IMG/VR virus record: IMGVR_UViG_3300037400_002732 | Location: 32,001 to 96,000 of that record | Length of the DNA stretch: 64,000 nt | Reading direction: 5' to 3' (one strand) | From: a virus | Lineage: Duplodnaviria > Caudoviricetes | Shown: piece after piece, positions 1 to 64,000 of the stretch | How positions within the stretch are numbered: the first letter of the stretch is position 1 | How the letters are laid out: every line of letters begins with the position of its first letter | The notes under the pieces: model-generated | Told to the model about the DNA's origin: nothing | The model's input: only the letters and a program-made list of their open reading frames with translations | The model's database searches: none | Made by a program: the position numbers and the translations under genes

Positions 1-231
1 GGCCTTTTCGGCCAGCAACTTATCGGCGAACGATCTTAAAATATACAATTTCTTGTCCACTGTCAACAGATATTTCTCTCCATAGAAACGACGGCAGCAT
101 TCCAGAGAATCCGATATATCATATTCGACATGGTGGCAATCGCATGTACAAACTCCGCCGCCGTATTCCTGTTCGAATACGTCGTATGCATAAAACTCTT
201 CTCGGTCGAAATACATGATGTCTTTAGCCAT
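1..231 (-). CDS. hypothetical protein, truncated by window start
   Basis: Manual translation from ATG at 231 (MAKDIMYFDREEFYAYDVFEQEYGGGVCTCDCHH...) stays open to position 1; lies 8 nt after the upstream stop. Confidence 0.7.
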   Translation of the reverse strand, partial: MAKDIMYFDREEFYAYDVFEQEYGGGVCTCDCHHVEYDISDSLECCRRFYGEKYLLTVDKKLYILRSFADKLLAEKA

Positions 232-239
232 AGCGATTC

Positions 240-1280
240 CTATTTAATCATGGTTACTACACGCTGGTTGATGTCCAGCATCTTGTTCTTGCCGTAGAAC
301 TTGATCATGTTGGCGTAAGTATTGTACAGCTTCGCGTTCGTCCTAGTCAACGGAAGCTCAGATATAAAGTTGTTGTAGATTGTAGACAAGTGTGTTGCGG
401 ACAACTTAAACGCCTCATCGCCGATCACGTTGACTCCCCAGAATTCATCGACGAGCGGCGTATAGAAAATTCCGTCACCAGCAGTCGATATCGCCGTTGG
501 AATCTTGACTGGTTCCACGTCCATCTTCACTCGATCGAACATTCCGCAGATGTAATCCATGTAGGAATCAATGCGGTTATCCATGACCACTAGGTTATCG
601 GTGAAGCCCTTGTCCATGATAATCTTCTTGCACACCTTTCCGGTCACGTTGGTAACATCGATGCCTTCTGCAGCAAGCAAGTCATTACAAATAGTCTCGA
701 ACGAGTCCTTCGGCTTGAAGAACGTTTCGGTATATTCCTTATCAAGCTTGTCAAACGAATACTCGTAGCTGTAGCCGATCATCGTCAGCTTGGAAACGTT
801 GATGCCTCTCCATCGAGTAGTACTCAGGGCCTTTCCGAAGGTCTCAACAAACTTCTTGGGCATTCCGTTCTTCATCGCGGTAATGAGCTTCGACGGAGTA
901 TTGCCCTTGTCGATGTACAATTTCACTATAGAGTCTTTCTTGAACGATTCGCACACTTCCTTCCACTCTTCCTCGTCTTCGAACGAGTGCTTATTCAGCG
1001 GAAACGTGATTACGCCGTTCTTCGTATTCTTGAGACTGACCTTGTCGTAAGGGATGAATATGTGGCGAGGATTATGATATTTCTCGAATTCGAACTTGAT
1101 CGGCGATATAGCCTCGATCATTTCGACCGTATCGGCATTGACCATGTCGCGATAGGTGTCAAGTGGCTCGCCCAGCTTTGCCGTGGCCAAAAAATGCACG
1201 GTCTCGCCGTTGATCTTGCGGCGAACGGCCTCGATAACTGAGTCCAAGCTATAACCGATTATGTAAGTTTCAGTGCTCAT
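240..1280 (-). CDS. UDP-galactopyranose mutase (Glf)-like protein, divergent, possibly non-catalytic
   Basis: Colinear resemblance to Glf: N-terminal YIIGYSLDS, FPLNKHSF, VMDNRIDSYMDYICG (cf. YTGPIDEYFDY.FG), NAKLYNTY; canonical GxGxxG is missing. Confidence 0.5.
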   Translation of the reverse strand: MSTETYIIGYSLDSVIEAVRRKINGETVHFLATAKLGEPLDTYRDMVNADTVEMIEAISPIKFEFEKYHNPRHIFIPYDKVSLKNTKNGVITFPLNKHSFEDEEEWKEVCESFKKDSIVKLYIDKGNTPSKLITAMKNGMPKKFVETFGKALSTTRWRGINVSKLTMIGYSYEYSFDKLDKEYTETFFKPKDSFETICNDLLAAEGIDVTNVTGKVCKKIIMDKGFTDNLVVMDNRIDSYMDYICGMFDRVKMDVEPVKIPTAISTAGDGIFYTPLVDEFWGVNVIGDEAFKLSATHLSTIYNNFISELPLTRTNAKLYNTYANMIKFYGKNKMLDINQRVVTMIK

Positions 1281-1705
1281 GCAACCTTACCGTCATTCTG
1301 AATGAAAGGCAGCACATACTGTTCCAGCCACTTTGGGCCGGGAAACTCAAATACGATGTCCAGAATGCGGCACTTCTCGTCCGCAAAGACGACCGCCGGA
1401 AGCTTGTTCATACCAAGGTCGGTATAGATCAAGTTCTTTCGCGGTTCCGGTTCAAGCACTGTACGGACGCAGCGAACTGGGTCTTCAAATAGATTGTACT
1501 TGTTGAACCAAGAGAACATGTCGCTAAAGCTCTGCTTGCAAGTAGGACACAGCTTTTCCTCGTCGTAAAATAGGAATACCCACATTACAACTCGCTGACG
1601 TTTTTTCACGTCCGCGTACGCTTCTTGACCGTATTCAAGGAGACGCTGACTTAGGGGCTTGTACTCACCGCTGATAAAAACACCGTCGCTACAGCAGACA
1701 GACAT
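1277..1705 (-). CDS. thioredoxin-fold protein
   Basis: FLFYDEEKLCPTCK CxxC motif and the downstream LGMNKLPAVVF cis-Pro region. Confidence 0.7.
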   Translation of the reverse strand: MSVCCSDGVFISGEYKPLSQRLLEYGQEAYADVKKRQRVVMWVFLFYDEEKLCPTCKQSFSDMFSWFNKYNLFEDPVRCVRTVLEPEPRKNLIYTDLGMNKLPAVVFADEKCRILDIVFEFPGPKWLEQYVLPFIQNDGKVA

Positions 1706-1744
1706 AGCGTTGCCTTTCGAAGTTAATTGATAAATTATATTGTT

Positions 1745-2287
1745 TCAGAGTTTTATTACCGTCTTGGAGTCGAACAGCTTGCCAGTGTTCTTCTCGTTGA
1801 CTATGAACCAGTTCACATTGTGCTGGCGACACCATTCGGACGCGGCTTCCCATTTAGCCAAGTTCACCATGACATCCATGACTTTTTGGTCATAGCTAGC
1901 CTTTCGCTTATTATAACGCTCATAGGCCGCTGCCGACGAACCACTCTTTGGAGGCTGAGGAACTTTAGGCGCAACCGCGTACGAAGTCGGTTTTACCTCG
2001 ATAAGCCATCTGACTACACGAGTAGCACCTTCTGGAAGGATTTCCAGATAAATGTCCGGATGATAGATGGAAACTCGGTTATACCTCGGCGACATGTAGG
2101 GAATCTCGAACACTTTAGGCTCATAGGCCCAAAACGTGATTCTCGGATTGAGGTCGCACACCATGAAGAATTTCTGTTCCCATTTCGACTTGTAATACGG
2201 TGGCGGAAGATTGGGCATGTATTTCTCTGGGTGTATCAGAGTGTACTTGCCCTTATGACAGTCGGTATAGTAATTATGCTTCGCCAT
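1745..2287 (-). CDS. gp4: head completion nuclease (T4 gp4-like, TnsA N-terminal PD-(D/E)xK)
   Basis: KGKYTLIHPEKY, YKSKWEQKFF.CD.NP.I.W.YE, IPY, YHPD, LIEVKP, NLAKWEAA. Confidence 0.9.
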   Translation of the reverse strand: MAKHNYYTDCHKGKYTLIHPEKYMPNLPPPYYKSKWEQKFFMVCDLNPRITFWAYEPKVFEIPYMSPRYNRVSIYHPDIYLEILPEGATRVVRWLIEVKPTSYAVAPKVPQPPKSGSSAAAYERYNKRKASYDQKVMDVMVNLAKWEAASEWCRQHNVNWFIVNEKNTGKLFDSKTVIKL

Positions 2288-2295
2288 ACATCCTC

Positions 2296-4221
2296 CTACG
2301 CTAGCGCAGCGGAGTACATGCGTCGATAATACGTCTCAAGCGATTCGTTCGGAAGCTTCACCGTAAAGCGGAAGCCAGCAATCTTTTCGGTTCGTTCCTT
2401 GTCAAAGTCGTTGAACACAGTGTAGGTCGGCCTTACTGGTTCAGGAACGTCTGGATTGTCAACCGTCGGCAACCCAGTAGGATTGTCAAGAAAGTCTGGC
2501 TGGCGTCCCGGCATCGTCGTATCTCTTGATCCGGAATTATTGGAATTGAAATCAGATCCAGGACGCTCGATTTCGTCGAGGTTCTTGGAAATGTGGGTAA
2601 CAAATTCCTTGTTGGTCGAATACTTGTTGCTGAATCGGATCAACTGGTAATGGCGTTCGATATAGTACGCATCGATCTTACTGCCAGCAACCATGCTATC
2701 GCTGATGCTCTTCAAGATTTCTTGGTCGCCGCTAGTGATGGGCTTCGTACCGACAGTAACCGCATTCTCGCTTTCTGGAGCATAAGCGAAGTTAACCGCA
2801 TCGGCAAATGCGCTAGGGCCTTGGTTTTCCTCAGTCGGCATGAAGTCGGCGGCAGTCACCGGACGACTGAGGTCGTATTCTTCGGCCTCTTCCTCTTCCG
2901 GAGAAGTATCGTCGTCTTTGTTCTTGCTCTTGCGGAACAATGACATCAGCATATCCCACGGCGATTCGCTGTAGAGCTGGCGCAACACGCTTTCCTTCGG
3001 TGTCATGCCGTCAAGGTCTTGCGCAATGCAGCACGTATAAATGTCGGCCTCCATGGCACGACGCCAGTACTTGTCATCCAAACGCAAGTCCTTGTACAGC
3101 TGCTTAGTCTTGTTCTTGATCTTTTCCGACAAGGCTGGGCAAGCAATCTCAAGGCACTTGATCCATCCACGGTACGTATTGATCATGTCCATTGCCGACA
3201 TGCCGTAGTATTCCTTGCCATTCTTGGTTTCGGTAGAATATACGAAGAAGCATTCGAATGGGCCGAGACCATTGATGAAGGAATTGACATTCATTTTCGC
3301 ACGAAGTAGCTCAACATACTTCTTCATCAACCAGCGGAACGGCTTGATGATAAAATTGAATACATAGACGATCCATGACTCGATATAGTTGAACACTTGT
3401 TCGATATAGTTTCGTACATACTTTGTCAGCAAGTTATCGACCGCAAGGCTGAGGCCCTTCGGCGTCATCAATGAAAATTTCTTTTCGAGGCAATACTTAA
3501 TGGCAGCCGGATTGGTCGTGATGTCACGGCCATATTCATCTTTGGTGCATCCAGTCAAGTTGGCAATAACCTTGCAAAGACACGGACAGTTGGCCATATA
3601 TCCAATAAGGCTATCCCAGTTGATGGAAATGGAAAAATTAATTGCTGACATCACCTTGTCGCGGATGGCATTGAATACGTCCAAAATACAGTGTCGAACA
3701 GCCTCGGTAAGAGACAAGGTAGCATCCTCAAGCCTCGTACGAGCAGCATCAATCTTGTTAAACAGAGCGAACGCAGTCTTGATAATTACGTCCAGCCATC
3801 CGTCAATCATGCCGCCCCACATTTCGATGAAGCTACAGATGTTCTTGACGAAATCCGGCTGCTGCATTATCTTGCTGATATAGGAACCGCTGGTAATGCC
3901 GTTCATGACATTCAAGCCAGAATCCAGCAAGCCCATCGCTGGGCCGAAGAACGGAACCTTGTCCTTAATAAAGTCAAAAAGCATGTCGGAACAGTCGGTA
4001 GCGTTAAGCTGCCTTGTCCCGGCATCAATGGCCGACGCAACTTGCTCAACCGCGCCAGTGAACTTGTTTACCGCACCGTCAATGGCCGTAAGGAACGACG
4101 GCTTCGGAGACTGGGTAGACGAATTAGACGAGGTCTTGTCAGCAACGACAGCACCGTTGTCGCCAGCCTTACTGGTGGCCGCAATGTTCTCAGTTTTCGC
4201 GCATCCGTCCTTAACAGCCAT
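2296..4221 (-). CDS. hypothetical protein in baseplate operon, Cys-rich and helical
   Basis: 641-aa ORF tightly coupled to the gp5-like gene; no family recognised. Confidence 0.75.
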   Translation of the reverse strand: MAVKDGCAKTENIAATSKAGDNGAVVADKTSSNSSTQSPKPSFLTAIDGAVNKFTGAVEQVASAIDAGTRQLNATDCSDMLFDFIKDKVPFFGPAMGLLDSGLNVMNGITSGSYISKIMQQPDFVKNICSFIEMWGGMIDGWLDVIIKTAFALFNKIDAARTRLEDATLSLTEAVRHCILDVFNAIRDKVMSAINFSISINWDSLIGYMANCPCLCKVIANLTGCTKDEYGRDITTNPAAIKYCLEKKFSLMTPKGLSLAVDNLLTKYVRNYIEQVFNYIESWIVYVFNFIIKPFRWLMKKYVELLRAKMNVNSFINGLGPFECFFVYSTETKNGKEYYGMSAMDMINTYRGWIKCLEIACPALSEKIKNKTKQLYKDLRLDDKYWRRAMEADIYTCCIAQDLDGMTPKESVLRQLYSESPWDMLMSLFRKSKNKDDDTSPEEEEAEEYDLSRPVTAADFMPTEENQGPSAFADAVNFAYAPESENAVTVGTKPITSGDQEILKSISDSMVAGSKIDAYYIERHYQLIRFSNKYSTNKEFVTHISKNLDEIERPGSDFNSNNSGSRDTTMPGRQPDFLDNPTGLPTVDNPDVPEPVRPTYTVFNDFDKERTEKIAGFRFTVKLPNESLETYYRRMYSAALA

Positions 4222-4223
4222 AA

Positions 4224-5447
4224 TTAGTACTCGTCACCGCTAAAGTTCAACATCAACGCCGTCGGCTTTGGAATATCGAAGTCATTCGGCGTAACTACCG
4301 GAATGTCATCGTTCTTGGCCTTGGCCCTTATATGCACAACCAGTTTATCCAATATACTGCGCTGGTACGGAGTAATTTCTTCCGTAACCGAACCAATGAG
4401 CATGATAATGACCGCATCCACGTTAGCCTTGTCTCCGCCAATAGTGGAGCCGCTATACACGCCGCCGTCGTCGTCAAGGTCGATGAACTGGTAGAAGCCG
4501 CTATTTCTGAGTCGGCTCTTGTCGGAACCGTTATCCGACAGAACTTCCGGATCGCCTTCGACACGACCGACAAGGTAATGGGCATTGCTCGTGCTTTCGA
4601 GAAATTTCTTGGCCATGATAGGGAAGCATTCGCCTTCTGAATGACATACAAGAATGCGCTTGATTTCCTTGCCGTTTCGCTTGATCATCTGGTCAGTACG
4701 TTCCATCATGACGGTTGATACAACTTCGCCAGACTTGTTGATGATGTCAATCGTGGGCACGTCCGCCTCGGTCTGAGGCTGCGCCGGAGTATTGTCGGTT
4801 TCTTGTGGCGCACCTTGTCCATGGAACGCATCGATCGTAGCTTGTGAAATGTGAGAAATCGTAAGATACTCGCTGCCCTGTCCAAGTCCGCTATCTGCGC
4901 GGTTATGGCCCACTGGCATGCAAGTAAAGATGTCGATAGTACCTTCGGTAAGGACATGCTGAAGATTTGCCCCAGTACCTTCCTTCGCGCCCATTCCAGC
5001 TTGCGCGTGGGCCGTAGAAGACTCGTACGTCACGAACCCAGACGCGTCCCAAGTAAACGTCGAATTGTTTCCTGGATTGACGATGTCGGTAATGTGGGTC
5101 TTTCTGTTGTGCGTATAGAAAAATCCGTTCTCTCCCAAGTTGCCCACCGCCACATCTGGGTAGTACTCGGTAAATGCCGCTGGAAGAAGTTCTTGGGTCT
5201 GCGACATTCCGTAATAGTAACCGCAGTTAAGGTCTCCGTGCATGAAACGGACACGGAGATAGTAGCCTACTTCGGGCACTTGCTGAAGACCCATACACAA
5301 CGCCGGATAAACGTACGGCTGTTCATCATCTTCATAGGAGTCGGTAACACCAAGCACCTTGACACGAACCGCGCCTCGGTGCGAAATATCGTTACTGCCC
5401 CCAACGACAATGCAAGTATAGTCCTTATCTGGCAACTCGTTAAACAT
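4224..5447 (-). CDS. gp5: baseplate central spike (gp5-like OB fold) with C-terminal amidase-2/PGRP-like domain
   Basis: N-terminal GAVRVKVLGV...VPEVGYYLRVRF.HGD; C-terminal ILVCHSEG, NAHYLV, IMLIG, TPYQRSILDKLV. Confidence 0.7.
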   Translation of the reverse strand: MFNELPDKDYTCIVVGGSNDISHRGAVRVKVLGVTDSYEDDEQPYVYPALCMGLQQVPEVGYYLRVRFMHGDLNCGYYYGMSQTQELLPAAFTEYYPDVAVGNLGENGFFYTHNRKTHITDIVNPGNNSTFTWDASGFVTYESSTAHAQAGMGAKEGTGANLQHVLTEGTIDIFTCMPVGHNRADSGLGQGSEYLTISHISQATIDAFHGQGAPQETDNTPAQPQTEADVPTIDIINKSGEVVSTVMMERTDQMIKRNGKEIKRILVCHSEGECFPIMAKKFLESTSNAHYLVGRVEGDPEVLSDNGSDKSRLRNSGFYQFIDLDDDGGVYSGSTIGGDKANVDAVIIMLIGSVTEEITPYQRSILDKLVVHIRAKAKNDDIPVVTPNDFDIPKPTALMLNFSGDEY

Positions 5448-6781
5448 TATTTCTTAGACTCCGTATCTACCTTGCAAGCATCGGCGATGTTGGCAAGCTT
5501 TTCCATGGCGGGCTTATATCCGTTAACTCCGACGGAATTCGACCCTAGTATAAGGACGGTCACGTATTCTGCAGACTGGTCAGCAACCGAATTGCCAAGG
5601 GCACCAGCTTGCGTCGTGCCTTCCTTCTTAATCTTTTTTGCGAGGACGATGTATTCGTCCGTATAATTCATGTCGGTTCCGCCGTTGCCTCCGTTCTTGG
5701 TAACCTTCAGCGAACGAACGACTACGCTGCTTCCTACAGCTGGGCCGATAGAGTTCTGTATGCCTACTACCAGCAGCTTACTGTATTCCGCATAAATTCT
5801 CTGGCGGATCATTCCGGCAATCTGGTACGACTTGTGCGTATTCAAGGGGAAGTTATCGACGACGGTCATTTCGCCATACACTGCATTCGGATCCTTCACG
5901 CTGTATGTTTCGCGAGCATCCTTGCTGCTCATCGCGCCATAACTGGTAACGACGTTGTCGAAACACTTTCCGCCACAAGTTCCTATATCGGCCTTTCCAT
6001 CAGACGTTACGCTGGAGAACACCACGTTAGGGAACATTTCTTCTAGCTGTTTACCGTCTTGGCTACTACGTTCCTCGTACGAATACAGCCACAGCTGGCT
6101 GCCAGTATTCGGATCCGTATAACGGACGTTGTTTGTAGAGTTCAATGCGTTCTGCGAATAAACGAGGGCTTGCGGCTTGCTTACTTTCTTGGAAATGCCC
6201 AGCGAAGAAAACACGATTTTCTGACTTACTTCGTCATAAGTCCAGAACAGGTAATCGCCGTTCAGCGCGGAATGGTTCACCGTGTAAATCAGCATGTCCT
6301 CCAAGTTGGCGTTTGCGTAACGCCACGTCATCGTATCGGTAAGTCCGGACGCATTGGACATAACCAAGTTCTGGTATGGAATTTGGTTCTTGTAGGACTT
6401 CAATATGTCTATCATGGCATCTAGGCTGGTGCCAGTAATAGCCATGGTCTTCTTCACCATGCTTTCGTCCGTAGCGCAACGCCAAGTAAATGTTATCTTG
6501 GTCGTATCTTCGTTCACTAGCGTCTGACTTGCCGTCAGTACATAGAAAGAAAAGCCCTTGCCGTCAACTTCCGGATAGCCAGTATTCAAGAAAACGAAAC
6601 GCCCATAGCAACCGCTGTCAACCTTGTAGTCTGGGACACCGGTAATCATCACGGACACGTTGCCTCGCGGCAATCCGTTCATGGGGATAGCCATGTCGAG
6701 GTCACACACGGACGCAGCATCGAACATTCGATCCTTTATCATCAAGGTGACGCTAAAACTTGGCCCAGCTCGATTAGCCAT
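5447..6781 (-). CDS. putative baseplate hub protein (gp27-like)
   Basis: Size and position directly upstream of gp5; YLFWTYD..IVFSSL and Y.VL.KKI motifs typical of hub proteins. Confidence 0.55.
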   Translation of the reverse strand: MANRAGPSFSVTLMIKDRMFDAASVCDLDMAIPMNGLPRGNVSVMITGVPDYKVDSGCYGRFVFLNTGYPEVDGKGFSFYVLTASQTLVNEDTTKITFTWRCATDESMVKKTMAITGTSLDAMIDILKSYKNQIPYQNLVMSNASGLTDTMTWRYANANLEDMLIYTVNHSALNGDYLFWTYDEVSQKIVFSSLGISKKVSKPQALVYSQNALNSTNNVRYTDPNTGSQLWLYSYEERSSQDGKQLEEMFPNVVFSSVTSDGKADIGTCGGKCFDNVVTSYGAMSSKDARETYSVKDPNAVYGEMTVVDNFPLNTHKSYQIAGMIRQRIYAEYSKLLVVGIQNSIGPAVGSSVVVRSLKVTKNGGNGGTDMNYTDEYIVLAKKIKKEGTTQAGALGNSVADQSAEYVTVLILGSNSVGVNGYKPAMEKLANIADACKVDTESKK

Positions 6782-7218
6782 TACTTACTTTCCTCTTGCA
6801 AATCGTTGTATTTCTGATACCAGCTAACTACACTATCCGGCGACGGAAGCAAATAGTTTCTGTCGCCAACAGCCTCGGTGATGACACCGCTGAAAGGCTC
6901 GCTATAGCCCATCCAATCGTTGTCGCCGAGTATGACGGATTCCATCGCCTTTTTGTATTCAGCCTCAAGTTCGGCACCAGAATACCCCTTTAAAAGTAGT
7001 TCATTTCGGATGCTCTCATCTACCGGACGGATAGTGCCCCTTAGAGCCATCGGATTACGGATGCCGTTGACGGCGGCAAACGCCTTGTACATCTGCGGAG
7101 TGCCGTACATTTCGCCAATAACTCGATCGAGGCGGCCATTCTTGACCATAGGTATGTGAAACATACCAGCGTAGGTAAACGAGTCATCACGGATTCTAGG
7201 AAACTGTTCCTTCGCCAT
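6781..7218 (-). CDS. baseplate wedge protein (gp53/LysM-like)
   Basis: RLDRVIGEMYGTPQMYKAFAAVNGIRNP pattern; located in baseplate operon. Confidence 0.65.
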   Translation of the reverse strand: MAKEQFPRIRDDSFTYAGMFHIPMVKNGRLDRVIGEMYGTPQMYKAFAAVNGIRNPMALRGTIRPVDESIRNELLLKGYSGAELEAEYKKAMESVILGDNDWMGYSEPFSGVITEAVGDRNYLLPSPDSVVSWYQKYNDLQEESK

Positions 7219-7221
7219 ATA

Positions 7222-8463
7222 CTACCTCTTCTTGTTCTTGCTAGGATTGTTATTGCGAGTAGTATTGCCGTCCTTGGCATTCTTGGTAGACTTGGCTGCA
7301 TTGCTATTCTCGCGCTGTACGAACTGGCCAAAGACTTCGTTACCCAAGATAGAGATAAAGTCCTTCGTAGGCCCAGGCTGCATCCAGTAAGACACCGTAA
7401 CGTCAGCATTTACAAATACTGGCAAGTGTGTGCCATCCGGAGAAATAAACTGTTCGTTGCTCGTACTGATTTTTACCTTATCTATAACCATCGGCTCCAA
7501 GTCGAGATAATGACCTATGGACACGCGAACCGGAAGCGGGTTGGCTACGATTTCACCGCCGAAGAAAGTATTGAGCGAGTTGTACATATCGACGCCTTCG
7601 CCAACAATATTTTTAGCGGTTTCTTTCCACCAAGAACTAGATGATTTCTCATTGGCTGCATTACTATTAGATGCAGTAGATGATCCATCTTTATAGCTCG
7701 TATTTGCTGCATTAGCTTCAGTCACATACCCACTAGGAGCAATAGTCTTGTTGATTAAGTCCTTAGCACCATCAGCCAACTGTCCGCCAGCGGACATCAA
7801 TCCGTTAATCATGGCATTGACGATGTCATACCCACGCATATCCATCGGACGGACATACGTCATCATGATAAGACGCTTGATCGACAGACGGCACATATCT
7901 TCTTGTTCCGGCAAGTACCACTGAAACTTCAGCGGAAGCGAAGCACCAATAGTCGCGCCGGAGAATTTCTTGATAGTCATGCTACCAGTACACTGGTTAT
8001 TCACGCCAGACAGTTCCATACCCATCTGTGCGACACCTTCAATCGCACCAAGAGCGGTATTGGCTGCCGAAGAAATGGTTGCACCAACTCCAGGAATAGC
8101 ACCCAGCAATCCAGCGTTTCCTCCGCCACCAGTCAATAGAGTACTCATTCGAGCGAAGCCGCTCTTGTTTCCAGACGGCTGTTGCCAACTGGCCGATACG
8201 TCAATAGATGGGCCGTTACCAGTATCTGCGTTCAAGATGCCATAGAACGGCTCGTACATATCATAACCACTATCCTTTGAAATAGCATCCAACATGGTTT
8301 CACGGAACGCATCTATACTTTTCTGTATGCCTCCCATGTAAGCCCTACGAGCCGCGCCGTCAAGAACTTCGATACGGCAAACGTTCGGTTTCGGCAAACG
8401 CTTGCTCATATTCTTGGTCGTATGACCTACACGCTGTACATACTTTTCATAACCCTCGGCCAT
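7222..8463 (-). CDS. putative tail tube initiator / baseplate cap (gp48/gp54-like)
   Basis: Follows tape-measure-like gene; C-terminal P.PVRVSIG...MVIDKVKI...G..LPVFVNADVTV tube-fold motif. Confidence 0.55.
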   Translation of the reverse strand: MAEGYEKYVQRVGHTTKNMSKRLPKPNVCRIEVLDGAARRAYMGGIQKSIDAFRETMLDAISKDSGYDMYEPFYGILNADTGNGPSIDVSASWQQPSGNKSGFARMSTLLTGGGGNAGLLGAIPGVGATISSAANTALGAIEGVAQMGMELSGVNNQCTGSMTIKKFSGATIGASLPLKFQWYLPEQEDMCRLSIKRLIMMTYVRPMDMRGYDIVNAMINGLMSAGGQLADGAKDLINKTIAPSGYVTEANAANTSYKDGSSTASNSNAANEKSSSSWWKETAKNIVGEGVDMYNSLNTFFGGEIVANPLPVRVSIGHYLDLEPMVIDKVKISTSNEQFISPDGTHLPVFVNADVTVSYWMQPGPTKDFISILGNEVFGQFVQRENSNAAKSTKNAKDGNTTRNNNPSKNKKR

Positions 8464-8466
8464 ACA

Positions 8467-10344
8467 TTAACCCCCAAACAACTGGCCATTGATAGCAGCA
8501 CCAGTTTCCTTAGCGTTCTTGGCATTGGCTTCTTGGACTTCCGGACTCAGCAAGGCTTCCTTGACGCCTTCCTTCATTCCGTCCTTCATAGCCTTCATCC
8601 TGTCGGCCTCGCTCACTTGTCCGTTCGGCAAATTCGGCACAACAGAAGCAGTCGGAGTATTGGAGTTCTCCATAGAGCCCGGTGCCTTCGGTACGAACAA
8701 CGCGGCAGAATGGCCGAATCCGCCAGCAGCTCCAGATACGGTCTGTACGCCAGCCGCATCGTATCCCTTACCAGCATTATACGCAGCAGCAACGCGGCGT
8801 GTAGTTTCGGTTCCATTACCGACAAGGTTCTGCAAATTAGCCATCAATCCGTTACCAATACTGATGTCGTTCGCATCGCGCTGCTTGATAAATCCAGAGC
8901 CAGCTCCCTTCAAGATACCGCCGACACCCTTACCAGACTTTGCCGCAGCAATAGCACCGCCAGCAGCATTGATCAGTTCAGGTATCATCAGCGTATCGGA
9001 CAACGTATCAACGAGGCCAGCTGCACCAGTGGTCATCATGTCCGTAATTCCGCCACCAGCCTTGGCCACCTTGTAGACGTTGGACGCAGTATCGACAAGT
9101 CCTCCGACAGCTTGTACTACCGGAAGCTTCTTAGCAAACGCCATGCCTTTACTTGCGGCCTTCATCGCCTTCTGGACGACTCCAGACTTGGCAACAGCAC
9201 TGGCCGCCTTTTCAGCACCAGACTTGATGGCAGAACCAGCCGCACTTGCAGCCGACTTGATTCCGTTTCCAATCTTAGACGCAATGCCGCTCAAGAAACC
9301 GCCAACCTTCTTCGCACCGTCAGAAACTGTCTTTGCGGCCTTGCCAAGAACACTTTCCTTCATAGTGTTCTTCCAGCCGCTAACCATGTTCATGAACGAA
9401 TTCTTCAAGGAACCGATCTTACCAATACCAGAGCTAATCGCCCCGCTCAACTTAGAACCCAGTTCACCAATTTTCTTAATTCCACCATTGACGACTCCCT
9501 TGAATTTCGTTCCAAGGTCGCCAATAGTCTTTCCAATTTTCGAATTCTTAAGAGTATTCCAGCCGGAACGAATTGCGCTAGTAAACGCACCGCCGACATT
9601 CTTCCACATTTCAGCAAACTTACCAAGATACCCAGCAGCAAACCCAACCATACCGCCGCCCAGCGCACCGAGCAAGCCCAGCAAGCTGGATCCCAAGTCT
9701 GAACCATTGCCAGCACTGCTGTTCTTGTCCTCAAGATACTTGTCGAGAGCTTGACCGAGCTTCGTAATCACCGGTTTGGCGGTTTCCTTGTATGCGCGGT
9801 CTTCCTCTTCAAGCAACGCCTTACGGTCAGTGGCTTCGCTATTCCTTTCAGCCACAGCACCAGTAGAAGCGAGGGCTTCTTGATAGCCTTCGCTTGTATT
9901 GACTGGAGCCGCTGTCGGCTGAGCAATCGATGAGTTAGATGACGAGAAATTGCGTATCGCGCTTCCGACGGTTCCGGAAGGAGCCACCGAGTCGGCTGGC
10001 ATTGTCATTTCGCTAGGCGCAATAGACGCCGCCATGGTAGCAAGCGACGATTTGGACGGAGCACTCATACCGTCTTCCGGCATGAACATCATCGAAATCG
10101 ACTTACTGAAATTCGTGAACAGTTCAACGAGTTCGTTATTGTTATCGCGAATGTGTTCAACGTTATTTGATATTTGCTGCAGCGGGTCAGTCTTTTTCTG
10201 GCCAGTCGCTTCCGCATGTTGCTGAAGCATAGCAGCATGAGATTCCTTCAATGCGTCGTACTGAGCTAACGCCTGGGCAACGCCCTTCGATACTTGATCG
10301 GAGAACTCAGTAGCAGTCATCGTCGATACTTGTTTTTCGGCCAT
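8467..10344 (-). CDS. tape-measure-like / baseplate hub protein (gp29-like)
   Basis: Ala/Gly/Lys-rich amphipathic repeats, hydrophobic LLGLLGALGGG segment; first gene of baseplate operon with ATAAACT upstream. Confidence 0.6.
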   Translation of the reverse strand: MAEKQVSTMTATEFSDQVSKGVAQALAQYDALKESHAAMLQQHAEATGQKKTDPLQQISNNVEHIRDNNNELVELFTNFSKSISMMFMPEDGMSAPSKSSLATMAASIAPSEMTMPADSVAPSGTVGSAIRNFSSSNSSIAQPTAAPVNTSEGYQEALASTGAVAERNSEATDRKALLEEEDRAYKETAKPVITKLGQALDKYLEDKNSSAGNGSDLGSSLLGLLGALGGGMVGFAAGYLGKFAEMWKNVGGAFTSAIRSGWNTLKNSKIGKTIGDLGTKFKGVVNGGIKKIGELGSKLSGAISSGIGKIGSLKNSFMNMVSGWKNTMKESVLGKAAKTVSDGAKKVGGFLSGIASKIGNGIKSAASAAGSAIKSGAEKAASAVAKSGVVQKAMKAASKGMAFAKKLPVVQAVGGLVDTASNVYKVAKAGGGITDMMTTGAAGLVDTLSDTLMIPELINAAGGAIAAAKSGKGVGGILKGAGSGFIKQRDANDISIGNGLMANLQNLVGNGTETTRRVAAAYNAGKGYDAAGVQTVSGAAGGFGHSAALFVPKAPGSMENSNTPTASVVPNLPNGQVSEADRMKAMKDGMKEGVKEALLSPEVQEANAKNAKETGAAINGQLFGG

Positions 10345-10393
10345 GCACGAATACCCAAATAGCTACCGCATAGTTTATCAATTCATGGGCACG

Positions 10394-10419
10394 AAAAAAG
10401 CCAGATTGCTCTGGCTTTT
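10394..10419 (-). terminator. rho-independent terminator
   Basis: AAAAAAGCCAGA-TTGC-TCTGGCTTTT stem-loop with flanking A/T runs. Confidence 0.75.
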
Positions 10420-10421
10420 CG

Positions 10422-10601
10422 TTAGGCAAACGGCATGGAACTCAGTTCTTGCGCATTATCCTCTTCATCGTCCACCTTGTTCAAGGCGTTGAACTTCTCG
10501 ATGCAGTAGTTCAGCAGTTCCTTGAATTCCGGGAAGAACATCTGGTCGCAATCGCGGCAAGTGTTGCTTGTCATATCGGACACAAGACACTTGCAGCGCA
10601 T
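10422..10601 (-). CDS. small gp51-like baseplate/tail assembly protein (59 aa, absent from ORF track)
   Basis: Manual translation MRCKCLVSDMTSNTCRDCDQMFFPEFKELLNYCIEKFNALNKVDDEEDNAQELSSMPFA; sits between gp26-like and tape-measure-like genes and is followed by a terminator. Confidence 0.6.
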   Translation of the reverse strand: MRCKCLVSDMTSNTCRDCDQMFFPEFKELLNYCIEKFNALNKVDDEEDNAQELSSMPFA

Positions 10602-10614
10602 CAGCTCCCTATAA

Positions 10615-12150
10615 TCATAGACCGGAAATATAGTAGTCGAGACGAAAGGGATAAGGAATCACGACCTCCTTCTTACAGAACGGACAGATTACCTTGGCAG
10701 TAATATCCGTGGTCAAGGATGCTCCTTCGACTTCTTCGAGGAACTTCTTTGCCGCACTGTAATTGAGGTTGCCGATATAGTTGAGCTTTTCGATCGTGGT
10801 CTCCAAGCCCTCGATTTCAACTACCACTGCGGAGTGAAGGATAATCTGCATTTCCAGCGGCATTTCCTTACCCATTTCCTTGCGGTACTGTTCAAGAGTC
10901 TGATTGACCTCGTCCTCGTGAAAACGACGGCGCAAGTACACGTCACAACGACGGTTGTCTTCCATGTAGAACGTGTAGTAGCCATTGGCGGAATGCTTTG
11001 CCACGATCTGCTGCAAGTCACCCTTTATCTTGAAGTCAAGGTTGTTGAAACGGATCTCCAGCTTTTCGTAATCAGCTGGCGTTTTCGCAACATGATTACA
11101 TTTTGGGCACGTATAAGGCGTCCACTTGTCTGGATTAGGCGGAACATACGGAAGCTTGTCGTCAATCGTAGATGCCCTAAGCCAGTGCATTAGATAGGAT
11201 TCATCGCACTGAAGAATACTATCCGCATCGAATCCGTCAGTAAACCCACCGCGCAATCGACGTTCGAACAAAGTATTGATTGTCGAAGTCACGTTGGCTG
11301 AATCAAGGTTATTCAGCATAAGAATATCCATGAACGTCAACGCTTGTCCGAACAACGGTTCGTCATACAACAAGCCTTCCGACGGAAGACCACGAATGTC
11401 GCCGAAGTTGGTAACTTCGTTATTGTTGAACGAGTATTGAGACTTCCTGGGCGAGTCTGCAGTTTTTTGACGAGGAGTCTCAATAACTTCTTGTTGTTCT
11501 GGTTGAGGTTCTAGCTGAGGTTCTGGTTGCGGTTCCGGCTGTTGGGCTTGCGACTCGTACTTGGGGAAACGATTGTTCGCAAACTCACCCATTCCATAGA
11601 CTTTCGGCCTCTGGGGAACTTGTTTAGGAACGGTTGGCTGGATTGGTTCTTCTACCGTTTCAAGCGATTCGGCAGAATTGACCGCATCGGAAAGTTCAAC
11701 CATGTCGTCCTCATCCGCATCCGGCGCAGCCATCATGGACTGCATGTATGAGTCATAACCTTGCTTTTTCATCGCTTGGTCATTGATAACATTGCGCGGA
11801 ACATTGGTGAGAACTGGCTGACGCTGTTCCACTTCGGCATCGTCATAGCTCACCGCTGCTGGCGGCTGTCGAACATTCTGAACTGCCGTTGGTGCAGTCG
11901 TCGTAGCAAACTTGACTACCCTAGACCCCTTCGGAACACGCTGTTTAACCATGCCTTGCTTAGCTTGCATAGCCATCGCAGCTTGGTGCAACTTTGCGTT
12001 GTTCTCTCGCATAATTACGGCTGGGTCACGGTCGATGGCAAGGTCATGATTCTTCGCCATCATCGACTTTGCGCTATTGATGAACATGCGAGTCTGTTCA
12101 TCGTACTCAGGCTCACTGTTCGCTGGCTGGACATATTCTCTCTTCGCCAT
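10615..12150 (-). CDS. baseplate hub assembly chaperone (gp26-like) with long disordered N-terminus
   Basis: LPSEG..Y, D..YLMHWLRAST, CPKC and CPFC zinc knuckles; about 245 aa Q/P/E-rich N-terminal extension. Confidence 0.7.
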   Translation of the reverse strand: MAKREYVQPANSEPEYDEQTRMFINSAKSMMAKNHDLAIDRDPAVIMRENNAKLHQAAMAMQAKQGMVKQRVPKGSRVVKFATTTAPTAVQNVRQPPAAVSYDDAEVEQRQPVLTNVPRNVINDQAMKKQGYDSYMQSMMAAPDADEDDMVELSDAVNSAESLETVEEPIQPTVPKQVPQRPKVYGMGEFANNRFPKYESQAQQPEPQPEPQLEPQPEQQEVIETPRQKTADSPRKSQYSFNNNEVTNFGDIRGLPSEGLLYDEPLFGQALTFMDILMLNNLDSANVTSTINTLFERRLRGGFTDGFDADSILQCDESYLMHWLRASTIDDKLPYVPPNPDKWTPYTCPKCNHVAKTPADYEKLEIRFNNLDFKIKGDLQQIVAKHSANGYYTFYMEDNRRCDVYLRRRFHEDEVNQTLEQYRKEMGKEMPLEMQIILHSAVVVEIEGLETTIEKLNYIGNLNYSAAKKFLEEVEGASLTTDITAKVICPFCKKEVVIPYPFRLDYYISGL

Positions 12151-12409
12151 TTTCTACCTCGTCTGGCGGCGAATTATCTTCCGCAATTTGGAAGATGTAT
12201 CGCTGCCCTTTGTATTTCTTGTCGTTGGCAAGCAAAAGCTCGACGGTCTCGCCGCCGTTACTCTTGTTCATGCCTTCCGCTATCTTAGCGGCAGTTTCGT
12301 AGTCGCCGTAACTGGGTCGGATGAAAAAAGGAGACGCTACGTCCAAATTTTCGTAGCTAGCCTCCTTTCCCAAGCTCAGAACGTCGTACTTGACAACCCA
12401 AAAGCTCAT
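12113..12409 (-). CDS. hypothetical protein
   Basis: 98-aa ORF overlapping both neighbours in an operon. Confidence 0.6.
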   Translation of the reverse strand: MSFWVVKYDVLSLGKEASYENLDVASPFFIRPSYGDYETAAKIAEGMNKSNGGETVELLLANDKKYKGQRYIFQIAEDNSPPDEVENGEERICPASEQ

Positions 12410-13833
12410 TTAGTTTCCTCGGCCTTCTCCTTTTCAGGGTTAGCCTTTTTCTTTTTGTTTTCCTTTGCCTTCTTGGCTTCAGCCTTCATCGCTTCCTCTT
12501 CGGCCTTCTGCTTTTCAAGTTCTTCCTTGAGGTGAGCAGCGTATGCGTCAGAAAGCGTACGGCCAAGCATTGCATGGAAGAATCCGCCAAGAATCTGTTC
12601 GGAACCGATAGTCTTCTGGTTCAACAGTTCGCGCTGCTTCTTGTAGGCTTCGTCCCAGTTAACGCAAATGCGCCAACGTTCGATCAAGTTTAGCAAAGTT
12701 TCCGGAGGATCGTTCGGGCTAAATGTGAGGCCAGAAGCGACACAGATATGGTTGGCTGCGGTGTAGCCAGCATCCTTGACGCCAGCTATGGTGACGGCAC
12801 CTTCAGCAATGGCGAGAATGTTGTCCGTATCGGCATTGGCGAGTTCATACGGATCGTCTTGGATATTTTCCGGGACAGTGGTAATGACAAAGTCATAGCC
12901 AACGTCGCGTTCGATAGCCATGTTGCCAGCGAAGTTGTTGAAGTCAACTTGAGCACTAGCCCAGTGCTGGATCGTAGTCACTTCCGGTTCCTTGCCGTCC
13001 GGAGTCTGCTGCATCTTTTCATACAACGGCTTCGCAAGTTCGCCGACGGAGCAAATCGTAATCTTGTATTCCTTGGAAACTTCGAACACGCCCTTCTTGT
13101 AAAGGATGAAGTTTTGCACGTTCTTCGGAATGGTCGTGCCCTTGATCAAAATCTTGGGACGGCGGATGCTCGTCGAATAGCGGCTTGCGCGTTCATTCAC
13201 GCGGTAAAGAGGGTACATCGTGTTGTTCACGAATGTATTGATTACCACCACATCCTTGTCTTCCGGAATTAGGTTCACCTTCTTGAGCGTAACCATCATG
13301 CTTGTGTTCGGCACGACAATTTCGTCGGCAATGATCATGGCATCTTCGACCATGCGAACGGTGAACATGTTCACTTGACGGCCAGCCGGAGCATGCCACA
13401 CGAATTCATCCAAGGCATAGATGACGCGGAGCTTCAAGTTACGCATGATCTGACGCTGCTTGGCTTCGGCTTCAAGTGATTCTTCGGTAGCGTCTGCTGG
13501 AATTTCCATAGGGCCGCCGCACACTTGGTTTTCAAGTTCTTGGATCTTGTCGCCGATGGTGTGAATGAACTTGGCGTTGATGACGTTGTCGATCCAGAGT
13601 ACATTGTACTTGGTCAAGTCCGGTTCCTCGCGCAAGAAACCAGTACTGTTCATCGTCGTCACGGACACGTCAGCAAACGTGCTGTAAGCGTTCTTGAAAT
13701 ACTCCATGGCAGTCGCGCCACGCAACGGAGATAGGCGAGAATTGCCGTCCGACACAAAAAGAATATGGAACTCCAGCTGCTTTTTCTGGAATGTTGCCTT
13801 GATGCCTTCGTCAATCTGTTTTTGGAAATCCAT
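12406..13833 (-). CDS. glycosyltransferase-like protein (GT-B fold, divergent)
   Basis: ILFVSDGNS..SPLR, VIYALDEFVW, ADEIVVPN..M, VVVINTFV resemble the N-terminal lobe of GT-B enzymes. Confidence 0.45.
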   Translation of the reverse strand: MDFQKQIDEGIKATFQKKQLEFHILFVSDGNSRLSPLRGATAMEYFKNAYSTFADVSVTTMNSTGFLREEPDLTKYNVLWIDNVINAKFIHTIGDKIQELENQVCGGPMEIPADATEESLEAEAKQRQIMRNLKLRVIYALDEFVWHAPAGRQVNMFTVRMVEDAMIIADEIVVPNTSMMVTLKKVNLIPEDKDVVVINTFVNNTMYPLYRVNERASRYSTSIRRPKILIKGTTIPKNVQNFILYKKGVFEVSKEYKITICSVGELAKPLYEKMQQTPDGKEPEVTTIQHWASAQVDFNNFAGNMAIERDVGYDFVITTVPENIQDDPYELANADTDNILAIAEGAVTIAGVKDAGYTAANHICVASGLTFSPNDPPETLLNLIERWRICVNWDEAYKKQRELLNQKTIGSEQILGGFFHAMLGRTLSDAYAAHLKEELEKQKAEEEAMKAEAKKAKENKKKKANPEKEKAEETK

Positions 13834-13870
13834 GAGAAATCCTTAATGAATGTTCACTTTTAAACGTAAA

Positions 13871-14980
13871 TTACTTTATTTTCGAGTTGTATTCTTTGAT
13901 GTAATTCAAAGTCACAGTTCTCGCGTCTTCACCGGAAGCAAGTTCCGGCAAAATTTCTGGGTGCTTGTCAAGATACATGGCCGCCATTCCCAGTGCGTCA
14001 GTGGTCAAGAGCTGTCTTGCCTCTTCCTCGGTCTTAGGCGCATCAGTATCTTCGGTCTCGGTAGGATCTTCGCCAACCGTCACCGTCTCGATATAAATCG
14101 GATGCAGCGACACAAGCTGGCCCTTCAGCTTGGCGGCCTCGTCATAGCTACGCCCATTGTCGGTAAAATACTTGACAATCTTGTTTGACAAATCACCAAC
14201 CGTATCAAGCTCGGTGTCCTTGACTTCGATAAATTCCGGAGAAATATTGTTCTCAACAAACTCGACAGTCTCAGTATCGGTGTCAAAGATATGGTAGCCA
14301 GCCTTGACGCCAACATGGCCGAAACTCATCTGGTAAGGAGTACCCACATAGTAAATTGAGTTGGTGCCGTCGCTGATTTCGGACTTACAATGGTAGTGTC
14401 CGCTAAAGGTCACCTTGGCCGCATTGAGGAAGTGCTTGGGATCGATACCAGCCTTCGATACGGTCTTGGCCTCCATCTGTGCGCCAATCATGTCAAAATG
14501 GCCCACGATTACATTCTGCTCGTTATTGCCACGTCCAGTCTTGATGAGCCAGTTCGTGACGTTCTGAATCTTGCTTTCTTGAATCCACGGAACAAAGAAC
14601 CACTTCTTGCCGCCGATCTTTTCCATGCCTACGCTTTCGATATAGACGGTCACGTTGGGCAAGTTCTCGAAGTATCGGATCTGGCAAATCTCGGAGCTGT
14701 TGTCGAACAGCATGTCATGGTTTCCTGCGATTACACGGCAGTTAAACTTTGCCAGACGGTCACGGAACATCATGTAGGCGTAGTGAAGAACTTCGCATGA
14801 AATTGCCGCACGGACTTCGAAGATATCGCCAAGGAATACCAAGTCGGTAATGCCCCTAGACTCGAAATCTTGAATCATCGATTCAATCAAGTCATGCTGG
14901 CCCTTAGTGACAGCATGGGTGATGCCGGACTTAGTGCTAGTAAATCCAAGGTGCAAGTCGCCTATAATTCCAATTTTCAT
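13871..14980 (-). CDS. gp47: recombination endonuclease subunit (gp47/Mre11/SbcD)
   Basis: Phosphoesterase motifs GDLHLG, LGDIFE, AGNHD, GHF, SGHYH, YVGTPYQ. Confidence 0.92.
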   Translation of the reverse strand: MKIGIIGDLHLGFTSTKSGITHAVTKGQHDLIESMIQDFESRGITDLVFLGDIFEVRAAISCEVLHYAYMMFRDRLAKFNCRVIAGNHDMLFDNSSEICQIRYFENLPNVTVYIESVGMEKIGGKKWFFVPWIQESKIQNVTNWLIKTGRGNNEQNVIVGHFDMIGAQMEAKTVSKAGIDPKHFLNAAKVTFSGHYHCKSEISDGTNSIYYVGTPYQMSFGHVGVKAGYHIFDTDTETVEFVENNISPEFIEVKDTELDTVGDLSNKIVKYFTDNGRSYDEAAKLKGQLVSLHPIYIETVTVGEDPTETEDTDAPKTEEEARQLLTTDALGMAAMYLDKHPEILPELASGEDARTVTLNYIKEYNSKIK

Positions 14981-15684
14981 TATTCTTCCTTATGTTCTAT
15001 CTGCTTCGTTTCGTCCATGCCGATGCGGCGCAGCTTCTCGCGCTCTTCCACCTCGGCCTTTACCGTATCGACAATGTCGGCTTCGTTCTGCTTAGTCCAA
15101 GCGGCAATAATCTTATTGGCTTGATCTGGGCTGAAATCGAATTCTTGCTCGTTCGCGTCGAGTTCACCAGACTGGATCTTCTTAGCGATGTCGAGGTCAT
15201 TCTCTTGACGGAATTCCTTCGTCATCTTATTCAAGTCGGCAAGAGACTTGGTCATGGTAGAGATCATGCTGGCGACAGCCGCCCACATCTTGTCATTCGT
15301 ATCAGCTTGGCACTTGAGCTGGCTGTACATATCATTTAGTAAATCTCGACCCATGTCATAAAGTTCATGTGCCTCTGCACGTATCCTAGCACGGTCTTTT
15401 CGAAGAACGTCGTCGGTAATGTCCTCGGCATCGATGAAATCAATGCCGGACTGCTTTACTTTCACCAGCTTCGCTTGAGCAGTCAACGCCTTGGTACGAT
15501 TGATCAAATCTTGAGACTGCGTCAGAGCGTCTTGTGTGGAACCGATCGGCAAATTAAGAGCTTGCTCAAGCTCGCCGAATACATTTTCGTCACGCTTCGA
15601 CTGCTTCGGCTTGTCGAAATTCAGCAAGTCATCGATAGCGTCGTCGTGCTCATCATCAATAAAATTTGTAGTAGAGTCTGCCAT
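14980..15684 (-). CDS. putative terminase small subunit (gp16-like)
   Basis: Helical core D.ARIR..AHELY...DKMWAAVASMISTMTKSLADLNK resembles T4 gp16. Confidence 0.5.
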   Translation of the reverse strand: MADSTTNFIDDEHDDAIDDLLNFDKPKQSKRDENVFGELEQALNLPIGSTQDALTQSQDLINRTKALTAQAKLVKVKQSGIDFIDAEDITDDVLRKDRARIRAEAHELYDMGRDLLNDMYSQLKCQADTNDKMWAAVASMISTMTKSLADLNKMTKEFRQENDLDIAKKIQSGELDANEQEFDFSPDQANKIIAAWTKQNEADIVDTVKAEVEEREKLRRIGMDETKQIEHKEE

Positions 15685-15704
15685 ATACGTAAAATTACCT
15701 TAGA

Positions 15705-16229
15705 TTACACATTGGTAACCATGATGCCATGATCCTTGCAATACTGGGCTGCCTTTACCAACGTACCCACCCTCATCGAATAACTCGCTATATTATCGCG
15801 GCACTGTTTCAAAAACTCGACATAGAGTGCTTGCTTGTTCATGTTCTGCTTCAACTCCGCTATGTTCAGTCTGACACGTTCACCGTCCTTAAAGTCGTTG
15901 GGCGAATCCCAGCCGCCATCAACCATGATTTCGGTCTCCTTGGCGTTAGTCGTCCATCCTATGTGGCTAGTTTTGAGGTCTTCCAACACTTCCCTTCGGC
16001 GTACGTTGTAAGCGGTAGTCAAACGTTCCAACTTGCACGATTCTTGGAAAATAAGAGCGTTGATCTGGGCAGCAGCCTCGCCCATGTTATAGGCGGCATT
16101 ATTGATCATCTTCTCAAAGTCGGGAGTTCCGTCTTCCTTCGTACTATCCAAATAAAAGGACATGAAGTCACGAATTTGCTTGATCTTTGGATTCGTTATT
16201 TCTTTCGCCAGCTTATCGTCTTTAATCAT
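15705..16229 (-). CDS. uvsY: recombination mediator UvsY-like
   Basis: Coiled-coil with KETEIMVDG...YVEFLKQCRDNI.SYS; preceded by the replication-class promoter. Confidence 0.6.
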   Translation of the reverse strand: MIKDDKLAKEITNPKIKQIRDFMSFYLDSTKEDGTPDFEKMINNAAYNMGEAAAQINALIFQESCKLERLTTAYNVRRREVLEDLKTSHIGWTTNAKETEIMVDGGWDSPNDFKDGERVRLNIAELKQNMNKQALYVEFLKQCRDNIASYSMRVGTLVKAAQYCKDHGIMVTNV

Positions 16230-16251
16230 ACAGTTACCCCGATTCGACGAA

Positions 16252-16281
16252 AATATAGTTTAGAACGGTTTGAATTTCAAA
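16252..16281 (-). promoter_or_regulatory. sigma70-type early/middle promoter
   Basis: TTGAAA-ttcaaaccgttctaaac(17 nt)-TATATT upstream of uvsY-like gene. Confidence 0.7.
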
Positions 16282-16287
16282 TACGAG

Positions 16288-16313
16288 AAAACGGCTCCAA
16301 AATGGAGCCGTTT
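16288..16313 (-). terminator. terminator after tail tube gene
   Basis: AAACGGCTCCA-AAA-TGGAGCCGTTT inverted repeat. Confidence 0.7.
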
Positions 16314-16336
16314 CCAATTTTTTACCCTTCTGAGGC

Positions 16337-17053
16337 TTAGATGACCTTATATCCAGGTGGGATGAACAGGTTGAATCTGTCGTAACGGAACTTGACAGAG
16401 AACGTGCCGAGCTTGGCAGTTTCATAGTCAAGGCCGAACTGAGAAGCGTCAACTTGCTTCGGCCACGCATTGACGAGCAACACGGACAGAGTCACGTTAC
16501 CGTACATCCAGTCGTACAATTCCAAGCGGATAGAGGCGTTACGCATCAATCCGGCGTAGGTATTGTTGTGGTTTTCTTGCTGACCGAGGCCAAGATAAAT
16601 CTTGTTATTACCTTCGTTAGCGGTACGGTCGGACTCATGGATAGCGTCGTTCGTACCAGTATTGGAAAGAATACCTTGGTTAAAGCAAGTCTGGTTCCAA
16701 GCCAGCATCATTTCGTAGGCCCTCATGTCTTCGAGGAGCAAGCACTTGATGTCCATTTCACCGGCAAGGCCGTCTTGCTGGACAGCAAACCACTTTTCGA
16801 AGCCCATGTAGTTAATCTTGGCGTCCTTGGTCTTGACGGCTGGGATTTTCGCTCCGCCTTGCACATGCAAAGCGAACTCGTCGTCACCGCCTTCAGTACC
16901 GAAGTGGACACCGTTGGTGCATTTCACGCCGACAAGCCTAAAGATGTCGGACGGAATCACCAAACGCCAACGGGTGCTACGTTGAGGATCAACAAGGTGG
17001 TCAATCGCACTGGCGTAGAACACCTTCTTCTTTTGTTCTTCACTAAGAGCCAT
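16337..17053 (-). CDS. gp19: tail tube protein (gp19-like)
   Basis: Directly after sheath; LVNAWPKQV...LDYE..LGTFSVKFRYD. Confidence 0.85.
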   Translation of the reverse strand: MALSEEQKKKVFYASAIDHLVDPQRSTRWRLVIPSDIFRLVGVKCTNGVHFGTEGGDDEFALHVQGGAKIPAVKTKDAKINYMGFEKWFAVQQDGLAGEMDIKCLLLEDMRAYEMMLAWNQTCFNQGILSNTGTNDAIHESDRTANEGNNKIYLGLGQQENHNNTYAGLMRNASIRLELYDWMYGNVTLSVLLVNAWPKQVDASQFGLDYETAKLGTFSVKFRYDRFNLFIPPGYKVI

Positions 17054-17067
17054 AAGTTAACCTCCTC

Positions 17068-20000
17068 TTATTCCTGTTCGAGCAACTCGGTTTTAATGGT
17101 CTTACCGTTCTTCGTAGATTCGACAGAGGTACGAAGAATGATCCAGCGAGTAGACTTCGGCGGCAAGAGCTTGAGATCGACGAACAAGAAGTTCTGTTCA
17201 ATCGTGTCCGGAGTATTGTTGGAATCATTACAGATTACCTTGCCATCAATCAAACCAGGAGGATTCTGACGCTTGATGTTGTTCAGCTTTTCCTGGAGGT
17301 CTGACGTGATCTGAGCACGTAAAACAGTGGTATTGAGCTTAAATACCTTGTGGTCGAGATACTTGTAGAAGATCTTGTGAATACCAGCAACCAACATCGT
17401 AACGTGGACTTGGTTAAAGGCCGTATCTTCCATCTGGAGAGTCCAGTCACCCCAAATGCGGATGCCGTCCTTGTTCACGCGAGTCGCGTTGACATGGATG
17501 TCAGAAAGCTTAGCATGGTCACAGTTCTTGTCTTCAGAGTTGTATGTACGAGTGAAGCGTTCCTTGGTTCCCCAGGCAGCCGGAACGTATGCTTCGTCAC
17601 CAGAAGGCGGAATCCACCAGATGCCACCTTGACGGTTAGCAGTGATGATAGCAGCCAACTGCACGGACTTCATAACGTCAACTTGGCTCTGCGTATAGAT
17701 GGAGTCGGTGAACACGCCACGACCGTCGTAGATAAAGCCCCAACGACCGAGAGACAGCTGTCCAGCACTAATCATCTTCTTCACAGCCTTATGGATATCC
17801 GGTTCATACACACCGTCGAACAAGCAGAAGCAGTCCTTACGAGATTCGCACACGTTGATCATGGCTTGCATGACTTGAGTATTCAAGGTTTCATACTTAC
17901 GAGTAAACGGACTGTTGATATCGACACCAGCAGCAACGAGCATATCAACGTCGGATGCGTCCTTGTTCACGAACAAGTTCCACACCGTCGAGAGAGTGCT
18001 TCCGCTGTTGTTGTTCTGAGGATCGTAAGTCCACACAGCGTCGTTCACGATAGCAGGGTCTTCGTCGTTGTAGGCGATGGCGGTGTAGCTACCATTGAGC
18101 ATACCGTTCTGAATTGTCTGGGACAAGTCATAGGAGTTGTTCTCAAGGAAGTAGTCAAGCACACCAGAATCGTTGATGACGAATTCCAGACCGCTGTTTT
18201 CAAGTTCGTATTCGGCAGCTTCGACAATGCTCAGCTGGCGACCGTTGTAGTTGTACGGAACCACAGTACCTTCAAATTCGTAGAGCTTGCCGTTGAAGCG
18301 GTAGCGAATCGACATGAACATACGGGCCACGACAATACCGTCGTCAGTCAGAGTAAACACTTGCATCGGGTTGCCGTCAAAGTTGATATCAACGTAACGG
18401 TTCTTTGCAAGGCCGAGAGCCATGAAGCTTGCACCAATTTCAGAATCAGCCAAGACAATCGGAGATTTTTCGATTTCTGCACTAAAGACGCTAGTATTTG
18501 CATCGATAAAATCAAGGTCAGATGAAATCACGCCGTTAGGCAAATTACTGTCACCAACTGTAGCTATACCTTGGTCAACTTTGCTGACATACAACGAGTA
18601 GCTGGATACGAAAATCAAGTCAGCGTAATCGTAGGTAGTCGTCGTAGTCACATTCGGCGTTACGGACGTATCAGTCGTCGTCTCGCTAAGGCTAGTCGGA
18701 ACCGCATACACCGTCGCATTGGTTGTAGTCAAATTCAGCAACTGATATACAGCAGTAGAAGCAACCGTTACATTTGCCGGATAGCTATCGCTGGTATCTA
18801 CCGTAATTTCACCAGACATCGGATTAATTGCAGTGATTTTATACGTCTGCTTCGTGTATGCCGAAGTAGCCTGTAATGCTATGTCAACCGAAGTAGCACC
18901 GCGCACAATCGCAACAATATCACCGATAGAGTAATCATACGCCGCGCTTGGATCAACCATAATCTTGCCGTTAACCATAATCTTGCCTTCGTTATGGTTA
19001 ATGTCGTTCAATACAGCAACACGGCTATATGCCTTAATGCGCTGAATAGCGTTTGCAACTTCGTTCGCAACGTAATTCCAATTATTTGCAGAATCGCTTG
19101 CGGTGGCAGTAACATCAGCAAGTTCAATCGTATCGGACTGGCAGAACTCATTGACATTAACAGACGTTAATTGATACGTTCCATTAGCCAATTCGACATT
19201 ACCAACAATTTCATTGCCAGACACACCAGTTACTTGTACTGGTTTGGTTTCACTACCAGAAATACTGATGCTAAGTATATCTCCAGGGACAATATAAGAA
19301 TCAGCAGAATTGATACCGGTTCCGTTGATAGTGATCTTGTTACTAGAAACAACACCCGTAATCGAACTCTGAGAAGCAGCCGATGCAGCAGTCTGTTCGA
19401 ACGGCACTTTATTTGCGACCAAACGAACATAGAACTCAGAGCCAGACTTATCGCGGAATGTAATCATAGCACCGTTGCGAACCACAGAATTCGGCTTAGT
19501 AGGATTACCCTTACCAAAGCGAAGCGCAGCTACATTCTTAACGCTATTACCAGCAACCGCAGTTTTGATATTCAAATAATCGAATCCATCTGCAATCGCA
19601 TTTTCAGCGTCATTGAACATGATTACGTCTGGCACATTAGGATCCGGATATTCTTTTTTATCCACAAGAATCGTAACCACATTGTCAACAACATCATCGA
19701 CCGTTGCCAGTACACTCACTGCGGACGTTCCAGAATTACCATAGATATTTTCTTTCTTGTCAGTTTTAGGTATGAACACCGTGTCACCGCTGGTAAACAA
19801 CGGCTTAGATGACAACGTACACTCAAACTTCCTATATCCTTCGGGTGCACCAGCCGGAGTTTGAATCCTAACCACGTCATAACGGTCATAAGCACGGTTA
19901 GCGTAGCTCGGATCGCGGTTCATGATAGCGAACATCACCATGTCAGTGCAATGCTTGTTGTCGAACAAACGAGAAGCCTTACTGTCAGCGAAAGTTTCGC

Positions 20001-20547
20001 TGGCATCAACGCCGAACTGAACGTTGTTGCCCATTTCAATCGTTTCGGCAATGTTGTTGATCTTACGTGTAACACCAAATTCGGCAGCACCGTCAGTCTT
20101 GAAACGAGTAGCAGCGAAGTGCTTCACGTTGAGAGACGTGGACGGAAGGCATTCACCAGTCTTTCTGTCAATGGCCGTATAAGTGTCGTACAAAGCTGCA
20201 TTCTTGTCGAACGCCACCACGAAGGCATCCGTTTTCAAGTCGCGCTTATAAGCGTCGGTGCGGCTGATTTCTTCGCCGTACGGGCGAACAAACTCGACCT
20301 CACCACCAGCGGTCAGCACTGCATTAGCAGCGTACATACCCTGGTTGTATTTGTAGCTCTGGTAGCCGTAACCCAGCTTGACACCAAGTTCGCCAGTATT
20401 AGACACCGGGATGATCTTGTTCAATTCACCCTTGGATGCGTAACCAACGATACCAGCGACAGTGTTCGGATTCTGAACCACCGTATAGGCGGAGTTATCC
20501 TTTAGCTGAATTCTCGTGCCTGGAGCATAACCCATTTTTGTTCCCAT
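17068..20547 (-). CDS. gp18: tail sheath protein (gp18-like) with large inserted domains
   Basis: N-terminal APGTRIQLKDNS..VAGIVGYASKG; C-terminal CESRKDCF, WWIPPSG, GIRIWGDWT, VICNDSNNTPDTI, LLPPKS. Confidence 0.92.
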   Translation of the reverse strand: MGTKMGYAPGTRIQLKDNSAYTVVQNPNTVAGIVGYASKGELNKIIPVSNTGELGVKLGYGYQSYKYNQGMYAANAVLTAGGEVEFVRPYGEEISRTDAYKRDLKTDAFVVAFDKNAALYDTYTAIDRKTGECLPSTSLNVKHFAATRFKTDGAAEFGVTRKINNIAETIEMGNNVQFGVDASETFADSKASRLFDNKHCTDMVMFAIMNRDPSYANRAYDRYDVVRIQTPAGAPEGYRKFECTLSSKPLFTSGDTVFIPKTDKKENIYGNSGTSAVSVLATVDDVVDNVVTILVDKKEYPDPNVPDVIMFNDAENAIADGFDYLNIKTAVAGNSVKNVAALRFGKGNPTKPNSVVRNGAMITFRDKSGSEFYVRLVANKVPFEQTAASAASQSSITGVVSSNKITINGTGINSADSYIVPGDILSISISGSETKPVQVTGVSGNEIVGNVELANGTYQLTSVNVNEFCQSDTIELADVTATASDSANNWNYVANEVANAIQRIKAYSRVAVLNDINHNEGKIMVNGKIMVDPSAAYDYSIGDIVAIVRGATSVDIALQATSAYTKQTYKITAINPMSGEITVDTSDSYPANVTVASTAVYQLLNLTTTNATVYAVPTSLSETTTDTSVTPNVTTTTTYDYADLIFVSSYSLYVSKVDQGIATVGDSNLPNGVISSDLDFIDANTSVFSAEIEKSPIVLADSEIGASFMALGLAKNRYVDINFDGNPMQVFTLTDDGIVVARMFMSIRYRFNGKLYEFEGTVVPYNYNGRQLSIVEAAEYELENSGLEFVINDSGVLDYFLENNSYDLSQTIQNGMLNGSYTAIAYNDEDPAIVNDAVWTYDPQNNNSGSTLSTVWNLFVNKDASDVDMLVAAGVDINSPFTRKYETLNTQVMQAMINVCESRKDCFCLFDGVYEPDIHKAVKKMISAGQLSLGRWGFIYDGRGVFTDSIYTQSQVDVMKSVQLAAIITANRQGGIWWIPPSGDEAYVPAAWGTKERFTRTYNSEDKNCDHAKLSDIHVNATRVNKDGIRIWGDWTLQMEDTAFNQVHVTMLVAGIHKIFYKYLDHKVFKLNTTVLRAQITSDLQEKLNNIKRQNPPGLIDGKVICNDSNNTPDTIEQNFLFVDLKLLPPKSTRWIILRTSVESTKNGKTIKTELLEQE

Positions 20548-20581
20548 AGATTGATCCTCATGGTACGTTCATTTTGATTCA

Positions 20582-20630
20582 AGTTTATGCCATGGTCACG
20601 ATTTTTTCTCCGACACGGTTCCGATAAACT
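20582..20630. promoter_or_regulatory. divergent pair of ATAAACT putative late promoters
   Basis: AGTTTAT at 20582-20588 (faces sheath) and ATAAACT at 20624-20630 (faces ORF 20655). Confidence 0.7.
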
Positions 20631-20654
20631 GCAAACAGCGGAATTTGAGGCATT

Positions 20655-21554
20655 ATGACACATATCGCTGGCGTAATTAACTACAAACTCAACGAGTTGA
20701 AGGACAAGAGACCCGAAGAAAGGGCCCTTATTGAAGCTATCCAGTCTGAAATCAACAAGAAAGTACAGATCATTTCGCCGGAAACAAGGAAATCGCTCTT
20801 GCAGTTCCCAATCCAGTTCACGCAGCGCATACGAACGTCCGCCCGCGATTGGACGACGCAGCTGCATAAGTGGGCAGATTACCAGTTGCCGGAACTGCTC
20901 ATGATCGACCCAATCTACCTTACTACCGAAAATTCCGACAACGACTGCGTACTCAAGTGCTTGGTCAAGGCCGCCCTCGGCATCACCATGACAAACATGG
21001 TCAACTACGAGCTTATCGAAGAGCTGTTCCAGAAGGACATGAACTACGCCGCAATGACCGTCCCCGGCGATCCGGAATCTACCGAAGCCGGAAACGCATG
21101 GTACGAAACCGACATCGAGAACAAGAGCGTAATTGAATACCTATATGACTTCGCCGTTGGTGAAGGCGACTTTAGAGGAAAGCCGAAAGACCACAAGATT
21201 CTAGCCATGTTCGACAAGTACGCCGATATAGCCCTACGAATTCCGGACGAAGACGAGCTGAGGGCCGACTACGATGAAGACGCCGATCCGAAGGAAGACC
21301 AGAAAGCCGTCGTTCAAGCCGAACAAGAGCGCGAGCATTCCATGGCCACCAATCCGAGCGATGTTCCGCTGGCCACTGACGACAAAGAAGGCGACCAGAC
21401 AGCAACTATGGACGAGGTCAACGGAGAAGGCGAAGCCACCGTGGACGAAAATGGACAAATAGCCCCGCCGGGTCACGGCGAGGCTAATGAAGGCGAAGAC
21501 AAGCTGTCCAAGGTTCTAGGAGTTCTGCTGAAGCTCAGTGACAGTCTCGGCTAA
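20655..21554 (+). CDS. hypothetical late protein with acidic C-terminus
   Basis: 299-aa ORF with ATAAACT 24 nt upstream. Confidence 0.8.
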   Translation: MTHIAGVINYKLNELKDKRPEERALIEAIQSEINKKVQIISPETRKSLLQFPIQFTQRIRTSARDWTTQLHKWADYQLPELLMIDPIYLTTENSDNDCVLKCLVKAALGITMTNMVNYELIEELFQKDMNYAAMTVPGDPESTEAGNAWYETDIENKSVIEYLYDFAVGEGDFRGKPKDHKILAMFDKYADIALRIPDEDELRADYDEDADPKEDQKAVVQAEQEREHSMATNPSDVPLATDDKEGDQTATMDEVNGEGEATVDENGQIAPPGHGEANEGEDKLSKVLGVLLKLSDSLG

Positions 21555-21731
21555 CGAATCCGCCATCTTCTTGACTTCATCGCCAAGGCGGATTTCCGGT
21601 TCAACGATAGAATCAATGCCGTCTCGAAGCATCCCAACATTGATACCGCCGTCGATAAACGACACGGCGGTTTTTTCGTCGCATCCGAACGACTTCATGA
21701 CAAGTTCGATATCACTTCTTTCGGCGGCCAT
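21516..21731 (-). CDS. small hypothetical protein
   Basis: Likely start MAAERSDIELVMKSFGCDEKTA, overlapping the end of the gp62-like gene. Confidence 0.6.
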   Translation of the reverse strand: MAAERSDIELVMKSFGCDEKTAVSFIDGGINVGMLRDGIDSIVEPEIRLGDEVKKMADSLAETVTELQQNS

Positions 21732-22143
21732 TCTTCGATCCTTCCGGCAGCTTGCCGTTGACTCGGTATTCATATAGGTCACTTACAAGCTTCTCGTCGA
21801 TTTCCTTGTTGCGGATCATGGAATCGGCTGACGAAGCCGACGTGTCATACACGGTCATGACTTGATCACGAAGCTTGTTCACTGCATTGATTTCGGTAGG
21901 AAATGCGCGAAGGTAGCCAGTGTTCAGCTTCTTGCCGTTGAACGCCTCCATGACCTTTGCGCGAACTTTCGTCGTAAGCCTTGAGAACTCGACCGTATTC
22001 AATACAAGCAACTGCTTGTAGATGGACGGCGTCATTGACAAGGAGTACAGCGCAGCATAGGTATCATGCTCCGCTATGTCCGACATGTCCATCGGCTTGC
22101 CGTCGATACGGTCTTGGATGAATTTCGCATGATCAAACGCCAT
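21712..22143 (-). CDS. clamp loader small subunit (gp62-like)
   Basis: Directly downstream of gp44 homolog; size and helical VMTVYDTSASSA motif. Confidence 0.55.
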   Translation of the reverse strand: MAFDHAKFIQDRIDGKPMDMSDIAEHDTYAALYSLSMTPSIYKQLLVLNTVEFSRLTTKVRAKVMEAFNGKKLNTGYLRAFPTEINAVNKLRDQVMTVYDTSASSADSMIRNKEIDEKLVSDLYEYRVNGKLPEGSKNGRRKK

Positions 22144-23176
22144 AAGTCCACCCCGGTGCGTACTTCTTGAGAATCTGCATCACGTTAAGCAAGAAACCCC
22201 ACAAGGCAATTTCTTGGTCAACTTGGTGGTTGGACTGGTACATGGCATTGGCCAGCGTAACACCGAACGGAATGAGCGTTTCCTCCGGCAGACGGTCAAC
22301 CGCATAGTCGCCGAACTGACGATACACGCCTTGGCAGAACGGAATGTTCTTGGAAATGTAGTAACGGAGTTCGCGAGCCTTGCACTGCACAGTCATTTCG
22401 AAGATGGTCTCGATTGTCGTGCTAGGCATTGACGGAATGCAACCGACGATGCTTCCGCCGTTTTCGAGGAACGAACGGTGCATGGACGAGATCATTCTAC
22501 GAATATCTGGGTAGAACTCGTTGACGATGTTAGCAATGAGCTTCTTGTCGAACGTGCCGCCCTTGGCCTCGCATTCACCCTTGGCAATACGGCAAAGACG
22601 GTGGTACACGCGGGTCTTGTATTCCTTAAGTTCAGCCTCGGCCTCTTCTTCGTCATTGATCTTCGCGGAGAAGTCGATGGCATGGCAGCGAGACTGGATT
22701 GCTTGCGGAATACGCCAGAGTTCGTTGCATGTCAAGATAAACCGAAGCGTACTGGAAGTGTCCTCGATTTCGGACTGGAGAACACGATAAAAATCAGCTG
22801 GCTTGTTCGGCTTGTCGGCCTCGTCGATAATGACAAACTTGGGCTGTCCGTCCGGAGAGCTGTACTTTGAATATTCATCGATCATGTCGATGATTTCGGA
22901 GTCGCGCTTTCCGAATAGAAATAGTGACTGGGCCCCAACTATCTGAGGGATGGCCTTCGCAAGCGAAGTCTTTCCAGTACCCGGCGATCCGGAATGTAGG
23001 ATATAGTTGTCGAACGAGTTCATTTCGATAGCGTTCTTGAACAGCTGCTCCACGTTCTTGTGAAGGATAATGCTTTCCAAGTCCGTGCCACGGTACTTTT
23101 CTTCCCAAGGAAGGTTACTGTTGACTAGTGACTGTGCGTCGTTCTTTGCATTCTGTATGTCGTTAATGTTGAACAT
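22133..23176 (-). CDS. gp44: clamp loader AAA+ ATPase (gp44/RFC small subunit)
   Basis: WEEKYR, GSPGTGKTS, IIDEAD, FILTCN, SRC, YPDIRR. Confidence 0.95.
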   Translation of the reverse strand: MFNINDIQNAKNDAQSLVNSNLPWEEKYRGTDLESIILHKNVEQLFKNAIEMNSFDNYILHSGSPGTGKTSLAKAIPQIVGAQSLFLFGKRDSEIIDMIDEYSKYSSPDGQPKFVIIDEADKPNKPADFYRVLQSEIEDTSSTLRFILTCNELWRIPQAIQSRCHAIDFSAKINDEEEAEAELKEYKTRVYHRLCRIAKGECEAKGGTFDKKLIANIVNEFYPDIRRMISSMHRSFLENGGSIVGCIPSMPSTTIETIFEMTVQCKARELRYYISKNIPFCQGVYRQFGDYAVDRLPEETLIPFGVTLANAMYQSNHQVDQEIALWGFLLNVMQILKKYAPGWTYGV

Positions 23177-23192
23177 AGATAAACTCTCGTGT

Positions 23193-23510
23193 ATGAATGA
23201 TCGTTTTGTTACTTACCTTTCTTCGAGGGGCACGTTGGCATCACAAGCCGCACTGGCACTTTACGAACAAGTGTGCAGTGACGTGAACGCTCCGCCAGTG
23301 TCGCCGGGGACACCTTGTTGTACTCAGGAACTCGACGAAAACGAGTATTTCGACGAGCCGACACTAGACGACGAAACGCTTGAACGCGTTCACGCTGCAA
23401 AGACTGGTCGCCGCACAGTGCTTGCACCATCAGCTGGACGCACATCGCTCGGCATAATGGGTAACTCGATGCCGGAAAATGTGTGCGCTGACACGTCGGC
23501 TTCAACTTAA
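23193..23510 (+). CDS. hypothetical protein
   Basis: Likely start MNDRFVTYL at 23193; fills the gap between gp44 and gp43; ATAAACT at 23179-23185. Confidence 0.55.
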   Translation: MNDRFVTYLSSRGTLASQAALALYEQVCSDVNAPPVSPGTPCCTQELDENEYFDEPTLDDETLERVHAAKTGRRTVLAPSAGRTSLGIMGNSMPENVCADTSAST

Positions 23511-23534
23511 GTTTTCTTACCTTCATAATTTCTC

Positions 23535-26501
23535 CTAGAACATGGCGAGCATGAAATCGCTCTCGTCGTATTCGAGCTGTTCGCCCCAGCCGACTGCCTT
23601 GAACAGACGGCCAAGAACTTGCGCCACGCAGACCTTCCAGTGCTCTTCCCAGTCTGGATGGAATATTTCCAACAAACGACGAGGGCACTCCTCACCGGTG
23701 TAGCAGATGACGCTCACCTTGAACAAATCGTCGGCCTTCTTAATGAATCTGATCTTGGAGCCAGCCGACACTGGTTCGAACGGATATTTCGACAATTCCG
23801 GATCGTGCTGGATCAAGTAGTTCCATACCGTACCAGCCTTGACACGCCAGTCGATCTTCTTGCGTTCTTCGGACGGCATGTGTTCAAGCACTTCAAGTGG
23901 AGGCGGCTCGTTCTTGACACCGCAAGGACATGCGATGTAGTTGTAGTTGCCAGCGGTAACAGAATCGAAGAACTCCTTCTTTATCTGGAGCAATCGGTTA
24001 CGCACCGTGGCCTTGTCCATGGTGTCCATCATGAGGTTCACCATGTCCATCATACGATCCTTACCGAACAAAGCGGTAGAGCTTCGTACAAGTTCCAGAC
24101 CAGTAATTGCGTATTCCGGCTTGACATCAAGAGTTCCCTTGACCCACTTGCCGTCTTCCTTGTGGCCTTGGTCAAGGTAGACGATGTCTTCCATTGACTC
24201 GACCAAGCAGATGTACTTTTTCTTGGCAGTGACAATCGCCTTGAAAATGCACTTCTCTCGCTTGAGGAACAACTCGTTGACCAAGTAGTTCCACTTCTCC
24301 GCATAGCTCAACATGTAATCATCGAGTTTTTCTTCGAGGATATACGCATCGAGGATGCGGCAGAAGTCAGTCAGACGATAGCGGTTGTAGATTATCCTAT
24401 AGTCGCCGCACATGAAGATGCCGTCGGCAAAGGTAATCTGCGCCTTCGTCCAGCCAGTCTTGTCGTCTGGCGTATTCATTTCTGGCCCAGTCCAAGATTC
24501 ACCGCCGTACTTCTTGCACAGACGGTGGAACGCAATCTTGGACTGCTGGACGTGTTCAGTGTCGTACGAATAACGTTCCACGCACTCGTGCGTGTTGCCG
24601 CTCTTCTTGAACACGATGACTTCGGTGCCAGTTCCTTGCTTTTCGTGGAACGGGCCGAAGATGTCGCCGAACTTCACAAAGAAAGAGTCGGTATCACCGT
24701 GGCTCATTCTCTTGTAGTTGACTTCGCCTTCCGCGTCAGTGAACGTGCCGACCAGTTCCGGATCGATCGTTGGCGTGTAACCAAAGATTTCCTTGAACTT
24801 CGGGTCATGTTCGATTTCGTTGTTGATGTATTCGGACAACTGAGCAATCGTGTACTTGATAAGACGCTGGCCGTAAGCGGTAATTGATGCGGCGTTGTCT
24901 ACGTCGTACAGTGCAAAGAATTCAGAACCCATCAAACCATACAGAGAGTTACCAAGAACCTTGTACACTTTCTGCATCATGTCATAGACTGCAGTCAGTT
25001 CCTTGTCGCCAGCTTTCTTGGCTTTCTTCATCAACTTCTTCAAGTCAGAACGACCGTCGAACAGAAGCCTTGTGACTTCCGGAACGACGCCGACCTTGTC
25101 CTTTCTGAAGTAGACTTGGTAACGGCCATTATGATCCCAAGGCGACTTGATAAGATTCTTCTTTTCTTCTTCTGTCAATACATAGTCTATCGGGAACGTA
25201 ACCTTCATTTCCGGCGACGTATTAAACGTCATCATGATAGAAGGATATAGTGATCGATAGTCATACGAAACCAAGTATTCCTTATAACCAGGAACAGAGT
25301 ACACAAACGCGCCAGGGAACACTTCCTTGTGCTGCTGGCGATACGGCGGGAAAATACGATTAGTATGGTGAAGATGGTCAAGCATGAAGCCAGTGAGCAT
25401 CTTCTTTGACTCAAATACGGACGAGAACGGAACGCGAGCGGCGGCTGCGGACGTAACAGCAAGGCGGAACATCTTCGCCTTGTCTTCAATCTTTACAAGA
25501 AGCTTAACGTCTTGGAAGTTATACAACACATAGTCTTCCCAGTGATTCTGCCATGACAGATAGCCATCAGGAAGAGGAGCCTTATGCTCGCCAACAATCT
25601 TTTCACCAATATAATCAAGTTTGTACGAAGACTCTTCAGAGAACGTGTACTTCTTATACAGCTTTAGAAAGTCGATGACTTCCGTGCCGTTAATAACAAG
25701 TTCGTTCTTGTCGTTGACGTAGGCGTGTTTATTCTTACCACGCATACGAGATAGTAAGTCTAGCGAAATACGGTCTCTCGGCAGAAGCTTTTCATTTATC
25801 TGCTTCAGTCGATTGCAAATGTACAAGGTATCGAAGTCGAAGTTCCAACCAGACAATATGTCAACGTCGTTGGAACCAATGCAATAAAGTACTTGAGTAA
25901 TCAGTTCGGCTTCGTCTTTACAGAGGATATACTGCGCGTTGTTTTTGCGTAGAAATTCCTTTCCTTTGTCAGAAATATCCTTGGCGACGCCGTAAACGTA
26001 ATAGTTATTAGTCTTCGAGAAGTAAATTGTAACTACGTTGATCGGATATTTCGCTTCCGTCGGTAGTGAGAAACGACCAGTAGTGGCGTTTTCAATATCG
26101 AGGAACGCAAGGTTAATATCCTTCATGTCCGGATGAATCACACCGGTTTCAGCATAGTGTTTCTGGAGAAAACGACCGCGTGGGTCAATATCAATTTCGG
26201 CAAGATGGTTGTTAGGGCCAGCATTATTCTTCTTGATAGCCTTTTCCAGCTCGTATGCAGATACATTGTTCTGCGGGCGAACTTCAACCTTGTAGACATC
26301 CCTATCCCAGATATCCTTCATGCCGCAAGGCTTTGCTCCATATTCGCCTTGCTTGTCTGTATAGAATTCGTGAACCGACGGAACGGCGTCCATCGTGCCG
26401 TCCGCATACCACACGTACATTCGGTCGCTTTCCGTGTCATGGAAAATCGACCGCCACATGGGTCTTTTCGGTTTCGCTTCTTCTGGTGTTACTTGAGCCA
26501 T
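23535..26501 (-). CDS. gp43: family B DNA polymerase (gp43)
   Basis: Exonuclease DIE, GWNFDFD, YNFQD; polymerase DYRSLYPS, KVLGNSLYG, GDTDS, KKKY. Confidence 0.97.
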   Translation of the reverse strand: MAQVTPEEAKPKRPMWRSIFHDTESDRMYVWYADGTMDAVPSVHEFYTDKQGEYGAKPCGMKDIWDRDVYKVEVRPQNNVSAYELEKAIKKNNAGPNNHLAEIDIDPRGRFLQKHYAETGVIHPDMKDINLAFLDIENATTGRFSLPTEAKYPINVVTIYFSKTNNYYVYGVAKDISDKGKEFLRKNNAQYILCKDEAELITQVLYCIGSNDVDILSGWNFDFDTLYICNRLKQINEKLLPRDRISLDLLSRMRGKNKHAYVNDKNELVINGTEVIDFLKLYKKYTFSEESSYKLDYIGEKIVGEHKAPLPDGYLSWQNHWEDYVLYNFQDVKLLVKIEDKAKMFRLAVTSAAAARVPFSSVFESKKMLTGFMLDHLHHTNRIFPPYRQQHKEVFPGAFVYSVPGYKEYLVSYDYRSLYPSIMMTFNTSPEMKVTFPIDYVLTEEEKKNLIKSPWDHNGRYQVYFRKDKVGVVPEVTRLLFDGRSDLKKLMKKAKKAGDKELTAVYDMMQKVYKVLGNSLYGLMGSEFFALYDVDNAASITAYGQRLIKYTIAQLSEYINNEIEHDPKFKEIFGYTPTIDPELVGTFTDAEGEVNYKRMSHGDTDSFFVKFGDIFGPFHEKQGTGTEVIVFKKSGNTHECVERYSYDTEHVQQSKIAFHRLCKKYGGESWTGPEMNTPDDKTGWTKAQITFADGIFMCGDYRIIYNRYRLTDFCRILDAYILEEKLDDYMLSYAEKWNYLVNELFLKREKCIFKAIVTAKKKYICLVESMEDIVYLDQGHKEDGKWVKGTLDVKPEYAITGLELVRSSTALFGKDRMMDMVNLMMDTMDKATVRNRLLQIKKEFFDSVTAGNYNYIACPCGVKNEPPPLEVLEHMPSEERKKIDWRVKAGTVWNYLIQHDPELSKYPFEPVSAGSKIRFIKKADDLFKVSVICYTGEECPRRLLEIFHPDWEEHWKVCVAQVLGRLFKAVGWGEQLEYDESDFMLAMF

Positions 26502-26523
26502 ACAAATACTTTTTAACGGTTAA

Positions 26524-26553
26524 TATGTAGTAATAAACAATTTGAATTGCAAA
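26524..26553 (-). promoter_or_regulatory. sigma70-type early/middle promoter
   Basis: TTGCAA-ttcaaattgtttattac(17 nt)-TACATA upstream of the polymerase gene. Confidence 0.7.
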
Positions 26554-26569
26554 TTAGGGGATATAAGCG

Positions 26570-26594
26570 AAAAACCAGCCTTTTCCGGCTGGTT
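26570..26594 (-). terminator. rho-independent terminator
   Basis: AACCAGCC-loop-GGCTGGTT followed by a T-run on the minus strand. Confidence 0.7.
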
Positions 26595-26618
26595 CAATAC
26601 GTTTATCACGGTGATGAA

Positions 26619-27143
26619 TTATTGCTGTGCTGCGGCTGGTGCGCCTTCGGTCTTCTGTTCGGGCTTCGGGTCAGTCGCTTTTTGTTCTGGTTTAGGATCG
26701 GCAGCTGTCTGTTCTTGCTTCTGTTCAACGGTGGGTTGGGAGTCCGCATTCGAGGCTTCGCCATTTGTTACCGATGAAACTGGTTGTCCACTGTGCCATC
26801 CACGGAATTTGTTGTTAATCTTGATTGACATGCGCAACGGCTGGCCTTCTTGAATATTGTTAAGTTCAACGTTGACTAAATGCCCACTCAACTTTGACAA
26901 TATAGAGCTTCCTTCGGAACCGCCGATAACATAGCCATCTTCCGCCTTATTGAGTGTGACTGAACATCCGTTAGCAAACTTGATCACCACAGTACCGTCG
27001 TCGGATTCCATAATGGGTTCATCCGCACTTTCCAAGACAGCGTTCGGCCTATAGACAATTCCGCCCATATCGTTCTCGATAGGCTGATTGGACACTCGGT
27101 CGAATTCCTTCATTATAGCATTGTCGTTATATACCGAAAACAT
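26619..27143 (-). CDS. putative internal head protein with shared leader
   Basis: ATAAACT 29 nt upstream; N-terminus shared with the neighbouring gene; C-terminal ADPKPEQK repeats. Confidence 0.75.
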   Translation of the reverse strand: MFSVYNDNAIMKEFDRVSNQPIENDMGGIVYRPNAVLESADEPIMESDDGTVVIKFANGCSVTLNKAEDGYVIGGSEGSSILSKLSGHLVNVELNNIQEGQPLRMSIKINNKFRGWHSGQPVSSVTNGEASNADSQPTVEQKQEQTAADPKPEQKATDPKPEQKTEGAPAAAQQ

Positions 27144-27203
27144 AAAATACTGTACCAGTTTGGTTTAATCCTAGTTTATAGGTTAAGCATTATGTAGAAA
27201 CAC

Positions 27204-27227
27204 AAAAACCCGCCATCACTGGCGGGT
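27204..27227 (-). terminator. rho-independent terminator
   Basis: ACCCGCCA-TCAC-TGGCGGGT with T-run on the minus strand. Confidence 0.75.
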
Positions 27228-27248
27228 ATGTAGTGCAAAGTATATAAG

Positions 27249-27872
27249 TTACTTCGAGGTCTTCGGCTTCAGATAAGAAGAAATCTGGTCAAATCGCTTC
27301 AAGACTTTTTCAGCATCGGCAGCAGTCTTCTTGTCGGTTACCAAGCTGTTGACGCCTTTCTTGAAAAGCTTGATGTTGTCGTCAAGGGCATCTTGCTTCT
27401 TGCAGCTCTCTTCGAACTTCTTTTCCTTGTCAGCATCCTTCTGGTTGCTGGAGGCAGCCGACTTGGCGGCAGAATCGAACGAGCTACCAGAACCAGCCTT
27501 GGGAGCCTTTTCGGACTTCACCTCGGTCGTGGTCTTGACTTCAGTCGTCTTACCATCGTCCTTCTTTTCCTTGGCATCGACATTTTCAACAACCTTACCG
27601 TCGTCCTTCTTCTCGCCAGTCTTTGCCGGAGCAGCCTTGGCGAGCTTAGGATCGGAAGCGGTCTTGGCCTTGCCGACCTTCTTCTTAGTTTCATCGACAC
27701 CTTCGCCAGAGCACCAGCTACCTGTATCGATCTTGTGTCCGTTGAAGTCGAGGATCGACTCTACAACAGGCTTGGGATTGTGGACAAGGCTATACGGTTC
27801 GTCGTCAATAGGTTCTGCAGAAATCCTATCAAATTCAGCCATAATAGCGTCATCTTCATATACATTAAACAT
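27249..27872 (-). CDS. putative internal head protein, Lys-rich, with shared leader
   Basis: True start is likely MFNVYEDD at 27872 (matches paralog leader; ATAAACT 31 nt upstream) rather than 27959. Confidence 0.75.
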   Translation of the reverse strand: MFNVYEDDAIMAEFDRISAEPIDDEPYSLVHNPKPVVESILDFNGHKIDTGSWCSGEGVDETKKKVGKAKTASDPKLAKAAPAKTGEKKDDGKVVENVDAKEKKDDGKTTEVKTTTEVKSEKAPKAGSGSSFDSAAKSAASSNQKDADKEKKFEESCKKQDALDDNIKLFKKGVNSLVTDKKTAADAEKVLKRFDQISSYLKPKTSK

Positions 27873-27903
27873 AAACACCTCATGAGTTGTGTTTTTGCCA
27901 AGT

Positions 27904-27956
27904 AGTTTATAAGTTGGACAAAAATTTTTATAAAAGTACCGACAATCCGATAAACT
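27904..27956. promoter_or_regulatory. divergent pair of ATAAACT putative late promoters
   Basis: AGTTTAT at 27904-27910 and ATAAACT at 27950-27956. Confidence 0.7.
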
Positions 27957-27981
27957 CACACATAGCTACAATGGATTTGTT

Positions 27982-28632
27982 ATGCCAGTTCAAAATATTC
28001 AGCCCAAAGACGAAACCGAAACAACTATCGTTACTCCTCCAGCATCCATCGTCGATGAGAAGGTTCCGCCCAACGTCAAACTTCTGGCGGACAGATACGG
28101 CAAGTCAACTAACGAAGTGCAAGTAGAACTTGACAAGAAGATGCGCGACATCAATACGGAACAGTTGAAGAATCCGCCCAGTCTGAACGACGACGAAACT
28201 ACGCCGCAAGCCCAAGTTCGCATCCAAGCCATCAATGAGCTTGACGACGAGTACAAGCGTGGTGAAGGCCCAGAGGAAAGCGACGAAGTTACCTACGATG
28301 AGCTGGCCCAAGATGTCGCAACGGACATAGGACAAGATCCGAACGCAATGGACTTCAACATGTTCGCTCCGTTCGAGCAAGACTCGGCCAATCAAATGTT
28401 CAACGACATCAACACGATCAATAGCGAGTCGCCAGTAAGCGAATCGCCGACCGAAGACACTCTTGACGGACTTGCCGACTTGGCTGAACCGGAAGACGGT
28501 GAAGCGCCCACAAGCGAGCCTAGTGCCGAAGATACGACTGAAGGTACGACTGAAGAAACTCCAGATGCTCCGGAGACACCGAAAGACGATCCGTTCGTCG
28601 ATACTGAAATCCCAGATATCCCAGCACCGTAA
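27982..28632 (+). CDS. acidic hypothetical late protein
   Basis: 216 aa, D/E/P/T-rich; ATAAACT 25 nt upstream. Confidence 0.8.
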   Translation: MPVQNIQPKDETETTIVTPPASIVDEKVPPNVKLLADRYGKSTNEVQVELDKKMRDINTEQLKNPPSLNDDETTPQAQVRIQAINELDDEYKRGEGPEESDEVTYDELAQDVATDIGQDPNAMDFNMFAPFEQDSANQMFNDINTINSESPVSESPTEDTLDGLADLAEPEDGEAPTSEPSAEDTTEGTTEETPDAPETPKDDPFVDTEIPDIPAP

Positions 28633-28637
28633 TCACT

Positions 28638-29072
28638 ATGTCAGAATACACGCAATACATCAACTTCATCGAGTCTGTATGCAAGACATACAACGTCGAG
28701 CAAGCCATTCCGTTGCTGTGCGACGGATTCACCAAGTTCTATGCTGCAGCGAATCCTCAGTGCGAAGGAATGTTCGGCGACGTAATGAAGAAAGCTGGAA
28801 AGGCAGCCGCCATTGGCGCACTGGCATTCGGCGCGGCCAACGCAGAAGCTGCACCAAAGCACAAGGCAGTAACTCAACCGCATAGCAAGCCAACCACCAT
28901 CGTCACATCCAGTACGCATCACAACCTCTGGAAGAACCAGCAGTACCAAGATAGAACGATGGAAATTTTCAACCAAATGGTTGCCGAGAGGAAAGCTCAA
29001 GGAAAACCAATCAACGAGCAAATCCTATACAGCAAGGCCCAGATGAAGGCGATGGCTGAATTGAACAAATAA
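28638..29072 (+). CDS. hypothetical protein with internal hydrophobic segment
   Basis: FIES and CEG motifs followed by MKKAGKAAAIGALAFGAANAEA. Confidence 0.75.
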   Translation: MSEYTQYINFIESVCKTYNVEQAIPLLCDGFTKFYAAANPQCEGMFGDVMKKAGKAAAIGALAFGAANAEAAPKHKAVTQPHSKPTTIVTSSTHHNLWKNQQYQDRTMEIFNQMVAERKAQGKPINEQILYSKAQMKAMAELNK

Positions 29073-29074
29073 AG

Positions 29075-29108
29075 AAAAGGCGACCGTTAGGCCGCCTTCC
29101 CTTTTTTT
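29075..29108. terminator. bidirectional terminator
   Basis: AAGGCG..CGCCTT hairpin flanked by A and T runs between convergent genes. Confidence 0.65.
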
Positions 29109-29124
29109 GGAGGAGAGAAAGAGT

Positions 29125-30417
29125 TTAATTCTCGTGATACGTACACTTACGGAGGAAGATGCCGTTACCGTACGTCATCATCGTACGTCCATTCGTGAAG
29201 TTGTGCTGGAGCAAGAGATCCGGACAACCAGAGTTACGGATCATCATCGTGAGCACGTCAAGCGGAATCTGGATTTCGAAGCCTTCCTTTTCGACGATGC
29301 AATCGCCCACGCTAAGGTTGACATGAATGCGTTCATCTTCAAGCCCTTCGATGCCAATCAGTCCTTGTTCGATAGCATATACGCGAACCTTGCCAGTGGG
29401 GTTGACATAATTCATATCGAAGTAAGTTCCGATAGCGGCAGCGACTGAATCAGCCGTAATCTTGAAGACACGTTCCATACCTTCGTTGTTATAGGTTTCG
29501 AGCTTGGAGTCGCCACAGTCGGCAACGAGTGTAGCAAACATGCCAGTGATGCGAATCTTCTTGAGCTTTGTACTGATGTCGATAACGACATTCAAAGACA
29601 AATCCATGTCAAGCGCATTCACGAGCGGAATCGCCTTGAAAGTGGTGGCTGGGACAGAAATGCTGAAGTCAGACTCGTTATCGAACTTCTTGCCGTTTTC
29701 GCTGTTGTCTGTAACCATGACGGTGTTCTGCATCGCCGTGGCGATAGTGCAGCTTTCATTACCAGTACGGTAAGACACGCGACCGTTCTTACGGTGAATT
29801 TCGACGGTGTCAAACTGGTAAATGCTGTCGATGATGGTGTTGAACGAGATCTGATCCATCGCAAGACGGATATTAAAGTCGTCGTCAGTCACCTTCGGAG
29901 TTTCAAACGGCTTCTGCGGTTCAAAACCGACTTCGAGTTCAAAGCCATTCATGTCTTCGTTGAAGAATCCGCCGAGATACAGCTTGCCTTCGCTGACCCA
30001 AAGGGCCGCACTGGTTTCACGAGTACTCATCAAGTGGCGAACGGCGTTGCAAAGGTCGTAAATGTTAATATACACGGTTTCCGGCAATTCCACGGAAAGC
30101 GGCAGAGCATCAATCTTTACACTAATGCCGCTTTCGGTTTCAATGTGAAGCCAAATCTTGTTGTCCTTCGGATCCACATCCGTATAGAGTCGGGCAACGG
30201 TGTTCTTGTCAAGCAGCGACTGTTCAATGAGGGACAGTCCTTGGCCGAAACGGCCTTGCAGCACAAACAGAGTAATCGGAAGGCTATCGTCGGCAGCAAT
30301 AGCTTCTTCGGTCTCCGGCGCATCTTCGCTCGGAGCCAGATTGTTGTAGTCGTTGAGCATTTCGTGCAATGAGTTGGCACGAATCTTCTGATCTTCGGTA
30401 AGTTGAATTTCAGCCAT
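29125..30417 (-). CDS. sliding-clamp-fold protein, DnaN (beta clamp)-like
   Basis: 430 aa, acidic, three repeats of a strand-helix signature (VYINIYDLCNAV, FSISVPATTFKAI, FEIQIPLDVLTMMI). Confidence 0.5.
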   Translation of the reverse strand: MAEIQLTEDQKIRANSLHEMLNDYNNLAPSEDAPETEEAIAADDSLPITLFVLQGRFGQGLSLIEQSLLDKNTVARLYTDVDPKDNKIWLHIETESGISVKIDALPLSVELPETVYINIYDLCNAVRHLMSTRETSAALWVSEGKLYLGGFFNEDMNGFELEVGFEPQKPFETPKVTDDDFNIRLAMDQISFNTIIDSIYQFDTVEIHRKNGRVSYRTGNESCTIATAMQNTVMVTDNSENGKKFDNESDFSISVPATTFKAIPLVNALDMDLSLNVVIDISTKLKKIRITGMFATLVADCGDSKLETYNNEGMERVFKITADSVAAAIGTYFDMNYVNPTGKVRVYAIEQGLIGIEGLEDERIHVNLSVGDCIVEKEGFEIQIPLDVLTMMIRNSGCPDLLLQHNFTNGRTMMTYGNGIFLRKCTYHEN

Positions 30418-30447
30418 AAGTAGTTCCTTTTGTTTTTAAATTATATT

Positions 30448-30475
30448 AAAAGGGGACACGATAGACGTGCCCCCT
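30448..30475 (-). terminator. probable terminator
   Basis: AGGGG.CACG-loop-CGTG.CCCCT with T-run on the minus strand. Confidence 0.55.
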
Positions 30476-30494
30476 ATAAATTCATTTCCGACAG

Positions 30495-32033
30495 CTAGAT
30501 ATTCGTCATCGCACCGATAACTTCATCTTGCTTGTCAACGGCTTGCTGGGAAGGGCCATTATCGGCACCGAACTCAGTTTCGACATCCATTGGTTCACTC
30601 GGCATCGACGTATCAATTCCTTGGGCTTGATCCATCATGTCAGCAAACGAACCATCGTTCATGAAGCTACTTCCGCTAGGTACGTTACCTTGAAGAACAT
30701 CCGGTGCAACCGATTCATCCGACAACGGCTGAGTAGCATCGCCGCCAGTGATCTTGCCTTCGCTCGGCAACTGGCTAAGGCTATCAGTACCAAGTTCAGG
30801 AGCCTTCGGCGTCTCTCCAGCAGTGAATACTTCTGGGAAGAGTTCTTCGAGCTTGTCGTTGAATTCAACTTGAGTAACATCTGCCGAACCAGTATTGTTA
30901 AGATATTCAATGAACTTTTGAACTTGTTCATCGGTCACTTCGGCATTTGCAAGAAGTGCATAGTCCTTAGACTTCAAGAATGCATTCACAATATCCAACG
31001 GCTTTTGTTCCTTGACGCCAGTAGTACCATTATATATTTCGCTACTACTCAATGAAATTCCAGAATTCTTCTTCGAAGCACTTTCTGCCATTTCATTGGA
31101 CGTCATCTTAGCAAGCAAATCAATGGCGGATCCATTCTCGTCATTATTAGTCAACTCAGTCAAAGAGTCACGCAGCTTGTCACCAAAATTACCCGGCACA
31201 TCGCCATCGTTTGAGGCATCCGTACCGTTCACATCACCACCGTTCATGCCAGGGACATTCGTCGGAGGCGGAAGGTCTTCTTGACCAGGCTCCATAGCAA
31301 ATGCGTCAGCACCCGGTGCTTGCTCGCCATCTTCAAGAAGATTAACTGCGTTGCAAAGGTTAAGCAGCTGGCCGAGTTCACTGCCGACAGATTCGTGATA
31401 AATCGAGCTGTCTGTAGCTTGCCAAGAATTGCTTAAATCTTCGGTGCCGTTGCCAAGACCATTGACATATTGCATAGTGTCCAAGTCATTGCCGACATTG
31501 TACTTGTTATTGGATGCAATAAGGTCATCGCAAGTCTTCAAGATAGTGTAGCCGAAGTTCTTGGTGAACTGGGGACTGGTGAGAGCAACCTCGTAGATGT
31601 TGGATAAGCCAGTATCAGCCGTAAGCTTAACCGTGATATTCTCATTTTCGTTCGGATAATACAGTTCGACGAGCATGTCATGGTTACGGCGATTGATAAC
31701 AAACTTACAATGAGTTTCCTTCATATCGATACTGGCAAGATTCATACGCATGCCACGATATGCCGTATTGGTTACCGCCTCGGTAAAGACCTTCTTATAA
31801 AGGTCGCGAGTCGTAATCAAGTTCTTCCCATACGTCAGCGGCTTGTTCATATCGTATTCACGATGATCCCAGTTTTCGCCATCTTGAGGCTTGCTTACTG
31901 GCTTGGGAGTCTGCTTGGTAAGCATCTTGATAACTTTTGTCTTGGAAGGGACAACTGGGCCACTTTCCGTCGAAACATAGACCAATTCCTTCATGGTCTG
32001 TAAAAGCTTGTTCTTATCGATCTGGTTACTCAT
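30495..32033 (-). CDS. acidic late protein, possible prohead core/internal protein
   Basis: ATAAACT 27 nt upstream; several xE-S/A motifs (STES, FTEA, YHES). Confidence 0.75.
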   Translation of the reverse strand: MSNQIDKNKLLQTMKELVYVSTESGPVVPSKTKVIKMLTKQTPKPVSKPQDGENWDHREYDMNKPLTYGKNLITTRDLYKKVFTEAVTNTAYRGMRMNLASIDMKETHCKFVINRRNHDMLVELYYPNENENITVKLTADTGLSNIYEVALTSPQFTKNFGYTILKTCDDLIASNNKYNVGNDLDTMQYVNGLGNGTEDLSNSWQATDSSIYHESVGSELGQLLNLCNAVNLLEDGEQAPGADAFAMEPGQEDLPPPTNVPGMNGGDVNGTDASNDGDVPGNFGDKLRDSLTELTNNDENGSAIDLLAKMTSNEMAESASKKNSGISLSSSEIYNGTTGVKEQKPLDIVNAFLKSKDYALLANAEVTDEQVQKFIEYLNNTGSADVTQVEFNDKLEELFPEVFTAGETPKAPELGTDSLSQLPSEGKITGGDATQPLSDESVAPDVLQGNVPSGSSFMNDGSFADMMDQAQGIDTSMPSEPMDVETEFGADNGPSQQAVDKQDEVIGAMTNI

Positions 32034-32080
32034 GGAGCTTTCCTACATCTACTTGTGTGCAGTTTATACACTTGTACACG

Positions 32081-32108
32081 AAAACGGCGAGCCGAAGCCC
32101 GCCGTTTT
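32081..32108 (-). terminator. terminator after sliding clamp gene
   Basis: AAAACGGCG..CGCCGTTTT inverted repeat. Confidence 0.7.
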
Positions 32109-32123
32109 ACCCATGACAGAAAC

Positions 32124-33044
32124 TTACTGAACAAGGTCGAACTGGGAGTAAGCACCAGCCGAGCATTCGGACGCGCCCAGCCAAAGAGTCATCGGCTTGT
32201 CTGGATTGACACCAGGAATAAGCGATGTAGCCTTGAGCGACATCTGTTCGACGCCCTTAAACACAGCGTAAGTGATATTGATATCGTACTCGCCGCCGAT
32301 TCCTTTCATATAGTTGAATAACTGAACCGGAAACACTGTCACGGATCCAGGTCTGAAAATCTTGTGAATCATCGGCATGTCCAAGCCACGAGTGCAAGTG
32401 GCTGGTACGCAGAACGTAATCTGCTGGGACATCTTGCCCTTGATGTAAAGCTTGATGCCGCCGTCGTCGATACGAAGAGTAACAAATTCACACGTCGGAA
32501 CTGCACGGAGCTTGGTAGCGAAGTCCTTAACCATTTCTTCCGAGAAGTGCATTTCGCCGATCTTCGTCATCGGATCGTGTTCGGTGTCATACGGCGTATG
32601 CGAATGCTGTTCCTTGAAGCAGCTAGGGTCTGCAGTAGGCGTACGGCAAGTGATGCCGCCACCAGCAAACTTGATATACTCGTACTTGCGTCCAGTAATC
32701 GACGTATCTATAGCCAGCTCAGCCGTACCGCGCTTAGGGAAATTGGCCAGTTCAGCGTACTTGACAAACTCGTTTAGCGAGAAAATATTGATGCGCTTTG
32801 CGTCGAAGTCCAAATCGTCGTCCGATGCTGCCAAATGGGTCATCATAGAAATATCTGGGATATTGATATGATTACCCGGAATGCGGTTAGGGCTGGAATC
32901 CTTGTACATGATTACACAGCCAGCTTTAGTGATTGAGCTGACACCCTTCAACAACTTGAAGAAGGGTTCGCTAAAACGGATACCTACTGACTGCTTTTCG
33001 TTTTCTTCTGCCATATAATAACCTCGAACTAAAATATAGCTCAA
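32124..33044 (-). CDS. gp45: sliding clamp (gp45-like)
   Basis: IRFSEPFFKLLKGVSSI, DFDAKRINIFSLNEFV and TADPS match the T4 gp45 N-domain; start may be MAEE at 33014. Confidence 0.75.
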   Translation of the reverse strand: MSYILVRGYYMAEENEKQSVGIRFSEPFFKLLKGVSSITKAGCVIMYKDSSPNRIPGNHINIPDISMMTHLAASDDDLDFDAKRINIFSLNEFVKYAELANFPKRGTAELAIDTSITGRKYEYIKFAGGGITCRTPTADPSCFKEQHSHTPYDTEHDPMTKIGEMHFSEEMVKDFATKLRAVPTCEFVTLRIDDGGIKLYIKGKMSQQITFCVPATCTRGLDMPMIHKIFRPGSVTVFPVQLFNYMKGIGGEYDINITYAVFKGVEQMSLKATSLIPGVNPDKPMTLWLGASECSAGAYSQFDLVQ

Positions 33045-35236
33045 ATCAATTTTGGATTCAAATCGGACTTAGTTATCACTTTTTTGCCGATTTCGACGAA
33101 TTTCGGCTCCAGCTGGTTCCATTCGAGGGCGGTAAACGGTCTGTTAATGTCCACACACCAGCTAGAATCGACTTCGATCTGCATCATCTTGACTTCCATG
33201 CGGTGCATCATCATCGAGACGACGTAAGGAACACAGCCTCGTCCGTCGCCAAAGCGATACAGCTTATGCCAGTTCCTCAAGATGGGAAGGTAGCCGCCAC
33301 GGATAGCTACAAACGGCCCATCAAGCATAGCCACCTCATGTGAACCAGTGACCGAAACGGTTCCGGCCACACGGCGATTGAACATTCCGTCAGTAAGTGA
33401 ATATTCGCTATACATGCCGTATGTATTCGGGCATCGCATCCACGTTCCATCCGGCAAGAAGTATTCATAGCCGAACGGAGCAACCGCACCAACGTCACCA
33501 GGAACTTGTTCAAGCTTCTGGATAAAGGACGGATCGTATATGATTGATGACGAATGGGCCAAAACAATCCAAGACGGCGGTACTTTCGGATTCAACTTTG
33601 TAAGCTTTTGTGCAACACGAGAAATGTTAATAAAAATTGACATTTGAGGGTTGTTGCACTTTCGCATCTTGACTACCTTGTCGCCAGCCAAGTAAATCAA
33701 TTCGTTTCGAGTCAGCGCATACTTCTTGTACGGCACCTTCGTACCCACGCCAGCATTGCGATAGTACAGAATTGTAATGACGCTCGGATCCTTGCTGTGC
33801 TTGAGAACGGTTTCCTTGTCAATATGGATGTTGTCCTTTTCGCGAATACCCAACGCCTTGCGAATCTGGTTGCGCTCGGCCTCTTCCTTGTACTTTTCCA
33901 TATAGACTTCATGTCGGCGTTCTTCGGCTCGAAATTCGTTTTCGTACAAGGCAGCCTTCAACGCGACTTCCACGTCATCCATTTCCGGAATTTCAATAGC
34001 GAGACAGCGTTCCTTACGAGCCCTTGTCTTGGCAGCAGCCTTAGACGCCCTAAGACGCTTGTAGTATTCTTCACGTTTGTTCGTCTTGTTCAGCTTGTCC
34101 AAATGCTTCTTACGGAATTCCGAAAGTTCCATCTTTGGATCAACATTGACACCGGACGCGACAACGGCATCGACATCTTCGCGAACCCATCCCCACATCG
34201 GATATGCAAAACGGCCAGCCTTGCGAGCTTCTTCGCAAGCGGCCATATACTCTTCCGCTGTCATAACGCAGTATTCGCGTTTCTTATGTATGTTCATCAT
34301 TCGCGGCGGAGCAACTACTCGGCACTTTCCGTTAATCAATTCATTGATCCAGAAATTGCTCTTACCGAATTTCAGACGAATGTTGAAACGGTTGTAGTAT
34401 GACTTACCTTCGCCATAAAAGAAGCGTTCGGCGATACGGTCGTACAGCGCATCCAGTTCCTTCTTATCGAACAAATTACGATAACGAGACCCAACCTTGG
34501 TGTATTCTGGATGAAGCTGTTTCGTATAAATGAACTTGGTAATGGTACGGCGAGAACACCTCATGTAGACACACGCCATGCCAGTAGTCAATTTGTCCGG
34601 AAGAGGCTTATCAGTAATAAGCTTTGTCGCACGTCGTTCGGCCTTATTGATCGTATTGGTAACAAACTGTATTATGCTGTCGCGAGTCATCCATTTGTAA
34701 CGCTTGCGGCCAGTAACGGTATGCACCCAAAACGCGATGTTGGCATTACCCATTCGTGCTTGGGCCCTAAGCTTGCCTGGAGTAGTTCCCATGAACGTAG
34801 CGGAATCCTTGACATTCATTGTCTTGGGCAAGAACTTGAAATTACTTGACGGCACGTAATTCTTGAGGAAGTATTCATAGTCATGGAACGTGACGTACTT
34901 GCCGAATTCATCGGCTGGCTGCTCGATGATAATTCCTTTCTTCACGAGCCTAAGATACGTCGTCTGGTGAATATCCAGATCGGCAATTATTTCAGCCGGA
35001 CGAAGCTTCGCTCTAGGATGAGTGCTGCAAGGCGGCTTCAATCCATAGGCGGACAATTTTTTAAGACAAGCGTCATAACGGTATTTCTTTTGTCCAAGAT
35101 AATTAACCTTGTACGGAATACCTTCAAAAAAGCCCATACGCTTAAGCTCGGACGACGGCCTATCAATAATCTGAGCAATACGGTTCGGTTGAACAAAGTC
35201 GTCGAGGCCCTTAGTTTTTAAAGACGCCATCGCCAT
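33041..35236 (-). CDS. multi-HTH DNA-binding protein fused to a GT-A glycosyltransferase-like domain
   Basis: Basic N-terminal region with excisionase/MerR-like HTH repeats; coiled coil; C-terminal WIVLAHSS.IIYD...VGAVAPFG...EVAMLDGPFVAIR. Confidence 0.55.
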   Translation of the reverse strand: MAMASLKTKGLDDFVQPNRIAQIIDRPSSELKRMGFFEGIPYKVNYLGQKKYRYDACLKKLSAYGLKPPCSTHPRAKLRPAEIIADLDIHQTTYLRLVKKGIIIEQPADEFGKYVTFHDYEYFLKNYVPSSNFKFLPKTMNVKDSATFMGTTPGKLRAQARMGNANIAFWVHTVTGRKRYKWMTRDSIIQFVTNTINKAERRATKLITDKPLPDKLTTGMACVYMRCSRRTITKFIYTKQLHPEYTKVGSRYRNLFDKKELDALYDRIAERFFYGEGKSYYNRFNIRLKFGKSNFWINELINGKCRVVAPPRMMNIHKKREYCVMTAEEYMAACEEARKAGRFAYPMWGWVREDVDAVVASGVNVDPKMELSEFRKKHLDKLNKTNKREEYYKRLRASKAAAKTRARKERCLAIEIPEMDDVEVALKAALYENEFRAEERRHEVYMEKYKEEAERNQIRKALGIREKDNIHIDKETVLKHSKDPSVITILYYRNAGVGTKVPYKKYALTRNELIYLAGDKVVKMRKCNNPQMSIFINISRVAQKLTKLNPKVPPSWIVLAHSSSIIYDPSFIQKLEQVPGDVGAVAPFGYEYFLPDGTWMRCPNTYGMYSEYSLTDGMFNRRVAGTVSVTGSHEVAMLDGPFVAIRGGYLPILRNWHKLYRFGDGRGCVPYVVSMMMHRMEVKMMQIEVDSSWCVDINRPFTALEWNQLEPKFVEIGKKVITKSDLNPKLI

Positions 35237-36432
35237 TAGAAGTAAACCTCCAGCTTTTTCTTGGCAGCCATTTTTTCAGCAAGCTGCAATCTGTTTTCGC
35301 GGCGGGCACGTTTTTCCCTTTCAGCCAAGTCGCCGCTAGACAAAGCGAATAGAATAGAAGCTCCGCCCGGAGCAGAGCAACGGTCAGCAATGAACTGGTC
35401 ATTGACATAGCCATCCGCGTCAACAGGGAATTCACCATCAAGAACTGCGGCGTTAACGTCCTTGGCCTTTATTCCTCGCCAAGAAAACCAGTTGTAACCT
35501 TTCTTAACAGATTCTATACGAGCAAGCTCACCAGCCTTGTCGTTATCCCATAACACGGTACAATTTTCCTTATGCTCGGCAATCTGTGGATTATCTGCGA
35601 TCATTTCATCAAAGTGAGATACGCCACCAATAGCGATGGAATTACGGATAAATGTCGAGTCGATAGTTCCTTCAAGGATATAGAACGGCTTGTTCACATC
35701 CAGAAAGTCAATATTGTACGCTTGTCGCTTAACGCCTTCGAAATTACGGTAACGCGGTTCGGTCTTCGGATCCAAAGCTCGCGCATCAAATTGATTCCAT
35801 GCGCCACCATATTTATAGAACGGAATGACCAGACGGTTACGGAATTCATTTCCAATAGGCTTCCCCTTTTCATTTAGGACAAGCGCACCGAATTCATCCC
35901 TCTTTAGGAACTGATCGCCTTCTTGACAGACGAACCACAAGTCATACACGTCCTTGCGGATTTTTCTGCTCTCGCAGAAAGCAACCGCTTGTTCGGCAAG
36001 CGGATGATGGTCGAGCAACGAGACAAGTTCATCGTCGGCAAACGGAAGCTCGGCCTTTTTCTTACGTTGGCGTTCTTCGAATTCACGATTACGGGCCCTG
36101 CGGTCACTATCCTCATCCTTGCCAAGAAGAAGAATTCGGCTATATGCAGCAAAGTCAGTATCCTTCAAATAGGTCATGAAATGTTCACTTGTACCACACT
36201 TGTAACAACGGAATAGCCACTTGTCTCGATAGATATAAGCCTTCTTCTTGTTCGGTCGGCTCAAATCACCGCAGAACGGACAAACAAAGTTATACTCATT
36301 GGCCTTGGTGTGGGTAAGGTGATAGTCACCCAAATGGGAGACGACCTCTGAATCAAGAACTGCATCTGGAATATTATCGTACGCGAACGCCATAAAAACC
36401 TCAAACAATGAACGGTGCTCAATGTTAATCAA
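35236..36432 (-). CDS. gp61: DNA primase (gp61/DnaG-like)
   Basis: CPFCGD..CYKC zinc ribbon, RLVIPF, EGTIDS, WDND, KDVN. Confidence 0.93.
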   Translation of the reverse strand: MINIEHRSLFEVFMAFAYDNIPDAVLDSEVVSHLGDYHLTHTKANEYNFVCPFCGDLSRPNKKKAYIYRDKWLFRCYKCGTSEHFMTYLKDTDFAAYSRILLLGKDEDSDRRARNREFEERQRKKKAELPFADDELVSLLDHHPLAEQAVAFCESRKIRKDVYDLWFVCQEGDQFLKRDEFGALVLNEKGKPIGNEFRNRLVIPFYKYGGAWNQFDARALDPKTEPRYRNFEGVKRQAYNIDFLDVNKPFYILEGTIDSTFIRNSIAIGGVSHFDEMIADNPQIAEHKENCTVLWDNDKAGELARIESVKKGYNWFSWRGIKAKDVNAAVLDGEFPVDADGYVNDQFIADRCSAPGGASILFALSSGDLAEREKRARRENRLQLAEKMAAKKKLEVYF

Positions 36433-36481
36433 GCACCGCCCATTTGAATATGCCGTCAGGAGACGGTATTGTTAGGCAAGT

Positions 36482-37642
36482 TTAGAACGGCAATTCCGTG
36501 TCGTCTTCGTCACCATCCGGAAGCTGGTTAGCAAGTTCAGTCATGCTGGGCTTGGCTGCTGGAGCCGGGCGAGCAGCCGGTCTGGCGGCTGGGGCCGGAG
36601 TAGCGGAAGCGACGAGCATTGCGTCAGAATCTGCTTCAACTTCAGGCTTTGCGGCAGCAACAAGTTCGGCATCAGCGTCAAGGAAATCAGCTGCACCCAT
36701 CTTGTTTGCATGGTTTGCGTAGTTCGGATTCGGAGCCGCAGAGAAGCTGTGATTTACCGGGGTAAATCCACCTTCAGCGACACCGTCAACTGGCTTCGCA
36801 GAAGACGCCTTTTCCATGAATTCGCGCCACTTAGCAGCAGCCTGGTCTTCGTCCGGAATGTCCTTGAGATATTCCTTGAGGTCATGGCAGCGGCTGAGAA
36901 TGTCAAGCATTTCTTCCTTGGTATCGGCAAGCGGCGAGGATTCTGGCAAGTAGTCAGAGCCGTCGTAGGAGGTCATATTCTTGGCAGCGTCCCAAGTCAC
37001 GACCACACCAAAGTCAACGCCCTTGGTCGGAGAATGAGGAATAAACTTGCGCTTTTCCTTCTTAATCTTTGCAAGAGCACCCTTTGCTGGTGCGGCATTC
37101 GCATTGTTGGTTTCAGCGTCAACGCTGTCATCGAACGGTGCGCGGAGCGTACGTTCAACAGCATCGCTATGACGCCAGACGAGAACCTTACCATTATTGG
37201 TCTGCTTGTTATCGTCTTCCTTCACGAGAATGTTGGTGTACCATTCCGGACGAGAACGCATGTCAGACCACACCTTGAGTTCCGGAGAGCCCTTCGGATA
37301 TTTGGTCTTCAAGTCGTTGTAACGATCCCAGATTGCACGGCAAATCGGACAATCTTGGCCCGGAATATTACGGCCACACTTCACTTCCATGTGAACGCCG
37401 TTGATTTTGAGGTGGTGGTACAAAACCTTCACGCTAGGATAGGTCTTGTTCTTTACGCCTTCAATACCTTGCGGTAGTAAACGGACGATAGCACTGTAGC
37501 TGGGATTGCGCTTGCTTACGCTAGGCTTCCAGCGGTTCGGATCAGTGGCACCACTGGTCGAAGTGGCTTCGTCGAGGTTGGACACGGTGTCAATGTCGAG
37601 GTCAATAAAATCGGCATTAGCTTGGGGATTATTAGTAGTCAT
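36482..37642 (-). CDS. gp32: single-stranded DNA-binding protein (gp32-like)
   Basis: AIVRLLP, H/C..CPIC zinc ligands, NILV..D...NNGKV, acidic DDTELPF tail. Confidence 0.9.
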   Translation of the reverse strand: MTTNNPQANADFIDLDIDTVSNLDEATSTSGATDPNRWKPSVSKRNPSYSAIVRLLPQGIEGVKNKTYPSVKVLYHHLKINGVHMEVKCGRNIPGQDCPICRAIWDRYNDLKTKYPKGSPELKVWSDMRSRPEWYTNILVKEDDNKQTNNGKVLVWRHSDAVERTLRAPFDDSVDAETNNANAAPAKGALAKIKKEKRKFIPHSPTKGVDFGVVVTWDAAKNMTSYDGSDYLPESSPLADTKEEMLDILSRCHDLKEYLKDIPDEDQAAAKWREFMEKASSAKPVDGVAEGGFTPVNHSFSAAPNPNYANHANKMGAADFLDADAELVAAAKPEVEADSDAMLVASATPAPAARPAARPAPAAKPSMTELANQLPDGDEDDTELPF

Positions 37643-37737
37643 GGGATTACTCCTTGGATAACTATGGTTTTACGTTGTTGTTTTTCTTTTTCCGGTGTTT
37701 TTGTTTAAGCTGTACACCAACGCAACAGCTGAGGGTA

Positions 37738-37767
37738 AACTTAGTAACAATAAATTTGAATTGCAAA
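37738..37767 (-). promoter_or_regulatory. sigma70-type early/middle promoter
   Basis: TTGCAA-ttcaaatttattgttac(17 nt)-TAAGTT upstream of ssb. Confidence 0.7.
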
Positions 37768-37773
37768 TCAGCC

Positions 37774-38430
37774 CTAAGTAGGCGTTTTTGGCGATTCTTT
37801 TTGGTGGGTCAACAGCTGGATAGCTTCTTGACGCTTCAATGCGGCATCGACTTGTTCTTCCAAGTTTTCCGGAAGCTCGAAATCGAGATCATCGATGTGT
37901 ACCTTTTCAAGCTCGTCAGTGACTTCCTTCATGAGAGAATCAAAGTCCCAGCCAATCTGTCTTGAAATGACGTTATTGATAACGCACAAGTCGGAGAACT
38001 TGGCGGCATCGCCAACCAGCTTTTCATTTTCAACCGCTTCCACGTTGTTCGGGTCGAAATCGTCTGAAATATGGAGAGAACCATCCTCGTCGATTTCAAG
38101 CGCACTTGCTGCGGTTTCATCAGACATCGCAGTAGCCTTCTGCACGTCTTCATCATCGCGAGCATATTCGTCAGCAAGCTGCATGTAGCTCTTTCCGATG
38201 AACGGATTGCGCTTCTGCTGTTCGACAAGCCACTTGTTGTAGTATTCGGTCTTGACGAGAACGCCAGTACCGGCACCACCATATTTCTTGTCGTCCTTAG
38301 AACCAATATTGACGATTGCATTGGTAAGCTCTTCACGTTTTTCGAGAGCCGCTTCTTCAGCAATAGCCGAGTCCTTCTCGTGCTGCTTAACAATACTCTT
38401 GTACTTTGCACCAAACTTGAAATTAGCCAT
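37774..38430 (-). CDS. hypothetical acidic protein
   Basis: 218-aa ORF in the helicase operon. Confidence 0.75.
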   Translation of the reverse strand: MANFKFGAKYKSIVKQHEKDSAIAEEAALEKREELTNAIVNIGSKDDKKYGGAGTGVLVKTEYYNKWLVEQQKRNPFIGKSYMQLADEYARDDEDVQKATAMSDETAASALEIDEDGSLHISDDFDPNNVEAVENEKLVGDAAKFSDLCVINNVISRQIGWDFDSLMKEVTDELEKVHIDDLDFELPENLEEQVDAALKRQEAIQLLTHQKESPKTPT

Positions 38431-38431
38431 A

Positions 38432-38950
38432 CTATTCCTGCAATCCCGCCAATATAAACGCTTCTTCTTCTGGGTCGTCTTCGGTCAGTTTATCAACGTA
38501 GTCTTGCGACAGCTTGATAGGTTCGATCGATGATTCATCATCTTCCTCTGCACGAGTAGCGGCCTTCTCGATATCAGTTTCAGATGCGGCGATCCCAGCT
38601 TCCTTCGCCAATAGGAGCTTGATGTCCATATCCAGCATGGCGGCCAGCTTGGTAGCATCCACCATCTTTTCAATGGCAACAAGCAACTGCATCATGCCAA
38701 AATCCTTCTTGCAGTACTTATTGTACATCCACCAGAGGCCAGCGTTTATCTTTTCACTGTACTTCTTAAGTGTCGTTTCGGGCATCGTCAACACAATGCA
38801 AGCATCGCCGTCGAATCTTGGAGTCTTCAAGTATTCGTCAAAGACATTCAAGATCGACTCGTTGCTAGTGTCTCTGAGTTCCAAGGAATCCCTTTTCTGC
38901 TCGGTTTCCTCGTCCTCAGTCATGTATTTCTCTAAATCCATAGAACACAA
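38432..38950 (-). CDS. hypothetical protein (weak gp33-like candidate)
   Basis: 172 aa; KLAAMLDMDIKLLLAKEA loosely recalls the gp33 helix; located near gene 32. Confidence 0.6.
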   Translation of the reverse strand: MCSMDLEKYMTEDEETEQKRDSLELRDTSNESILNVFDEYLKTPRFDGDACIVLTMPETTLKKYSEKINAGLWWMYNKYCKKDFGMMQLLVAIEKMVDATKLAAMLDMDIKLLLAKEAGIAASETDIEKAATRAEEDDESSIEPIKLSQDYVDKLTEDDPEEEAFILAGLQE

Positions 38951-38986
38951 TTGGTTCGATTCATTAGAGAAATTACTCTGTTTTAG

Positions 38987-40480
38987 CTAGAATTGCATGC
39001 TTATATCACTCAATCCAGCTTGGGCGGCTATTTGCTTGGCGTCTAGCTTCTGACGAGTCAGCTTTCCGCCGCCCGGTGTACGGCCAGAGTTACCGCCTTG
39101 CATCAATCCGCCAGCGGCCTCAGCGGCGATCTGCGCCTTGGCCATGGCATCCAATACCTCGTTGACGTCTTCTTGAGAAGCGTCGTACCAACGCATTGTA
39201 TTGAAGTCGTACTTGGTATAGAACATGACTTCGTTCTCGCCGAAACGGTTCTTCTTGATGAAGTTGGCATACATGTTCAACCCCTTCAAGATATCGTCAC
39301 GAGTAATCGTAATCATAATGTCGGCGGTTTCGGCAAAGCCAGCGGAACCAGAGACCGATTCCAAGCCAGCGTCCAGCCTTGAGTAACCAGTACGGTTGAA
39401 CTGGACTGCAGAAATGCCAACCATATTCCTTTCAATGCACATTTCACGGATCTGCTCAGCCTTTTCTTGGCCATCGAGATACATACTTTCCATCGTACGG
39501 TGAGTACGGTTCGGCTTCATGATGCCGATGTAGTCAACCACAAGCACATCCGGATTCTTCTTGTAAATCGAGTAGAACTGGTCAATGCGAGCTTCGATTT
39601 CTGACGGCGTAGTCGTCGTCTTCATACGAATAACCTTCAAATGACCCAGACGTTCAACGCCTTCAACCTTAGTCTGTTCAATAAGCCTACGGCATTCCTC
39701 GACAGAAAGGTCGCTAACCTCGTACTGGGCGATGCCAGTCAAGTTAGCAGCAAGACGACGCCATACATATTCTTCGGACAATTCCAAGCTGATGTAAAGT
39801 ACGTCATAGCCATAGCGAATAAAGTTACACGCATCTGAACCCATGACAAGAGACTTACCGACGTTAGGCTGACCAACATACAGCGTCATCGTCTTACGAG
39901 GATAACCACCGGAATCTGGGTCAGTTTTCACTTGGGCAGTGTAATAGTTGATCTTGCCAATGGCAGAACGGATCGGATGCGACATTTCCTTCAAGCGACG
40001 CTGGGCCTCTTCAATATCTTCGACAAGGTCAAGACCAAGGCCCACATGCAGACTGAAATTGAGCTTATCCTTCAATACCGGAAGCAAGTCCCTAACCGCG
40101 TCCGTATTATTCTCGTAGATAGCAGTAGCAGCTTGTCGCAGCACGTTTTCCGCAGCACGTTCATGATAGAAATTCTCAAGCAGCGAAATAACGTAGTCTT
40201 GCTTCATGAACGGAATGTCAGCATTGCAAACAGCCATGATTTTCTGCCTAGCTTGCTCACCAAAACCAGTATTGCCAAGACCTACCACCAGCTCTTGAGC
40301 CGACGGTCTACGGTTGTGCTTGCGAATAAATTTTCTGATAATGCTTACAACGTTCTTGTTAGCTTCGTCAGCATACAAACGATCATCCAAGAAGTCAATC
40401 ATCTTGGGTGCGATTGTCAAGTCTGTTAGAAAAGTCCTTATAACAAGATCTTCTCGCGTCAAATCGTAAACGGCAGCCAT
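38987..40480 (-). CDS. gp41: replicative helicase (gp41/DnaB-like)
   Basis: GQPNVGKS, YISLELSE, VVDYIGIM, SAVQFNR, KNRFG. Confidence 0.95.
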   Translation of the reverse strand: MAAVYDLTREDLVIRTFLTDLTIAPKMIDFLDDRLYADEANKNVVSIIRKFIRKHNRRPSAQELVVGLGNTGFGEQARQKIMAVCNADIPFMKQDYVISLLENFYHERAAENVLRQAATAIYENNTDAVRDLLPVLKDKLNFSLHVGLGLDLVEDIEEAQRRLKEMSHPIRSAIGKINYYTAQVKTDPDSGGYPRKTMTLYVGQPNVGKSLVMGSDACNFIRYGYDVLYISLELSEEYVWRRLAANLTGIAQYEVSDLSVEECRRLIEQTKVEGVERLGHLKVIRMKTTTTPSEIEARIDQFYSIYKKNPDVLVVDYIGIMKPNRTHRTMESMYLDGQEKAEQIREMCIERNMVGISAVQFNRTGYSRLDAGLESVSGSAGFAETADIMITITRDDILKGLNMYANFIKKNRFGENEVMFYTKYDFNTMRWYDASQEDVNEVLDAMAKAQIAAEAAGGLMQGGNSGRTPGGGKLTRQKLDAKQIAAQAGLSDISMQF

Positions 40481-40503
40481 AAATCCTCAAAAAGCGGTAA
40501 AGA

Positions 40504-40525
40504 AGCGCACCCAACTGGGTGCGCT
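40504..40525 (-). terminator. hairpin between uvsX and helicase
   Basis: AGCGCACCC-AACT-GGGTGCGCT; weak T-run on the minus strand. Confidence 0.5.
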
Positions 40526-40540
40526 GTTACAGATGGCGAA

Positions 40541-41815
40541 TTAATCTTCACCCTTGATAGCCTTGCGGAGACTTTCAACTTGTTCAGCTTGCTGGACAAG
40601 GAGCTGGTCTTCGGCGGCTTGGATTTCTTCGTCGTCAACTTCCGGCGCATCGTCGTCGTAGTTTTCGGAAGAACCGAGAGAAGGCGGACGGAACTTAAAT
40701 TCAGACTTCACGTATTCGTTGATTTCGTAAAGGATGGTTCCAATGTGATCCTTGCGGTCGATCTTGGTAGCAAGAACAACTTGCCAGTCCTTCGGATCAA
40801 TTTTCGGATCCTTGATGACATAGCATTTCTTCTGAGTCTTCTTGCCATTACCTTCCTTCGGCACAGAATTTTCAAGTTCAGGGAACGCGGTCGCGCTATA
40901 TTCTTCGATAAGGCCGGCTTCGAGAGCAATGTCGTGCAGACCATAGTAACGGTTCAAACCAGTCTTGTAGTCGAGATAGAGCTTTGCAGTCTTCTTAGGC
41001 TTGACGAGACGGCTCTTGAACACGGTAGCTTCGAGAATAATACCAGCAACCTTGCTTCTGTCATTCTTGTCCGGAATGTCTAGTGACTTGTGCATGCTCA
41101 AGATGACGGAAGCGAAATACTTTGCGCCTTCACCGTTTGCAATGCGCTTCGGGTCACCATAACCGTCAGTAGCGAGGTAGATATGGTTGGTGATGAACAT
41201 CGGAATACCAAGGTTACCACAGCGGTTGGTAATGTTGGTGAACATTGCCTTGACAACCTTTGCCTTGGTCATGTCTTGCTTGAGTTCACCCTTGGTGGCG
41301 TCATTCATCGTCTTCTTGGTGGACATACCACCTAGTGAGTCAAGAACGATAGCGATCTTACGTTCGTTTGCAAGCTTCTTGCCCTTGTCGGCTTCGAAGA
41401 CATCTAGTAATCCAGCGATAGAAATGAACACGTCTTCGACGGTCGTGTGCTCCTGGATGAGCGTAAACTGATCTTCATTGAAACCATTTTCGTTGATCAA
41501 ATCTTCTTCGTTGGTTTCATGTTCAGTGTCGTAATAGTAAATGAAGTAGCCTTGATCCATCAAGGGCTTTACGAAGTTATTCTTCATCATGTAGGACTTG
41601 CCGGAACCTTGTTCACCAGCCGCCATGAAGAATCGGTTGAGGTGGAAACCACCTTCGATCATGTCACCAGATAGTAATGCGTTGAGCGCATAAGAACCGG
41701 AGTCCACGAAACCGTATTGAGGGTGACGTTGCTGCTTGTCAGCGTAGCGGTCACCAGTTTTGACCTTTGTCTTGAAGAAAGAGAAGTCAGTAGCTGCGAT
41801 ATTTTTCTTTGCCAT
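40541..41815 (-). CDS. uvsX: RecA-like recombinase UvsX
   Basis: DSGSYALNALLSG, GEQGSGKS, YYDTE, VLDSLG, ITNHIY, KSR. Confidence 0.95.
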   Translation of the reverse strand: MAKKNIAATDFSFFKTKVKTGDRYADKQQRHPQYGFVDSGSYALNALLSGDMIEGGFHLNRFFMAAGEQGSGKSYMMKNNFVKPLMDQGYFIYYYDTEHETNEEDLINENGFNEDQFTLIQEHTTVEDVFISIAGLLDVFEADKGKKLANERKIAIVLDSLGGMSTKKTMNDATKGELKQDMTKAKVVKAMFTNITNRCGNLGIPMFITNHIYLATDGYGDPKRIANGEGAKYFASVILSMHKSLDIPDKNDRSKVAGIILEATVFKSRLVKPKKTAKLYLDYKTGLNRYYGLHDIALEAGLIEEYSATAFPELENSVPKEGNGKKTQKKCYVIKDPKIDPKDWQVVLATKIDRKDHIGTILYEINEYVKSEFKFRPPSLGSSENYDDDAPEVDDEEIQAAEDQLLVQQAEQVESLRKAIKGED

Positions 41816-41889
41816 AGATTTTTCCTTGATTTAAGTGTTAGAGTTAGTTGATACTACAAAATGCCTAAAGCGGCGCATTGAGTTTGTCA

Positions 41890-41919
41890 AATGTAGTTAT
41901 GAATAATTTGAATTGCAAA
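41890..41919 (-). promoter_or_regulatory. sigma70-type early/middle promoter
   Basis: TTGCAA-ttcaaattattcataac(17 nt)-TACATT upstream of uvsX. Confidence 0.72.
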
Positions 41920-41924
41920 TTGGC

Positions 41925-42860
41925 TTAAAATCGTAAATTTTGGTCATTTCCTTTAGCGGGCGATAGTAAGTTTATACCTCCTTCAAGAGTTTCCCATGCG
42001 TCACTCAAGCTCATAATAGGCGTCATGAATACGTCCACCTTATCGAACTTGACCTTCGTCCAAGGGAACCGCATCGAGTTTATCTTGAGCGGCTGCCTCG
42101 TCACGATAACATACGGCTTGAACTCGCTAAGCTTCTTCGCGTCGTACGTGCCAGATATGTTTATCAGACTCAGAATGGCTCGATTGTCCACCACGCCAGT
42201 AATTTTTACCGACGGCGGGACATTGGGTTTCAACTCGACAAACGCCAGTGTCTTGCCCCTACCGTTGGTCATGAACAGTTCCTCGTAACGACGGTCACGG
42301 ATGACGGCCAAATACTCGCCAAGGTCAAAATAACCTACCAGAGAACGGTGTCTTGGCATCTGGTAACTGGTATAGACATACCTAGCGATCACTGGTTCGT
42401 ACAGCTTTCCGTTATTGTCCCCAAGGTGCGTCATCAAGTTATAGATGCCCTTCAAGTCCTTTCGGCCATATTCCCTCAACGAAAACTTACGCTGGGCCGA
42501 ATCTACAATGGTCAACGCCCATGTCTCATACCATGAGAACTTCGAAACAAATGTGAACCCGCTAATATTCAGCGACGAATCCTCCGGAAACGAGTTAAGG
42601 GCTCGTGTCAACGCACCCGGCGATGAATCCGCCGCAACCACCGTATCGTTAACCACATGGATATCGACCGTGCGGCCATGCAGCCTTATCGACGGAATAC
42701 CGATACCCATCTTGTTGACATACGGCTCCTCGGTCTTGACAACGTGATCGTCAAGCGAGCCATCGGTCGCCATGCCGAACTCATCGGCAACGGACATGTA
42801 GTCCAACGTACGGTCTTTGACGTACACTAGCTGTTTGGAGCCAACTATTTGAACAAACAT
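41925..42860 (-). CDS. hypothetical protein
   Basis: 311-aa ORF translationally coupled to the gp25 fusion. Confidence 0.75.
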   Translation of the reverse strand: MFVQIVGSKQLVYVKDRTLDYMSVADEFGMATDGSLDDHVVKTEEPYVNKMGIGIPSIRLHGRTVDIHVVNDTVVAADSSPGALTRALNSFPEDSSLNISGFTFVSKFSWYETWALTIVDSAQRKFSLREYGRKDLKGIYNLMTHLGDNNGKLYEPVIARYVYTSYQMPRHRSLVGYFDLGEYLAVIRDRRYEELFMTNGRGKTLAFVELKPNVPPSVKITGVVDNRAILSLINISGTYDAKKLSEFKPYVIVTRQPLKINSMRFPWTKVKFDKVDVFMTPIMSLSDAWETLEGGINLLSPAKGNDQNLRF

Positions 42861-45145
42861 TAGACCATCCTACCACGGTTTTTGAATGGAAGACGAATCA
42901 TTTCCGAACGTGCGCTCGGCAGTACCACGCACAGCAGCAAGTAGTAAAGGTTCTCGCTGTTATCGAATTCGCAAGTACTCTGGTCGCCGTCGATATAGAC
43001 ACGAGGCTCATAGATGCCCACTTGCTGGATGCATTCTTGAAGCAAGGCCATGCCTTCCTCTTGAGAACCTATCTTGAACAGTCGCTGCTCAATACCAGTA
43101 CCGAAGTCTTGGTTAAACAAGCGTTCGCCTGGGTTGGTAAGCAAGATCGAATAGACATTCTGAATCAAGCTGGTTTCGTCAGTGACTTCCTTCATGTTGA
43201 GGAAACCCATGTCACGGTTATACATCGCCGTACGACCCACACGGTCAACGTCGATTACACCCGGCTTCAGCTTTTTAGCCAATGGAATACTTTTATTAAA
43301 CTCGCCACCGCTAACATACACGCTAGCATTGTCATACGTAAGCGGAATAAGCTCACCAGTCGTCGGCTTACGATAGACCATAACAGTGTACGAACCTTCC
43401 AGACCATCTGGAACCACTACATCAAGGTACGTTGAATTACCAGACACTATAGTAGCGGTCTGCGTCCCGATTTGAACCACGTTCGAGAATATTGAGTTGC
43501 CAAAATTATTTACCGACACATCAGTCGGCGTAATACGAATAATTTGGCCGGGTTCAGCCATCGTAGCAGACAAATTAATTTCAAACGGTTCTGGGGTTAC
43601 GCCAGACGATCCGCCGGATATCACGATGTTAGGATAATGCTCACGGTCATCGCAGTTAGCGGACGAAAAGGTAACGCTCGGTTCACCTTCGCCTATAACC
43701 TTAATCGCAATCGACGGCGTGTACGACGCATTTCCAGACAGCCAATCCGAAATTATGCTGGACGCAATCTGAATAGTCACAGAACGACCATAATTGGTCG
43801 CGCCGCCACTCTCACTATATGTATGGTCGTTGTTATCATGTTCCAATGCTGGATTATACAGAGTCGCATTGCCTATAGGAATACCAGTAAAATGTTCCTT
43901 GATTTCGTCATACGTCATTGACGGACTCCATCCAGCAGAATCCATCTGATACAGCATAATAGTGGCTTCGCTATACGTCATATCCTCAACGAACAAGGTT
44001 AGTTCGGCAGACGCAGTTTCTTCAGCACTAATGATATTAGATGCAAACTGCAAACAAACGATAGACTCTCTAGAACCACCACGGCAAATCAACTGCTTGC
44101 TGTTGCTATGGTCAGTCTGTACGTCTCCAGTCTCAAAATAAGTATCGATTTTCGGCGTCAGCAGAATGGTATTTTCATTAGGGTCATAAACCGGTGCGTT
44201 ACTCAACTGAGTGTCAACACCAGAACGAGTACCACTAGACGATACCACGGGCCAGTTAACTGGAACGGAACTGGCTGGAATTCTAGCACAATACATAGTT
44301 TTAGCAACGACAGTCGAATCACCAAGGAATGCATTGACCTTAACTTTTGAACCGTTAACCTCAAGTACTCTGCACAGAACTGTCCCGATACTCATACTAT
44401 CACCAACCATCATAACTGGTGTAGCTTGCAAGTTAAATTCGCCAAAATTAAACTCGGCACTTTCGTCGCTCAAACGAGTATAGTGGATATTACCGCAATC
44501 AAAGTAGCATACTCGCCACTTAGACAATGTATAGCCTTCTGGAGTAATCTCAACATCTATGTCAGCATCCGTATAATGCTTAACATCATAACGGTACACG
44601 TTGCCAGATACCTTATGAATAGTAAACGTGCCGCATATACGAAGACTGTTTGGGCCCAGCAAGTGCTTGCTAGCCAATTCGCTATTCGAAATAGTTACCG
44701 AATCACCATCATTCAATGAACTGTTAGCCAGTTCAAGAAACACCTCATTCGTCTTAACTATAATACGGCGTATATCGACTTCCGACTCTTTGCATTCGAT
44801 CAACAAATTCATTGGATTCTTGGCATCGCGTATTGCCGATTCAGAATCGTCAGAGAAATTGTCCGAAAAGTTAACCACGTTGCGGCCAACCGAAATGGGA
44901 ACCACCAGCTCCGTATTGAACTTGTGAGCGTCAATGCGCGGTTTACGAAATTCGCTTTTCCAGTCATCGTATGTAGTGCCAGCAACATCCGTAGTAAGAC
45001 CATAGCCAGTTGTGCCGTAATATGACTGAGGCCCATTGTAATAAAGGAACAGTCTTGCTCGGTACTCACCAGCAATTACATCCGACAAGTTAATCACATA
45101 CGTCGGCTTATTAGTTGTGTACTGTCGAGTTGCGTCTACTCGCAT
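42860..45145 (-). CDS. gp25: baseplate wedge gp25-domain protein with large N-terminal beta-rich extension
   Basis: C-terminal SLIQNVYSILLTNPGERLFNQDFGTGI..LF..YEPRV; upstream DNRLRE/CBM96-like and IPT/TIG-like segments. Confidence 0.8.
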   Translation of the reverse strand: MRVDATRQYTTNKPTYVINLSDVIAGEYRARLFLYYNGPQSYYGTTGYGLTTDVAGTTYDDWKSEFRKPRIDAHKFNTELVVPISVGRNVVNFSDNFSDDSESAIRDAKNPMNLLIECKESEVDIRRIIVKTNEVFLELANSSLNDGDSVTISNSELASKHLLGPNSLRICGTFTIHKVSGNVYRYDVKHYTDADIDVEITPEGYTLSKWRVCYFDCGNIHYTRLSDESAEFNFGEFNLQATPVMMVGDSMSIGTVLCRVLEVNGSKVKVNAFLGDSTVVAKTMYCARIPASSVPVNWPVVSSSGTRSGVDTQLSNAPVYDPNENTILLTPKIDTYFETGDVQTDHSNSKQLICRGGSRESIVCLQFASNIISAEETASAELTLFVEDMTYSEATIMLYQMDSAGWSPSMTYDEIKEHFTGIPIGNATLYNPALEHDNNDHTYSESGGATNYGRSVTIQIASSIISDWLSGNASYTPSIAIKVIGEGEPSVTFSSANCDDREHYPNIVISGGSSGVTPEPFEINLSATMAEPGQIIRITPTDVSVNNFGNSIFSNVVQIGTQTATIVSGNSTYLDVVVPDGLEGSYTVMVYRKPTTGELIPLTYDNASVYVSGGEFNKSIPLAKKLKPGVIDVDRVGRTAMYNRDMGFLNMKEVTDETSLIQNVYSILLTNPGERLFNQDFGTGIEQRLFKIGSQEEGMALLQECIQQVGIYEPRVYIDGDQSTCEFDNSENLYYLLLCVVLPSARSEMIRLPFKNRGRMV

Positions 45146-45152
45146 GGTAAAC

Positions 45153-47468
45153 CTACCTTGTCAAATGTCCTATCGCACCGTCGTCATCATCGTCATCATC
45201 GTCGTCATCGTCCCTAAGTACCATGTCGTCAGCTGGATCAGACTGTTCAGATGGTTCAGACGGCGTGGCGGTTTCATTGGAACCACCGTCCAGATCAATC
45301 ATAGGCTCATCGTCATCGTCAATCGTAAACAAATCATCGGATTCATCGGATTCTGCCGGAGTGTCTGGGGCATCTGCTGTCGGAGGAGCCTCTGGCTGCT
45401 CAGCCTCTGGCTCTTTCTCGTTTTCTTTCGCTTTATCTTTTTTCTTAACGGCAACGTTCGCAATGATAGCCCAGTCTTGATCCGTCATTTGAGTGCCATA
45501 TACATTAAGCTTTTGAGATATCACATCAAACGCATCAACCACTTTTGGGAGCAAGGTAGGATCGATATTGTATTCGTTTCCTTTATCTAACTCATTAACC
45601 AGCTTGCCAATAGTAGTCACACTCTCTTGTCCATCCAACTTGACTGGAGTCTGGGATAGCTCTTTCCATCGTATGTGATTATTGAGATACTCCATGAAAA
45701 CAGACGCCAATGACATGACTACTGGTTTAATCTGTTCAAAGTCTTCCTTGGTCGCTGATCCTTGGCTCAGCGCATAATCAAGCGTGTTGAATTTTTCATA
45801 CAAGTCACGCACTGGCTGCGTCATACGCTTGAAAATATGCTTGAAATTATGTTCATTTTCGGCATTCTCATCGGCTGATATATCCGTCTCGTAAGCAGTG
45901 TCCATCGCAGACATCATGTCGATCAGACGAACCTTTCCGCCAGTCGGAATAGTCTGCATGAATTCATAATATTCTTTCTTCAAGGCGTTACGAGCTTTAG
46001 CTTCTTCGCTAGTAGACACTGCATCAGTTTCTTCATCACTGAACGTAACCGAATCGAAAACCTTCTTCAACTTGCGCTCGATATTAGTAAAGAATGAACC
46101 CAATTTTTTAGCAGTATTGTCCACCACGTCAGCCAAACTCCGATTGAACGCAAGACCGTTAATTCTGCTCAGCTTACTGATTAGCTGCCCAATCTTGAAC
46201 TCATCAACGGTAACAATAGGATAGTCGCTACCGCCATAATGACAAGTACGTTGAGAAAGCTTGATTCCCTTGCCACCTTGATAAGCAAACTCAAGCAAGA
46301 AAGATGACAACGACGACACGGACTGTACCAATAAGTCCTCATTATTCAGCGAAACTTGAGGCATGGGAACATTTACCAGTATAGGAGTCTTATCGGCGAC
46401 AGCAACATAGGCCCTAACAGCAGACATTACGTTCTTAATCGAGTTGACAAATTTATCCATAATTTCTTTATGAATCGATTCGCCAGTATCTCCCATGTTA
46501 CCCATGTTGGCATGACCCTTCGCAATCTGTTCGTCAAGGCTATTATTTACACTGTTGGTATCAGCAGAATCATCCAGCTGAAGACTCGTCTGAGTCGCGC
46601 TTTCCTTCGCTTCTTGTACACTCGTCAGCATAACGTATTTACGAAGTTTAGAACCAGGATCACTGATTGCCTCAGCAAATTTTAGACCTTCTGCTGGGCT
46701 CAGTGCAATAGCATACTCGGTGGATCTTCCCTTTACCAGATCCATTGACTTCGGCGTAATTCCGCATAGCTGAAGAATGCCAGCACGGCCACCCTTTTCA
46801 TCAATTACTCGGTTACCGTTTTCGTCAATTCGCGTAAACTCTCTACCACGTTTACCAAGCAATATACGCAATCCGTTGACGCCTCCGTCAATAATCCATT
46901 CATTTTGGCCACTCTGATCCATACGGAATTTACATACAACGTTTTTATTATTTTCTTGCAACCACGTCAATGCCTTCGCAAGTTCAGCAGTTGATGCATC
47001 GGATCCAGCGAGTCGTGCAATCGGCTCCTTCGGAGCAAACCAAGCGACATTCTCCTTGATCTCGTTAGAAAAGTCGTACGTTCTGATGCCAGCTGTGCTA
47101 GAGTTTTTCGCATTATTGATAATGGCGAAGATACTACCCTTTCGAGTATCAAAGCTCTCTGGATGGCCATTCATCACATCAGCCAGCATTCGCTTCAACT
47201 GCGAAATCACGGTAGGATTTTCAGAATTTCGTTCAAACATGTCGAACTTGGCTTGCTTTGCATCAGCATACTGACCAATCGGCTTGTTAAGACGGTGATT
47301 TTCTTCAGTCGCCAACGACAAGGCAACTGCCATAAGCTTCGAGGTATCAACGTTGTTACTGTCGATATAACCATCGGCAACCATCTGGAGCCATGTTCTC
47401 AGTTCAATGTACAACAGCTTAATTTGTGATACCGAATCAACCTTCGCTTCTTTGTAAAAATTAGCCAT
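45153..47468 (-). CDS. hypothetical late protein with acidic tail
   Basis: 771-aa ORF ending in poly-Asp; in an ATAAACT-led operon. Confidence 0.8.
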   Translation of the reverse strand: MANFYKEAKVDSVSQIKLLYIELRTWLQMVADGYIDSNNVDTSKLMAVALSLATEENHRLNKPIGQYADAKQAKFDMFERNSENPTVISQLKRMLADVMNGHPESFDTRKGSIFAIINNAKNSSTAGIRTYDFSNEIKENVAWFAPKEPIARLAGSDASTAELAKALTWLQENNKNVVCKFRMDQSGQNEWIIDGGVNGLRILLGKRGREFTRIDENGNRVIDEKGGRAGILQLCGITPKSMDLVKGRSTEYAIALSPAEGLKFAEAISDPGSKLRKYVMLTSVQEAKESATQTSLQLDDSADTNSVNNSLDEQIAKGHANMGNMGDTGESIHKEIMDKFVNSIKNVMSAVRAYVAVADKTPILVNVPMPQVSLNNEDLLVQSVSSLSSFLLEFAYQGGKGIKLSQRTCHYGGSDYPIVTVDEFKIGQLISKLSRINGLAFNRSLADVVDNTAKKLGSFFTNIERKLKKVFDSVTFSDEETDAVSTSEEAKARNALKKEYYEFMQTIPTGGKVRLIDMMSAMDTAYETDISADENAENEHNFKHIFKRMTQPVRDLYEKFNTLDYALSQGSATKEDFEQIKPVVMSLASVFMEYLNNHIRWKELSQTPVKLDGQESVTTIGKLVNELDKGNEYNIDPTLLPKVVDAFDVISQKLNVYGTQMTDQDWAIIANVAVKKKDKAKENEKEPEAEQPEAPPTADAPDTPAESDESDDLFTIDDDDEPMIDLDGGSNETATPSEPSEQSDPADDMVLRDDDDDDDDDDDGAIGHLTR

Positions 47469-47480
47469 ACGAATATCCCC

Positions 47481-48482
47481 TTATTGATTGTCGTCTGATT
47501 CAGTATCGCCAGACATGAACTCAGTATAGAATGCGTTGTAGCGAAGCCACTGGCCAACATTGACCGACCCAATGACACCAACAATGCCGTCAGCACCTTC
47601 GGACGGAGGTGTAATCGTTATACCGATCAATCCAGCATGGCTTAGCAAGGCCGCAGACACGATAATATTCCAGTCGGCAGCCGAATTAAAGTTAAACTCT
47701 TCTGGGAAGTCTTGGAACGTATAATTCACGTCGTGAGCCGAACGATAATACGAGTCATCAAGCGGAGGCAGCTTTTCGCACAGCCCAGTAATTTTGACTG
47801 AATCTGGGTTGTTATCCGCCGCGCTGTAATTGAAGAACGCGATAGGCTTCGACTTGTCATTCTGGAGAGCTATGACGGACGGCAACCTCATTGTAATCGT
47901 CTGATTCAACACATCGCCAGATTGCACCGTAGCTGGAGTCATATTAAGCGACATGGGTGAATTGGATGGCAATACTCCGTGAAGCGCACCAACAAACGAC
48001 TCGACGCTAAATCCGCCGTCGCACAGTTGCTTGGCGGAATTTCGCAAGTTAAATTCGTCCTCGGTATGTCCAGGAACATGAGGAAGTATTTCGTAGAATA
48101 GCTTTTCGGAAATCATGAATGCGCCAAACTCGTCGGCCATACCAGCAAATACTGGGCCCCTAACAAGCATGGCGAGCATGCTCGTGCCGTAGTCGATATC
48201 GTACTTCTTACCAGATACGGACTTCTTGAATTGTTCCGGACTTACGGTCATTGCGAACAAGTTGCATCGTTCTTCCCATGGGTTGATCCCCTTGTCCGCA
48301 AACGACTCGTGATAATATTGGTTAGCAATTCTCTGGTATGTATTGGCGAAACGGTTCTTCAGTGCTCCGTTTTTAGTGTCGCCAGCCGCAGTAAAATAGT
48401 CTTTAATGCCGAACGCTCGGAACATGTCGATCCAAGTGTCGCCAACGAAAGTTTTATCGAGTTCTGTAGCCATGACTTCCAC
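47481..48482 (-). CDS. hypothetical late protein
   Basis: 333-aa ORF (ATG start possibly 48473); AGTTTAT at 48501-48507. Confidence 0.8.
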   Translation of the reverse strand: MEVMATELDKTFVGDTWIDMFRAFGIKDYFTAAGDTKNGALKNRFANTYQRIANQYYHESFADKGINPWEERCNLFAMTVSPEQFKKSVSGKKYDIDYGTSMLAMLVRGPVFAGMADEFGAFMISEKLFYEILPHVPGHTEDEFNLRNSAKQLCDGGFSVESFVGALHGVLPSNSPMSLNMTPATVQSGDVLNQTITMRLPSVIALQNDKSKPIAFFNYSAADNNPDSVKITGLCEKLPPLDDSYYRSAHDVNYTFQDFPEEFNFNSAADWNIIVSAALLSHAGLIGITITPPSEGADGIVGVIGSVNVGQWLRYNAFYTEFMSGDTESDDNQ

Positions 48483-48515
48483 GAGTACTAATGTACACGC
48501 AGTTTATCAGTTAGG

Positions 48516-49673
48516 CTACAGCAAATATTCCGGAAGATCTATCAAAACAGGCACTTCTTCGGTGTCTCCATCCTCGTCTGGATTGACGATCATGTCTGGT
48601 ACATTATCGTCTGGAGCAGGGCCATGCACCTCTTCGTCAAGTTCCCTAAGCATCTTGAGCAAGTACACATAACTTTCAAGAAACTCGTCGTCATCCACAT
48701 CGACATTAGCCAACGGCAAACGCTGTTCGGCAACAGTAGCGACGGCGGTATTGTAGTACCTGGCGTCATTCGGAATCCACACGTCAAACATGAACCCATT
48801 CGGCGTAGCTTGGCTGCCAACCCTAACAATGTCGGGGTCGCCACCAACCAAGATTACTTCATTTCCCTCTGGGAATGGATCTTCTTCCTTGGTGAAATCA
48901 CGGTACGGACGCAGCGTCTTTGACATAAGCCTATCCAGCACATATATGTCATAGAGATATCCACCAGGCAAGTATAGGCTTCCCAGTGACGATATAGTGC
49001 CGCTCTGAATCGACATGGAGACGAGATTATGGTCAATTTCGGTAGTATTGAACAACGGAGAATGCTTTGCGTAGTCAAGGACAAACTCGTTTACATTCAC
49101 TTGTTTCGAAACGAAACCAAGCGACACGACGTTATTGCATCCTTGAGTACTCAGCAGTTTGATTACACGGTTCGCGCCGTCCTCAAACTTAGCGTCGTTC
49201 TCGTCAATGCCCTCAAATTCGACATGGACTGGCAAGATATACGGAACTCCGCCATAAATCATAACGAAGCACAGCTCGGTTCGTGCATACATTCCTAATA
49301 CGCCACTTGCGGTAAACAGCTTTACCGGAGGCGAGTTGTCCGGATATCGTTTCTTCAAGTCCGCGATATATGTCTTGACATCGGTAGCCAAATCTTCGCC
49401 GTCAATGTCAGAAATGTAGGACACCAGTGCCTTATTACAGTTACGCACCAGTCCGCTCGATACAGCTCCGCCATGAGTAGCTTCGGCAAACGTATCGCCC
49501 ATTACTCGCTTGGCGTAGGCCATCGTCGAGATTATCCTACCACGGCAAAACCAGTCGGCAAACCTAATTGCCGACTTCTTGGTTTTCTGGACAACCGACA
49601 CTGCCTTCGATTTGACCTTGGCCTTTACAGCCAAAGCCTTCGACTTTATCTTAGAGATCAGCAACATCGACAA
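48516..49673 (-). CDS. hypothetical protein
   Basis: 385-aa ORF with Lys-rich N-terminus and acidic C-terminus. Confidence 0.75.
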   Translation of the reverse strand: MSMLLISKIKSKALAVKAKVKSKAVSVVQKTKKSAIRFADWFCRGRIISTMAYAKRVMGDTFAEATHGGAVSSGLVRNCNKALVSYISDIDGEDLATDVKTYIADLKKRYPDNSPPVKLFTASGVLGMYARTELCFVMIYGGVPYILPVHVEFEGIDENDAKFEDGANRVIKLLSTQGCNNVVSLGFVSKQVNVNEFVLDYAKHSPLFNTTEIDHNLVSMSIQSGTISSLGSLYLPGGYLYDIYVLDRLMSKTLRPYRDFTKEEDPFPEGNEVILVGGDPDIVRVGSQATPNGFMFDVWIPNDARYYNTAVATVAEQRLPLANVDVDDDEFLESYVYLLKMLRELDEEVHGPAPDDNVPDMIVNPDEDGDTEEVPVLIDLPEYLL

Positions 49674-50031
49674 TCAGTCCCAAGCTGCCCTTGACTTCGT
49701 CATACCTCGGTTTGAGCGCGGCATTCATAAGCGAAAGTTCTTCCAGCTTGATAATGGTTTCGGTAATGGCCTTGGCAATCACTTCAGGCACTTTGGACTT
49801 GTCGTATTCGACTTCAAAGTCGTTCTTGACAACAATCTTGCCATCCTCATCGCGGCCAACTCCAGCCTTTTCGTATTCTTCATCGGAAACATTCACCGAG
49901 TCAAGAAACTCGTCGAACTTCACTCGGATGGGCCAAGTGCAGCCCAACTTCTGCGAATTGTTGATGATGTTGATACGGTCAGAAACCTTCAATTTAACGA
50001 TATTTGACATAAAGAAATCCTCTTTGTTCAC
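49651..50031 (-). CDS. hypothetical protein
   Basis: 126-aa ORF downstream of dnaJ (start possibly 50010). Confidence 0.7.
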   Translation of the reverse strand: MNKEDFFMSNIVKLKVSDRINIINNSQKLGCTWPIRVKFDEFLDSVNVSDEEYEKAGVGRDEDGKIVVKNDFEVEYDKSKVPEVIAKAITETIIKLEELSLMNAALKPRYDEVKGSLGLIVDVADL

Positions 50032-50987
50032 TAAATTACATCATTTATACGGCTATCGCGCCATTCTTGGGCATGCTTGATATCTTCCTTCGAACGCTCG
50101 ATATTGACCGATACCAAGAAATCCACATTACCAATGCGCTTCTTGACTGGAAGATGATCGAAATCATTCGCCTCCAGAGTAATGTATTCAGACCATGCGC
50201 CGACCGTCAGACGCTTCGTAACGCCTAGCACAACATCTTCCGGATATACCGATACGGTAACTGGGACAGCCTTTAGATCTGGGTCATAGTTTATTCCGTT
50301 CACTGGCTGAACCGCAAACGAAATCATCAAGTGTCCATTTATGCCACCATGGACGCCACTATGGCCAGCATAAGGCACACGCATCTTTAGTGCGCCGGGA
50401 ACATAACGGATGACCTTCTCGACTACCTTCTTAGTAACGCCCTTGCCTCTACATACCGTACATGGTTCAGCGAACACCGTGCCCTTTCCTTCGCAGACCT
50501 TACATGGTTGACGCTTTCCTTCAAGTATGACATAGCCATAGCCACCGCATACATGGCATGTATGCTCCCTATTTCCGCCAGTTCCGTCACACTGGAGACA
50601 TTCGACATTTCTGGTGAACTTAATCGGCATCGCATCGATACCACCGATGAACACGTCCACCGGAATCTTCACCTTGAGATTCACGTTCTTGCCGTTCTGC
50701 AGCTTTGGATCGACCTTCGGCGGATTCTTGAAATTTTCAGCCACGGTAGGACGGCCAAATACGGAAGACAGCATATTGAAGTCGGCAACAAATGCGTTCT
50801 TGGAATCATACTCCTTTCGTTTTTCCGGAGTATCAATCAAGGCATACGCCTCATTGAGTTCAATCATCTTGGAGTCGTCGCCGTTATTCTTGTCTGGGTG
50901 ATACTTACGAGCAAGCTGCTTGTAACTAGCCAAGATTTCGTCGTCAGTTGCGTCAGGCTTCACGTTTAGCACTTCGTATGCGTTCAT
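50031..50987 (-). CDS. dnaJ: DnaJ/Hsp40 co-chaperone
   Basis: J domain with HPD and four CxxCxGxG repeats (CLQCDGTG, CHVCGGYG, CKVCEGKG, CTVCRGKG). Confidence 0.92.
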   Translation of the reverse strand: MNAYEVLNVKPDATDDEILASYKQLARKYHPDKNNGDDSKMIELNEAYALIDTPEKRKEYDSKNAFVADFNMLSSVFGRPTVAENFKNPPKVDPKLQNGKNVNLKVKIPVDVFIGGIDAMPIKFTRNVECLQCDGTGGNREHTCHVCGGYGYVILEGKRQPCKVCEGKGTVFAEPCTVCRGKGVTKKVVEKVIRYVPGALKMRVPYAGHSGVHGGINGHLMISFAVQPVNGINYDPDLKAVPVTVSVYPEDVVLGVTKRLTVGAWSEYITLEANDFDHLPVKKRIGNVDFLVSVNIERSKEDIKHAQEWRDSRINDVI

Positions 50988-51044
50988 AATGGTCTATTTC
51001 CCTAATTAACTGATAAACTACATTAAAATCAATCAGAGACCACA

Positions 51045-51638
51045 ATGACGGACGGATTTAAACTGTTATTAGAAGCAGCACACAAGAAAAAGAAGAAAGG
51101 CCCAAGCCATCCTCGAATCGGATTTCCCGGTTACGGTTTCAGCAGTGTACCCGGTGACAGAGCCCAAACAGATAAATTTTGTCCGTCGATTTCCGATTCG
51201 GGTAACATAGTAATGCCAGCACCGACGCCAATACATACCCAAGGCCAAGACAGCGGTGGCGTCATTGTAATGACTCCTGGCAACGGTGATGGCGGAGACG
51301 GTGGCCCAGTCATGGCAGCCCCTACAGCTGGAGACGGCGGCGGAGCAGCAGCTGGCGAATCGGTTGAAATGAATAAGATCAACAGCATCATCGAATCATA
51401 CAAGACCGCCAACCCAAACTCACCAGTCATTGAAGAAATTCAGTCAATGCTCAAAAGTGTGAACGAAGGAAACGGTTACCTTTACCATTCATGCGACGGC
51501 GCAACGGCCATTACGCCGAACGAGCTTCCTCCGGTCGCAGAATCCCAAGTCTCCGCACTTGCAGCCGCATGTGAGTCTACATTGAGTGCATTCAAGAAAT
51601 ACACTGGATTCGACTACCTATCGTGGCGAAACAATTAA
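51045..51638 (+). CDS. late protein, possible prohead core/internal protein
   Basis: ATAAACT at 51013-51019; LLLEAA, AGES, IIES, VAES motifs. Confidence 0.75.
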   Translation: MTDGFKLLLEAAHKKKKKGPSHPRIGFPGYGFSSVPGDRAQTDKFCPSISDSGNIVMPAPTPIHTQGQDSGGVIVMTPGNGDGGDGGPVMAAPTAGDGGGAAAGESVEMNKINSIIESYKTANPNSPVIEEIQSMLKSVNEGNGYLYHSCDGATAITPNELPPVAESQVSALAAACESTLSAFKKYTGFDYLSWRNN

Positions 51639-51656
51639 CCATTTTACCATAAAAAG

Positions 51657-51682
51657 AAAGGCGGCATTTAGCCGCCTTTTTT
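51657..51682. terminator. bidirectional terminator
   Basis: AAAGGCGGC-ATTTA-GCCGCCTTTTTT between convergent genes. Confidence 0.85.
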
Positions 51683-51683
51683 G

Positions 51684-54600
51684 TTAGAATTCGATCTCGT
51701 CACTCGCTAGGATTTCATCCTTGTTGAGTTTAGGTTTCGGATTGGACTTTCGAGTAGCTTTCGGCTTCTTCGGACTAGTCATCTGAGTTTCGATAGTTTC
51801 ATCATCAAAATCATTGACATCGCCGAACAGTTCTTGATCGACATTCGGATCATTCGGTTCATCCTCATCATCGTCAGAACTGATAGACACGAACGAACTA
51901 GTTCCATCCCTACCAGAACGGTACTTATGGTCATCGGTAGAAAGAACAGCATTGTCACTTACATATTCCTTCGGAGCACCAGTGGTTTCGCGTTTCGAAG
52001 CCTTCTTTGTTGCACGGTGCTTCTTGACCTTCGGCGTTTTCTCTACCTTCGGCTTTTCCGCTACCTTTGGCTCCGCCTCTACCGTTGGATTATCGACTGG
52101 AATTTCTTCCTCGTCAATAAGGTCGCCAAATTCATCGCCAGTTTCGATCGTTTCCGGAGTTTCTTCCTCATCCTCAGCTGGGTTTCGGTTCACCTTTTCC
52201 AGAGAGAACGACCTACGAGCAGAGCTATTAGTAATGTCATTGAAGACATTCTTGAAGCCTTGCACAGCACCATCGTCAGACGCAGCAGCAACTACGCACA
52301 TGCTGTTGAAAGCAACCCTAGTCAGCCAGCCAAGGCTAGTCTTGACCATTTCACCGTAATCCTCGACAGCGAACGCTTGCGTAATAGCCTTGACAGCCTC
52401 AGCAACCTTTTGGCGCGTGTTGTCACCGGAATCCACAAGATCAGCGACACTAGCAAGCATCTGTATGTAGCGTTCAGCGCGAACGCCAGTCGCGACACAC
52501 ATCAATGCCATCAAGAACGCATCGACATAAGCATTGTCGGTATCATCGCCAAGCGAATACTTCTCTTGTAAAGTGAAGCCAAGCTTAGCAATGTAGTTGA
52601 ACGTTCCGTAGTCGAACACAAGGCCAGGGTACTTGAGCTTAAATATCGCATGTGAACCATCACTCAAGAGAATACCAGCTTCACGCAGCTTTGCCAACAG
52701 AGGGCCCATCTTTACAAGATAGTCATCCTTGGATGCGATAGAGTAGTACGGGTTATTGCGCATGTGAGCAATACGACGCTGGGCAGCCTTACTTGGGTAC
52801 ATCGAACCCATGCGGACTCGGTTGGAACCCTTCTCAATAGCCTCAAGTTCTCGGTCATACAGCATACTAGCACAATCAGACCAGCTGCGGTCATCCGTCT
52901 TGTACGCAATCAAGTTTTCAAAGATGTTTCGAATGCGCTGCTTTCTTATAGTACTTGTATCGCCAAAGAATCCAGTCGGAATACCAGTTGCCGTATCCAA
53001 GCGAAGCAAGCTGTTGATGATATTAATCACCTTGAGCTTGTCTGGATTCAGCGCAATACGCTGTTGAGCAACGTCGTTATGGCAGTATGCGTTGACCGTG
53101 TCCATCAATTCATCTTTATCAAGAGAATCCGGAACTGATCCGAGGAGCCTAGTAACACCAGAGATCCATTCGGAATCAATTTCACCAGCCTCATCTGACA
53201 TCATCTGAGGATATGCGTTAGGCTCACCAGATACCACGCCGATCTTATCCAAATCCGACATATCGCCAGATTCGTCCATCTGGTTCGTATCAGCGATTTC
53301 GTCCACGCAATCAGCCCATGACACGTCGTCGGTTTTCATCGAACCAAGCTTTTTGAACAACGCAATAAGCACGTCGTTAGAGTTTGCATCAGAACCCAAG
53401 TCAAGAACGCTACGCGGAATTTCTCCAGACTTCGCAATTCCATCGACATCCTTCAAGACATCGACGGCGGTAGCAACTCGTTCATTATCGATCTGCAATG
53501 GTTGATCAGCGCAGTATGCTTCGACAATCTGATTCATCTGGTCAGCAGTAATGTCATACGGCATAACATTCAAGGCATCCTTCAAATCGAATACCCATTC
53601 TGATTGGCCAAATGTACGACCAACATCCTTCATGACAGCTCGACGGCCAGCCTTCTGACCGAACGTAGTGGTCACCAAGATAATGTCGGCGATAGGCGTA
53701 TCGAAACCATAACACAGTTCATACAGCGAACGCATCGCTTCGTCCATGAGCTTGGTCGCACGTTCCTTATAATTTTTCGCGTAGTTCACGTCTCCGGTCA
53801 GTTCATCAATGGAGCCGTAATTGCCAGTCAGCTTCTTGAACAAATCCATACGGATCGCATGGGCAAAATCCTTGATAGACTCGACCTTCGGAACATCGGT
53901 AGATGAACCATCGCCAAGGGCAAGCGCAACGATTCGCGGAAGCGGAATCTTGTACGCCTTTTCCGGAGTAGTCCTATTACCGTTTTCGTCAAACGCGATA
54001 GCAGTTTCCTTCTTGTCGTCCAAGATATTCTCTTTGCTGCCAATTACTGCGCTATACATCTGGTTGTACGTTTTGAACGCATAGCCACCAATAGCCGCCT
54101 TTACCACTTCGGCGAGTGTAGGATAAGAGGTGTCCTTGTTACGTTCGTCATCAATCATCGCACTGACAAGTTCACGCTGCAAGTCATTAGCACCACGGCC
54201 CTTGTACAACTGCTTACCAGTCAACGACTGACGAACCGAGTTGAATGCACGTTCAGAAAGCCTATCAACACGTTCATCAGTAAGTACTCGTTCAAATGCG
54301 TTAAACGCCTTACCAAGAGTGTATGCATATTGGGCAAGTTGCGGATTCTGGTCAATTTCCTTCTGAATTAACGGTGTGTACGAAGTTCTTGCCGCAGCTT
54401 CTTCCGAGTCACTGAAACCAAGCATAGCAACGTCTTCGTCGGACGGAGCTTGACGCATCTGAGAACGAGCGAACGAGTCAATCGCCTTACCATACTTACT
54501 TGGTTGCACAGTGCCATCCTCATTCATCTGAGGCTCCTCATCCGGACGAGGTAATGCCCTAGTATTTGACAAGTACGGAACACCAACTTCTTCCTCGTTA

Positions 54601-57600
54601 CGGTTAATCACAGACTGATCGATACGATTGATAAGCTGGATCAATTTAGTGGCAAGATCTTCTTCGGATTCTGCACCCTTGACAACGTTCGTCGCAATCT
54701 GAGCAATCTTAATGGAAAGTGGGTTTCCACTATAACGACTCAAAATTCCGCGAACATTGTCTAGCGATTCAACCAAGTCTTCTTGGGTATCGGTATGCAA
54801 CGTAAGAACGTACTCACCAAGCATGAATACTACTTGGGCAATAGAACTAGCATCGGATTCCGTATAAGAGAACTCACGAAATTCAGGATCTTCATGATTG
54901 TCAATGTCGTCGTACGATTTATACTTCTTGAGATCCCTTAAAGTCTTAATCGCGGCATTCATTACGTTGCGAGCATGTTCAACTTCGTCAGAGCTTACCT
55001 TACCGTCAACGATAGAAGCTACCAACCCAGCATAGCACGGATAGTCCTTACCAATCTTCGCCAAGGCAGCCGCACCAGCTGCCTTCTTTTCCTTGGCAGC
55101 ATCATACGTTGCAATGTAACGTTGGAACAAGCGAAGCTGGCTCGGATCGCGTTTCGGATTTTCAGCAAATACCTTGTACCAGTGACGAATTTGTTCGTCA
55201 TCCGTCGCATTCTCGTTCTCAATCGGAGTAGCATTCGGCATTTCCTTAGCGAGTTCAATAGCACCTTCAAGAGACTCACCAGCATCTTGGTAAGCCTTGA
55301 CCGCGTTATTGTAATAAGCAGCTTGCTGGAGAATGTCGCCAAGCGCATGGTCACCAGCAGTTAAATCGCTAGTAGCAGATGCGTCATGAACCAATGCGTC
55401 TTGCTCACCATTGGCATAATGCAATGTCGTACGGCCCATGTTTTCATTGGAGAACATAGAGATTTCCGGCATCGGGTCGCCACCAGGTTTCAACGTAAAC
55501 GCTTGCTCAGTAGGTTCAGCAGTTTCGAGAGGATCCTTCTTGGAGTAGCCAGCTACATAGCGGAGCATACCAAACACCTTGACACGCTGAGCGTACTGGT
55601 TGATTCGCAACTCGCGCAAAGTCTTCTTATTCTGCTTGGGATCACCAGCCATCGTCTTTGAGATAGCTGCGGTCATAGTGTCCAGAAGGTCTTGGGTTAC
55701 GCCCTTCTCGTCAATGCACTTATCGACCACTGTGTACAAATTATTGCGTAGCTGTTCAACACGCTTGCCTCGCGGAGTTTTCATCAGAGCATCAACCAAG
55801 TTTTTCACTTGATCGTGCCACTGAGCAGAATTCTTCGAAACAATCGAAATCACACACACATACACCGACTTAATCTCAGCAGCCCTAGCCTTAGCCAACG
55901 CCTTCGCACCATTCTTGCCGATGATCGACGTTTGCAAGTCAACAACCTTGTCATGGAATTCATCAAAGCTGCTGAACCAATGCTTGTCGTTATTAACGTC
56001 GTTGAATGTTTGGATAGCCGACGCGATACTCTGCTTAGTTTGCGGATCGGATGCCTTGTTTTCGGCACTATAGAAATTTTCCATGAAGAATACCGATGAT
56101 CTAAGCAGATCTAGCAAGGTAGCTTGTTGCGCCTTGACCAATCCGTCGGTATATGCAACCACGTTACATGCCTTGCACAAATCCGACAACGCATTGGCCG
56201 ACAGAATAACCGAAGCCGAGTCAGAAGCACTGCCCTCGTCCGAGTTGAGTGTCGCCATATAAGATGCAATCATCTTATCGACCGCACTGTGCTTACCCAG
56301 CACAAAAGTATCGATCGACGGAGCAACCTTATATACGTTTTCCGCAATATCATCGGCAGTTCCATACCCAGCCGCCTCTGCCGATTTGGCATAATGCGAC
56401 ACGGCGTGAGTGAAGTTATCACAAATACTACCAATGTTAGATACAGCCTTGTTAAGCAATTCTGGATCGCTGGCATCATACAAATTCTTCACCTTGTCAA
56501 CCAAGGCCGTTCGGTAACCAAAATTGTCTGCCTCTTCGCTAGGCAAGAAACCATTGGTCGCAATCTTATGCACGTTGTCAGAACGGTTCAGTGTACGAAG
56601 ACGTTTTGCCTCTTCACTCATGCGAGTGTCTTGCATGATATTAGCATCATGAATATTTTCCATTTCACGAGTCATAGCGTCAGACTTCATCAAAGCATCG
56701 TCAGATGCGCCGCTACGAATATTGGAGAACGCCTTAAGACCGCACATGATGATCCATGCGGTTCCGCCGGATACGTAAGCCGGAATCAAAGACGAACTTA
56801 CATAGTTGGTGTAAATTTCCTTGATTCGAGGAAGATCTATACTGTCAACGTCAATATTGTAATCCTGTAGCGGGCCGTCACCATGATACGCAATCTTCAA
56901 TACGCCATCATGAAACTCGAAACATCTTTCGGTAATTTTTCCAGCAGTTACTTGATCAGACTTACTCCCATCACCCTTTAAACGGTCGTTAGGGCTTTCT
57001 TCACGGAACGTGTACACAGCATCAGCAAGACCGACGGCGTTAACAATTTCCTTTCCGTCGGCGGTTTCACCACCATGAATTTCATTGTCGCCGCTAAAGA
57101 CAATCTTCGTCTTGATATTTTTTACCGCGCTAACAAAGGTCGCATAGTCGAGCTCATTATCGGCCCTAGCAAGTCCTTTCTCAATAAACCACTTCGACAA
57201 TTCTTCCTTTCCGAGCTTAGCGGCTTTAGCCGCTTCATCAGACAAGTCAGCTAAATTGCTCAGCAAATCATAGTGGAGTGAAATAGCAGTTTGCGTATTG
57301 GCAGACACCTCTTGGAACCATGTAGCTACCGACTTAGCTAGATTAGCAGCACTCTGGTCATCAAAGACCGGTTCACACTTATATCCGCTATCAGTAAGGA
57401 TACGCTGCATAACCTTGTACACAGCGTGACCTACACGAGAATTTTTCATATTGTAGGAGAAACGACTCAACGCGTCAATCGCAAAGATCTTGTAATAGCG
57501 TTGGCAAGTAAACTTGGTTTTGTTGTTGACCAAGTTAAACTGAGTCGTGTTGTCCCCAAGCTCAGCCATGTTCTTGGTAACCACGTTTTCGGACTTCAAA

Positions 57601-58439
57601 ATATAGTCATCATCCGAACGTTCTTTATTCATGGCTTTCGTAGCAGTGTTACCAGACCAGCTTTTGGTCACAATATTGTATAGCTGCTGCGCCATAGCGG
57701 CAGTCCTATCGTTCCAAGCAGCGTCGCGAAATTCACTACCAACAATCTCATTACGCAGTACAGAACATGCAAGCGTCAAGTAAGCAGCATCAGTAACCAT
57801 CTGGTCAGATACATACGAACGAATGTTAGCTACATCGACCATGCTGTTAATAATCTCGATAACCTTGTTCAAACGAGCGGCGACAATTCCGTACAGCTCG
57901 TTCAAATCCGCGTTAGACACCGACTGTTCAGTCACCGGAGTTTGGTACAGCGAAGACGTGCACACTTCAAGCGAACTCATCAGCGCATAGTTGAACGCCT
58001 CGGCAGCTTGACTGCATGCGTTTTTGCGGCGTAATCCAGACTGCTTGCTAGGCTGGGATTCAAAGTTATAATCAACAACGGATTGGAAAGCCTTAATCGC
58101 TACCTTGTCATTGGTAGATTTAGCCATTTTCAACAAGAGCTTAGCCAGCGGAGGAATGACGGTAGCAGCCAAGTAGACATAGCGACGGCGAGCATTATCA
58201 CCCTTTTCATCATCACGATTCGAACCGCGCAAACTAGGATTCCAATTAGCGCGTAAGGCAACTTGATTCAATACAGCTTGGACAGCTGCATTCTTCGCCA
58301 CGTTGGTATATGAATTCTCATACGTCGTGCCGCTTGTTTCACCAAGCACCACATTCAGCACTTCATTCACATCTTGAACGATAAGTTTCTCAATTTCAGC
58401 TGGATTGGCCGCTTCAAGTAATATACGCTGACTGGTCAT
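51684..58439 (-). CDS. giant (2251 aa) helical late protein of unknown function
   Basis: Uninterrupted ORF; ATAAACT 26 nt upstream; N-terminal ILLEAA. Confidence 0.9.
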   Translation of the reverse strand: MTSQRILLEAANPAEIEKLIVQDVNEVLNVVLGETSGTTYENSYTNVAKNAAVQAVLNQVALRANWNPSLRGSNRDDEKGDNARRRYVYLAATVIPPLAKLLLKMAKSTNDKVAIKAFQSVVDYNFESQPSKQSGLRRKNACSQAAEAFNYALMSSLEVCTSSLYQTPVTEQSVSNADLNELYGIVAARLNKVIEIINSMVDVANIRSYVSDQMVTDAAYLTLACSVLRNEIVGSEFRDAAWNDRTAAMAQQLYNIVTKSWSGNTATKAMNKERSDDDYILKSENVVTKNMAELGDNTTQFNLVNNKTKFTCQRYYKIFAIDALSRFSYNMKNSRVGHAVYKVMQRILTDSGYKCEPVFDDQSAANLAKSVATWFQEVSANTQTAISLHYDLLSNLADLSDEAAKAAKLGKEELSKWFIEKGLARADNELDYATFVSAVKNIKTKIVFSGDNEIHGGETADGKEIVNAVGLADAVYTFREESPNDRLKGDGSKSDQVTAGKITERCFEFHDGVLKIAYHGDGPLQDYNIDVDSIDLPRIKEIYTNYVSSSLIPAYVSGGTAWIIMCGLKAFSNIRSGASDDALMKSDAMTREMENIHDANIMQDTRMSEEAKRLRTLNRSDNVHKIATNGFLPSEEADNFGYRTALVDKVKNLYDASDPELLNKAVSNIGSICDNFTHAVSHYAKSAEAAGYGTADDIAENVYKVAPSIDTFVLGKHSAVDKMIASYMATLNSDEGSASDSASVILSANALSDLCKACNVVAYTDGLVKAQQATLLDLLRSSVFFMENFYSAENKASDPQTKQSIASAIQTFNDVNNDKHWFSSFDEFHDKVVDLQTSIIGKNGAKALAKARAAEIKSVYVCVISIVSKNSAQWHDQVKNLVDALMKTPRGKRVEQLRNNLYTVVDKCIDEKGVTQDLLDTMTAAISKTMAGDPKQNKKTLRELRINQYAQRVKVFGMLRYVAGYSKKDPLETAEPTEQAFTLKPGGDPMPEISMFSNENMGRTTLHYANGEQDALVHDASATSDLTAGDHALGDILQQAAYYNNAVKAYQDAGESLEGAIELAKEMPNATPIENENATDDEQIRHWYKVFAENPKRDPSQLRLFQRYIATYDAAKEKKAAGAAALAKIGKDYPCYAGLVASIVDGKVSSDEVEHARNVMNAAIKTLRDLKKYKSYDDIDNHEDPEFREFSYTESDASSIAQVVFMLGEYVLTLHTDTQEDLVESLDNVRGILSRYSGNPLSIKIAQIATNVVKGAESEEDLATKLIQLINRIDQSVINRNEEEVGVPYLSNTRALPRPDEEPQMNEDGTVQPSKYGKAIDSFARSQMRQAPSDEDVAMLGFSDSEEAAARTSYTPLIQKEIDQNPQLAQYAYTLGKAFNAFERVLTDERVDRLSERAFNSVRQSLTGKQLYKGRGANDLQRELVSAMIDDERNKDTSYPTLAEVVKAAIGGYAFKTYNQMYSAVIGSKENILDDKKETAIAFDENGNRTTPEKAYKIPLPRIVALALGDGSSTDVPKVESIKDFAHAIRMDLFKKLTGNYGSIDELTGDVNYAKNYKERATKLMDEAMRSLYELCYGFDTPIADIILVTTTFGQKAGRRAVMKDVGRTFGQSEWVFDLKDALNVMPYDITADQMNQIVEAYCADQPLQIDNERVATAVDVLKDVDGIAKSGEIPRSVLDLGSDANSNDVLIALFKKLGSMKTDDVSWADCVDEIADTNQMDESGDMSDLDKIGVVSGEPNAYPQMMSDEAGEIDSEWISGVTRLLGSVPDSLDKDELMDTVNAYCHNDVAQQRIALNPDKLKVINIINSLLRLDTATGIPTGFFGDTSTIRKQRIRNIFENLIAYKTDDRSWSDCASMLYDRELEAIEKGSNRVRMGSMYPSKAAQRRIAHMRNNPYYSIASKDDYLVKMGPLLAKLREAGILLSDGSHAIFKLKYPGLVFDYGTFNYIAKLGFTLQEKYSLGDDTDNAYVDAFLMALMCVATGVRAERYIQMLASVADLVDSGDNTRQKVAEAVKAITQAFAVEDYGEMVKTSLGWLTRVAFNSMCVVAAASDDGAVQGFKNVFNDITNSSARRSFSLEKVNRNPAEDEEETPETIETGDEFGDLIDEEEIPVDNPTVEAEPKVAEKPKVEKTPKVKKHRATKKASKRETTGAPKEYVSDNAVLSTDDHKYRSGRDGTSSFVSISSDDDEDEPNDPNVDQELFGDVNDFDDETIETQMTSPKKPKATRKSNPKPKLNKDEILASDEIEF

Positions 58440-58465
58440 ATCAGTTCCTAAAACATTTCAGACGT

Positions 58466-58502
58466 AGTTTATCATTACTAAATATCGGCAATTTGATAAA
58501 CT
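58466..58502. promoter_or_regulatory. divergent pair of ATAAACT putative late promoters
   Basis: AGTTTAT at 58466-58472 and ATAAACT at 58496-58502. Confidence 0.7.
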
Positions 58503-58527
58503 AGGCATAAACACTATTGGATTGATT

Positions 58528-60675
58528 ATGGCCCAGCACAATTTCAGTGAATTATTCGACGAATACCTTGATGACAAGGCATCCGATAAGCTAAGAAACC
58601 GATTGGCATCCGCCCAAGCCGATCTCGCTAAGTCACCAGTCGCCGACGAAATTCAAGCCAGTCTTGACGGCGGAGACATCGACCAAATTAAAGATTTGTT
58701 TACAATGCTAACACGAAGCAGTAAATCGACTGCTCCAGAAATTTGGAATGCACTGAAGCAAGACCGCAAGAACCTACTTGACGCAGCGGCCAACAAAAAA
58801 GTTAAGTCCAGTTCAATCGATTCGGCAATCAAGAAACTTAATCCCAAGCCGCAAAACGATACAGAAGCAAAGAAAGACAAACAGTTTGATGTAAATCTTC
58901 CCAATTTCTCACTAGAAAACGACAACATCTTTGGCGAGATGGGCGACGTATCGCTTGATGATCTGGCCAACGTCACCGACGACACTAAATCCGTTCCAGC
59001 TACAGCGTCAACGCAAGCTCAAGCTCAAGATCAAGCTCAAGCTCAAGCTCAAGATCAAGATCAAGCCCAAGCTCAAGATCAAGCTCAAGCTCAAGATCAA
59101 GATCAAGATCAAGATCAAGCAACAACCGAAGAAAACGACGCTGAAGCGGCGGCAACCGAGTTCGCAAACGAAGAAGAAATTCTGGACAATGATCCATTCC
59201 ATATCACTACAATAGACGATGAGGAAAAATCAGAAGAGGAAGAAAAAACAGTCGATCAAGCGCAAAGTGAGCAAGCACAAAGTGAACAAGCACAAAGTGA
59301 ACAAGCGCAAGGTGATAACAGCACAGCAGCAACAAACTCAGTCGATATTAATCCGGAAGAAGTAGAAGCAGAAGAAGCACGACGTCTGCGTGAAGCAGCA
59401 GAAGCCGCAAGACAGCAACGCGATGCAGAAGCCGCCGCTGCGGCACAACGCCAGCGCGATGCAGAAGCCGCCGCTGCGGCACAACGCCAGCGCGATGCAG
59501 AAGCCGCCGCTGCAGCACAACGCCAGCGCGATGCAGAAGCCGCCGCTGCAGCACAACACCAGCGCGATGCAGAAGCCGCGTCAGCTAGCCAAGAAGGCAA
59601 TGCAGATACTATCGATCTTCCCAATGACAGTGCGGATAATGTAAACTTCCGTGAACAATATTCAGATGTGTATGCCGAAATCGACGAAAAGGCCATTACA
59701 TCAGAACAAGCGGAGGAAGCCAAACGATATGCTGACCAAGTATTCGCTACTCCGGATGTTGAGCCGAGAGCGTATCATGCATTGACTGGAGGCCCCAGTG
59801 CGATTCGCACCAGGTGCATCGCTGGATTGCTGTCTACGGCAAATTCCAGACTAGGTTACAGATCTGACGGCGACCCAAGCACATCAAACCGCATCAACTT
59901 CAATGGCGGTGTCTCGTCCCAGGGTCACGTCGCTCCACACGTTCGCAGATCGTTTGTTATTCCCAATGGATTCGGCATGAAGCGCAATGCGTCCATCTGG
60001 AATACACCGATAATTACAGACTTCGGATTCCCATTCCTCAACTTCAGCTCTGAAGCCTTTCTCAACGTAATCAAGTCGGACGAAGATGATAAGGTTAAAA
60101 ACAGTAATCTGAAAGAAATGTTTAAGAATGCCAGCAAAACCCTCGGTGGTGTATGGAAGGCTATTCACGCAGCACCGCTTGAGTTGATTCGCCAAATCGC
60201 TCATGAGATTGGAACCAAATGTACGCCCAACTATCTCAGAGTTGATGGTAACGACTTGCTGACTGCAGAACCGGGTGAACGAGTAAGCGTCACGCCAATC
60301 AACTACTACAGCGTCAATCCGTCTTACTTGGGTGTCACGATGGTTCCATACGAATTCTTGACTAACTTCTACGATGTAATCGACTACAGCAGCACATCCC
60401 AGAACGTCTATTTGAAGTACTCTGATGGGTTGACTGCAGATGAATTCGCCGAAGAAATCAACGAGAACGATGGCATTCCTCCATTCTACATCCTCGTACC
60501 GAAGAACGCAAAATTTAGCAAGTGCCCCATCAAGTCCGGTAGCTTATTCGGTTCACTCATGAACGTCATCCTCGGTCGTCAGAAGTACATGATGGTCAAG
60601 ACAGTCTTCCAAGGCAAGCGTGGATGTATCGCAATGGACGAGCAAACCGCAGACAAGCTGTATTCCAACCTATAG
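58528..60675 (+). CDS. repeat-containing late protein, paralog of 62105..63631
   Basis: ATG at 58528; QA/QD, QAQSE and QRDAEAAAAAQR repeats; C-terminal GIPPFYILVP. Confidence 0.85.
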   Translation: MAQHNFSELFDEYLDDKASDKLRNRLASAQADLAKSPVADEIQASLDGGDIDQIKDLFTMLTRSSKSTAPEIWNALKQDRKNLLDAAANKKVKSSSIDSAIKKLNPKPQNDTEAKKDKQFDVNLPNFSLENDNIFGEMGDVSLDDLANVTDDTKSVPATASTQAQAQDQAQAQAQDQDQAQAQDQAQAQDQDQDQDQATTEENDAEAAATEFANEEEILDNDPFHITTIDDEEKSEEEEKTVDQAQSEQAQSEQAQSEQAQGDNSTAATNSVDINPEEVEAEEARRLREAAEAARQQRDAEAAAAAQRQRDAEAAAAAQRQRDAEAAAAAQRQRDAEAAAAAQHQRDAEAASASQEGNADTIDLPNDSADNVNFREQYSDVYAEIDEKAITSEQAEEAKRYADQVFATPDVEPRAYHALTGGPSAIRTRCIAGLLSTANSRLGYRSDGDPSTSNRINFNGGVSSQGHVAPHVRRSFVIPNGFGMKRNASIWNTPIITDFGFPFLNFSSEAFLNVIKSDEDDKVKNSNLKEMFKNASKTLGGVWKAIHAAPLELIRQIAHEIGTKCTPNYLRVDGNDLLTAEPGERVSVTPINYYSVNPSYLGVTMVPYEFLTNFYDVIDYSSTSQNVYLKYSDGLTADEFAEEINENDGIPPFYILVPKNAKFSKCPIKSGSLFGSLMNVILGRQKYMMVKTVFQGKRGCIAMDEQTADKLYSNL
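59014..59120 (+). repeat. coding hexamer microsatellite (CAAGCT/CAAGAT)n
   Basis: Encodes a QAQAQD run. Confidence 0.9.
59416..59580 (+). repeat. 36-bp coding tandem repeat, about 4.5 copies
   Basis: CAGCGCGATGCAGAAGCCGCCGCTGCRGCACAACGC encoding QRDAEAAAAAQR. Confidence 0.9.
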
Positions 60676-60678
60676 CAT

Positions 60679-60733
60679 TGTTTCATGTGAAACATTTTAT
60701 TGTTTCACGTGAAACATTGTTTCACATGAAACA
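60679..60733. promoter_or_regulatory. parS: array of three parS-type palindromes
   Basis: TGTTTCATGTGAAACA (60679-60694), TGTTTCACGTGAAACA (60701-60716), TGTTTCACATGAAACA (60718-60733). Confidence 0.85.
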
Positions 60734-60736
60734 TTG

Positions 60737-60764
60737 AAAATCCGTCAAACCATGGCGGATTTTT
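60737..60764 (+). terminator. rho-independent terminator for ORF 58528..60675
   Basis: AAAATCCGTCA-AACCA-TGGCGGATTTTT; the stem mismatch is a G:U pair on plus-strand RNA. Confidence 0.75.
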
Positions 60765-61953
60765 CTTGTATAATTGGTGAACTACTCACAGCGTAAAGGC
60801 TGTGAGCTTCGCGTTTCGTATCGATGTTTCCCGCGCCTTTAACCGCAGTCCCTGCGGCGATTAATCTTTTACCTTCGGTAAGGATGTTGATGGCGGCATT
60901 GACGTCACGGTCATGAGATGTTCCGCACTGCGGACACGTCCACGACCTTACGTTCAAGTCCTTGGCCAACATATTTCTATAACCACATCGATGACAGAGC
61001 TGAGTTGATGGAAACCATCGTCCGACACGGACGATGGTTCGTCCGTACCATTCAGCCTTATACTGTAGTTTGTTCAGAAACATCCTCCAAGCGGCGTCAT
61101 GTTCAGACTTCGCGTGGACACCCTCGGAGACCTCGCGCACGTCGAGATCTTCGACCACCACCGTTTGGTTCTCGCGGAGTAGTCGAGTGGACAGCTTGCC
61201 AAGAAAATCCTTCCTTCGGTTAGCAACTTTTTCATGTTCGCGAGCAATGCGTACGCGCAACTGCTCGCGTCTATTTGAACCTTTCTGCTTTTTGGATAAA
61301 GCTCGCTGAAGGTCAGCGATACGATTTTCCGATTCTTTTTGGAACCGAGGATTCGAGACAGCTTCGCCGTCGCTGGTAACGCAGAATTCTTTAAGCCCTA
61401 AGTCGATTCCTATTTCGAATTCGGATGTCGGCAGTGCCTTCGGCACAGCCTCCTCGACCAAGATCGACGCATAGTAATTTCCAGCACGTGACCGTGACAC
61501 GGTCACGTGCTTGATGTCCCTTACAGACCAGTCGATATCTTCGTAGTTGCGGAAGGAAACTAAGCCTACCTTCGGCAGACGGAGCCTCCGCCCTTCTACA
61601 CGAATGTTGTTTTTCGTACGGTAAGTTGTATATGAATCCTTGTCGTTGTGCTTTGTCTTGAACTGCGGAAATCCGACTCCGTCGGCTTTCCGATCGAAGA
61701 AGTTCTTGAATGCCGTATTCAACGTAAGCACTTCGGCTGTCAAGGCGTTCGAATCGACTTCTTTCAAGAAAGGAAACTCTGTGTAGAAATCCGTCGGCTT
61801 AGACCGGCACTGCATGCCGGTCGCCTCGTATGATTTCTTACGTGCTTCTAACATGCAGTTGTAGACCTTACGGCAGCAGCCGAAAGTCTTGCAGAGCAAG
61901 ACTTCCTGATGCTTGTTAGGATACAGTCTGACGTTGTAGGCACGTTGAAACAT
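60745..61953 (-). CDS. tnpB: RNA-guided endonuclease TnpB (IS200/IS605 family)
   Basis: HTH RAYNVRLYP..FGCCRKVYN; RuvC GIDLG, VEDL, DRDVNAAINI; zinc finger CHRC..CPQC; catalytic D/E/D intact. Confidence 0.96.
   Translation of the reverse strand: MFQRAYNVRLYPNKHQEVLLCKTFGCCRKVYNCMLEARKKSYEATGMQCRSKPTDFYTEFPFLKEVDSNALTAEVLTLNTAFKNFFDRKADGVGFPQFKTKHNDKDSYTTYRTKNNIRVEGRRLRLPKVGLVSFRNYEDIDWSVRDIKHVTVSRSRAGNYYASILVEEAVPKALPTSEFEIGIDLGLKEFCVTSDGEAVSNPRFQKESENRIADLQRALSKKQKGSNRREQLRVRIAREHEKVANRRKDFLGKLSTRLLRENQTVVVEDLDVREVSEGVHAKSEHDAAWRMFLNKLQYKAEWYGRTIVRVGRWFPSTQLCHRCGYRNMLAKDLNVRSWTCPQCGTSHDRDVNAAINILTEGKRLIAAGTAVKGAGNIDTKREAHSLYAVSSSPIIQEKSAMV
60757..60900 (-). ncRNA. predicted omegaRNA/reRNA (5' boundary approximate), guide CAATTATACAAGAAAAATCC
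   Basis: TnpB omegaRNAs overlap the tnpB 3' end and right end and read into the flank; boundary set by the TCAC end at 60777. Confidence 0.6.
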
Positions 61954-62072
61954 GGTTCAATAGTTCTAATCTTTATTTTTTATATAGTTTATAACTAGTT
62001 AAATTATTTTTGTCACGTTCCGTGCCTATTATCTGCCACCCTTTATGGTGGCAGTTTTCTCAGTGCGTTCTT
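60777..62072 (-). mobile_element. non-autonomous tnpB-only IS200/IS605 element, 1296 bp
   Basis: Left end: TTAT|AAG...AAAA plus hairpin 62033-62054. Right end: GAAG plus hairpin 60785-60806, then TAGTTCAC|. No tnpA. Confidence 0.85.
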
Positions 62073-62104
62073 ATAAACTGCACACAAATCACGTTGAGTA
62101 AACC

Positions 62105-63631
62105 ATGAAGACTAAGGCTATTTTAGAAAGCAACGCTATGCAAGATAACGAGCTTGCCGCGAATGGTGGTGATATTGACAACACTGGTATCCCAAGTGGT
62201 CTTCCTTTGGCTAAAGGCCAGCAAGGTAATGTCAAGTCCGAGCAAAAACTGCTGAATGACGCCTTTGACGAAGGCTACGATGAAGCTATGCTCGACGCTG
62301 ACCTGGCTGCCGAACAGAAAGCAAGCGAAGATCCGTTTGGCCCAGAGACAAAGCATACTATTAAATTCGATGAAGAAGCTGAACGAGACAATGTCGATCT
62401 TCCAGAACAACAAGAAAGCTATATCGACCAACTGGCCAAGTACTACCGAGTAATGGCTCAAGAATTCAAGCTACGTTTTCACGACAAGCCAGAAGACGGC
62501 GAAAAGCTGGCACAGTTCTTAGTCACTAAGATTCTCAGCAAGCCGAACAGCACCAATGCGCAAAAATGGATCGATTACATCAACAACAGGGCGCAGAAAG
62601 GCAAGAGTAAGTCAATAATCCAGATGAAGATTATTCCTACGTTAGCTAAAGCGGCCAACATCGAAGTACCTCGTCAAGTCAACAACGAACAAACTGAATA
62701 TATCGCAAACCGAAATGGAAATTTCGTAGGGTCTATAGTCGTTCCGGAAGGCTTCAACCAGCCGCCAATCGACTTAGGCAATACAGCGATCTCATTCGAA
62801 TTTGGATACCCGGCAATCAACTACAAGAGTAAACTGATCACCGAAATTACTGGGGAAACCGAACAGAATCGTCTCAAGAAGTTGCTAATCGCATTGATCG
62901 AGCAAATCAACGGAACTCCAGCAGCGAAGACATTTTTGACTCGCGGCGTATTTCAATCATGGACTGGAAAGAAAGCTCGTTCAACATTGAATCGAGTGAT
63001 TAAAGAAGCGGCCCATGCAATGGGTGTTCCAATGATTCGTCGTCCATTAAAAGTTACCGCGCAAGCATTAGTCGGCGACTCAGAGGCTGAAGACATTTCA
63101 TGCATCCCTATCAATCAGACTGCCAACAAGAAGGCGATCGTACGCGAGTCAATAGACGCAAACGATACGAACGCATTATATGAGGGCCCTATCAACTTTA
63201 TCAAGAATCGCTTTAAAGCTGACTCGACTTCCGCACAGATGTTCGGTCAACCAGTAACATTGAACCGCAATTACTTGTGCCAATTCTATACCGTCTTGGC
63301 ACCAAGTGGTACAGCCGGTCTGACTAAGTACGCAAGGTTCATGGATCAAGACGATTACGACAATATAGTCAGTAAGCTTGGCGAGAAAACAATGCAAGAA
63401 ATCAAGGACGCCAACAGCAATGTGAACGACCGTTTGTTCATTGATTATCTCAACAAGACTAGCGGGGTTCCGCCATTCTATATCCTTATTCCTCGTAAGA
63501 ACGAACGCATCCGCGTATGCGACGAGAATATGGTAAACGGCAATGTCTGCGTCAAGTCAATCGACAGCAAAAACAAGGAAGCATACTTCTTCCCTCAAGA
63601 AAATGTTAAATCCGTATTCGAAGCTGGGTAA
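62105..63631 (+). CDS. late protein, paralog of 58528..60675
   Basis: ATAAACT at 62073-62079; N-terminal AILES; GVPPFYILIP. Confidence 0.85.
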   Translation: MKTKAILESNAMQDNELAANGGDIDNTGIPSGLPLAKGQQGNVKSEQKLLNDAFDEGYDEAMLDADLAAEQKASEDPFGPETKHTIKFDEEAERDNVDLPEQQESYIDQLAKYYRVMAQEFKLRFHDKPEDGEKLAQFLVTKILSKPNSTNAQKWIDYINNRAQKGKSKSIIQMKIIPTLAKAANIEVPRQVNNEQTEYIANRNGNFVGSIVVPEGFNQPPIDLGNTAISFEFGYPAINYKSKLITEITGETEQNRLKKLLIALIEQINGTPAAKTFLTRGVFQSWTGKKARSTLNRVIKEAAHAMGVPMIRRPLKVTAQALVGDSEAEDISCIPINQTANKKAIVRESIDANDTNALYEGPINFIKNRFKADSTSAQMFGQPVTLNRNYLCQFYTVLAPSGTAGLTKYARFMDQDDYDNIVSKLGEKTMQEIKDANSNVNDRLFIDYLNKTSGVPPFYILIPRKNERIRVCDENMVNGNVCVKSIDSKNKEAYFFPQENVKSVFEAG

Positions 63632-63633
63632 TC

Positions 63634-64000
63634 ATGGAGAAAAACGTACTCTTAAACTGTCTATCAGTCGGTAAGTCACTTATCGAGGCTAACACCGCCT
63701 TCTACGTCAAGGAGGAAAAGGCCAAGAGTGCGAAGTCCAAGACTGACCGATACACGCAAGGCAAGAAGCTCGTTCGCCATTACATCGGTATTGAACGTGC
63801 CCCGGACGGCAACGCGGTTGTCGAGTTCGCCGTCCAGTCACGAAGTCAATCACAGATGAGACACTGCTTCATCGACATCATACCGAAGCAAGCCAACCTA
63901 TTCACGCTGGCACAGTCCACCAAGAAACTTGCCGACCGTGTAAAGCTTCTCCAAGACGCAGACGTCAAGTGCTTCTGTTCATGTCCGGACTTCAACTGGT
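63634..64000 (+). CDS. SWIM zinc-finger protein, truncated by window end
   Basis: Manual translation MEKNVLLNCLSVGKSLIEAN...DADVKCFCSCPDFNW, open to the window edge. Confidence 0.7.
   Translation, partial: MEKNVLLNCLSVGKSLIEANTAFYVKEEKAKSAKSKTDRYTQGKKLVRHYIGIERAPDGNAVVEFAVQSRSQSQMRHCFIDIIPKQANLFTLAQSTKKLADRVKLLQDADVKCFCSCPDFNW

What the first reader, a model, noticed from the sequence alone, without database searches (positions are those of the whole stretch)
33041..35236. Tandem-HTH plus glycosyltransferase-like fusion between primase and sliding clamp
Seen: a 731-aa basic protein overlapping both primase and gp45 genes. It has several excisionase/MerR-like HTH units (LRPAEIIADLDIHQTTYLRLVKKG, MNVKDSATFMGTTPGKLRAQARMG, LTTGMACVYMRCSRRTITKFIYTKQL), then a coiled coil, then a GT-A-like domain. 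In that domain the usual HQD/DxD position reads HSS. Inference: either a replisome-coupled DNA glycosylation writer/reader, or a nucleotide-sugar-sensing regulator built from a dead transferase. I do not recognise this architecture from T4-like phages.
Basis: inference. Interest (0 to 1): 0.78.

Follow-up and report, generated by a model that had tools for sequence, protein, structure and literature searches.

The report
Five-HTH DNA binder with eroded glycosyltransferase core
An uncultured group of giant T4-related phages keeps, inside its DNA-replication gene cluster, a protein that chains five DNA-gripping units to a sugar-transferase fold lacking the usual catalytic motif; it most likely holds or organises DNA at the replication machinery and does not add sugars.

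Summary
The 731-aa ORF (33041-35236, minus strand) is real, basic and conserved. It starts on the primase stop codon (TAATG).

**N-terminal half.** The model shows five tandem Xis/BldC/MerR-type winged-HTH units, not three, plus a half unit.

**C-terminal domain.** It has a clear GT-A fold (Z 14.9 to majastridin, Z about 11 to many GT2 enzymes). Its nearest relatives are phage PF13712-like proteins. In all 34 diverse homologs the DxD position carries no acidic residue.

**New here:**
- The C-terminal half is predicted to homodimerise (ipSAE 0.67, best control 0.00).
- A sister clade carries only the helix plus GT-A-like core, without HTHs, at the same place after the primase.
- A third clade keeps the long form next to the o512 gene, about 40 kb from the primase.
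- Near-complete relatives encode no hydroxymethylase or Tet/JBP, so DNA glycosylation through hydroxymethyl bases is unlikely.

**Not confirmed.** The "gp45" identity of the downstream gene, the overlap with it, and the coiled coil.

**Best reading (0.5).** A dimeric DNA-binding or tethering factor of the replisome cluster, built on a non-catalytic GT-A core.

The scan found this family before on other DNA (e1-5619077 and others); my results agree and add to them. No homolog was found in GenBank phage records, and four literature searches turned up no description of this architecture.

The parts
33041..35236 (-). Whole gene, 731 aa plus stop
   Evidence: ORF list and translation; full-length homologs down to 19-27% identity
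35039..35203 (-). Winged-HTH unit 1 (residues 12-66)
   Evidence: AF2 model gives strand-helix-helix-strand-strand-helix, pLDDT about 83-89. Assigned by topology only.
34829..35014 (-). Winged-HTH unit 2 (residues 75-136)
   Evidence: AF2 topology. The equivalent unit of homolog P0049 hits Pfam HTH_17 at E 1.7e-5. Weak VIA matches to winged-helix regulators over 70-120.
34640..34828 (-). Winged-HTH unit 3 (residues 137-199), the most basic unit (+9) and the least conserved
   Evidence: VIA Z 6.8-7.3 to MerR-family N-terminal domains (5xql, 6xl5, 3hh0, 3d6y) and Z 6.5 to 7lxs; charge; conservation
34409..34600 (-). Winged-HTH unit 4 (residues 213-276)
   Evidence: Pfam HTH_17 at 216-264, E 1.3e-3, below cut-off. 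Pukovnik Xis rmsd 1.6 over 54/54, Z 6.6; also GIsul2 Xis, BldC, RacA, SoxR.
34214..34405 (-). Winged-HTH unit 5 (residues 278-341), the best conserved unit, with an insert in the wing
   Evidence: AF2 topology; nearly invariant Y281, I286, K289, W296
34145..34204 (-). Half unit (residues 345-364): one strand plus one helix, with invariant G349
   Evidence: AF2 model E349-351, H352-361; conservation
33992..34144 (-). Basic, poorly conserved linker (residues 365-415); shortened in distant homologs
   Evidence: Alignment gaps and 19% mean pairwise identity. Not folded on its own.
33827..33991 (-). Conserved helix B region (residues 416-470) with E423, R459, L462; part of the core shared with the short forms
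   Evidence: Conservation. Residues 411-433 contact the partner's GT-A domain in the dimer model. Aligned in the HTH-less short forms.
33044..33811 (-). GT-A fold domain (residues 476-731), the most conserved part of the protein
   Evidence: AF2 pLDDT 87; Foldseek PDB, BFVD and Atlas; VIA Z 14.9 and about 11; 38% mean pairwise identity against 20-36% for the HTH units
33545..33556 (-). DxD-equivalent position, H-S-S-S (residues 561-564). Across the family it reads [H/P/S/A][G/A/S/T][T/S]S.
   Evidence: Column counts; strand 556-561 in the model; hhalign onto D-A-D of a true GT2 family, E 0.12-0.13
35234..35251 (-). Translational-coupling junction: GGAGG (35247-35251), primase TAA (35236-35238) sharing one base with the ATG (35234-35236)
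   Evidence: Sequence read. The same shared-coordinate junction is seen in most related loci.
35236..36393 (-). Upstream gene: DnaG/gp61-type primase
   Evidence: phrog_47 E 2.7e-37; 26-28% identity to gp61 of T4-like phages
32124..33014 (-).
   Evidence: No Pfam, PHROG, tblastn or PDB profile hit; language-model lead to a cluster with PCNA_N in 22% of members; syntenic in all loci of clade A

Best explanation
The gene encodes a homodimeric DNA-binding protein of the replication gene cluster of an uncultured clade of very distant T4 relatives with genomes of about 350-420 kb.

Shown or predicted by tools:
- Five tandem Xis/BldC/MerR-type winged-HTH units.
- A GT-A fold C-terminal domain with no acidic DxD.
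- A predicted two-fold dimer formed by the GT-A domains, with helix 411-433 of each chain packing on the other chain.
- Translational coupling to the primase.
- Conserved linkage to the o296 and o512 genes.
- A sister clade that has only the helix plus GT-A-like core.

Inferred:
- The five units act as a covalently linked version of the head-to-tail filaments that free Xis, BldC and RdfS proteins form on DNA. One chain would grip and distort roughly 50 bp, and the dimer would hold two such segments or about 100 bp.
- The GT-A-like core no longer transfers sugars. It serves as the dimerisation hub and as a binding surface for a partner or a small ligand, tying DNA to the primase/o296/o512 machinery.
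- In the sister clade an acidic F-F-E-G-D-G N-terminus replaces the DNA-binding array on the same core.
For: Real and conserved:
- Full-length homologs in 30 clusters at 90% identity and 29 representatives at 50% identity.
- The order DnaB-o172-o218-gp32-primase-TARGET-o296-o512-o430 is kept in 29 of 29 loci, down to 26% identity.
- The start codon overlaps the primase stop.

HTH array:
- AF2 model with pLDDT 87 shows five repeats of the HTH_17 topology.
- Foldseek probability 0.97-1.0 for RacA, BldC, Pukovnik Xis and RdfS.
- VIA Z 6-7.3 for MerR N-domains and excisionases.
- HTH_17 hits in 12 of 26 homologs, best E 1.6e-6.
- Net charge +32 over residues 1-345.
- Filament and indirect-readout behaviour of free relatives: BldC (PMC5859096) and RdfS (PMC11963761), from their abstracts.

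GT-A fold:
-.

Loss of the catalytic motif:
- No acidic residue at 561-564 in 34 homologs.
- hhalign places these residues on the D-A-D of a true GT2 family.
- No GT Pfam hit for P0001 even at E<=1.
- The motif looks graded across clades: D-S-S-T in clade C, N-D-T-S in the short forms, and none in clade A.

No acceptor pathway:
- No PF00303 and no Tet_JBP in this record or in relatives that are 91-93% complete.

Dimer:
- ipSAE 0.67 against a best control of 0.00. The mark was reached by 20 of 30 proteins solved as pairs and by 1 of 23 solved as single chains.
- The three runs agree in at least 90% of contacts, and partner pLDDT is at least 79.
- The interface includes 411-433, 563-574, 608-631 and 688-700.

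Conserved core:
- Short forms of 324-397 aa match only profile positions about 386-685 and sit directly after the primase.
- In clade C the long form lies directly upstream of o512.
Against: - The GT-A domain is the most conserved part of the protein. It keeps invariant or near-invariant polar residues (D568, R646, H633, S674, Q686), most of them outside the predicted interface. That pattern would also fit an enzyme or a ligand pocket.
- Metal-independent GT-A transferases without DxD exist (own knowledge, for example GT14 C2GnT-L).
- The DxD mapping rests on non-significant hhalign scores plus predicted secondary structure. I could not inspect model coordinates.
- No repeated DNA motif that could serve as a binding site was found near the gene or in the 175-kb record.
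- DNA binding, dimerisation and any contact with the primase, o296 or o512 are untested. Neighbouring genes alone are weak evidence for binding.
- The recognition helices vary a lot between homologs, so some units may bind protein and not DNA.
Confidence: 0.5

Rival explanations
1. It is an active, DxD-independent glycosyltransferase (or another NDP-dependent transferase) that the HTH array delivers to DNA. It would modify DNA bases or replisome proteins as they emerge from the fork.
For: - Clear GT-A fold, nearest to phage PF13712-type glycosyltransferase-like proteins.
- A clade C homolog gives a weak direct PF13712 hit, E 0.01.
- The GT-A domain is the best conserved region, with conserved polar residues.
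- D664 in a G-D-G-R loop is acidic in 29 of 34 homologs, and clade C has G-D-D-H there.
- Own knowledge: T4 alpha-glucosyltransferase has been reported to contact gp45, so replisome-coupled DNA glycosylation has a precedent.
Against: - No acidic DxD in any homolog.
- H633 and D639 are not kept in the short forms.
- No hydroxymethylase or Tet/JBP to make a hydroxyl acceptor on DNA in near-complete relatives.
- The DxD-equivalent loop lies in the predicted dimer interface.
- No Pfam GT family is reached by P0001 itself.
Confidence: 0.18
2. It is a MerR-style transcription regulator. HTH units bind promoter DNA, a dimerising helical region follows, and the pseudo-glycosyltransferase senses a nucleotide or nucleotide-sugar to time middle or late gene expression with replication.
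For: - The domain order (MerR-type wHTH, then helix, then a C-terminal globular domain of a ligand-binding fold) parallels classical MerR proteins such as BmrR, which appear among the structural hits.
- Predicted dimer.
- The top structural match, majastridin, was solved as a UDP complex (entry titles).
Against: - Five HTH units instead of one.
- The dimer is predicted through the GT-A domains and not through a MerR-type antiparallel coiled coil.
- The short forms lack any HTH yet keep the same genomic place, which is hard to square with a core role as a transcription factor.
- No palindromic or repeated operator was found nearby.
Confidence: 0.15
3. It is the replication initiator of these phages. 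The multi-wHTH array would recognise an origin and recruit the co-translated primase and the helicase, as multi-winged-helix initiators such as RctB or plasmid Rep proteins do.
For: - Position in the replication operon, coupled to the primase.
- Multi-wHTH DNA-binding array and predicted dimer.
- Own knowledge: initiators often combine several winged helices and dimerise.
Against: - No iteron-like arrays in the window, around the gene or in the 175-kb record.
- The wHTH type is Xis/MerR, not Rep-type.
- The sister clade keeps the core without any HTH.
- In clade C the gene is about 40 kb from the primase.
Confidence: 0.08

Closest known systems
Xis/BldC/RdfS/RacA small winged-HTH proteins (Pfam HTH_17, PF12728; PDB 4j2n, 6ama/6amk, 8dgl, 5i44)
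   Same: Each of the five units has the same strand-helix-turn-helix-hairpin-helix topology. Units 3 and 4 superpose on whole Xis, BldC and MerR N-domains. The free proteins line up head to tail on DNA and distort it (PMC5859096, PMC11963761).
   Different: Here five divergent units are fused in one chain, so no oligomerisation is needed, and they are joined to a large C-terminal domain. The Pfam score of this protein is below the family cut-off (19.4 against 27 bits). DNA binding is untested.
Phage 'Glycosyltransferase like family' proteins (Pfam PF13712 Glyco_tranf_2_5) and GT2-type GT-A enzymes (SpsA 1qg8, ppGalNAc-T2, heparosan synthase, TarP)
   Same: Same GT-A fold across about 170-205 residues: Z 10.8-12.5, Atlas TM 0.63-0.65, BFVD E 7e-10.
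   Different: No DxD. No sequence-level match for this protein; a clade C relative reaches only E 0.01 and 16 bits. It is fused to a DNA-binding array and sits in a replication operon, not a polysaccharide cluster.
Majastridin (2qgi/2nxv), the GT-A-like sixth gene product of the Rhodobacter blasticus F1-ATPase operon
   Same: Best solved structural match: Z 14.9, rmsd 3.9, 203 residues aligned of the 248-residue chain. Like the phage protein, it is a stand-alone-size GT-A-like module encoded among genes of an unrelated machine.
   Different: 10% identity, no HTH array, and solved with UDP bound (entry title). Whether the phage domain binds a nucleotide is unknown.
Classical MerR regulators (BmrR, SoxR, CueR, EcmrR)
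   Same: MerR-type wHTH, then a helical region, then a C-terminal globular domain, acting as a dimer.
   Different: Five wHTH units instead of one. The predicted dimer goes through the GT-A domains and helix 411-433, not an antiparallel coiled coil. No known effector.
T4 alpha- and beta-glucosyltransferases (DNA hmC glucosylation)
   Same: Phage-encoded, T4-type replication context, and sugar-transferase ancestry.
   Different: The T4 enzymes are GT-B fold (own knowledge) and need the gp42 hydroxymethylase pathway. Here the fold is GT-A and no PF00303 gene is present in near-complete relatives.

Membership tests
GT-A glycosyltransferases (GT2-like, PF13712/PF00535) | Rossmann-like GT-A fold | tested here: met
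   Foldseek PDB E 4.5e-6 and 74 hits at E<=1e-3; VIA Z 14.9 and about 11; Atlas TM 0.63-0.75; BFVD E 7e-10
GT-A glycosyltransferases (GT2-like, PF13712/PF00535) | Match to a family HMM above its gathering score | tested here: not met
   No GT family for P0001 at E<=1, and none among the 26 homologs at E<=0.1. A clade C homolog reaches PF13712 at 16 bits against a cut-off of 27.
GT-A glycosyltransferases (GT2-like, PF13712/PF00535) | Acidic DxD (or DxH/NDD) motif after strand beta-4 that binds the metal and NDP | tested here: not met
   Residues 561-564 read [H/P/S/A][G/A/S/T][T/S]S in 34 homologs. They map onto D-A-D of a true GT2 family by hhalign, E 0.12-0.13, and by the predicted strand. 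The mapping is not statistically strong.
GT-A glycosyltransferases (GT2-like, PF13712/PF00535) | Catalytic base (Asp/Glu) on the acceptor side | tested here: inconclusive
   D664 is acidic in 29 of 34 long forms and clade C has G-D-D-H there. The loop is missing from the short forms in the alignment, and I could not inspect coordinates.
GT-A glycosyltransferases (GT2-like, PF13712/PF00535) | NDP-sugar binding and transfer activity | not testable with these tools
   Needs biochemistry
HTH_17 / excisionase-MerR winged HTH (PF12728) | Strand-helix-turn-helix-beta hairpin-helix topology | tested here: met
   Five consecutive units in the AF2 model
HTH_17 / excisionase-MerR winged HTH (PF12728) | Structural superposition on solved members | tested here: met
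   Units 3 and 4: Pukovnik Xis rmsd 1.6 over 54/54, MerR N-domains Z 6.5-7.3, BldC, RacA, GIsul2 Xis. Units 1, 2 and 5 are supported by topology only, because one or two domains fill the hit lists.
HTH_17 / excisionase-MerR winged HTH (PF12728) | HMM score above the gathering cut-off | tested here: not met
   P0001 scores 19.4 bits against 27. However, 12 of 26 homologs hit at E<=0.1, best 1.6e-6, and PF12728 is precomputed on P0030 and P0033.
HTH_17 / excisionase-MerR winged HTH (PF12728) | DNA binding | not testable with these tools
   Only inferred from fold and charge (+32)
Classical MerR regulators | One wHTH followed by an antiparallel coiled-coil dimerisation helix and an effector domain | tested here: not met
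   Five wHTH units. The predicted dimer interface is GT-A to GT-A plus helix 411-433.
T4-type DNA glucosyltransferase system | GT-B fold enzyme plus a hydroxymethylase (PF00303) that makes the acceptor base | tested here: not met
   GT-A fold. No PF00303 in G000, G001 (91% complete) or G002 (93% complete); only a distant relative has a thymidylate-synthase-family gene (E 1e-126). No Tet_JBP either, although the controls for that family did not ring, so the test is weaker.
gp45/PCNA sliding clamp (claim about the downstream gene o296) | Sequence or profile match to clamp families | tested here: inconclusive
   No Pfam hit in 10 diverse homologs; no PHROG or tblastn hit; no PDB profile hit; language-model lead to a PCNA_N-bearing cluster.

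The most novel reading that the evidence does not exclude
A glycosyltransferase fold has been recruited as a permanent, non-catalytic (or non-canonically catalytic) core component of a viral replisome gene set. It is dimeric, always linked to the primase, o296 and o512 genes, and carries interchangeable N-terminal heads: a five-unit covalent 'Xis filament' that grips DNA in two clades, and an acidic F-F-E-G-D-G peptide in a third. If true, this would be a previously unknown class of replisome accessory factor in giant T4-related phages, and a natural example of a single-chain wHTH filament.
Probability: 0.4. Interest if true: 0.72.

Novelty: new variant of a known kind. Interest (0 to 1): 0.6.

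Why it matters
Both folds are familiar. The combination, and its fixed place in a replication operon, are not. Four literature searches found no paper describing it, and GenBank phage records hold no homolog.

If the reading holds, three things follow:
- A core replication accessory protein of a whole clade of 350-420 kb phages is built on a pseudo-glycosyltransferase.
- Nature has made a covalent five-unit version of the Xis/BldC DNA-distorting filament, which would be a useful model for indirect-readout DNA recognition.
- The long and short forms give a ready-made natural experiment for separating the function of the core from that of the DNA-binding head.

If the domain is instead active, it would point to an unknown DNA or protein modification made at the fork without the hydroxymethyl-pyrimidine pathway.

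Tried and rejected
- **GenBank phages.** tblastn of the protein found no match.
- **PDB sequence profiles.** The full-length and C-domain profiles gave no hit even at E 10.
- **Stand-alone relatives of the C-domain.** A near-length search (130-557 aa) with the C-domain profile returned only fragments on short contigs.
- **PF13712 members for a residue-level alignment.** None found in the phage's own record, in five relatives, or in three cyanophage genomes.
- **hhalign of the C-domain against the phage's own GT2 genes and their family.** Not significant (E 0.12-0.29). I used it only for the local DxD register.
- **Possible binding sites.** Tandem repeats in the window and in the whole record, and direct and inverted repeats around the replication cluster, gave only coding repeats and chance pairs.
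- **P0058 and P0059.** They looked like stand-alone N-terminal proteins but are fragments of full-length homologs: they align from residue 1 at 60% identity.
- **HTH-array profile on the short-form loci.** No hit even at E 10, so this is not a simple split gene.
- **Primase tree to order gain and loss of the HTH array.** Clades B and C are each one group, but the branching among A, B and C is unresolved and the outgroup branch is very long. No direction is claimed.
- **o296 and o512 family profiles against PDB and Pfam.** Nothing usable.
- **Majastridin literature.** Nothing informative in the held library.
- **Model coordinates.** They are not exposed, so conserved residues could not be mapped onto the UDP site of 2qgi.


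Full report
**1. The observation**

The window holds one long ORF at 33041-35236 on the minus strand, 731 aa.
- It is basic: K+R 126 against D+E 81, and the first 345 residues carry net +32.
- The upstream gene is a DnaG/gp61-type primase (phrog_47 E 2.7e-37; 26-28% identity to gp61 of T4-like phages).
- The primase TAA and the target ATG share one base (TAATG), and a GGAGG lies 10 nt upstream. This is a classical translational-coupling junction.
- The downstream ORF overlaps only if its TTG at 33044 is used. An ATG at 33014 preceded by GAGG is the likely start, leaving a 26-nt gap. The Atlas record of that protein starts there too.
- Strong terminator-like hairpins on this strand come only after o512 (30475-30451) and after o430 (29104-29071). 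Several weaker hairpin matches fall inside the coding sequences, including two inside the primase gene.

**2. Context**

The window is part of a 174,807-bp IMG/VR virus record that CheckV rates 46% complete.
- Neighbours are UvsX, a DnaB-type helicase, gp32, the primase and a family-B polymerase.
- The polymerase is only about 26% identical to T4-like polymerases. The phage is therefore a very distant T4 relative, probably a jumbo phage.
- Related contigs reach 348-438 kb, and two 420-kb relatives are complete with terminal repeats.

**3. Distribution of the family**

- There are 30 clusters at 90% identity and 29 representatives at 50% identity among 1.84 billion proteins.
- Nearly all are full length (660-776 aa); the rest are fragments on short contigs.
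- None comes with a name, and GenBank phage records give no hit.

**4. N-terminal half**

An AlphaFold2 model of residues 1-372, built from 34 homologs (pLDDT 87), shows five consecutive strand-helix-turn-helix-hairpin-helix units at 12-66, 75-136, 137-199, 213-276 and 278-341, plus a strand-helix half unit at 345-364.
- Foldseek gives probability 0.97-1.0 for RacA, BldC, Pukovnik Xis and RdfS, each covering one unit.
- VIA-align gives Z 6.5-7.3 for MerR-family N-domains on unit 3.
- On unit 4 it gives Pukovnik Xis (rmsd 1.6 over 54 of 54 residues, Z 6.6), GIsul2 Xis, SoxR and BldC.
- These Z values are modest, as expected for 55-residue modules. The hit lists are nevertheless homogeneous and cover whole targets.
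- By sequence, Pfam HTH_17 is reached below cut-off in this protein (E 1.3e-3) and in 12 of 26 homologs (best 1.6e-6). In P0049 the hit falls on unit 2.
Units 1 and 5 are additional.
- The units are too divergent from one another to align by sequence.

**5. C-terminal domain**

A model of residues 476-731, built from 36 sequences (pLDDT 87, pTM 0.87), is a GT-A fold.
- Foldseek on the PDB gives majastridin 2qgi (E 4.5e-6), vaccinia H3, ColGalT1, mimivirus R699, ppGalNAc-Ts, SpsA and STIV A197.
- VIA-align gives Z 14.9 for majastridin (203 residues aligned) and Z about 11-12.5 for many GT2-type enzymes.
- BFVD gives a phage 'Glycosyltransferase like family' protein at E 7e-10.
- The ESM Atlas gives TM 0.63-0.65 to viral PF13712 clusters. 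The language-model search agrees.
- A clade C homolog gives a weak direct PF13712 hit (E 0.01).

Strand 556-561 (W-I-V-L-A-H) is followed by S-S-S where GT-A enzymes have DxD.
- Across 34 homologs these positions read [H/P/S/A][G/A/S/T][T/S]S, with no acidic residue.
- Two hhalign runs against the phage's own GT2 gene and its family place H561-S-S563 on the invariant D-A-D. The scores are not significant (E 0.13 and 0.12).

The domain is nevertheless the most conserved part of the protein: 38% mean pairwise identity against 20-36% for the HTH units. W556, D568, G589, G607, G625, V635, G640, P641 and R646 are invariant, and H633, S674 and Q686 nearly so.

**6. Dimer**

Two copies of residues 345-731, supplied with an alignment, gave ipSAE 0.67 in three runs against 0.00 for the best of three controls.
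- The mark was reached by 20 of 30 proteins solved as pairs and by 1 of 23 solved as single chains.
- The runs agree in at least 90% of contacts, and pLDDT is about 80.
- In protein numbering the interface is 411-433, 492-532, 563-574, 608-631 and 688-700.
- The GT-A domains therefore meet around a two-fold axis near residues 608 and 629. Helix 411-433 of each chain lies on the other chain.
- The DxD-equivalent loop, with the invariant D568, is inside the interface.
- This is model confidence, not a measurement. No long coiled coil is predicted.

**7. Synteny and forms**

*Clade A.* In 29 loci fetched through the protein itself, the order DnaB-o172-o218-gp32-primase-TARGET-o296-o512-o430 is kept down to 26% identity. 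In most loci the primase stop touches the target start.

A second scan anchored on the primase showed two further arrangements.

*Clade B.* Six distinct loci, primase 36-40% identical.
- The gene after the primase encodes only 324-397 aa, matching profile positions about 386-685. That is helix B plus the GT-A-like domain.
- It is preceded by an acidic N-terminus with a conserved F-F-E-G-D-G motif.
- The HTH-array profile finds nothing in these loci even at E 10.

*Clade C.* This clade includes two complete 420-kb genomes.
- o296 sits directly upstream of the primase.
- A 779-aa long form lies about 40 kb away, directly upstream of the o512 homolog.

The helix plus GT-A-like core is thus the constant element. 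Its linkage to the primase, o296 and o512 genes is the constant context, and the HTH array is a head present in clades A and C.

The DxD-equivalent reads D-S-S-T in clade C, N-D-T-S in five of six short forms, and has no acid in clade A. This looks like graded erosion.

A primase tree does not resolve the order of the clades, so gain versus loss of the array is left open.

**8. Is there anything to glycosylate?**

- The thymidylate-synthase/hydroxymethylase family (PF00303) is absent from this record and from relatives that are 91% and 93% complete. One distant relative has a thymidylate-synthase-family gene (E 1e-126).
- Tet/JBP is not found either, though the controls for that family did not ring, so this test is weaker.
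- The record has two ordinary GT2 genes elsewhere, both with intact sequence-level GT2 matches. The phage can therefore keep canonical glycosyltransferases when it needs them.

**9. Interpretation**

The evidence fits a dimeric DNA-binding protein whose C-terminal pseudo-glycosyltransferase core dimerises and probably binds a partner or ligand.
- Its five wHTH units would form a covalent analogue of the head-to-tail DNA-distorting filaments of BldC (PMC5859096) and RdfS (PMC11963761).
- What it does for replication is inferred, not shown. The candidates are tethering, DNA organisation, initiation and regulation.
- I put 0.5 on the non-catalytic DNA-binding/tethering reading.
- I put 0.18 on an active DxD-independent transferase.
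- I put 0.15 on a MerR-style ligand-sensing regulator.
- I put 0.08 on an origin-binding initiator.
- The strong conservation of polar residues outside the predicted interface is the main reason to keep a ligand or catalytic role open.

**10. Comparison and novelty**

- The unit folds are members of known kinds (HTH_17-type wHTH and GT-A), but both fail the Pfam cut-offs.
- The DxD feature of GT-A enzymes was tested and not met, so I do not file the protein as a glycosyltransferase.
- The literature searches found no description of this architecture.
- The scan had already met this family on other DNA (e1-5619077 with a follow-up, e1-5619093, e1-5674456, e1-5674464). Those notes reach the same 'five HTH plus dead GT' reading.
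- New here are the predicted dimer, the HTH-less short forms, the third gene arrangement, the graded motif loss, and the absence of a hydroxymethylase in near-complete relatives.

Noticed in passing
window 60677-60736: Tandem Repeats Finder picks up closely spaced copies of a palindrome, TGTTTCACGTGAAACA and a one-mismatch variant. By my own knowledge this matches the bacterial chromosomal parS consensus. I did not look for a ParB.
   Followed up: partly
window 32124-33014, 30495-32033, 29125-30417 (all minus strand): o296, o512 and o430 are conserved with the replication cluster in all three clades. None has a Pfam, PHROG or tblastn match, and the o296 and o512 profiles give no PDB sequence match. 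They are unidentified replisome-cluster proteins. The clamp or clamp-loader idea remains a guess.
   Followed up: partly
window 37774-38430 (minus strand): A 218-aa gene directly upstream of gp32 has the position and size of the T4 gp59 helicase loader (own knowledge: 217 aa, adjacent to gene 32). It has no Pfam or PHROG hit.
   Followed up: no
L065:6244-7329, L077:6213-7304, L086:6842-7816, L087:6235-7275, L092:6214-7296, L083:6160-7353: The short (HTH-less) homologs share an acidic N-terminal motif, F-F-E-G-D-G-x-I, followed by a very basic helix. The motif looks like a short linear partner-binding peptide.
   Followed up: partly
L086:7905-9155: An IS605 OrfB/TnpB-type gene (OrfB_IS605 E 2.9e-27, Cas12f1-like TNB domain) is inserted between the short-form gene and o296 in one relative, that is, inside the replication cluster.
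   Followed up: no
G000:C1:151077-152207 (L005:1480-2610) and G000:C1:15008-16066 (L006:832-1890), outside the window: The same phage record carries two canonical GT2 genes. One is fused to TPR repeats. The other has a Glyco_transf_7C region and an invariant D-A-D, and is conserved on other large contigs.
   Followed up: partly
window 59419-59579 and 59014-59120: There are in-frame coding repeats: a 36-nt unit in 4.5 copies at 98% identity, and a 6-nt unit in about 18 copies. Both lie inside the 717-aa plus-strand ORF at 58522-60675.
   Followed up: no

Follow-up and report, generated by a model that had tools for sequence, protein, structure and literature searches.

We analysed a window of 64,000 nucleotides, the whole stretch of DNA presented here, which is held in a 174,807-bp viral record (G000:32001-96000) with a CheckV completeness of 46%. 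Close to its right end, the window carries three 16-bp palindromes of the chromosomal parS type, placed between a late gene and the terminator that follows it. The features of the locus, numbered from the first letter of the window, are these:

58495-58503, plus strand: late-promoter-like motif GATAAACTA, heading the transcription unit that contains the array
58528-60675, plus strand: upstream orphan late gene, 715 aa from the ATG at 58528 (the open reading frame is listed from the TTG at 58522)
60679-60694, no strand: parS site 1, TGTTTCATGTGAAACA, with the central CG changed to TG and a perfect right half-site
60701-60716, no strand: parS site 2, TGTTTCACGTGAAACA, the perfect consensus (16/16)
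60718-60733, no strand: parS site 3, TGTTTCACATGAAACA, which is site 1 inverted (15/16)
60736-60769, no strand: bidirectional intrinsic terminator hairpin, flanked by A and T runs
60777-62072, minus strand: tnpB-only insertion of the IS200/IS605 type, with OrfB_IS605, Cas12f1-like TNB and HTH matches
62073-62079, plus strand: late-promoter motif ATAAACT of the next gene, which starts at the ATG at 62105 and encodes 508 aa

Compared with the chromosomal-type parS palindrome tGTTNCACGTGAAACa, site 2 matches at 16 of 16 positions and sites 1 and 3 at 15 of 16. The latter two are a single duplex variant in opposite orientations, with the central CpG turned into TpG, and their intact half-sites point toward the perfect site 2. 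The repeat period of the array is 17-22 bp. Coordinates and sequences were exactly those of the initial annotation, which had described one perfect and two single-mismatch palindromes within 55 bp. As a class, 16-bp palindromes are not rare (about 2.6 expected per genome, 2 found in G000); for the perfect parS 16-mer, simple arithmetic gives around 4e-5 expected occurrences per 175 kb. We scanned the 64-kb window allowing up to three mismatches and found no parS-like site beyond the three. The same result was obtained for the whole G000 record at up to two mismatches, so the full-genome scan that had been suggested as a check leaves the array's three sites as the sole parS-like sites in G000.

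The TAG stop codon of the upstream late gene occupies 60673-60675; the array begins 3 nt downstream of it and ends 2 nt before the terminator hairpin, which agrees with the placement between a stop codon and its terminator given at the outset. In both G000 and a related genome, G001 (348,092 bp, 91% complete), ATAAACT is the dominant intergenic motif, with enrichments in intergenic DNA of about 10-fold and 5-fold, respectively. Since the array is transcribed within the late 3'UTR, RNA polymerase passes through it. The parS palindrome lacks the marks of an intrinsic terminator, as it is AT-rich and has no T-run of its own, and a separate canonical terminator follows. Regarding the upstream late gene, its product gave no Pfam or PHROG match, and an alignment of homologues showed that the C-terminal domain, some 350 aa long, is conserved. 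A single-protein scan of viral contigs and a tblastn search against cultured phages returned no relatives of this protein (in its 717-aa form), and the proteins flanking the array had no relatives in PDB or the Atlas.

The tnpB insertion separates the terminator from the late promoter of the next gene and leaves the array outside, and the stop codon of the tnpB reading frame (60745-60747, minus strand) falls inside the loop of the terminator hairpin. Contigs from runs X5 (bovine) and X7 (sheep), which belong to independent studies, join 60763 to 62073 and are therefore IS-free alleles; both still carry the array. In these alleles and in the relatives described below, the ATAAACT of the next gene adjoins the terminator region, and IS-free relatives keep the array too, so that it neither belongs to nor moves with the IS200/IS605 element. 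The initial annotation had likewise put the array outside the neighbouring IS. Its presence in IS-free alleles of two independent metagenome studies implies that it is neither borne by the IS nor an assembly artefact. Relative to the window, the X5 allele has a site 3 that reads TGTTCCACGTGAAACA, the change T60697C in a spacer, and a 14-nt insertion, TGTTTCACACAAAA, after 60717 that forms an additional half-site, besides lacking the IS. The array is thus evolving yet staying parS-like. In run X5, many unrelated short contigs also stack on the 16-mers; these are presumably parS sites of other organisms in the same samples.

Gut metagenomes of cattle and sheep, from some 12 studies, contain the window stretch. 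It encodes a T4-type set of replication and recombination proteins, namely PolB, a clamp loader, a gp61-like primase, a gp32-like SSB, a gp41-like helicase and UvsX, and further an SbcD-like nuclease and a myovirus tail sheath. The earlier label of a T4-like phage is right for the replication module, at a distance in which PolB is only about 25% identical to that of cultured T4-likes. The size of G001 makes the window phage a jumbo phage, and we conclude that it is an uncultured cow-rumen myovirus of the T4 type, with a genome of about 350-380 kb. None of the ParB profiles (PF02195, TIGR00180 and PF17762 HTH_ParB) or ParA profiles (PF13614 AAA_31 and PF01656 CbiA) matched in the 91%-complete G001 or in G000, which at 46% completeness could hold such a gene on its missing part; the absence of parA and parB that had been reported for the window therefore extends across both records. 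Tyrosine and serine recombinases (integrases) were not found in G000 or G001 either, and, together with the T4-type replication module, this is the make-up of a lytic-type phage without an integration module. Instead of the parA-parB operon that stands beside the centromere in P1, N15 and plasmid cassettes, the array has an orphan late gene on one side and the tnpB IS on the other.

Short palindromes are massively avoided in these genomes, with many 6-bp palindromes present in 0-2 copies where 30-90 are expected. Eight hexamers with 30-47 copies expected by composition are missing from G000 (AGGCCT, CCCGGG, CCGCGG, CCTAGG, CGCGCG, CGGCCG, CTCGAG and GTATAC), GGWCC is almost absent from it (2 copies), and CACGTG appears 5 times against about 38 expected. 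In G001, at least 14 hexamer palindromes have zero copies. This pattern suggests that the genomes are widely exposed to type II restriction, and the phage DNA is probably not hypermodified. Because the genomes purge short palindromes, the retention of the parS palindrome is more telling, and the same purging may explain the loss of the central CACGTG in the two extra copies, sites 1 and 3.

With an alignment of upstream-protein homologues we retrieved 2 loci from viruses, 22 from metagenomes and 2 from MAGs. A tree of the conserved C-terminal domain has two clades, each with 100/100 support. In the clade of the window, most lineages have one to three parS sites 3-5 nt downstream of the orthologous stop codon:

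L086, the same as L092 (G001): one perfect parS
L088/L089/L091: one perfect parS
L248/L249: one perfect parS
L090: one TGTTCCACGTGAAACA
L093: TGTTTCACGTGGAACA and one perfect parS
Window: three parS sites; the X5 allele of the window phage has a variant array

The site is kept in five of the six tree lineages of the window clade, in L248/L249, which were found later, and in the X5 allele. L097, a close relative of the L088 lineage, was left out of the tally: from L097:3550 onward, a related tnpB element sits with its right end flush against the orthologous stop codon, and the contig ends within the IS. In L093 (3658-3720), two parS sites with a 20-bp period are followed by the next promoter motif, GATAAACT, with no recognisable intrinsic terminator between them, unlike every other lineage. 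At the orthologous position, the L085 group of the window clade and all of the sister clade show a terminator but no parS; the site is therefore dispensable. A search of IMG/VR for the combination of parS and late promoter gave no further members of this jumbo-phage group.

Between the parS-bearing lineages, synonymous third positions are only 42-48% identical and the 40 nt past the array 44%, and the terminators that follow are orthologous in place and unrelated in sequence. Each of these lineages nevertheless holds either a 16/16 site or a 15/16 site that is a natural variant. At about 45% per-site identity, the neutral retention of 16 out of 16 positions between two lineages has, by arithmetic, a probability of about 3e-6. 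G001 contains exactly one parS-like site in its 348 kb, and it lies at the orthologous spot. With conserved synteny and flanks that are about 45% identical, the parS sequence is held by selection and not by chance. The adjacent terminators, selected for structure, drift in sequence and parS does not, which indicates that parS is read in a sequence-specific manner. The alignments point to strong purifying selection on parS at a fixed syntenic position in seven lineages, and the possibility raised beforehand, that the array would be absent from relatives, was not borne out.

Regarding other viruses, we found tandem perfect parS sites (2-6 copies, with variable spacers and invariant 16-mers) in 81 IMG/VR stretches, of which 80 are listed (L004-L083); the GC content of this DNA spans 26-73% among the matches listed. 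A ParB_N protein was present in only 1 of the 25 tandem-parS viral records tested, and in none of the eight that are at least 90% complete. Three of the five small tandem-parS genomes tested are of the phi29 type, with a protein-primed PolB. In a large group of 42-kb DTR phages (GC 54%), the end of a gene is followed by a parS doublet and a terminator, between a recombination module and a holin. In phi29 itself (NC_011048), four exact TGTTCCACGTGAAACA sites were found, of which that at 17243-17258 fits directly between the gene 16 stop codon and the annotated bidirectional terminator TD1; the order of stop codon, parS and terminator is therefore the same in phi29, the window phage and the 42-kb group. 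We also observed about 14 viral contigs of GC ~53% (within L251-L273, e.g. L252:11919-11963) that share a block opening with TGTTCCACGTGAAACA; the sequence after it is identical and the sequence upstream varies between contigs, so this appears to be another parS-containing module. Since unrelated phages without ParB have identical tandem 16-mers, only a universal host factor explains their recurrence. These phages lack a common private DNA-binding protein but their hosts have ParB, which makes ParB the candidate reader.

The perfect 16-mer is the parS consensus used throughout the ParB literature, and it located parS, together with ParABS, in all 12 gut bacteria tested in one study, Bacteroides included. 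A T or C at position 5 (half-sites GTTTCAC and GTTCCAC) is documented natural variation, and TGTTCCACGTGAAACA or its complement in L090, L093 and the X5 allele falls within it. As for the central variant, TGTTTCATGTGAAACA is present in 7 of 61 Fibrobacter and 8 of 61 Prevotella genomes, with none for the reversed control and about 0.1 expected, and in two genomes of this set it forms inverted pairs about 700 bp apart. As judged from their sequences, the variants seen in the phage arrays are natural chromosomal parS variants. Our literature search found no documentation of how the central CG-to-TG change affects ParB affinity, and no 16-mers with such a central change.

Near-identical contigs of related phages were binned in Prevotella sp. 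ruminal_MAG_415 (L248, a 148-kb contig) and in Fibrobacter sp. ruminal_MAG_346 (L249). These bins represent two different phyla, and a binning artefact is probable in at least one case. Mutually conflicting MAG binning is thus what suggests Prevotella or Fibrobacter as candidate hosts. Each of the two MAGs encodes ParB and has native parS sites of this consensus, so that, for candidates taken from binning, the proviso that the host might use a different parS holds for neither genus. In the Fibrobacter MAG, a cluster of four parS sites, including TGTTTCATGTGAAACA, lies 2-6.5 kb from parB; all four carry one mismatch, and site 2 of the phage matches the consensus better. TGTTTCATGTGAAACA is equally common in the two genera and does not discriminate between them. 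Among other pointers to the host, there were no tRNAs in the window, a promoter-type scan was uninformative except for the phage's own ATAAACT motif, and SD-like motifs ahead of about half of the genes give a weak hint. Prevotella and Fibrobacter do not sporulate.

In G000, the parS array lies at 92.7 kb, with the main strand switch at 90.4 kb and the minimum of the cumulative GC skew at about 99 kb. The corresponding values in G001 are 83.75 kb, 81.7 kb and about 87 kb, although a skew minimum in a phage is a qualified marker of an origin because phage skew follows transcription too. The placement resembles the origin-proximal position of parS on bacterial chromosomes. We rejected the idea that the locus mimics oriC, since there is no DnaA-box cluster in G000 or G001. 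Besides, the second-longest non-coding gap of the G000 record (G000:98795-99173, 2.8 kb past the window end) coincides with the GC-skew minimum, 6 kb from parS, and no DnaA boxes were seen in it.

We favour, with a probability of roughly 0.6, a reading in which the array nucleates host ParB, whose CTP clamps would spread over the phage DNA and link the genome to ParA and SMC. After DNA entry, host ParB dimers would nucleate on the perfect site 2 and, more weakly, on the variants 1 and 3. The dimers would then bind CTP, close into clamps and slide onto adjacent phage DNA. The resulting partition complex could connect the unpackaged phage genome to the host ParA and SMC machinery, and the genome would be positioned, compacted or partitioned like a small chromosome. 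By analogy to phi29, the benefit would be greatest in a slow or deferred infection (carrier state); we know of no carrier states of T4-type phages that need partition. The initial annotation had proposed that a phage without parA and parB carries a centromere mimic. This core proposal is well supported by the comparative evidence, i.e. selection at a fixed position, natural variants and no ParAB, and from it we infer ParB binding, clamp spreading and a benefit to the phage.

The alternative that shares most with host ParB loading is that the sites act as a sink, in which amplifying phage DNA would draw ParB, with its control of ParA and of SMC loading, off the host origin, and the phage would profit from disrupted chromosome segregation or cell-cycle control. 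Whatever speaks for ParB binding speaks for the sink as well. Besides, the perfect site of the phage beats all four one-mismatch sites of the native cluster in the Fibrobacter MAG, the copy number of the site grew from 1 to 2-3 in two lineages, and replication of a jumbo genome multiplies the sites. However, only one site per roughly 350 kb is present in most lineages, which would make a poor sink at the start of infection, and lytic T4-type phages have more direct routes to host shutdown, which counts against this explanation. We consider both the titration and the advantage drawn from it unlikely. The palindrome could also be the target of a protein encoded by the phage, with a role in packaging, replication initiation or regulation, in which case its likeness to parS would be coincidental. 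Its uniqueness in the genome, its closeness, within a few kb in G000 and G001 alike, to the main strand switch and the GC-skew minimum, and flanking proteins without known function would all fit. Against this, only an extreme coincidence would produce both a 16/16 identity to the consensus and variants that follow natural parS variation, unrelated phages that lack any such common protein have arrays of the same 16-mer, no ParB-type HTH is encoded in the phage, and neither a DnaA-box cluster nor any other origin signature lies nearby. A phage-encoded reader is, in our judgement, distinctly improbable.

Given that the array lies within a transcription unit and upstream of its terminator, one could argue that it works as RNA in the 3'UTR of the late mRNA, as stabilising hairpins, an RNase III site or a helper of the terminator. 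In the three-copy array, sites 1 and 2 do pair into a long stem (-43 kcal/mol with the terminator included, z = -8.3), and the layout of stop codon, palindrome and terminator recurs in phi29 and the 42-kb phage group. Elements selected for structure drift like the neighbouring terminators, though, whereas parS is sequence-invariant across lineages; relatives with one copy could fold no more than a stem of about 6 bp, the C at position 5 in the L090 variant disrupts one pair, and the palindrome comes without a T-run of its own. A role in RNA thus seems very improbable to us. Finally, the array might be a functionless passenger, be it recently captured host DNA, a by-product of tnpB or an assembly artefact of short tandem repeats. 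It adjoins a mobile element and repeats in tandem every 17-22 bp, but IS-free alleles and syntenic IS-free relatives carry it, contigs from independent studies contain it, and it persists across lineages that have come close to saturation at synonymous sites. These observations contradict a passenger or artefact, which we find hardly credible.

Host ParB loading may reach beyond this phage. We consider it possible, at somewhat less than even odds, that an orphan host-type parS is a widespread and repeatedly evolved device with which ParB-less phages load ParB-CTP clamps of the host. If so, its carriers would range in size from protein-primed podoviruses of 15 kb to T4-type jumbo phages of 350 kb and would include phages of non-sporulating Gram-negative anaerobes, with ParA and SMC reached via ParB. 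In phages as varied as these, spore entrapment would not do as the payoff, which would have to be general (positioning, condensation or partition of phage genomes, be they replicating or dormant, or takeover of the segregation machinery). ParB-CTP clamps and the loading of SMC have a central place in the biology of bacterial chromosomes, and phi29, in the special setting of sporulation, is the only phage shown to exploit ParB through host-type parS. Phages would then commonly connect to the segregation and condensin machinery of their hosts, which bears on how large phage genomes are organised in the cell, on persistence in the gut as carrier states and on interference with the host cell cycle. 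The 55-bp array is also a small reagent that can be tested for ParB binding, for plasmid stabilisation or incompatibility, and by imaging ParB foci.

Among known systems, the phage-plasmids P1 and N15 are temperate and have their own parA-parB or sopAB with a private centromere. Like them, the window phage would bear on its genome a centromere for segregation as an extrachromosomal replicon; unlike them, it lacks ParA, ParB and integrase and bears a site of the host-chromosome type. Regarding the bacterial chromosomal parS/ParB-CTP system, the 16-bp sequence and its natural variants are identical to those of the phage, and the sites are clustered or in tandem as in many chromosomes. The differences are that the phage replicon has no cognate parAB operon or nearby DnaA-box origin, reaches high copy number and kills the cell. 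The genomic island SGI1 offers another parallel: it is reported to use its own parS to hijack the ParABS of an IncC plasmid, and is thus a mobile element without partition proteins that bears the centromere of another replicon and relies on ParAB in trans (PMC10954446). The hijacked system is, however, that of a helper plasmid and not of the host chromosome, and SGI1 is an integrative island and not a phage.

The closest precedent is phi29, a virulent Bacillus phage in which, according to the summary of Meijer et al. 2005 in PMC2731898, host Spo0J binds five host-type parS sites and helps to trap the genome in the spore. The principle of a host-type parS on a phage is thus not new, a precedent that the initial annotation had missed, and our literature search returned no paper on host-type parS in T4-like or jumbo phages. 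Like the window phage, phi29 and Nf are lytic-type phages without ParB that carry parS of the host chromosome. They part ways in that phi29 is a 19-kb protein-primed podovirus of a spore-forming host with five dispersed sites, mostly inside genes, whereas the window phage, a rumen T4-type myovirus, keeps its sites together in a tandem cluster, at one intergenic position that is conserved. The demonstrated benefit for phi29 is spore entrapment, together with Spo0A boxes; the candidate hosts of the window phage do not sporulate, so this benefit is probably inapplicable to it. Relative to phi29, the novelty lies in the type of phage, the probable type of host, the gathering of the sites into one conserved tandem cluster, and the wide range of phages lacking ParB in which such arrays occur.

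Follow-up and report, generated by a model that had tools for sequence, protein, structure and literature searches.

A transposase-less IS200/IS605-type element beside a promoter-like motif in a rumen jumbo phage

A tnpB-only element of the IS200/IS605 type lies in a jumbo phage genome, between a terminator-like hairpin and a promoter-like motif (Table 1). The explanation that we consider best, with a probability of about 75%, is that it represents a family of tnpA-less IS200/IS605 insertions in rumen jumbo phages, and that its TnpB cuts alleles from which the element is absent. The mechanism is that of known TnpB elements, not a new one, and among the sequences searched the family is so far known only from rumen jumbo myophages. 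TnpB genes are common in phages, but what they do there is largely conjectural; the present family provides a well-defined natural example, with exact ends, empty sites, a promoter-nested target, its own copy of the promoter motif and a consistent lack of transposase.

The window, that is, the whole stretch of DNA analysed here, comprises 64,000 nucleotides, bases 32001-96000 of an IMG/VR virus record that is 174.8 kb long. By CheckV's estimate this record is 46% complete, and its source is therefore a jumbo phage. Its genes include those for a 1159-aa tail sheath, a baseplate wedge protein, a family-B DNA polymerase, a clamp loader and a UvsX-like recombinase. As judged by annotation, the phage is a myovirus with a T4-like set of replication and recombination genes.

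Table 1. Features of the element and its immediate surroundings (positions in the window)
Feature	Position	Strand	Basis
Whole tnpB-only IS200/IS605-type element, 1296 bp	60777..62072	-	Ends from 17 related copies and orthologous empty sites
Target and predicted TAM, TTTAT	62073..62077	-	Directly 5' of left end; GTTTAT in 11 of 11 AAAA-guide copies
Left-end subterminal hairpin (62033-62054) with 4-nt guide AAAA (62055-62058) at its 5' foot	62033..62058	-	Fold; guide co-varies with target
Right end: guide GAAG (60807-60810), hairpin (60785-60806), then TAGTTCAC with cleavage site TCAC (60777-60780)	60777..60810	-	Copies, folds
tnpB ORF, 402 aa, last 10 codons outside the element	60745..61953	-	Pfam and ISDra2 TnpB match
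Element's own ATAAACT, 33 nt upstream of tnpB ATG	61986..61992	-	Motif list; conserved in all family copies
Putative omegaRNA scaffold overlapping tnpB 3' end	60777..60956	-	RNAalifold; 5' limit approximate
Flank forming the would-be 16-nt guide CAATTATACAAGAAAA, target in the empty allele	60761..60776	-	Direct reading; position inferred from ISDra2-type TnpB biology
Terminator-like hairpin and U run of the upstream 717-aa gene	60736..60769	+	RNA fold -17 kcal/mol, z -4.9; conserved in orthologous regions
Promoter-like core ATAAACT of ORF 62105-63631, 26 nt before ATG	62073..62079	+	Motif statistics, position logo; also before the orthologous gene in relatives

Boundaries of the element and its empty sites

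An insertion sequence carrying only tnpB had been proposed at this locus by a sequence-only reading, and comparison with relatives confirms it, since the ends and the empty orthologous sites agree. A scan of viral contigs detected 27 loci related to the element, 15 of them 67-90% identical to it, and a genome scan added four ruminal-MAG contigs. The right terminus ...GTAGTTCAC is common to 17 related copies; all 17 have the terminus GTAGTTCA(C/T), and their sequences diverge directly beyond it. At the left end, alignment among the copies holds up to a TTTAT or TTTAG junction. Both boundaries of the element are thus exact.

Read on the minus strand, the left end follows TTTAT and consists of AAGAACGCACTGAG, the guide AAAA and an eight-base-pair hairpin, CTGCCACC..GGTGGCAG (DNA fold -11.7 kcal/mol, z -4.7). 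The right end runs from GAAG through the hairpin CTCACAGC..GCTGTGAG to the terminal TAGTTCAC. Hairpins at both ends show compensatory changes across copies, and terminal inverted repeats are absent. Insertion is 3' of TTTAT in 11 copies, or of TTTAG in a sister subgroup, with no duplicated target bases. In these respects the element resembles ISDra2 of Deinococcus radiodurans and IS608 of Helicobacter pylori, which likewise have subterminal hairpins, lack inverted repeats and target duplications, insert 3' of a short motif (TTGAT or TTAC) and carry a 4-nt guide 5' of each hairpin that pairs with the cleavage site.

Two nearly complete jumbo phages have homologues of the genes on either side, whose products are 717 and 508 amino acids long, and the gene order is conserved. 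In a related 348-kb phage the corresponding intergenic region measures 95 nucleotides and holds no element. When position 60776 is joined to position 62073, the product aligns without gaps across the junction to this empty region, in which GGCGGATTTTTCGTATTTAATTG is followed directly by ATAAACTAAC (or, in a longer reading, ...GGCGGATTTTTCGTATTTAATTG by ATAAACTAACC). The junction TAATTG/ATAAACT that had been predicted to result from removal of the element is therefore one that exists in a phage, and the expected restoration of TGATAAACT by excision is likewise supported. In all, the region is empty in four related lineages, one of them represented by the 348-kb phage. Further lineages were sought by scanning metagenomes with a profile of the 508-aa protein, and the junction is empty in L092, L094/L096, L095 and a G001-like group. 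The phages with empty sites are distant, with flanking proteins 26-56% identical to those of the window. Exact scans of viral and metagenome contigs for the reconstructed empty junction returned nothing, a single-protein query of viral contigs with the 508-aa neighbour found no close relatives, and megablast of the region against GenBank phages gave no match. The empty orthologous junctions indicate an insertion that is real, clean and confined to the lineage of the window.

These observations also bear on whether tnpB is simply an ordinary resident gene of the phage, with no mobile insertion involved. Its single-copy state would suit such a gene, but conserved synteny, a region that is empty in four lineages, an exact junction and the recurrence of the same 1.3-kb unit with identical ends in unrelated contexts make this reading extremely improbable. 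At one insertion site shared by two relatives (L004 and L016), the element is 90.6% identical, compared with ~78% over 2.9 kb of flank; this is suggestive of horizontal arrival of the element at that site, though not decisive.

The location between a terminator and a promoter motif, which had also been claimed, stands: a terminator hairpin recognised by its fold lies on one side of the element and the promoter-like motif on the other. On the plus strand, the left-end hairpin and the adjoining TTTTCTC, the reverse complement of the AAAA guide, score as an intrinsic terminator (62033-62063) just upstream of ATAAACT, and this structure could protect ORF 62105 against antisense transcription running across the element.

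Between the stop codon of the 717-aa gene and its terminator, at 60679-60733, are three tandem 16-bp palindromes with zero or one mismatch to the bacterial parS consensus TGTTTCACGTGAAACA. They are the sole such sites in the window (0.01 expected), and related phages have one to three parS-like copies at the corresponding place. A search of the record, at 46% completeness, for a ParB_N domain found none. In one related phage contig (L093, positions 180-330), a TTTAG-type family member is inserted at another point of the corresponding intergenic region, upstream of the parS site and away from the promoter; the contig stops within the element.

Target choice and the ATAAACT motif

The record contains 55 copies of ATAAACT, the joint top count among permutations of its letters, and 39 of the 55 are intergenic, though intergenic DNA makes up 5% of the record. 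Correct orientation and a position 8-45 nt before an ORF start are found for 43 copies, most of them 20-30 nt before start codons, and the extended consensus is A-A-c-T-G-ATAAACT-(A/G)-C. On these statistics ATAAACT behaves as a promoter-like motif, and it would fit a promoter recognised through a single -10-like element. For comparison, the T4 late promoter is TATAAATA. The label "late", given to the motif in the sequence-only reading, is not supported: the motif precedes the tail sheath gene and also the first gene of an operon extending into the DNA polymerase gene. PHROG and Pfam searches with the genes downstream of the motif gave mostly no matches. The element has a copy too, as does every family member, located ~30-45 nt before its own tnpB ATG. 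Given this conservation, the element-borne ATAAACT looks like an adaptation to phage transcription.

Every ATAAACT contains TTTAT on the opposite strand, and promoters do therefore offer the target motif, as the sequence-only reading had noted. That reading had placed the target at TTAT (62073-62076), which is correct in position but too short, since the conserved target is at least TTTAT. Insertion took place between promoter position -1 and the heptamer, leaving TTCTT-ATAAACT. The promoter had been described as intact after insertion, which is partly so: the heptamer remains, as does a T at -1, the second commonest base there, but the conserved upstream AAcTG is replaced by left-end sequence. 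Two further parts of that reading, that the insertion does no harm and that the element homes against co-infecting IS-free phages, are extrapolated from what is known of TnpB.

The predicted base pairing that specifies the target can be followed among the aligned copies, in which GAGAAAA before the hairpin goes with TTTAT and GAGAAAC with TTTAG. The AAAC/TTTAG copies are divided between two separately supported clades of a TnpB tree, one of them nested among AAAA/TTTAT copies, so a single guide base and its target base have switched together at least twice. At the right end, the family has GAAG with TCAC, whereas the combination in the nearest relative with a tnpA (44% identity) is GAAT and TCAA. 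Pairing between guide and cleavage site of the IS608 type, predicted earlier for both ends from this one copy, is thus borne out by co-variation at each (AAAA/TTAT and AAAC/TTAG on the left). One copy, L044, departs from the rule with a right-end GAAA and TCAC. A right-end GAAA with TCAT in L006 had been considered as a further case of co-variation and was dropped because L044 combines GAAA with TCAC. We argue from the co-variation that a Y1 transposase has moved elements of this family over evolutionary time. IS608 has reportedly been retargeted by engineering, and the change from TTTAT to TTTAG, evolved twice through a single guide base, would be a natural replicate of such retargeting.

How closely the family is tied to promoters was assessed by mapping the other copies relative to ATAAACT. 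All 11 TTTAT copies read ATAAAC(T/G) outward from the left end, and all 11 face a divergent ORF starting 8-47 nt away. TTTAG copies do not, and are situated in intergenic sites that lack the promoter motif. A simple account of this pattern is that the link is incidental, i.e., that any TTTAT is accepted and that, with 95% of the genome coding, insertions persist only between genes, with no adaptation of the target. Of 81 intergenic TTTAT sequences in the record, 39 (48%) are already in AGTTTAT, that is, in promoter cores, and the TTTAG subgroup occupies motif-free intergenic sites, in one case within the same intergenic region of another phage; both facts are what an incidental link would produce. 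Against it, 10 of 11 TTTAT copies have AGTTTAT before the left end and the eleventh has CGTTTAT before a gene start, which, relative to an expectation of 48%, corresponds to a binomial p of ~0.004 with one genome as background. Moreover, the left end begins with A or C in every copy and so places at promoter position -1 a T or a G, which are the two most frequent bases at that position. An incidental link is a serious possibility, to which we would give a little less than even odds. The association with promoters appears to be largely what selection against gene disruption would lead one to expect, with a modest excess remaining.

TnpB, its RNA and the missing transposase

The tnpB product matches the Pfam families OrfB_IS605 (PF01385), Cas12f1-like_TNB (PF07282) and HTH_OrfB_IS605 (PF12323). 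It is homologous to ISDra2 TnpB (E 5e-81), and the equivalents of D191, E278 and D361 are D, E and D. Both a RuvC-like domain with this D-E-D triad and a zinc ribbon (TNB) are present. Because the triad is kept, TnpB should be an active nuclease and not a repressor of the TldR type, and its sequence suggests a compact nuclease like that of ISDra2, with a TAM predicted to be T-rich. The reading frame continues for 10 codons beyond the right end into the flank, and matches to other proteins end at residue 392-395 of 402 because copies diverge just past that end.

As in ISDra2, the RNA scaffold would overlap the 3' end of tnpB. RNAalifold, applied to 17 copies, predicts 43 pairs over the last ~180 nt, nine of them with compensatory changes, including a long-range pairing of UGAAC with GUUCA beside the guide. 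No Rfam family scored above its gathering threshold for the putative omegaRNA; weak RNAI-type matches were set aside, as they lie beyond the element, over the palindrome and the terminator. The guide had been said to match the empty allele, and it does, but the match is automatic given how the guide is defined. In the closest empty allele (G002), 3 of 16 positions are mismatched to the guide, so this allele would probably not be cut, a point that we count against the preferred explanation.

The distance from the left end to the tnpB ATG is only 119 nt, which leaves no room for tnpA within the element. This differs from ISDra2 and IS608, and the difference extends to the carriers, since a search with PF01797 (Y1 TnpA) found no match in the ten records that carry the family, three of which are at least 91% complete. 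Next to more distant TnpBs of other viral records, the same search does detect TnpA. Lacking a Y1 HUH transposase, the element is non-autonomous, and any Y1 transposase must come from outside the phage, with the proviso that the window's record is only 46% complete. One Fibrobacter MAG with an IS200-type TnpA also holds copies of the IS family. This TnpA was considered as a partner acting in trans; the sequence of its end hairpin shows no relation to that of the family, the contigs of the MAG seem to stem from phages, and the case gives support neither way.

Lack of transposase raises the question of whether the element is an immobile, domesticated remnant, in which TnpB and its RNA are kept as a weapon against IS-free competitors, or for another function, without copying or transposition. 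Such a history would agree with the single copy and the lack of TnpA in every carrier, with a phage-type promoter before tnpB, and with decay among relatives, where L017 has five stops and the left ends of L014 and L006 are damaged. It is unlikely, however, in that intact hairpins and guide/cleavage pairs co-varying in two clades only make sense under continued transposition of the Y1 type. One relative's genome also has three copies at different sites, and the identity of the shared-site element exceeds that of its flanks.

Proposed mode of spread and its relation to known systems

According to the preferred explanation, the element would have inserted 3' of TTTAT by the single-strand "peel and paste" route. 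As TTTAT is the reverse complement of part of ATAAACT, it would thereby have come to lie head-to-head with the promoter of ORF 62105, just past the upstream terminator. Transcription of tnpB would start from the element's copy of the phage motif, and the 3' end of the mRNA together with the right end would give rise to an omegaRNA whose 16-nt guide comes from the flank. The resulting TnpB-omegaRNA complex is predicted to cut TTTAT followed by CAATTATACAAGAAAA, i.e., the empty site. New insertions would depend on a Y1 transposase provided in trans, whether by the host or by another element. During co-infection, TnpB would cut IS-free genomes, and recombinational repair from an IS-carrying genome would keep the element in place and probably spread it. 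The UvsX-like recombinase makes it plausible that the element homes from one co-infecting phage to another. The record has a single copy of the IS family despite its 55 ATAAACT sites, which counts against the explanation, as do the negative scans for a near-identical IS-free allele and the incompleteness of the record.

A stronger version holds that this is a phage-specialised, transposase-less TnpB lineage that acts as an RNA-guided gene drive, uses the promoter motif both as landing site and TAM and as the driver of tnpB, and only rarely borrows a Y1 transposase from the host. We put this forward tentatively and regard it as rather doubtful. If it is true, the lineage would be an RNA-guided counterpart of the Seg and Mob homing endonucleases of T4, and, if homing in mixed infections occurs at all, phage mosaicism would be driven by RNA-guided nucleases as well as by protein homing endonucleases.

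The concept of homing between co-infecting phages has already been published. Spread driven by TnpB in the absence of TnpA has been shown for the IS200/IS605 TnpB "gene drive" in multicopy plasmids (PMC11870625), and a 2026 review names co-infecting phages as a theoretical target of "non-restorative homing" (PMC13565253). The phage element shares with both a guide that records the insertion site and, as predicted, TnpA-independent cutting of IS-free copies in a polyploid setting. Unlike the plasmid system, its setting would be co-infecting genomes with T4-like UvsX recombination. What is new here is the co-variation of left guide and target in two clades, the placement of tnpB behind its own ATAAACT, the lack of a Y1 transposase in ten carrier records, and the combination of D-E-D residues with compensatory RNA pairs. 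A literature search, which was not exhaustive, found no paper on this phage IS family or on a promoter-nested target.

Other comparisons are instructive. Like the free-standing homing endonuclease genes Seg and Mob of T4-like phages, tnpB is a selfish nuclease gene in an intergenic position with a phage promoter, and its spread would be expected to occur by double-strand-break repair in mixed infection. Unlike them, it is RNA-guided, would sense the presence or absence of the element instead of sequence polymorphism in a neighbouring gene, and has transposon ends. TldR proteins are phage-encoded, nuclease-dead TnpB-like repressors (PMC10705468). They too are phage-borne TnpB relatives with guides that address promoter regions; however, the TnpB described here keeps all three RuvC residues and intact transposon ends, and its guide is directed at the element's own empty site instead of a host promoter. 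From ISDra2 and IS608 the family is further distinguished by its residence in lytic-type jumbo phage genomes, and by a target inside the carrier's own promoter-like motif, a copy of which is used by tnpB.

The related contigs come from samples with genome bins labelled ruminal, and their records have one to eight TnpB-like genes apiece. Two ruminal MAG contigs (L042 and L043) hold the same element with matching flanks and are binned in a Prevotella MAG and a Fibrobacter MAG, and other family-carrying MAG contigs encode an amidase and Thg1. These are probably phage fragments mis-binned into bacterial genomes, which makes them unreliable for host assignment. Among relatives, L017 (G003:C1:159659-166784) is a decaying copy with five in-frame stops, and in L014 and L006 the left-end hairpins are truncated or mutated and the targets are off-rule. 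The 259,974-bp phage record that contains L017 (G003) has eight TnpB-like zinc-ribbon matches, belonging to several families, and is without a Y1 transposase. The record analysed here also has, outside the window, a second TnpB-like gene (L002, G000:C1:18808-19935, plus strand), whose product is 32% identical to that of tnpB and which has an ATAAACT upstream.
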